From Methanotrichaceae archaeon (GTDB lineage: Archaea > Halobacteriota > Methanosarcinia > Methanotrichales > Methanotrichaceae): 12,207 nucleotides of DNA. This document shows, in pieces, positions 1 to 12,207 of this stretch. Position 1 is the first letter of the stretch; each line of letters begins with the position of its first letter. Where the stretch lies: positions 1-12,207 of the forward strand of contig CAVVKN010000016.1 of assembly GCA_963748825.1 (NCBI GenBank). The letters run 5' to 3'. The translations under genes and the position numbers were made by a program. The notes under the pieces are model-generated. The model saw nothing but the letters and a program-made list of their open reading frames with translations, ran no database searches and was not told where the DNA came from.

Positions 1-206
1 TGGCTTGAGCCAGGGACTGAAATAGCGTGTGGTTATATTCCGTAACCGAGCGAGCTTATTAATCGCGAGCAAAGCTTAAGCCCATGGACGGCAGAGCGAA
101 AAAAGGATAGAATTCCTGAGCGTGCACCCCTCCCCAACGGAAAGCGAGGCGGTAGTAGTATGACCCGAGCAATACCAAAAGCCCGGGTGATACTGAGCAA
201 CTAAAG

Positions 207-215
207 CTTTTTAAT
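207..215 (+). promoter_or_regulatory. Putative TATA box for the 240..1118 gene (probably leaderless mRNA)
   Basis: CTTTTTAAT preceded by AAAG about 25-33 nt upstream of ATG 240; no SD motif before the ATG. Confidence 0.5.
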
Positions 216-239
216 CTCTCCTTAGCATTTACTTAATCT

Positions 240-1118
240 ATGTTCTATCTTGGAGAATATGACGAAGAGACGGCCAAAGAGATCAAGGACTATCTAGATG
301 AAGCCGGTCTCAAGGTGGAGACTAGATCCTGCCTGGTGATGGAAGAAGAGACAACTTACACAATCAAGGACAATCTGAGCGCCGTCAAAGAGCTGATGAT
401 GGAGGATATCGAACAGTTCGAGCGATATTTGTCGGCACTAAGGAGCGTCCTGCCCCAGGCCACGACCGAAAATTTCGAGGACCTTTTCTTAAAAGAGCTG
501 GATCCGCTCATGATGGAGAAGAGAGACAAGATCATGGCGCTGTCCGAAAATCCGGAAAGCCTCTCCCTTGAAGATAGGGATGCTCTGAAATTCGGGTCCG
601 ACGAGTGGATGAACAACGCCCTCTCCATCTCAAAAGCCCGCACTTTTGCCGGGATGATCTTTTCTCTAAACGACATAAAGATCGGCGAGCCTCTAGAAAA
701 TAAGCTGGACGATCCAGTTATCGAGATAACGGTCGATCCGGATGACTATGAAGCCAGGCCGGAGCAGATGAAATGCGATATTGATTGTTATCTGGAGAAG
801 TCCGTCAATATCTTTGTCGATGAGTTTACCACCCCTCTTACCAGCGATCTGAATGACGAGTTTTGGGATGAATATCCCTCGGAAGCCCAGCGCCTTAAGG
901 TACTGGGATTGCTGATTGAAAAGCTGGCCACCTCGCCCGCTTCCCGCAAGATGGATTTTGCGCAGTTTGCCGAAGAATGCACCATGACTTTAGAGGATGA
1001 GAGCAGCGTTCTGAACGTTTATGGCGAAGATGTGGCCGAGGAGCTGGCCAGAGTGCTGGAGAAGAGCGGAGTCGTAAAGTGGAAGGGAGACAAGCTCAAG
1101 TGGAAGAGCAATAATTGA
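240..1118 (+). CDS. Acidic hypothetical protein (292 aa), possible C-terminal winged helix-turn-helix
   Basis: Long ORF with ATG start, very Glu/Asp-rich, T-rich terminator downstream; C-terminus EDVAEELARVLEKSGVVKWKGDKLKW resembles a recognition helix plus wing. Confidence 0.85.
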   Translation: MFYLGEYDEETAKEIKDYLDEAGLKVETRSCLVMEEETTYTIKDNLSAVKELMMEDIEQFERYLSALRSVLPQATTENFEDLFLKELDPLMMEKRDKIMALSENPESLSLEDRDALKFGSDEWMNNALSISKARTFAGMIFSLNDIKIGEPLENKLDDPVIEITVDPDDYEARPEQMKCDIDCYLEKSVNIFVDEFTTPLTSDLNDEFWDEYPSEAQRLKVLGLLIEKLATSPASRKMDFAQFAEECTMTLEDESSVLNVYGEDVAEELARVLEKSGVVKWKGDKLKWKSNN

Positions 1119-1148
1119 TTGGGCTTGCCCTCTTATGCCACCTGCGCA

Positions 1149-1163
1149 TTTTTTATCTTTTTT
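1149..1163 (+). terminator. Archaeal oligo-T terminator
   Basis: TTTTTTATCTTTTTT 30 nt after the stop at 1118. Confidence 0.55.
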
Positions 1164-1175
1164 GTGGGAGAGGGA

Positions 1176-1246
1176 CTTTATAAGCCATTTATAAGCACTT
1201 TATAAATCTTAAATACTCATGTTTATATACCCCCAGTTTATAAGGG
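1176..1246 (+). promoter_or_regulatory. tbp promoter region with an array of TATA boxes
   Basis: TTTATAA at 1177, 1188, 1199 and 1237; TTAAATA at 1209; TTTATATA at 1222. Confidence 0.7.
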
Positions 1247-1267
1247 ATAATCCGGAGATACTTGAGT

Positions 1268-1819
1268 ATGGAGTCCACAATTAATATTGAGAACGTGGTG
1301 GCATCTACCAAGCTGGCGGAAGCTTTCGACCTGCACAAGATCGAGGCCGAATTGGAGGGCGCCGAGTATAACAAGGAGAAGTTTCCCGGACTCGTCTACA
1401 GGGTCAAAGCCCCCAGAGCAGCTTTTCTTATATTCACTTCCGGCAAGGTGGTATGCACCGGAGCCAAGAACGTCGAGGATGTTCGCACGGTCATAACCAA
1501 TATGGCCAAGACACTCAAGTCCATAGGCTTCGAGAACATCGATCTGGAACCTGAGATCCACGTTCAGAACATTGTGGCCTCCGCAGATCTGAAGACGGAC
1601 TTGAACTTAAACGCCATTGCTCTGGGCCTGGGCCTGGAAAACATCGAGTACGAACCGGAGCAGTTTCCCGGCCTGGTCTACAGGATCAAGGTGCCCAAAG
1701 TGGTAGTGCTCATCTTCAGCTCCGGAAAACTGGTTGTGACGGGCGGCAAATCGCCAGCGGAGTGCGAGGAAGGCGTGCGCATCGTCCGGATGCAGCTGGA
1801 GAATATGGGGCTGCTTTAG
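1268..1819 (+). CDS. tbp: TATA-box-binding protein (183 aa)
   Basis: Two TBP repeats (NIENVVAS...[13 protein letters not shown]...[14 protein letters not shown] / VQNIVAS...[13 protein letters not shown]...[14 protein letters not shown]); ATG 1268 preferred over TTG 1262; GGAG at 1254-1257. Confidence 0.98.
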
Positions 1820-1820
1820 A

Positions 1821-1830
1821 TCTTTTTTTC
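1821..1830 (+). terminator. Oligo-T terminator of tbp
   Basis: TCTTTTTTTC directly after TAG. Confidence 0.6.
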
Positions 1831-1889
1831 TATAAAATCCACTTGGAATATATAAATCACTGACAAAAAAATATTTAAAGTCAGAACGC

Positions 1890-1905
1890 TAATTAAGCTT
1901 AATTA
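1890..1905. promoter_or_regulatory. Perfect 16-bp palindrome, putative operator
   Basis: TAATTAAGCTTAATTA is its own reverse complement; lies just downstream of a BRE/TATA-like AAAAAAATATTTAAAG (1865-1880). Confidence 0.45.
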
Positions 1906-1925
1906 AAGATAATGAAGGTGGGACT

Positions 1926-2066
1926 TTGTCTGACGTTAGCGAGCAGAAAGATGCAACTGCATTTGTGGATGGACTATTGAAAAGCAAATACTCCGACCTG
2001 ATCATTCTCTCGACAGTGATCCTGACCTTCTTGATTCTGATAATCGTATCTGCCACGTTAACATAA
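1926..2066 (+). CDS. Small (46 aa) tail-anchored membrane protein, not in ORF track
   Basis: TTG start after GAAGGTG SD (1914-1920); MSDVSEQKDATAFVDGLLKSKYSDLIILSTVILTFLILIIVSATLT*; hydrophobic C-terminal ~22 aa; stop overlaps the hisS 3' end. Confidence 0.6.
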   Translation: MSDVSEQKDATAFVDGLLKSKYSDLIILSTVILTFLILIIVSATLT

Positions 2067-3410
2067 TCCTTGAAAATGCTCTTTTAGCCTTTCCTCAATC
2101 TCCGCCAAGCTCAGGCTCTCCTGTGCCCCTCCGGACATATCGCGCAATGTGAGCTTGCCGGCATCCAGCTCGTCCTTGCCCACGATTACCACATAATTAG
2201 CGCCCGCACTGGCAGCTGCTTTGAGCTGGGCGCCCAAACTCCGGCCCATGACATCTATTACCAGAGGAACGCTTTTTCGAAGCACTCTGGCAATTTTCGT
2301 TGCCTGCACCTTGACATCAGGGGTAAAGGCTAAAAATACAGGCGATGTGCGCGACTGTTCCATCTGCACGACTTCCATGATGCGGTCAAAGCCCAGGCCG
2401 AAGCCTGTGGAAGAGGTCTCCTTGCCCCCGAAGAGGCTGGCCAGCTCGTAAGTTCCGCCGCCGCAGATCTGGCGCTGCGCGCCGAGGCCCTCAGCATAGA
2501 TCTCAAAGACAGTGCCGGAGTAGTACTCCAGGCCGCGCACGATCTCAAAGTCAATGGTGAAGTCGACTCCATAGGCGTCCAGAAGATCCACCGTCTCTTG
2601 GAATTCCTCCAGCCGCAGCTCGGCGCTTACCGCCCGCCCCTGGCGCGCTGAGCTGCGACCTTCTGTGGACGGAGCAACACCCGCGATCTCGCTCGCTGGA
2701 GCGGGCTCTCCGGCCGGAACAACATGCTCCATTTCCCGGACGATCTCGGCTGCCTTGTCCAGGGCAGGCTGCCCCTTCAGATCAATCAGCTCCAGCAGGC
2801 CGAGATGGCTCTGCCCGATATCCTCTAGGAGTACGGCGAGAGCTGAGCGCTCCTTCTTATCGATCATCCTCATGACCGTGGACCGGTGTTCCGTTCCGAT
2901 CTTGCCCAGAATGGACCGGATCAGCCCCAGGTAGCCGATGTGAATATCTCCGGCCACGCCCACGCTCCTCAGCATGCCGTCCGCGAGAGCTATGGCCTCC
3001 GCCTCAGAATCGGGCTTGGCGCCGCCTATGAGCTCTGCGCCCATCTGCCAGAACTCCCGAAAGCGCCCCCTCTGCGGCCGCTCGTAGCGAAAACAGTTGC
3101 CGAAATACCAGAGCCTCTGTGGCTTGGGGGAATTTTGCAGCTCGGAGACGTACATGCGCATCACGGGAGCTGTCAGCTCCGGGCGCAGGGCGAGATCGCG
3201 CCCACCCTTATCCGTGAAGCTGTAGATCTCCTCTACCACGGATGCGCCCGATTTTATGGTGAATAGCTCGAGATGCTCAAAAGTGGGGGTAGCTACCTCC
3301 TGGTATCCCCAGCGCTCTAATACATCCTGCATGGCCTTCTTGGCCCGGCCCCTTTTCTCTGTCTCCTCAGGGAGGAAATCCCTGGTGCCTCTCGGTCTCT
3401 GGATGGTCAT
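2058..3410 (-). CDS. hisS: Histidine--tRNA ligase
   Basis: PRGTRDFLP, LRPELTAP, motif 2 FRYERPQRGRFREFWQ, VRGLEYYSG, GGGTY, motif 3 GFGLGFDRI, C-terminal anticodon-binding domain. Confidence 0.98.
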   Translation of the reverse strand: MTIQRPRGTRDFLPEETEKRGRAKKAMQDVLERWGYQEVATPTFEHLELFTIKSGASVVEEIYSFTDKGGRDLALRPELTAPVMRMYVSELQNSPKPQRLWYFGNCFRYERPQRGRFREFWQMGAELIGGAKPDSEAEAIALADGMLRSVGVAGDIHIGYLGLIRSILGKIGTEHRSTVMRMIDKKERSALAVLLEDIGQSHLGLLELIDLKGQPALDKAAEIVREMEHVVPAGEPAPASEIAGVAPSTEGRSSARQGRAVSAELRLEEFQETVDLLDAYGVDFTIDFEIVRGLEYYSGTVFEIYAEGLGAQRQICGGGTYELASLFGGKETSSTGFGLGFDRIMEVVQMEQSRTSPVFLAFTPDVKVQATKIARVLRKSVPLVIDVMGRSLGAQLKAAASAGANYVVIVGKDELDAGKLTLRDMSGGAQESLSLAEIEERLKEHFQGLC

Positions 3411-3530
3411 ATCGGCAGAAGGAATGAAACAAAATGCCCTTATAGTTTGTGATGGCCCCGCGTCGAATCCGAAAGCCGCAAATAAAGATTACATCCACCA
3501 AAAATTAATAATTTTGGCCTTCTAGAAATC

Positions 3531-4274
3531 TCATTTGAGCTTTTCCTCGACTTCCGGGGAGCAAACAATGACCTGAACAGGTTTTATAATTATATTAGAG
3601 GTTGCTATGGCACTACCACCTTTTACAGTGTTTATGGCCTTGGTAGATATGCCACTAACTTCTATGTCCAGGTAATTTCTGGCCGACTCAGTCCCGAGGT
3701 AGCCATATTTTTTGCCGCCAGCAGCATTATCTCCTATGGCCGAGTCAAAGGCATTGTCAACTAATTGCTCAATGCCATTATCTTCAGATATTTCATCCGG
3801 CCTTTCATTTCTCGACTCATTTTCACTTCCAATAATCCCTATGTATAGATCATTGGTCAAGCCCAAATTTTCAGGATCACCATTCTGAGAATCTTCATAG
3901 ATCAGATCTCTTTTTTTGACTGTATTCACCGCGGACAAATCATTCAATCGCACCTCTGAGTGGGATTGATTCATGAGGATCTCTTCATTTGAAGGGGAGG
4001 GATGTGGCATAATAAATTTAATTTGTTTAGGCAAAGGAATCGAGGTTTTTCGCGAAGCCCATGGGAATGTGATCGTTTCGTTAGCAAGCTGAAGCTGGCC
4101 AAGTGTCGGCTTTTCTTGAGAGTGAATTAAATTAGAATGAGAATTTTTAATTCTATTGAGGCTGTCTTGTGCATTTGATAGCGGCTCAGCTACAGCCAAA
4201 CTCAAAATCATAAAAACGCATACGAAAATTAGCCCCACCAGCATTGCGCTGGTGGGCTTGAGCAAATCTTTCAT
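3531..4274 (-). CDS. Secreted hypothetical protein L1 (247 aa), paralog of 4882..5562
   Basis: N-terminal signal peptide; C-terminus GGSAIATSNIIIKPVQVIVCSPEVEEKLK nearly identical to that of L2. Confidence 0.85.
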   Translation of the reverse strand: MKDLLKPTSAMLVGLIFVCVFMILSLAVAEPLSNAQDSLNRIKNSHSNLIHSQEKPTLGQLQLANETITFPWASRKTSIPLPKQIKFIMPHPSPSNEEILMNQSHSEVRLNDLSAVNTVKKRDLIYEDSQNGDPENLGLTNDLYIGIIGSENESRNERPDEISEDNGIEQLVDNAFDSAIGDNAAGGKKYGYLGTESARNYLDIEVSGISTKAINTVKGGSAIATSNIIIKPVQVIVCSPEVEEKLK

Positions 4275-4275
4275 T

Positions 4276-4304
4276 TAAGCCATCTCGAGTGCTGAAAGCT
4301 CGAA
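4276..4304 (-). promoter_or_regulatory. Hairpin in the 31-nt S1-L1 spacer
   Basis: UUCGAG/CUCGAG stem with a 9-nt loop; equivalent stem in the S2-L2 spacer. Confidence 0.5.
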
Positions 4305-4305
4305 T

Positions 4306-4713
4306 TTACTCCTGGTTGGTCACTATCTTGATATTGTTAGTGGCTGTTGCGAAACCGAAGGCCATGGCCGTTCTATCTCCTACCTTGATATCCTCATAGT
4401 TTACCTTTATGCAGCAATCGTGGCAGGATTCAGAATTCTCCTCAGTTACCGGACAGCAATCACATTCTCCAGAATTCTGGTTTTTCTTAATTTCCAGATT
4501 GTTGGTCGCTGTGGCGAAAGGATCCACGTACCCAAAGGCCATCGCCTTATCATTTCCTATTACTAATTTGTCGAAGTTAGTGTCTGCAGTCGCAGGGAAT
4601 TTTAAAGCAGCATCCTGAGTCTCAAATATCCCACCCCCGAGAACGTTCAATGCACCAGCTGTGGAAAGAGCGGATAGCAATGCCACAACAAATAACGCCA
4701 CTATTTTTCTAAT
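4306..4713 (-). CDS. Small secreted two-repeat Cys-rich protein S1 (135 aa from ATT; track start GTG 4701)
   Basis: SD GAGGTGA (4724-4718) followed 4 nt later by ATT-AGA-AAA-ATA-GTG, giving signal peptide MRKIVALFVVALLSALSTAGA; two internal repeats ending ATATNNxxIxxNQ; linker CDCC...CHDCC. Confidence 0.85.
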   Translation of the reverse strand: MRKIVALFVVALLSALSTAGALNVLGGGIFETQDAALKFPATADTNFDKLVIGNDKAMAFGYVDPFATATNNLEIKKNQNSGECDCCPVTEENSESCHDCCIKVNYEDIKVGDRTAMAFGFATATNNIKIVTNQE

Positions 4714-4881
4714 TATATCACCTCAATATAGAATGTTCACTATTAAAAATACTTATAATTTTCGGTAAGATATATTAGTAACATAGATACTATTCGCCGT
4801 TAAGATGCCTAGCAGTAAAATTATAAATTTATACCGAGCAATCGCAAAAAATTGTTATGCTTGAAGAGGATTAAAGAATGC

Positions 4882-5562
4882 TCATTTGAGCTTCTCTTCA
4901 ACCTCAGAAGGACAGATGATGATCTGCACAGGTTTTATAATTATATTGGATGTGGCCACGGCACTGCCTCCCTGCACGGTATTAACGGCGCTGACAGAGA
5001 TACCGGCAACGTCGATGTTCAAATTGTTGCCGATAGGCTGTAATTGTGTACTTTCTCTTGCCATTTGGCCAGTTTTTTCCTCATTTTTCAGGCTGGAATT
5101 CAAAGCGTTATCAACAATTTCATCTATATGGTCATCTTCCCACCTTTCGCCTGGCCAGGTCTTCTTCGCCTTCTCTTGGCCAGTGACAGCTACATCCAGG
5201 AAATTGGCAATTCCCCGTGCTTCTGGATCCCCATACTGCTCGCCATCGTAAATGATATCTCTCTCTTTTGCAGAATTCACAACCTTCAGATCCGATACCT
5301 GCTCCGTTGAGTGAGACTCATTCAGGGCAATCTTTTCTTCCGAGGGCGAAAAGCCATACAGAAGGCCGGAAGTAGTAGGTGGTCTTACCAACCATTCGCG
5401 AGGATTATGGTTGAAAGGGCCGGATCGTGACTCTTTCAGCTCTTTTTGTAAATCAGGCAAACCAGGCGACAGCTCAGACGCGGCCACATTTAGCGAAATA
5501 AGAAGACAAATAAAAACGGCCCCCACCAGCAGACGGCTAGTGGGTTCTAGTATTTTTTCCAT
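4882..5562 (-). CDS. Secreted hypothetical protein L2 (226 aa), paralog of 3531..4274
   Basis: Start moved to ATG 5562: MEKILEPTSRLLVG aligns with L1 MKDLLKPTSAMLVG, has GAGGGA upstream and gives the same 31-nt spacer; signal peptide; conserved C-terminus. Confidence 0.85.
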   Translation of the reverse strand: MEKILEPTSRLLVGAVFICLLISLNVAASELSPGLPDLQKELKESRSGPFNHNPREWLVRPPTTSGLLYGFSPSEEKIALNESHSTEQVSDLKVVNSAKERDIIYDGEQYGDPEARGIANFLDVAVTGQEKAKKTWPGERWEDDHIDEIVDNALNSSLKNEEKTGQMARESTQLQPIGNNLNIDVAGISVSAVNTVQGGSAVATSNIIIKPVQIIICPSEVEEKLK

Positions 5563-5563
5563 T

Positions 5564-5593
5564 GTTTCATCCCTCGGGCTCATTGCCCCGAAG
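5564..5593 (-). promoter_or_regulatory. Hairpin in the 31-nt S2-L2 spacer
   Basis: CUUCGGG/CCCGAGG 7-bp stem overlapping the GAGG SD-like sequence of L2. Confidence 0.5.
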
Positions 5594-6082
5594 TTACTGC
5601 TGGTTGGTCACAATCTCAATGTCGTTGGTCGCAGAGACACCGCCAGTATTGAAGGACGCTCCAAAGATAGTCCCTCCAACGCCAGCACCAATTGCCAACG
5701 CATTTCTATTGCCGACTCTGATCTGCTCGATGTTATACTTGGGACTGCAGGCGGAGCATGTCTGGCTGTCGCCGGTATCCTGGTTCTTCTTGATCTTCAG
5801 ATGGTTGGTTGCAGTTACAGTTCCTGTATTGACACCCAGAATTCCGATCCCCGGGCCTACTCCGGCGCCTATTGCCCGGGCTAGATCATTTCCAACATCA
5901 ATCGAGTCGTAGTTCGTGTTGACTGCGGCAGGGAACTTGAATGCGCCCGCTCCGGTCTCAAATATGCCCTGACCGAGGATGTCCACGCCGCCGCTTCCTA
6001 TCATTGCCGACTGAGCCAAGGCAGGAGCCGCAAATGCAGCCAATGCCATAGCCAGCACAAAGAACATTGCTACTATTTTAAT
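5594..6082 (-). CDS. Small secreted two-repeat Gly-rich protein S2 (162 aa from ATT; track start ATG 6067)
   Basis: SD GGGGTGA (6093-6087) followed 4 nt later by ATT-AAA-ATA-GTA-GCA-ATG, giving MKIVAMFFVLAMALAAFAAPALA; shares GIFET...KFPA and both repeats with S1; CSAC linker. Confidence 0.85.
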   Translation of the reverse strand: MKIVAMFFVLAMALAAFAAPALAQSAMIGSGGVDILGQGIFETGAGAFKFPAAVNTNYDSIDVGNDLARAIGAGVGPGIGILGVNTGTVTATNHLKIKKNQDTGDSQTCSACSPKYNIEQIRVGNRNALAIGAGVGGTIFGASFNTGGVSATNDIEIVTNQQ

Positions 6083-6130
6083 AATATCACCCCATTAACC
6101 CTTTTAGGTTGTACTTAACTAAGTTTCAAT

Positions 6131-6147
6131 TATATATATACTTTTTG
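6131..6147 (-). promoter_or_regulatory. BRE/TATA promoter for the S2-L2 cassette
   Basis: Minus strand CAAAAAGTATATATATA about 50 nt upstream of the ATT start. Confidence 0.6.
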
Positions 6148-6635
6148 GTGTTTTTTACTGGGAAATCATAGATTTATAGAAATATTCTGGTCGAGAAATT
6201 TTGCATGCAATATGCATTGCCGATAATACGATAGATACTCACAAATACCGAAATGCAGCAAACATAAAGGCCCATCAAAATAATATTAGTTAAAAATTTG
6301 TATAAATAAAAAGATCATGAAAAGCAAAATAAACCAGATAAGTGGACAAGGGCTCGATCTTATCCCGTTTGCAGTAGAGACGTCGAGGCGGTCGGAAAAG
6401 TAAACAATTTTTACAAATTTTACTTAATGTCAGTCAATAATTCATTTGCACTCGAGAGATACGTCTTCATGATACTGAAACAGATAGAAGATGCCGGTTT
6501 TGCCAAAGGGAATCAATATGTGGGTGCCACACACATTATATCAAACATTGCAGTTCCCGGAACCATTGGCTTAATAATTGGCGGCCCTGTTTAGGTACAA
6601 TCAGAAATTGGAAGTAGGGTGGCAGGCGATGTTAT

Positions 6636-6701
6636 GGCGAGCGTACTGGTAATCTTCGGGCTATGCCAGCTAGTACAAATGCCTAACGAAGTTGGTTTTC
6701 T
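6636..6701 (+). repeat. Dispersed ~65-bp repeat, copy A
   Basis: Aligns to 12139-12202 with 53 identities in 67 columns by manual count; core TACTGGTAATCTT(A)CGGGCT. Confidence 0.7.
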
Positions 6702-7152
6702 TCATCTACATCTCTCCATGGATTGATGTTGCTTAACTTATTATCCACTCGGGGAGGTTCACGCCACTCTCGTGCCTTAACTATCGTTCACACGAAAATG
6801 CTTTGGGACCAATGCTTCCTTTCGGATGCGTAAGCTTTAATAACTTCTCTACGGAATAGGATTACGTATAGGCCTTAAGAATCGTTTGCCTCCTTATGGT
6901 CTATTTCCCCATTTATCTTTGAATTTGAAGGCTTTTCGCGGTTTCATGTTGCTGACCTCAAGTTATCATGAAATGGAATCTGGAGAAGGAATCAAGAAAT
7001 CGGCAAGCAGGATAACTAACCACTCAGTCCGGATGGCTGGATTGGCATCCCAGAGGGTTTGTAGCTCCTGTCACACCCAAACGAAATAGCGGGGAACCTT
7101 TTTTATTATATGAAATTAAAAAATATTTCTGAAAGTATTCACTCCTTGCCAA

Positions 7153-8328
7153 TTATCCCCTCATCATCCCTACTAGCTCCGTCGCCTCTACTAGCCCGTA
7201 TGCGCCCTGCTTTGCAGCGTCCTCATCAAAGCGCTCCACACTGTCCTGCTCAATTCCCGTGCCCATGATGGTGAAGGGCACAGGATCGCGGCTGTGCGTC
7301 TTGATGGAAATGGGTGTGGCATGGTCGGGAAGGAGAAGCACGCGCCAATCTTCGCCACTCTTCTCCAGCCCCTCTACCACCGGACCCACGACCTTTTCAT
7401 CGAATAGCTCAATGGCTCTCACCTTCAGCAAGGTGTTGCCCTCGTGGCCTGCTTCATCAGGGGCCTCGATGTGCAGATAGACGAAGTCACTGCTCTTCAG
7501 AGCCTCTAGTGTCGCCTGCACTTTTCCCTCATAATTGGTATCTATGGTGCCGGTGGCGCCTGGGACGTCTATGACCTGCAGCCCGGCGTACCTGCCGATG
7601 CCCTTGAGCAGGTCCACCGCTGAGATCATGGCTCCTTTCAGCCCGTACTTTTCGGCAAAGGATGGCATGACCGGCGCTGGCCCCTGCCCCCAAAGCCATA
7701 TCGCGTTAGCGGGGCGTTTGCCCTCAGAAATGCGCTTTTTGTTCACGGGGTGGCTAGCCAGGACGGGCCGGGCTGCTTCCATGAGTCGCGTGAGCAGCTC
7801 GGAGTCCGGGCCGCGGGGCAAATGATCCTGGATGGGCTGGTCGCTGATGTCGTGAGGCGGGGTGCAGACGGCGTTCGCTCCCGCCTTCATGACAAGGAGG
7901 TTTCGGTAGCTCACGCCGGCGTAAAGCCGCCTTCCGGGCATGAGGGGCTGTAGTGTCTCGATCAGATCGCGGCCCTCCTCTGTTGTGATGTGCCCGGCGC
8001 TGTAGTCTTTCATGATGCCATCAACAATGGTCACAAAATTGCAGCGAAAGGCGATGTCGGCTTCGCCAAGGGCCACGCCCATGGCCGCTGCCTCCAACGG
8101 TGCGCGACCTGAGTAGTGCTTGCCGGGCGCATAGCCCATGACGGAAAGATTGGCCACATCGCTTCCTGGTGGAAAACCTTCTGGAACTGTTTGGGCCAGA
8201 CCGCTCTTGCCCTGTCGGGCTAGCCGGTCCATGTTGGGCTTTTTGGCCGCCTGCAAAGGCGTCTTGCCCTGCAAAGCCGCCAGCGGCAGGTCTGCCATGC
8301 CGTCGCCTAAGAGAACTACGAGCTTCAT
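7153..8328 (-). CDS. apgM: 2,3-bisphosphoglycerate-independent phosphoglycerate mutase, archaeal ApgM family (391 aa)
   Basis: MKLVVLLGDGMAD, KTPLQAAKKPNMD, PGSDVANLS (catalytic Ser), GRAPLEAA, PPHDI, HIEAPDEAGHEG, PDHATP, HSRDPVP; start ATG 8328 (alternative 8340), not 8517. Confidence 0.95.
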   Translation of the reverse strand: MKLVVLLGDGMADLPLAALQGKTPLQAAKKPNMDRLARQGKSGLAQTVPEGFPPGSDVANLSVMGYAPGKHYSGRAPLEAAAMGVALGEADIAFRCNFVTIVDGIMKDYSAGHITTEEGRDLIETLQPLMPGRRLYAGVSYRNLLVMKAGANAVCTPPHDISDQPIQDHLPRGPDSELLTRLMEAARPVLASHPVNKKRISEGKRPANAIWLWGQGPAPVMPSFAEKYGLKGAMISAVDLLKGIGRYAGLQVIDVPGATGTIDTNYEGKVQATLEALKSSDFVYLHIEAPDEAGHEGNTLLKVRAIELFDEKVVGPVVEGLEKSGEDWRVLLLPDHATPISIKTHSRDPVPFTIMGTGIEQDSVERFDEDAAKQGAYGLVEATELVGMMRG

Positions 8329-8620
8329 CAAGCTTTCCATTCTAGAAAATAGTATTAATCGTCTTCGTCTGGATCTCGCGCTAAGCCGCGAAGATTGCAT
8401 CTTCCTGACTGACGAAAATGGCTGGCCGATGGTCAAGGCTGGGCGGTGCGATGAAAAAACGCCCTGCAGGATCTTGCGGCTTCCTGGCCTGCGCCCCCTC
8501 AGGCATCGATCTTCCACCGCCGGGTTTTATGCTCTTGCGAGACTACTGCCCCTGGTTACGAGAGTCGCGCCATTTCCTTGTGATCAACGTACAACTAGGA
8601 CCAAGTCCTTTAATCCCATT

Positions 8621-9064
8621 TCATACGAAAACTGTATTATCTATAACGATTAGATAGGTACTTGCCGCGAGATAAGGCTGTAGCCGATTAAGCTCCGAGA
8701 ATTGGGCACCTCGCTTGATTGCGAAGTCTTCGGCGAGTGCGAGAATCTGGCGTACCTCGTTCAGTTCTTGTATGAGCGCGGCAAGAATCGAAATGTGTGC
8801 AGGCGAAGCGGGAGCAGGCTCTTCATCTCTGATGATGTGTCCCTGTAAGAAGGGCACTGTGGATCGGCGCTTGACTCGCCTAAAACATCACTGCATTATC
8901 GCTCTATTCTCAGGCTCTTTATCCATCCCAGGACGACCTCTCGTCGATGCAGCCAGGAACATAAAGGCATTGTACTCAAAGAGTACGTATAACTTGCGGG
9001 ACGCTTATTTCGTTACCGGCCTTTACCTTAACACGTCCAAAATCGCTTCTGGCAAACTGCCCAT
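8621..9064 (-). pseudogene. Possible decayed gene of unknown family
   Basis: One reading frame from ATG 9064 (MGSLPEAILDVLR*...) through three in-frame stops into the 78-aa ORF with amphipathic helix ILAALIQELNEVRQILALAEDF. Confidence 0.25.
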
Positions 9065-9463
9065 TCCAGCACACTATGGAATGTTTATCGACAATTGCCC
9101 AATGATGGTTTTTCGCTATCAATGAATTTAGAATACCCCCTTATAGTCCGGAGCGCAACATTAGACCTTACGAGGTCGAAAGCATATTTATAAAATTGGG
9201 CTAGGCCCTTATACTAGCCCGGAATGTTGTCTAATTTAGTACGTGTAACATGCAAAATCATTCTGTGATAATCTAGCCTGGAAAAATAAGATGGTTCATT
9301 GAATCCGTTCCATTGAGCATACATATGTGCACATTCAACTCCATCAAAGTGATGTAGTTTTGGATTGACCCTGAAAAAGTGCCGATAGCTATCGCTCTAT
9401 TAGTCGACCTATTAGGGAAGCTAGTTTTAATAATAGGATCTAACAATTATATGGTGAAAAATC

Positions 9464-9797
9464 ATGAAGAAACTTTGGTGCTTGTACATCCTCTTATTTA
9501 GCCTCTTGATAGGAGCATCATCAAGTCAGGAGTCATGGGATCTTGGTTCTCCTGGTGATTGGGTTGAGTGTAGGTCCCGTATACCATGTTGGCCCATATT
9601 ACTATCCAAATAGCGATCTTCCTATTGGGACCCAGAAATTTCTAAATACTTATCCTGCATACAGTCCATACTACTATCAGACCTCTTATTGGACTGAATA
9701 TCCTTACTACAATCTATACCGCTACCCTCACTACTACAATTTCGACTCTTATCCGTTAGGAACTTTTGGTTTATTCCACGGAAGTAATTGGTATTAG
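9464..9797 (+). pseudogene. Frameshifted Tyr-rich secreted protein (110 aa if one G is removed at 9561-9563)
   Basis: SD GGTGA at 9453, ATG 9464, signal peptide MKKLWCLYILLFSLLIGASSS; removing one G joins ...SPGDW to LSVGPVYHVGPYYYP... of the 9543..9797 frame. Confidence 0.7.
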
Positions 9798-10092
9798 CGA
9801 AGCCCACCACTCAATTTGAAGGCAACGCATGGATGAATCCTTTTTAACTATTACTACTAGGTGATTACATCTAGCTAGCGCCAATGCGTATCGATCTTTA
9901 ACTATGTTCATGTGCGGGAGATGAGAACCTCGCGCGTTAATACGAAAGCGCAAACCATGTATGGTTTTTTGTCAAAACAAATATATGGACATAGTCGAAT
10001 CTAGTCAGGATAGTAAATTATAGTGCTTTCTAGTTTTTAATTGTAAATAGTTTTAAATGCAAATATAGCATAATAGTCTTCGGTGAAACTAA

Positions 10093-10884
10093 ATGAAATA
10101 TGGCAAAATTTTGCCGGTTATGATGGCACTCGCAGCGTGCTTGCTAATTGGTATCGCATGTGGACAAGACTATCTGGGAGGTGGAAACGTTGCAAGTTCC
10201 AGTGGTAGTGGCAGCTCAATAGGATCTAGCGGAGATTGGATTAGCCCCAACATGGATGGCGGATACGTTAGAGACCGTTCTATGACAGACTCAGGGATAG
10301 CTAGCATGTTGAAGTGGCTCGATACGCCAGTCCCCAACGTCCCCTTGTACACTAAGGGTGGAGCCATTTATAACCAAGCGGTTCCCGACACCACTTTCTC
10401 TCCTTTCACGCAGTATTATGTAACCTCCGGTACGCCTGTAGTAGGTGGAATAATAAGCAATCCTACCATGTTCGATATAACGAAGAAAACACCCACAGCT
10501 GTGTACTACGGTGCCGGTGTGGGGTTGCCTTACCCCCAGTATGCAGCCACAGTGACATCCAAGACCAACGACCTCTGGATCCAAGGAGCTACAGACTGGA
10601 CACAGTATGTGGTAAGCCCTGTTGGAACCTGGCTACAACTGGTCGCCTACGCACCTGTTGCAGGGCCTGCGGGCTTCTATGAGACGACCCAGACCGACAC
10701 AACCAGTACGAAATACAAAACCTATCAGTTCAACCAGGGTTATAATACCATGAACTTCTATGCTGACCAGGTTGGAAGACATATGCTCTACTTCGTTGTA
10801 AACAGCCAGCCCAGCAACACAGTCATAGTGGATGTATTTTCCCAGGCCCCAGGGTCAACGAAGCCCGTACATACAATGTCTTAG
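10093..10884 (+). CDS. Secreted hypothetical surface protein (263 aa), paralog of 11012..12133
   Basis: SD GGTGA at 10082, signal peptide MKYGKILPVMMALAACLLIGIACG, Ser/Gly-rich N-terminus, beta-rich Thr/Tyr-rich core. Confidence 0.9.
   Translation: MKYGKILPVMMALAACLLIGIACGQDYLGGGNVASSSGSGSSIGSSGDWISPNMDGGYVRDRSMTDSGIASMLKWLDTPVPNVPLYTKGGAIYNQAVPDTTFSPFTQYYVTSGTPVVGGIISNPTMFDITKKTPTAVYYGAGVGLPYPQYAATVTSKTNDLWIQGATDWTQYVVSPVGTWLQLVAYAPVAGPAGFYETTQTDTTSTKYKTYQFNQGYNTMNFYADQVGRHMLYFVVNSQPSNTVIVDVFSQAPGSTKPVHTMS
10441..10851 (+). repeat. Tandem duplication copy 1 (partner 11393..11803)
   Basis: About 31 mismatches in 411 nt by manual count (~92% identity), no gaps, mostly synonymous. Confidence 0.9.
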
Positions 10885-11011
10885 AGGTAATGTATCAATG
10901 AAACAAAAATATGAGATTGATAATAGGTACATTTCAACCGCCTAGGATCAATGCTATCAATCTCACATATTTTTATTAGGCAATAAAATGCTGCTCTACA
11001 GGTGTGATGAA

Positions 11012-12133
11012 ATGAAATACTGCAAAGTTTTGCTGTGTATGACGGCACTCGCAGCGTGCTTGCTAATTGGTATCGCATATGGACAAGACTATCTAGAAGG
11101 CGGAAACGTTAAAAGTTCCAGTGGTAGTGGCAGCGTAATGGGATCTGGCGGAGATTATCTTAGTCCCAACATGGGCCAAAAGTACCCGACAGACTGGCTG
11201 GAAGGCGGATATGTTAGAAGTTCCGACCGTTCGATTGTGGACCCAGGAATAGCTGGCATGTTGCATTGGCTCGATACGCCTGTCCCCAACTTCCCCTGGT
11301 ACACTGCCAGTGATGCCTTCTACACCAAATCGTATAGCTACACTACGTTCTCGCCCTACACAGAATATTATGTACCCTCCGGTTCGCCTGTCGTGGGTGG
11401 GATAATAAGCAATCCTACTATGTTCGATATAACGAAGAAAACGCCATCTAGAGTGTACTACGGTGCCGGTGTAGGGTTGCCATACACCCAGTATGAAGCC
11501 ACAGTGACATCCAAGACCAACGACCTCTGGATCCAGGGAGCAACAAACTGGACACAGTATGTGGTAAGCCCTGTTGGAACCTGGTTACAGCTAATCGCCT
11601 ACGCACCCGTTGCAGGATCTGCAGGCTTCTATGAGACGATCCAGACCGACACAACCAGTACGAAATACAAAACCTATCAGTTCAACCAGGGTTATAACAC
11701 CATGAACTTCTATGCTGACCAGGTTGGAAGACATATGCTCAACTTCGTGGTAAACAGCCAGCCCAGCAACACAGTCATAGTGGATGTGTTTGCCCAGGCC
11801 CCATCGACTCAGTACCGGACCTACGCTCCGACCACAATGACACCAACCGTGTCAACGCTGCCGCAAACGACTTCTGTTGGCGGAGACACCCCTGTGACAA
11901 TCCAGTCCCAAGGCATGAGAGGTTATCAGGTATTCCTGGATGGAAATTACATAGGCACCGAGGGAACCGGTGGAGATCCTCTCGACGGAAGGTTCAGCTT
12001 TAACGTTGTTGGTAACCAGAACCACGACATTAGAGTCTACGATGGTCAGTTTAACTACCCGAAGACAATGTACTTCTCAAGGGGTGTCCAAAAGATAATC
12101 AATGTGGAACCAGGAACGGCGGTCTACATTTAG
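11012..12133 (+). CDS. Secreted hypothetical surface protein (373 aa) with Thr/Pro linker and C-terminal PEGA-like beta domain
   Basis: Start moved to ATG 11012 (MKYCKVLL, matches paralog MKYGKILP; AGGTG at 11000); C-terminal VTIQSQGMRGYQVFLDGNYIG...HDIRV resembles the PEGA signature. Confidence 0.88.
   Translation: MKYCKVLLCMTALAACLLIGIAYGQDYLEGGNVKSSSGSGSVMGSGGDYLSPNMGQKYPTDWLEGGYVRSSDRSIVDPGIAGMLHWLDTPVPNFPWYTASDAFYTKSYSYTTFSPYTEYYVPSGSPVVGGIISNPTMFDITKKTPSRVYYGAGVGLPYTQYEATVTSKTNDLWIQGATNWTQYVVSPVGTWLQLIAYAPVAGSAGFYETIQTDTTSTKYKTYQFNQGYNTMNFYADQVGRHMLNFVVNSQPSNTVIVDVFAQAPSTQYRTYAPTTMTPTVSTLPQTTSVGGDTPVTIQSQGMRGYQVFLDGNYIGTEGTGGDPLDGRFSFNVVGNQNHDIRVYDGQFNYPKTMYFSRGVQKIINVEPGTAVYI
11393..11803 (+). 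repeat. Tandem duplication copy 2 (partner 10441..10851)
   Basis: ~92% nucleotide identity to 10441..10851, offset 952 nt. Confidence 0.9.
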
Positions 12134-12138
12134 ATCAC

Positions 12139-12202
12139 GGCGATCTTACTGGTAATCTTACGGGCTTTTCCAGTTAGAACAATGTCTATAGATGTTGTTT
12201 CT
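12139..12202 (+). repeat. Dispersed ~65-bp repeat, copy B
   Basis: Matches 6636-6701; begins 5 nt after the stop of the 373-aa gene; may extend beyond the window. Confidence 0.7.
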
Positions 12203-12207
12203 GATGG

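Follow-up and report, generated by a model that had tools for sequence, protein, structure and literature searches.

A conserved, undescribed module of two neighbouring genes for putatively secreted, β-rich proteins in Methanotrichaceae

Curli are formed by a small secreted protein (major subunit CsgA) with imperfect β-repeats, in which Asn, Gln, Gly and Ala stand in register, and whose gene adjoins that of another secreted protein (nucleator CsgB). Curlin has a strand-turn-strand repeat of about 19-23 residues, present in about five tandem copies. Archaea of the group considered here possess no outer membrane. Methanothrix is a major acetate-consuming methane producer, in which the growth of filaments, granulation and syntrophic contact depend on the sheath, plugs and surface. 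The examined passages of a recent account describe Ig-decorated 'sheath adhesins' of the archaeal sheath, stress disulfides as important, and report that sheathed lineages possess Dsb-like proteins (Medvedeva et al. 2024, PMC11576556). They also state that accessory proteins of the sheath or plugs could not be identified, and the corresponding passages of PMC6242892 (see also PMC11576556) likewise describe spacer-plug proteins and any accessory sheath proteins as unknown.

The window (the whole stretch of DNA analyzed, 12,207 nucleotides from a Methanotrichaceae archaeon, GenBank assembly GCA_963748825.1, contig CAVVKN010000016.1) contains four real ORFs that represent two families, here called S and L. 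According to the ORF list of the window, all four lie on the minus strand, in the order S2, L2, S1, L1. Their features are given below in window positions; the elements upstream of S2 and S1 and the alternative start of S2 were read from the sequence.

6068..6140, minus strand: 5′ region of S2, with an SD-like GGGGTGAT (6093-6086) and a TATATATATA run (6140-6131)
6082-6080, minus strand: in-frame ATT downstream of the SD-like GGGGTGAT, alternative start of S2
5594..6067, minus strand: S2, ORF of 157 aa from ATG; a hydrophobic leader precedes the conserved N-terminal segment, and the two repeats have long, Gly-rich loops and a linker with two Cys residues
5930..5998, minus strand: N-terminal segment of S2, residues 24-46, GGVDILG.GIFET..AF.FP (family alignment)
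5780..5914, minus strand: repeat 1 of S2, residues 52-96, with three predicted strands (hhalign; AF2 strands 51-57, 61-69 and 84-96)
5600..5734, minus strand: repeat 2 of S2, residues 112-156, exactly 60 residues past repeat 1 (alignment, hhalign, AF2)
4882..5583, minus strand: L2, ORF of 233 aa, or 226 aa from the ATG at 5562
4702..4881, minus strand: inter-cassette spacer of 180 nt, with an AT-rich TATA-like run (~4833-4821) and an SD-like GAGGTGAT (4724-4717) before S1
4306..4701, minus strand: S1, ORF of 131 aa from GTG, with short loops and a 6-Cys linker
4477-4578 and 4312-4401, minus strand: repeats of S1, residues 42-75 and 101-130, respectively (sequence analysis)
3531..4274, minus strand: L1, ORF of 247 aa
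3573..3677, minus strand: residues 200-234 of L1, the best-conserved part of L, with weak likeness to an S repeat (alignment columns, hhalign, shuffles)

All four proteins start with a strongly hydrophobic leader, whose best 12 residues have a Kyte-Doolittle mean of 2.6-3.3 and which precedes a site of small residues, in agreement with the signal peptides that an earlier sequence-only reading of the window had assigned to them. Both families are predicted to be secreted, L by means of an export leader of its own (alignment and hydropathy, likewise judged from the sequence). The mature S and L proteins are acidic (pI 4.5-5.1), and S has a mass of ~12-14 kDa. The ATT at 6082-6080 could be the true start of S2, the SD-like GGGGTGAT and the TATATATATA run in front of this gene may be functional, and the spacer between the cassettes possibly acts as a promoter ahead of S1. 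L2 starts 10-31 nt past the S2 stop, depending on the start chosen, and L1 starts 31 nt past the S1 stop. RNA contigs from two metatranscriptome studies bridge the S1-L1 and S2-L2 junctions (e.g., one covering 3926-4662 crosses the S1/L1 junction), and L would be co-transcribed with S. S-L contigs have depths of 90-650, and those on housekeeping genes nearby have 5-41 in the same runs; genes cannot properly be ranked by contig depth, and as a weak hint the pair seems to be well transcribed.

The order of the two genes is kept across 66 related loci, as expected from the synteny proposed at the outset. L lies directly downstream of S, on the same strand, for 86 of 102 S genes (median gap 34 nt, range 10-65 nt), while S precedes 86 of 88 L genes, the remaining two being located at a contig edge. 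Tandem arrays are found as SLSL in 25 of these loci and as SLSLSL in two. L is present in 101/105 genomes of the family and in 16/16 genera; S is detected in 77/105 genomes at E≤1e-5, and genera seemingly devoid of it have a divergent S-like gene immediately upstream of a short L. None of the 196 genomes from seven other families of the class contains S, and among 388 genomes from other families of the phylum L is matched once, by a fragment of 40 aa where a contig ends. The S-L pair is confined to Methanotrichaceae among the searched genomes. Two to five copies are present per genome, and the genome of the window (94.9% complete) additionally encodes a solo S and a solo L.

The duplicated two-gene cassette described in the sequence-only reading is borne out by the comparison of the paralogs: S1 and S2 are 40% identical (E 5e-30), L1 and L2 38% (E 4e-54). 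Both pairs are old paralogs, and the cassette was duplicated long ago as a unit: S types and L types co-cluster across 85 S-L pairs (distance-matrix r = 0.62).

Neither family corresponds to a named one. S1, S2 and L1 match no Pfam family at E≤1, the curlin repeat model PF07012 included, and the L2 scan at the same threshold gives just sub-threshold unrelated matches. The S and L families have no NCBIfam match; a profile sequence search of the PDB yields zero matches for S and two chance-level matches for L. Predicted structures led to the same result: the best Foldseek E-values against the PDB are 1.6 for the S model and 2.4 for the L model, a wide VIA-align search with the S model finds no chain at Z≥2, and the best Z for the L model is 2.4, with no usable fold. 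In the ESM Atlas, scores for S1 are at most 0.79 and L1 has no usable match. PADLOC and PHROGs contain no match for S or L, none of 509 pattern matches in viral contigs was confirmed, and no account of these proteins was found in the open-access literature searched. The initial statement that the proteins match no named family thus stands, and the Foldseek check proposed with it gave no significant solved fold. S-L is a conserved, undescribed and putatively secreted two-gene module.

S is built of two copies of one unit. Repeat 1 and repeat 2 align with hhalign over 44 columns (E 4.3e-19), and of 46 well-occupied columns, 12 carry one and the same residue at ≥80% conservation in repeat 1 as well as in repeat 2; these residues are only N, G, A, V, I or Q. 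Both the two-fold repeat and the in-register Asn/Gln/Gly/Ala positions within its β-strands had been recognized in the sequence-only reading. AF2 yields a poor model of S (pLDDT 57), with six strands in total, three per repeat. Asn, Gln, Gly and Ala recur at identical positions of repeats 1 and 2, which suggests in-register stacking. In the family alignment the variable part of S consists of loops, and the cores are invariant. S2-type orthologs from different species share 85-97% identity, and S2 is 97% identical to its cluster representative. Another conserved element, the N-terminal segment (residues 24-46 of S2), is nearly invariant in free-standing S proteins and missing from the fused forms considered below.

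Some of these properties would be expected of a functional-amyloid fibre of the curli or Fap type, in which S polymerizes by cross-β stacking of its repeats from one molecule to the next, L acts as a homologous minor nucleator, cap or anchor, and the paralogous cassettes represent loop variants. The repeats keep N, Q, G and A in register and have three predicted strands each, a two-rung stack of S would have open edges that could polymerize, and the loops vary around invariant cores. In addition, the RNA contig depth of S and L1 in run X2 (419 vs 5.4) fits a major and a minor component, with the reservation that contig depth cannot rank genes, and FapC fibrils form the top Foldseek rows for both models at non-significant values (E 1.6 and 3.9, with rows between 1.6 and 5; TM ~0.1). 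The absence of any curlin repeat or Pfam match at E≤1 and the architecture of S, with two long repeats instead of five or more short ones, argue against such a fibre, which is considered somewhat unlikely.

The analogy with CsgA/CsgB, where a major subunit is paired with a homologous nucleator, rests on S-L homology, which is statistically weak. In the AF2 model of L1 (pLDDT 66 overall), the cores formed by residues 95-150 and 199-230 reach 80-88, and the invariant alignment columns of L are concentrated at residues 200-234. This C-terminal unit is the part of L that weakly resembles an S repeat, which would speak for the fibre. BLASTP finds no match between S and L, and whole-profile hhalign aligns 17 columns only (E 0.054, probability 1%). 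Targeted sub-profiles give E-values of 0.0015-0.0022 (probability 13-17%), one of them over 35 columns and in the register originally proposed; column-shuffled controls equal the S-L score in 1/295 and 2/295 trials, the region having been picked post hoc. Against 38,057 six-frame ORFs of the genome, an HMM of the S repeat has no L among its best 30 matches, and an HMM of the L C-terminus recovers S1 only at E 7.2. Of the single β-hairpin unit once thought to be common to both families, the weak hhalign likeness (E 0.002-0.05) remains, and the BLASTP and genome-wide HMM searches are negative; in unbiased tests the homology is not significant, which counts against the fibre. A unit shared by S and L is therefore regarded as weakly supported. 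Similarly, the degenerate earlier copy of the unit that had been proposed inside L amounts to a 13-column hhalign match (E 7e-4).

The linker of S contains two to six Cys residues, some of which are nearly invariant, which fits the Dsb-like proteins of sheathed lineages mentioned in the examined passages of PMC11576556. Cys residues and the low pI of the mature proteins might also point to soluble, non-structural secreted proteins (e.g., a Cys-linked metal or ligand binder with its helper), in which case the fusions would add a binding module, and the low-confidence monomer model of S provides no fold argument to the contrary. The number of Cys residues varies, however, and the invariant N, Q, G and A residues are located within strands, which is untypical for a ligand site; the retention of two to five copies per genome throughout the family suggests a structural role instead. 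Placement of S domains at the extreme C-terminus behind Pro-rich linkers, where they are interchangeable with PEF-CTERM (see below), is typical of attachment modules, and a soluble binder is judged distinctly unlikely.

An exhaustive search of 1.84 billion representative proteins with the S domain returned 84 matches. In all 12 long proteins the domain forms the extreme C-terminus (0-2 residues follow) and begins at position 41-45 of the 158 positions of the S-HMM, after a Pro-rich linker. The N-terminal parts of these proteins contain GEVED (five), DUF11 (three), VWA (one) and cohesin (one) domains or are unassigned (two). The S domain comprises ~90-115 residues and ends in ...NQQ or similar; it has neither a transmembrane helix nor a basic tail. 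Together with S1, all 12 fused domains fall into one clade (SH-aLRT 96). Multidomain surface proteins thus carry the S domain as a portable module at their C-terminus. Fused forms come from short metagenome contigs; the 105 species-representative genomes contain none (open frames of at most 270 aa), and a word-indexed protein search for fused forms found just one 237-aa protein. Two further candidates were set aside: P0304, a giant Omnitrophota protein in which only S-HMM positions 15-55 are matched, and P0253 (TPR with a partial S), which is likely derived from a chimeric contig.

Only the GEVED-S architecture was traced to the genus of the window, where the flank of one fused-gene contig shows 70-90% nucleotide identity to 58/58 genomes. 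A metagenome scan with P0274 gave 29 loci, two of which contain the full fused gene and the rest GEVED only. Unlike the free S genes, neither of these two is accompanied by an L gene, be it in the downstream 0.57 kb (L088) and 1.3 kb (L089) or elsewhere on the contigs, so a fused S domain would not need L in cis.

A C-terminal domain on diverse N-termini, a small gene right downstream of it and the SLSL and SLSLSL arrays are also reminiscent of a polymorphic toxin-immunity system, with S as the C-terminal toxin, L as the immunity protein and the tandem arrays as orphan modules. S2-type orthologs are nevertheless far from hypervariable (85-97% identity), and their invariant N, G, A and Q residues lie in repeated strands, with no catalytic-looking set among them. 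L has its own export leader, as does each S, S2 and S1 have promoter-like regions of their own, the two fused loci have no adjoining L, and PADLOC and PHROGs give no match. A toxin-immunity function is highly improbable on these grounds.

The GEVED part of the fused S protein is ~50% identical to proteins of another methanogen genus, and in 5/5 of these a PEF-CTERM tail (TIGR03024, 38.3 bits vs a cut-off of 23) occupies the place of the S domain. No exosortase or archaeosortase (PF09721) and no PEF-CTERM match is found in the genome of the window, and an NCBIfam search for sorting domains gives nothing for P0274, P0273, P0289 and P0307. S and the fused proteins lack the tripartite tail (motif, transmembrane helix, basic tail) and end in a β-strand instead. 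A module for envelope attachment or co-assembly accounts for the C-terminal position and the PEF-CTERM swap no less well than a free-standing fibre does. Passengers could also ride on a fibre by means of such fusions, but fusions and swap taken together favour anchoring over a dedicated fibre.

Starting from the established gene structure, repeats, lineage restriction, synteny, duplication as a unit, C-terminal fusion and PEF-CTERM swap, S is tentatively regarded as an envelope-docking or co-assembly module and L as its cognate partner, a proposal given slightly less than an even chance. According to this proposal, S and L would be co-inherited envelope proteins, secreted and β-rich, that are restricted to Methanotrichaceae. 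With its two repeats of about 45-60 residues, three strands in each, and the Cys-bearing linker that joins them, the S domain would be a self-contained module that docks into, or co-assembles with, an extracellular structure such as the sheath, a plug or a fibre. Free S would be the abundant passenger-less form with an extra conserved N-terminal segment, whereas other Methanothrix strains would join the domain to the C-terminus of adhesin-like proteins for display on the envelope. L might serve as the extracellular partner of S (socket, anchor or assembly factor), possibly pairing β-strands with it via the conserved C-terminal unit. Binding of S to L, their location in the envelope and the docking function are all presumed here. 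Several observations speak against the proposal: the AF2 models are weak and match no solved fold, fused forms are missing from the 105 species-representative genomes, the two fused loci have no L, and the genome also encodes a solo S and a solo L. A more far-reaching version, in which S and L are the never-found building blocks of a Methanothrix-specific envelope structure (alkali-resistant spacer plugs with concentric rings, or links between sheath hoops), is unlikely. If true, S would stack end to end by cross-β pairing, L would seed or anchor the stacks, and adhesin-like passengers would plug into this lattice via their C-terminal S domains, amounting to a new self-assembling surface display that replaces archaeosortase anchoring in a sheathed archaeon.

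The S-L pair probably serves to attach something to the cell envelope or to build something on it. It is near-universal in the family and absent outside it among the searched genomes, putatively secreted, β-rich and seemingly well transcribed, and its domain is reused in the tails of adhesin-like proteins, which makes it a concrete candidate for the missing envelope inventory. The S domain is also a possible new way to fix proteins on the archaeal envelope.

Compared with known systems, S-L resembles toxin-immunity pairs in the C-terminal domain on varied N-termini, the small downstream gene and the tandem arrays; it differs in being conserved rather than hypervariable, in having no apparent catalytic residues, in the exported L and in fused genes without an adjacent L. 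As in curli, the gene for a secreted repeat protein adjoins that for another secreted protein, and the two proteins may have a repeat-like unit in common. The repeats of S, however, are two in number, 45-60 residues long and predicted to have three strands each, as against five of about 22 residues in curlin; the host is an archaeon with neither an outer membrane nor, presumably, CsgEFG-type export, S-L homology is weak (not significant), and the S domain also serves as the C-terminal module of large proteins. With Fap, the module has in common a repeat-built secreted β-protein and a smaller partner; there is no sequence relation, the FapC rows in Foldseek are non-significant, and VIA-align gives nothing at Z≥2 for S. 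Sheath proteins occur in the same organisms and are amyloid-like β-rich envelope proteins that combine one core with varied display domains (examined passages of PMC11576556). Their core has two sheets with six antiparallel strands each and belongs to much larger proteins, whereas S has six predicted strands in a low-confidence model; S and L are absent from the passages of PMC11576556 examined. Finally, the S domain is found at the same extreme C-terminal place as PEF-CTERM (TIGR03024), behind a linker and on the same type of passenger, a likeness of position only: unlike PEF-CTERM, it is a β-domain of about 90-115 residues, predicted to be folded, and it also occurs in free-standing form, accompanied by a dedicated partner gene.

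Region 3531-6082 contains four open reading frames, all on the minus strand and transcribed in the order S2, L2, S1, L1, that is, two cassettes in which a small gene (S) precedes a larger partner (L).

Open reading frames of the two S-L cassettes
5594-6067, minus strand: S2, ORF of 157 aa
4882-5583, minus strand: L2, ORF of 233 aa
4306-4701, minus strand: S1, ORF of 131 aa
3531-4274, minus strand: L1, ORF of 247 aa

The gaps within the cassettes are short (10-31 nt between S2 and L2, 31 nt between S1 and L1). Between the cassettes lies an AT-rich spacer of 180 nt that contains a TATA-like run, and a comparable run lies ahead of S2. Since S1 and S2 share the in-frame upstream context G-D-I-I-K/R after an SD-like GGTGAT (4702-4724 and 6068-6093, minus strand), the true S starts are possibly non-canonical (ATT or ATA), a few residues upstream; in some S relatives the frame is open farther upstream, with an ATG. 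About 1 kb upstream of S2 (6106-7150) is AT-rich (35-43% GC) and has almost no RNA cover; no ORF of at least 70 aa was found there. Many related genomes carry another S-L cassette upstream of the S2-type one.

S1, S2, L1, and L2 each open with a highly hydrophobic stretch and then a small-residue site, read as a putative Sec leader. Assumed mature masses are 12-14 kDa for S and 22-24 kDa for L, and all four products are acidic. S1 and S2 share 40% identity (E 5e-30), L1 and L2 38% (E 4e-54). At the sequence level, the internal duplication within S is beyond doubt, as the profiles of its two repeats match each other with an E-value of 4.3e-19 across 44 columns. The repeats of S2 are spaced by exactly 60 residues, each S repeat is predicted to form three strands (AF2), and 12 of the 46 well-occupied columns have one residue (N, G, A, V, I or Q) in common between the repeats, conserved to at least 80% in both. 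The inter-repeat linker contains two nearly invariant cysteines (S1 has up to six Cys), while the segment before repeat 1 of free S (residues 24-46 in S2) is conserved more strongly than the repeats. The anatomy proposed in the sequence-only reading (four genes encoding signal peptides, and an S protein built of two copies of one unit) is largely correct. The same reading took S for the major subunit of a curli- or Fap-like fibre. This polymer model is rather unlikely; it is kept alive by the in-register N/Q/G/A pattern of S, which is compatible with a two-rung stack whose edges are open.

The proposal that L, seen as a minor nucleator, cap or anchor, shares the S repeat is far more weakly supported. 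Selected S and L sub-profiles match each other with E-values of 0.0015-0.002, one alignment spanning 35 columns in the proposed register, and column-shuffled controls equal the score in 1 of 295 and 2 of 295 cases. However, BLASTP detects no match between S and L, and the unbiased profile-profile comparison aligns 17 columns with an E-value of 0.054. Among 38,057 six-frame ORFs of the window's genome, the S-repeat HMM places no L among its best 30 matches, and the HMM of the L C-terminus retrieves S1 only at E 7.2. The resemblance in sequence is therefore a lead rather than a finding.

The pairing itself is well conserved. In 66 related loci, L lies directly downstream of S on the same strand for 86 of 102 S genes (median gap 34 nt); each of the other 16 has at least 800 nt of downstream sequence available. 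Conversely, 86 of 88 L genes are preceded by S, the remaining two being located at a contig edge. The arrays are of the types SLSL (25 loci), SL (23), and SLSLSL (2). S and L types co-cluster over 85 pairs (distance-matrix r = 0.62); for example, 28 of 37 S2-type cases have an L partner from a single cluster. The cassette was therefore duplicated as a unit before species divergence, which bears out the initial notion of a duplicated cassette. Elsewhere, the window's genome encodes one solo S, one solo L, and a third cassette, in which S (contig C24, locus L004, ~1230-1735, minus strand) is split over two frames between leader and repeat 1, owing to a frameshift or to misassembly, and is followed by an intact L gene.

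As the first inspection had anticipated, neither protein could be matched to a named family: no match was found for S or L in Pfam, NCBIfam, PADLOC, PHROGs, PDB sequences, or solved folds. A word-indexed search yielded 150 S and 130 L relatives, and those with an organism name are all from Methanothrix, Methanotrichaceae, or an unspecific 'uncultured archaeon' or 'Euryarchaeota archaeon'. Of the 105 family genomes, 77 contain S (13 of 16 genera) and 101 contain L (all 16 genera). S was found in none of 196 genomes from seven other families of the class, and L in one of 388 genomes from other families of the phylum, as a 40-aa fragment. In two genera seemingly lacking S, a weak L match corresponds to a short L (153-163 aa), directly preceded by a divergent S-like gene (145-149 aa) that shows the same arrangement of two repeats. 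Given these counts and the divergent genes, the S-L pair is family-wide and family-specific among the genomes searched. Two stray cases look like binning contamination: a 2.5-kb contig assigned to a Victivallis MAG, whose S gene is identical to a Methanothrix one, and the 40-aa L fragment, which lies at a contig edge (G335, C26:1-120). No description of S or L was found in the open-access literature searched; the two constitute a real, robust gene pair that is apparently undescribed.

Metatranscriptome contigs from groundwater (two studies) cross the S1/L1 and S2/L2 junctions at depths of 90-650, and in the same runs contigs over TBP, HisRS, and other genes nearby reach 5-41; as contig depth is unable to rank genes and the runs were selected via this same stretch, these values are taken only as a hint that the S-L genes, and S in particular, are well transcribed. 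Within the cassettes, two further runs cover S1 and S2 only.

Other parts of the window also deserve mention. Segment 8671-8861 is a very abundant transcript, with RNA contigs from three metatranscriptome studies at depths of ~5,000-110,000, compared with 5-41 on neighbouring housekeeping genes. It matches nothing in Rfam, even with the threshold relaxed to E<=1, contains no tRNA, and folds no better than shuffled sequences (z 0.20 and -0.33 for the two strands); a 78-aa ORF without a Pfam match (8621-8857, minus strand) overlaps it. Two plus-strand paralogues of 263 and 381 aa (10093-10884 and 10988-12133), with a hydrophobic leader and a Ser/Gly-rich N-terminus, are partly covered by RNA contigs and have no sequence match in Pfam, NCBIfam, or PDB; they may be further envelope proteins. 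An 84-aa ORF (9543-9797, plus strand), very rich in Tyr and Pro and with a hydrophobic N-terminus, matches no Pfam or NCBIfam family.

An exhaustive search of 1.84 billion representatives with the S profile gave 84 matches, including 12 long proteins (212-694 aa), all from metagenome contigs. In all 12, the S domain forms the extreme C-terminus (0-2 residues follow) and begins at position 41-45 of the 158-position profile, so that the leader and the conserved N-terminal segment known from free S are missing; a Pro-rich linker usually precedes the domain. The N-terminal parts are GEVED (5), DUF11 (3), VWA (1), cohesin (1), or unassigned (2). The 12 fused domains and the window's S1 form one well-supported clade in a quick tree (SH-aLRT 96). 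No L was found beside the fused S gene in the two loci available. A 3-kb flank of one GEVED-S contig finds matches with 70-90% nucleotide identity in the window's genus, in all 58 genomes, so at least this fusion belongs to Methanothrix, where it is a strain-variable gene. Its GEVED part is ~50% identical to proteins from another genus of the phylum, and in all five of these homologues the GEVED motif leads into a PEF-CTERM tail (TIGR03024, 38.3 bits against a cut-off of 23), an archaeosortase anchor signal, at the place taken by the S domain in the Methanothrix protein. Searches of the window's genome (94.9% complete) gave no match to exosortase/archaeosortase families or to PEF-CTERM.

On one of the two fused-gene metagenome contigs (L088, 660-2400), three tandem paralogues encode a small protein starting with MSMK.KIKITG. 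Related DNA occurs in several copies in each of the 58 genomes, and the paralogues represent a multi-copy gene family.

The conserved pairing, the putative leaders, the confinement to one family whose envelope is peculiar, and the S tail that replaces an anchor signal on adhesin-like proteins together indicate that S and L probably function in the cell envelope. In the favoured reading, which is quite possibly correct, the S domain docks into an extracellular structure or assembles together with it, with L as its cognate partner; as a tail, it would then display adhesin-like proteins at the position of a known anchor signal. With the fusions, an anchoring or co-assembly aspect enters the picture. 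A soluble binding role for S and L fits these data more poorly and is improbable, and a toxin-immunity reading of the pair, also a poorer fit, is very improbable indeed. Under the polymer model, the polymer would carry the fused proteins as passengers; fused forms without the N-terminal segment might serve as end pieces, by analogy with the two-domain tip adhesins of chaperone-usher pili.

Docking or co-assembly of S can be set beside the known envelope of these archaea. The spacer plugs of M. concilii have a concentric-ring appearance and withstand even 5 M NaOH, their protein composition being unknown according to the source (PMC6242892). Another account failed to identify any accessory sheath or plug proteins and places Dsb-like proteins in sheathed lineages (PMC11576556).

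Follow-up and report, generated by a model that had tools for sequence, protein, structure and literature searches.

A family of small exported proteins of Methanothrix and its relatives probably starts at AUU, AUC or AUA behind a strong Shine-Dalgarno sequence

Near-cognate starts in described systems

Most work on how archaea select their start codons has been done in vitro and in haloarchaea, and the accepted set consists of AUG, GUG and UUG. In bacteria, the ATT start of Enterococcus faecalis ebpA, which encodes a pilus tip protein, has been proven by mutagenesis: a swap to ATG raises output, and stop codons were placed between the ATT and the downstream ATG as a test of the start (Montealegre et al. 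2015, PMC4447247). Other near-cognate starts include AUU in infC and pcnB of Escherichia coli, as well as ATC in dnaA and ATA in infC of Deinococcus (Baudet et al. 2009, PMC2830850; PMC4705826). Among archaea, ribosome profiling of Haloferax volcanii gave putative alternative sites of which about 30% were near-cognate, but these were left aside as potential false positives (PMC7261190), and a 'rare ATT start codon' was inferred, in a methods section, for a single gene, the Asgard tubulin AtubA (PMC13394414). The new small ORFs of Methanosarcina mazei, in the part of the Ribo-seq report that describes them, start only with ATG, TTG, GTG or CTG. Our literature search recovered no paper on start codons and signal peptides in Methanothrix and no characterised archaeal AUH (AUU, AUC or AUA) start, the closest matches being the AtubA inference and the set-aside Haloferax sites.

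Here we analyse two paralogous genes, S1 and S2, in a window of 12,207 nt (positions 1 to 12,207 of contig CAVVKN010000016.1, assembly GCA_963748825.1) of a Methanotrichaceae archaeon, together with their homologs. Comparison of these sequences makes it probable that AUH is the real start of S1, S2 and roughly nine-tenths of the family members. As far as the cited account goes, ebpA resembles the S family in encoding an exported surface-structure protein, in having a wrongly annotated downstream ATG, and in carrying ATT before the signal sequence with lysines close by; a further likeness may lie in the weak codon, which in ebpA throttles surface assembly. In contrast, ebpA is a single gene of a bacterium with IF3-type fidelity control, whereas the S family is found in organisms with the archaeal aIF1/aIF2-type system, extends over 12 genera, uses ATT, ATC and ATA interchangeably, and is known here from sequence alone. 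The E. coli infC and pcnB and Deinococcus genes, as described in the sources cited, share with the S family an AUH codon behind a Shine-Dalgarno (SD) sequence that is conserved in relatives, was missed by gene callers and, once recognised, restores a conserved N-terminus, but they encode cytoplasmic regulators or housekeeping proteins. Moreover, the infC codon sits in a proven IF3 autoregulatory loop, whereas no such loop is evident in the S family, and the aIF1 gene of this archaeon starts with ATG. The argument made for AtubA, a restored N-terminus and a plausible distance from the ribosome-binding site, is the same as that made here, but neither the AtubA nor the Haloferax account, in the parts cited, describes a conserved family-wide feature with ATG and ATH (ATT, ATC or ATA) exchanged at one site.

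Start regions of S1 and S2

Both genes are encoded on the minus strand. The sequence-only reading had placed their starts at ATT within GAGGTGA-TATA-ATT (S1) and GGGGTGA-TATT-ATT (S2), and these motifs, the in-frame stops and all coordinates agree with the sequence. In S1, the SD GAGGTGAT (4717..4724) is complementary to the 3' tail of the organism's own 16S rRNA at 8/8 positions, with a duplex energy of -12.9 kcal/mol. The proposed start ATT (AUU, 4711..4713) lies 4 nt past the aligned SD end and is followed by AGA AAA ATA and then by GTG (4699..4701), the start by ORF logic, which leaves no K or R in the N-terminal region. An in-frame TGA (4723..4725) closes the frame 4 codons upstream of ATT, and translation around the start reads *GDIIRKIVALF.... 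From ATT to stop, the S1 coding sequence occupies 4306..4713 (135 codons plus stop) and begins with a predicted Sec-type signal peptide of 21 residues, M-RK-IVALFVVALLSALSTAGA (4651..4713). All signal peptides in this work were judged by our own simple rules, not by SignalP.

The layout of S2 is closely similar. Its SD GGGGTGAT (6086..6093; duplex -12.0 kcal/mol) precedes the start ATT (AUU, 6080..6082), proposed from spacing and the family comparison, again by 4 nt. The codons AAA ATA GTA GCA follow, and then ATG (6065..6067), the start that ORF logic and public gene callers assign. The frame, which reads *WGDIIKIVAMFF... around the start, is closed by a TAA (6095..6097) located 5 codons upstream of ATT. 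The coding sequence from ATT to stop (5594..6082) comprises 162 codons plus stop, and its predicted signal peptide, M-K-IVAMFFVLAMALAAFAAPALA (6014..6082), has 23 residues and is followed by Q. In another frame, a mini-ORF, ATG GGG TGA (6087..6095), overlaps the S2 SD; its counterpart in S1 is TTG AGG TGA (4726-4718). Farther upstream, a likely archaeal TATA box was recognised by eye in S2 (TATATATATAA, 6130..6140), with a likely counterpart in S1 (AAATTATAAGTA, ~4750-4761). The same start layout recurs in two further paralogs of this genome, C6 (~85272) and the frameshifted C24.

The 3' tail of the 16S rRNA reads ...GGATCACCTCCT. Among 2886 long-ORF starts of this genome, the distance between SD and start has its peak at 3-7 nt (counts of 84, 148, 104, 174 and 100; other spacings run 0 to 35). 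The ATH codon, 4 nt from the end of GGTGA, thus falls inside the spacing preferred by the organism, whereas the canonical codons lie in the spacing background, with GTG 4701 located 16 nt, ATG 6067 located 19 nt and the TTG of C6 located 25 nt past the SD. SD duplex energies range from -10.5 to -13.5 kcal/mol; against 2882 background starts, the median of -10.95 ranks in the strongest 6%. Compared with shuffled sequences, the start regions show no extra folding (z of +0.98 and +0.81). A 5-mer SD match precedes only 682 of the 2886 long-ORF starts, so that SD-independent initiation must be common in this organism.

The RNA evidence consists of four sets of contigs, three that derive from RNA libraries (X1-X3) and one whose type is unrecorded (X17), which carry no information on transcript ends, levels or strand. 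In two studies, contigs from RNA libraries cover S2 up to 6094, where adapter letters follow, and 6096, so that the S2 transcript includes the SD and the position of the ATT at 6082. These contigs extend 27-29 nt upstream of ATG 6067, which argues against a leaderless start at this codon. The S1 contigs end at 4662-4672 without reaching the start region and are uninformative on the start.

The codon directly before the proposed start, 1 nt past the SD, was missed by the earlier reader. It is ATA in S1 (4716-4714) and ATT in S2 (6085-6083), where two ATT codons thus stand in tandem. Across 99 ATH genes, this position is occupied by ATT (49), ACT (39), ATA (6), ACC (3), AAC (1) or AGC (1), and given this variation (ACT, ACC, AAC, AGC), it does not represent a conserved near-cognate codon.

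Conservation of the start position across homologs

The codon at the proposed start site was compared in 108 homologous genes, which span 12 genus codes within one taxonomic family and include homologs named Methanothrix sp. Nine of the 119 distinct ORFs were left unparsed owing to truncation at a contig or locus end, a frameshift or a long upstream open frame, and two 366-residue proteins that are related only C-terminally (L088 and L089) were excluded from the counts. The site is occupied by ATC in 49 genes, ATT in 44, ATA in 6 and ATG in 7, and in 2 genes ATH is followed by ATG one codon later; 100 of the 108 parsed homologs carry ATT, ATC or ATA, so that ATT is not peculiar to this assembly. 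The A and T of the proposed start codon are invariant in 64/64 genes. The homologs named Methanothrix at NCBI are 74-89% identical, and by these names the organism belongs to Methanothrix rather than Methanosarcina.

On the phylogenetic tree (a quick LG+G4 reconstruction from 127 columns with many unresolved forks; the counts of changes are minima), ATT, ATC and ATA replaced one another at least 25 times, and ATG and ATH were exchanged at least 6 times. The site proposed in the sequence-only reading is thus conserved, but ATT itself is not: judging by these changes, the feature that is kept is ATH, that is, AT followed by any base other than G. ATG stands exactly at the site in seven genes (L071, L069, L036, L080, L081, L083 and L084). 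In L071, the region reads AAGGGGTGAATAA-ATG-AAA-AAA, with a stop immediately before the ATG, and in one genome (G054), L069 has ATG whereas its sister paralog L068 has ATC (SH-aLRT 100). The SDs of the ATG genes are no weaker than those of the ATH genes (mean energies of -11.6 vs -11.5 kcal/mol), so that no compensation by the SD is visible.

The sequence behind the site evolves as coding sequence. In the 99 ATH genes, codon +1 specifies K (63), R (29) or E (7), and its third base is A (78) or G (21), never T or C; K or R is found at most 4 codons behind ATH in 99/99 pure ATH genes, and at codon +4, GGA, GGC and GGT occur. Upstream of most canonical starts, T at the second codon position repeats with a period of 3. 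Counted from ATH, the predicted signal peptide has 21 residues in 62 and 23 residues in 24 of 100 ATH genes (86/100 together), and cleavage mostly follows A-x-A and precedes Q. These peptides have the basic n-region, the hydrophobic core of ~10-15 residues and the small residues at -3/-1 of Sec-type (class I) signal peptides. Of 64 genes, two of which have an ATG start, 48 show a net charge of +2 from the ATH start, 12 show +1 and 4 show 0.

By contrast, the first in-frame ATG, GTG or TTG lies anywhere from 1 to 77 codons downstream of ATH, most often 7. The distance reaches 77 codons in L064, which encodes an intact protein of 147 residues; in L087 it is 19 codons, which places the canonical codon at the cleavage site, and in L031 it is 13. 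If translation began at the first canonical codon, 21/100 genes would keep at most 13 residues before cleavage. A canonical codon is located within 3-5 codons downstream of ATH in S1, S2 and a further 13 genes, in which a second start or dual initiation may occur. Between the upstream stop and ATH, 80/100 genes contain no in-frame canonical start, and in 26 of these 80 the upstream stop is only 4-5 codons away. The reading of the site as a start depends on this closed upstream frame; the ATH/ATG variation also fits an ordinary conserved Ile codon. The conservation of the layout in paralogs and homologs amounts, at the level of sequence comparison, to more than chance.

Alternative starts and a possible role of the weak codon

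Initiation of S1 and S2 at the first canonical codon (GTG 4701 and ATG 6067), with the SD and the ATH-K/R stretch serving as an untranslated leader, for example a standby site, appears improbable. These codons are only 4 (S1) and 5 (S2) codons downstream of ATT, public gene calls use the downstream canonical codons (MFFVLAMAL...), and SD-less initiation exists in this genome, where most genes have no SD match. Furthermore, the N-terminal Met of archaea is unformylated, so that its amino group could replace the basic n-region and a signal peptide without K or R is conceivable. However, the canonical codons lie in the spacing background, their position is not conserved, and their use would strip the signal peptide from L064, L087 and L031. 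Nor would untranslated DNA retain K/R codons whose third base is only A or G in 99/99 genes, or a fixed distance of 21 or 23 residues to the cleavage site, and sister genes have ATG at the very site of ATH. A start at an in-frame canonical codon farther upstream, yielding an N-terminal extension such as MKLWGETIEK..., deserves practically no credence: such a codon is present in 20/100 ATH genes and is used in public records (MKLWGETIEKVAIFF, MSLWGETIRQ), but it is missing from 80/100 genes, among them S1 and S2, its position varies between 3 and 69 codons, and it often falls in or before the TATA box (...TKKYKYY...).

Very unlikely, too, is translation of the mini-ORF first, with reinitiation at AUH, 4 nt past the UGA, or a frameshift into the main ORF; reinitiation instead of de novo initiation would then serve the weak codon. 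In its favour, a start codon in the mini-ORF frame with the stop within GGTGA is found in 84/99 ATH genes vs 3/9 ATG genes, A at -13 is kept in 59/64 and T at -12 in 53/64 genes, and in two studies the contigs from RNA libraries stop at 6094 and 6096, beside the mini-ORF ATG (6095-6093). On the other side, 15/99 ATH genes lack the mini-ORF start, with AAG, ACG or TAG replacing NTG, which argues against termination-reinitiation as well as a prfB-type +1 frameshift; the phylogenetically independent comparison is limited to 4-6 pairs and is powerless; no SD precedes the mini-ORF; and contigs cannot show transcript ends. In two paralog groups, the TATA box recognised by eye lies ~40 nt upstream of the mini-ORF; the AUG would then follow a leader of ~14 nt and not stand at the very 5' end. 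The frameshift product M-G-D/E-I/T-I... is dispensable, considering homologs such as L071 that start with ATG. It is extremely unlikely that AUH serves as a regular start throughout the organism by virtue of an initiator-like tRNA dedicated to it or through loss of aIF1. The SUI1/aIF1 gene is present (85 bits vs a cut-off of 25.5) and starts with ATG behind GGAGGT, and given this ordinary gene, the link to aIF1 status suggested in the sequence-only reading finds no support. ARAGORN identified 42 tRNAs in the assembly, which is 95% complete, including one normal initiator (CAT, with GGG/CCC in the anticodon stem) and one Ile-GAT, with no initiator-like reader of AUH among them. Genome-wide, AUH is not enriched behind orphan SDs (ATT 7, ATC 6 and ATA 6; the 57 codons compared average 5.5 each), and among SD-led ORFs with signal-peptide-like N-termini, 106 start with ATG, whereas ATH is clean only in the three intact S genes and in one other candidate. 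Most of the genome-wide ATH matches with an SD and a signal-peptide-like sequence proved to be codons directly before a real ATG, and a tandem C9 pair flagged in the orphan-SD control starts at an ordinary GGAGGTGG-ATG farther downstream.

Initiation at AUH, which we favour, would proceed as follows. Translation of S1, S2 and about nine-tenths of the family members would start from AUU, AUC or AUA, placed 4 nt past a strong SD, G[A/G]GGUGA, and the ordinary initiator Met-tRNA would read AUH with a third-base mismatch, so that the first residue is presumably Met. The product would begin with a Sec signal peptide of 21 or 23 residues, M-(K/R)(K/R/Q)-hydrophobic core-AxA, and would lose this N-terminus on export. 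The strong SD, open RNA and an AAA or AGA second codon would keep the site usable, and the weak codon might limit or condition the amount made of these exported proteins, which probably self-assemble. On this basis, the selected translational tuning proposed in the sequence-only reading is plausible but no more than that, since ATG is not excluded there: seven genes carry it exactly at the site and two others at the following codon. A stronger version, speculative and rather unlikely, holds that the weak start itself is selected: aIF1 would set the rate at which a 30S subunit anchored by 8-9 SD base pairs accepts AUU, AUC or AUA, coupling the output of the family to the state of initiation fidelity, for instance with growth phase or filament extension, and the AUG-GGG-UGA mini-ORF could act as a second gate. 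If such coupling exists, the S genes would represent the first aIF1-sensitive regulon known in nature and would mirror, in archaea, the logic of infC and IF3. Against initiation at AUH in general speaks that the aIF1 of Sulfolobus is reported to reject AUU (as summarised in the review PMC4705826). In any case, small exported proteins of Methanothrix and its relatives that appear to begin almost always at ATT, ATC or ATA offer a natural test case for archaeal start choice, and about 100 natural AUH sites, along with sister genes that have AUG at the same nucleotide, form a series for comparative and experimental work on SD anchoring and aIF1 fidelity.

A Pfam search with S1, S2, L1 and L2 yielded no family, Rfam and tRNA searches of the window yielded no match, and a PDB sequence search gave nothing below E 0.33. 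AlphaFold2 models mature S2 as an all-beta protein with an internal repeat, but at a mean pLDDT of only 55.2, too poor for a fold search. The archaeal sheath (SH) proteins are described as having a core of two beta-sheets with six antiparallel strands, as well as a signal peptide (PMC11576556). In public records, the N-terminus of S proteins is either truncated or carries a wrong extension; with starts at ATT, ATC or ATA instead of ATG, gene finders would cut off the export signals, and because of such mis-called N-termini, signal-peptide screens for sheath and surface proteins of Methanothrix can miss the S proteins.

Proposed S1 and S2 initiation sites and their homologs

On the minus strand, S1 reads TGA(4725-4723) GGT GAT ATA ATT(4713-4711) AGA AAA ATA GTG(4701-4699), and S2 reads TAA(6097-6095) TGG GGT GAT ATT ATT(6082-6080) AAA ATA GTA GCA ATG(6067-6065). 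Re-reading of this strand confirmed all coordinates that the sequence-only reading had assigned to the two genes and reproduced its translations. The ATT codons lie 3 nt beyond the end of the Shine-Dalgarno (SD)-like words GAGGTGAT and GGGGTGAT; the previously proposed distance of 4 nt holds if counted from GGTGA. Initiation of both paralogs at ATT, as that reading suggested, is supported and likely.

The window spans the whole of contig C16 (12.2 kb) in a 95%-complete assembly (G000) of 2.88 Mb. The S proteins, paired with an L gene, are Cys-containing and internally repeated, with a predicted all-beta fold and predicted export, and may be among the sheath proteins described in PMC11576556. 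NCBI lists their homologs of 74-89% identity as 'hypothetical protein [Methanothrix sp.]', which assigns the source organism to Methanothrix rather than Methanosarcina. Two further paralogs in the same assembly, on contigs C6 and C24, both read GGGGTGAG ATT ATC AAA AAA. The C24 copy, the fourth S paralog (about 25521-25990, minus strand), is followed by an L paralog and breaks frame after about 45 codons, through pseudogenization or an error in the assembly.

S homologs are present in 22 of the 24 congeners sampled and absent from all 16 genomes taken from two other families of the class. At the level of the taxonomic family, 82 of 105 genomes have them, and 13 of the 16 genus codes are represented. 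The 5' ends were parsable in 110 of 119 distinct ORFs from the fetched loci, and 108 genes were counted after removal of two 366-residue proteins with kinship in the C-terminal part only. At the position of the proposed ATT, these genes carry ATC (49), ATT (44), ATA (6), ATG (7) or one of the first three codons (collectively ATH) directly followed by ATG (2). The corresponding counts within the genus of the window are ATT 39, ATC 39 (including the C24 copy), ATA 5, ATG 1 and ATH followed by ATG 1. In the 64 genes analysed first, A and T of the codon are invariant, and the third base is C in 31, T in 27, A in 5 and G in 1. The codon directly 5' of the ATH site (ATT 49, ACT 39, ATA 6, ACC 3, AAC 1, AGC 1), AT-rich in S1 and S2, lies 1 nt behind the SD and was rejected as a start. 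A domain with similarity to the S repeat (...NNIxIxxNQ) forms the end of larger proteins with ordinary ATG starts, namely the two 366-residue proteins (L088 and L089, from genomes G055 and G056) and L050 (G015:C19; >221 residues); the S module also exists in fusion with other parts.

Proposed placement of the start at ATH

The 3' end of 16S rRNA reads ...GGATCACCTCCT, and the SD of the S family is strong, with duplex energies of -10.5 to -13.5 kcal/mol and a median that ranks within the strongest 6% when set against 2882 background starts; the start region, checked for folding, is not folded. Across 2886 long-ORF starts, the spacing between the aligned GGTGA end and the start codon has its peak at 3-7 nt. 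The ATH codon is 4 nt behind GGTGA, and the canonical codons, at 16, 19 and 25 nt, fall in the background of this profile.

The sequence behind ATH evolves as protein. In the 99 pure ATH genes, codon +1 encodes K (63), R (29) or E (7), its third base is exclusively A or G, and K or R occurs within four codons of ATH in every gene. The glycine at +4 is encoded by GGA, GGC and GGT, and T at the second codon position recurs with period 3 from +10 onward, ahead of most canonical codons. Counted from ATH, the signal peptide is 21 residues long in 62 of 100 ATH genes and 23 residues long in 24, and the net charge is +1 or +2 in 60 of 64 genes; counted from the canonical codon, the charge is 0 in 62 of 64.

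That translation starts instead at a downstream canonical codon is quite unlikely. Such a codon, 3-5 codons downstream in some genes, including S1 (GTG 4701) and S2 (ATG 6067), could be a second site, but a downstream canonical start cannot hold for the family: the first in-frame canonical codon varies from 1 to 77 codons downstream of ATH, being 13 codons in for L031 and at the cleavage site in L087. L064 (G091:C46, locus coordinates about 1446-1887) offers the clearest individual example of a non-canonical start: this homolog is intact, with all family motifs, yet its start site carries ATA and its frame lacks any ATG, GTG or TTG for 77 codons. Upstream, 80 of 100 ATH genes contain no in-frame canonical codon between the stop and ATH, and an N-terminal extension of S1 and S2 is excluded by in-frame stops. 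Natural ATG variants occupy exactly the ATH position: L071 has a stop codon followed by ATG AAA AAA, 4 nt behind GGGGTGA; L069 has ATG, versus ATC in its sister paralog from the same genome; and ATG is found at the site also in L036, L080, L081, L083 and L084.

Codon evolution, genome-wide use and known systems

A quick maximum-likelihood tree built from the mature protein parts, poorly resolved and unrooted, implies no fewer than 32 changes of codon state, including at least 25 among ATT, ATC and ATA and at least 6 between ATG and ATH. Therefore, ATT as such was not retained across the family; what persists is the class of AT followed by a base other than G, predominant at 92%, with ATG repeatedly gained or lost. 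Selected translational tuning, as suggested, is plausible, and selection against ATG is not formally inferable given the dominance of T/C transitions and the unrooted tree. Nevertheless, the single-step change to ATG, the best start codon, has not swept the family of ~100 genes, so ATG is not favoured here. Either a low or conditional initiation rate might be wanted, or the third base might matter little in this context; both accounts would be of interest.

AUH starts are not a genome-wide habit. Genome-wide, AUH is not enriched behind orphan SDs, and among SD-led signal-peptide-like ORFs, 106 start at ATG, the clean ATH cases being the three intact S genes and one candidate on contig C2. The latter has an ATC start behind GAGAGGT (about 84,420, minus strand), the product MRTIWFIATAIMLAMLFGLVSSAFAQEP and a frame closed upstream. 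Genome checks did not support a special tRNA or missing aIF1 as the cause, and the suggested link to aIF1 status is unsupported, as an aIF1 (SUI1) gene was found on contig C23 (18101-18316 and 23093-23308). The gene sits inside a stretch of roughly 2.4 kb that occurs in two exact copies at an interval of 4,992 bp; either the fidelity factor is truly duplicated or the second copy is an artefact of assembly.

The mechanism is probably the known near-cognate initiation behind an SD, exemplified by infC and pcnB. Deinococcus dnaA is another such case (PMC2830850), and the Enterococcus pilus protein EbpA is the nearest in biology (PMC4447247). For archaea, the literature found describes rejection of AUU by aIF1 in a Sulfolobus system (review PMC4705826), near-cognate sites observed and then set aside in Haloferax profiling (PMC7261190), and a single Asgard tubulin for which an ATT start was inferred (PMC13394414). 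The S case is archaeal and extends across the family, AUU, AUC and AUA are interchangeable in it, and natural AUG variants serve as controls.

Transcripts, leader elements and annotation

Both S1 and S2 are covered by RNA-library contigs of related strains (95-99% alike), a kind of data that reveals neither the true 5' end nor the transcript level. At S2 these contigs reach 6077, 6096 and 6094, the last running on into sequencing-adapter letters; thus, the transcript includes the SD together with ATT 6082, and ATG 6067 is not a leaderless start. A two-codon mini-ORF in another frame overlaps the SD and ends 4 nt before ATH (minus strand; ATG GGG TGA, 6087-6095, in S2 and TTG AGG TGA, 4718-4726, in S1). 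The contig ends at 6094 and 6096, from two studies, adjoin the mini-ORF ATG and may reflect a 5' end or mere loss of coverage. Among family loci L001-L087, the mini-ORF start codon is present in 84 of 99 ATH genes versus 3 of 9 ATG genes, so that the NTG-RGG-TGA pattern is not universal.

In public protein records of the family (P0001-P0109), gene callers have placed the N-terminus in at least four different ways (MFFVLAM..., MALAAF..., MKLWGETIEK... and VLVKSNLKGLWGE...). Because gene-caller N-termini vary in this way, database cluster lengths and signal-peptide predictions are unreliable for the S family. The ATH starts are of use to annotation and offer a system for experiments.

Judged by eye, the S1 TATA-like box is ~12 nt nearer to the SD than that of other paralog groups (4726-4762 of the window versus L008, L011 and L013), and about 28 nt from the mini-ORF start versus about 40 nt elsewhere; the S1 leader may therefore be very short.
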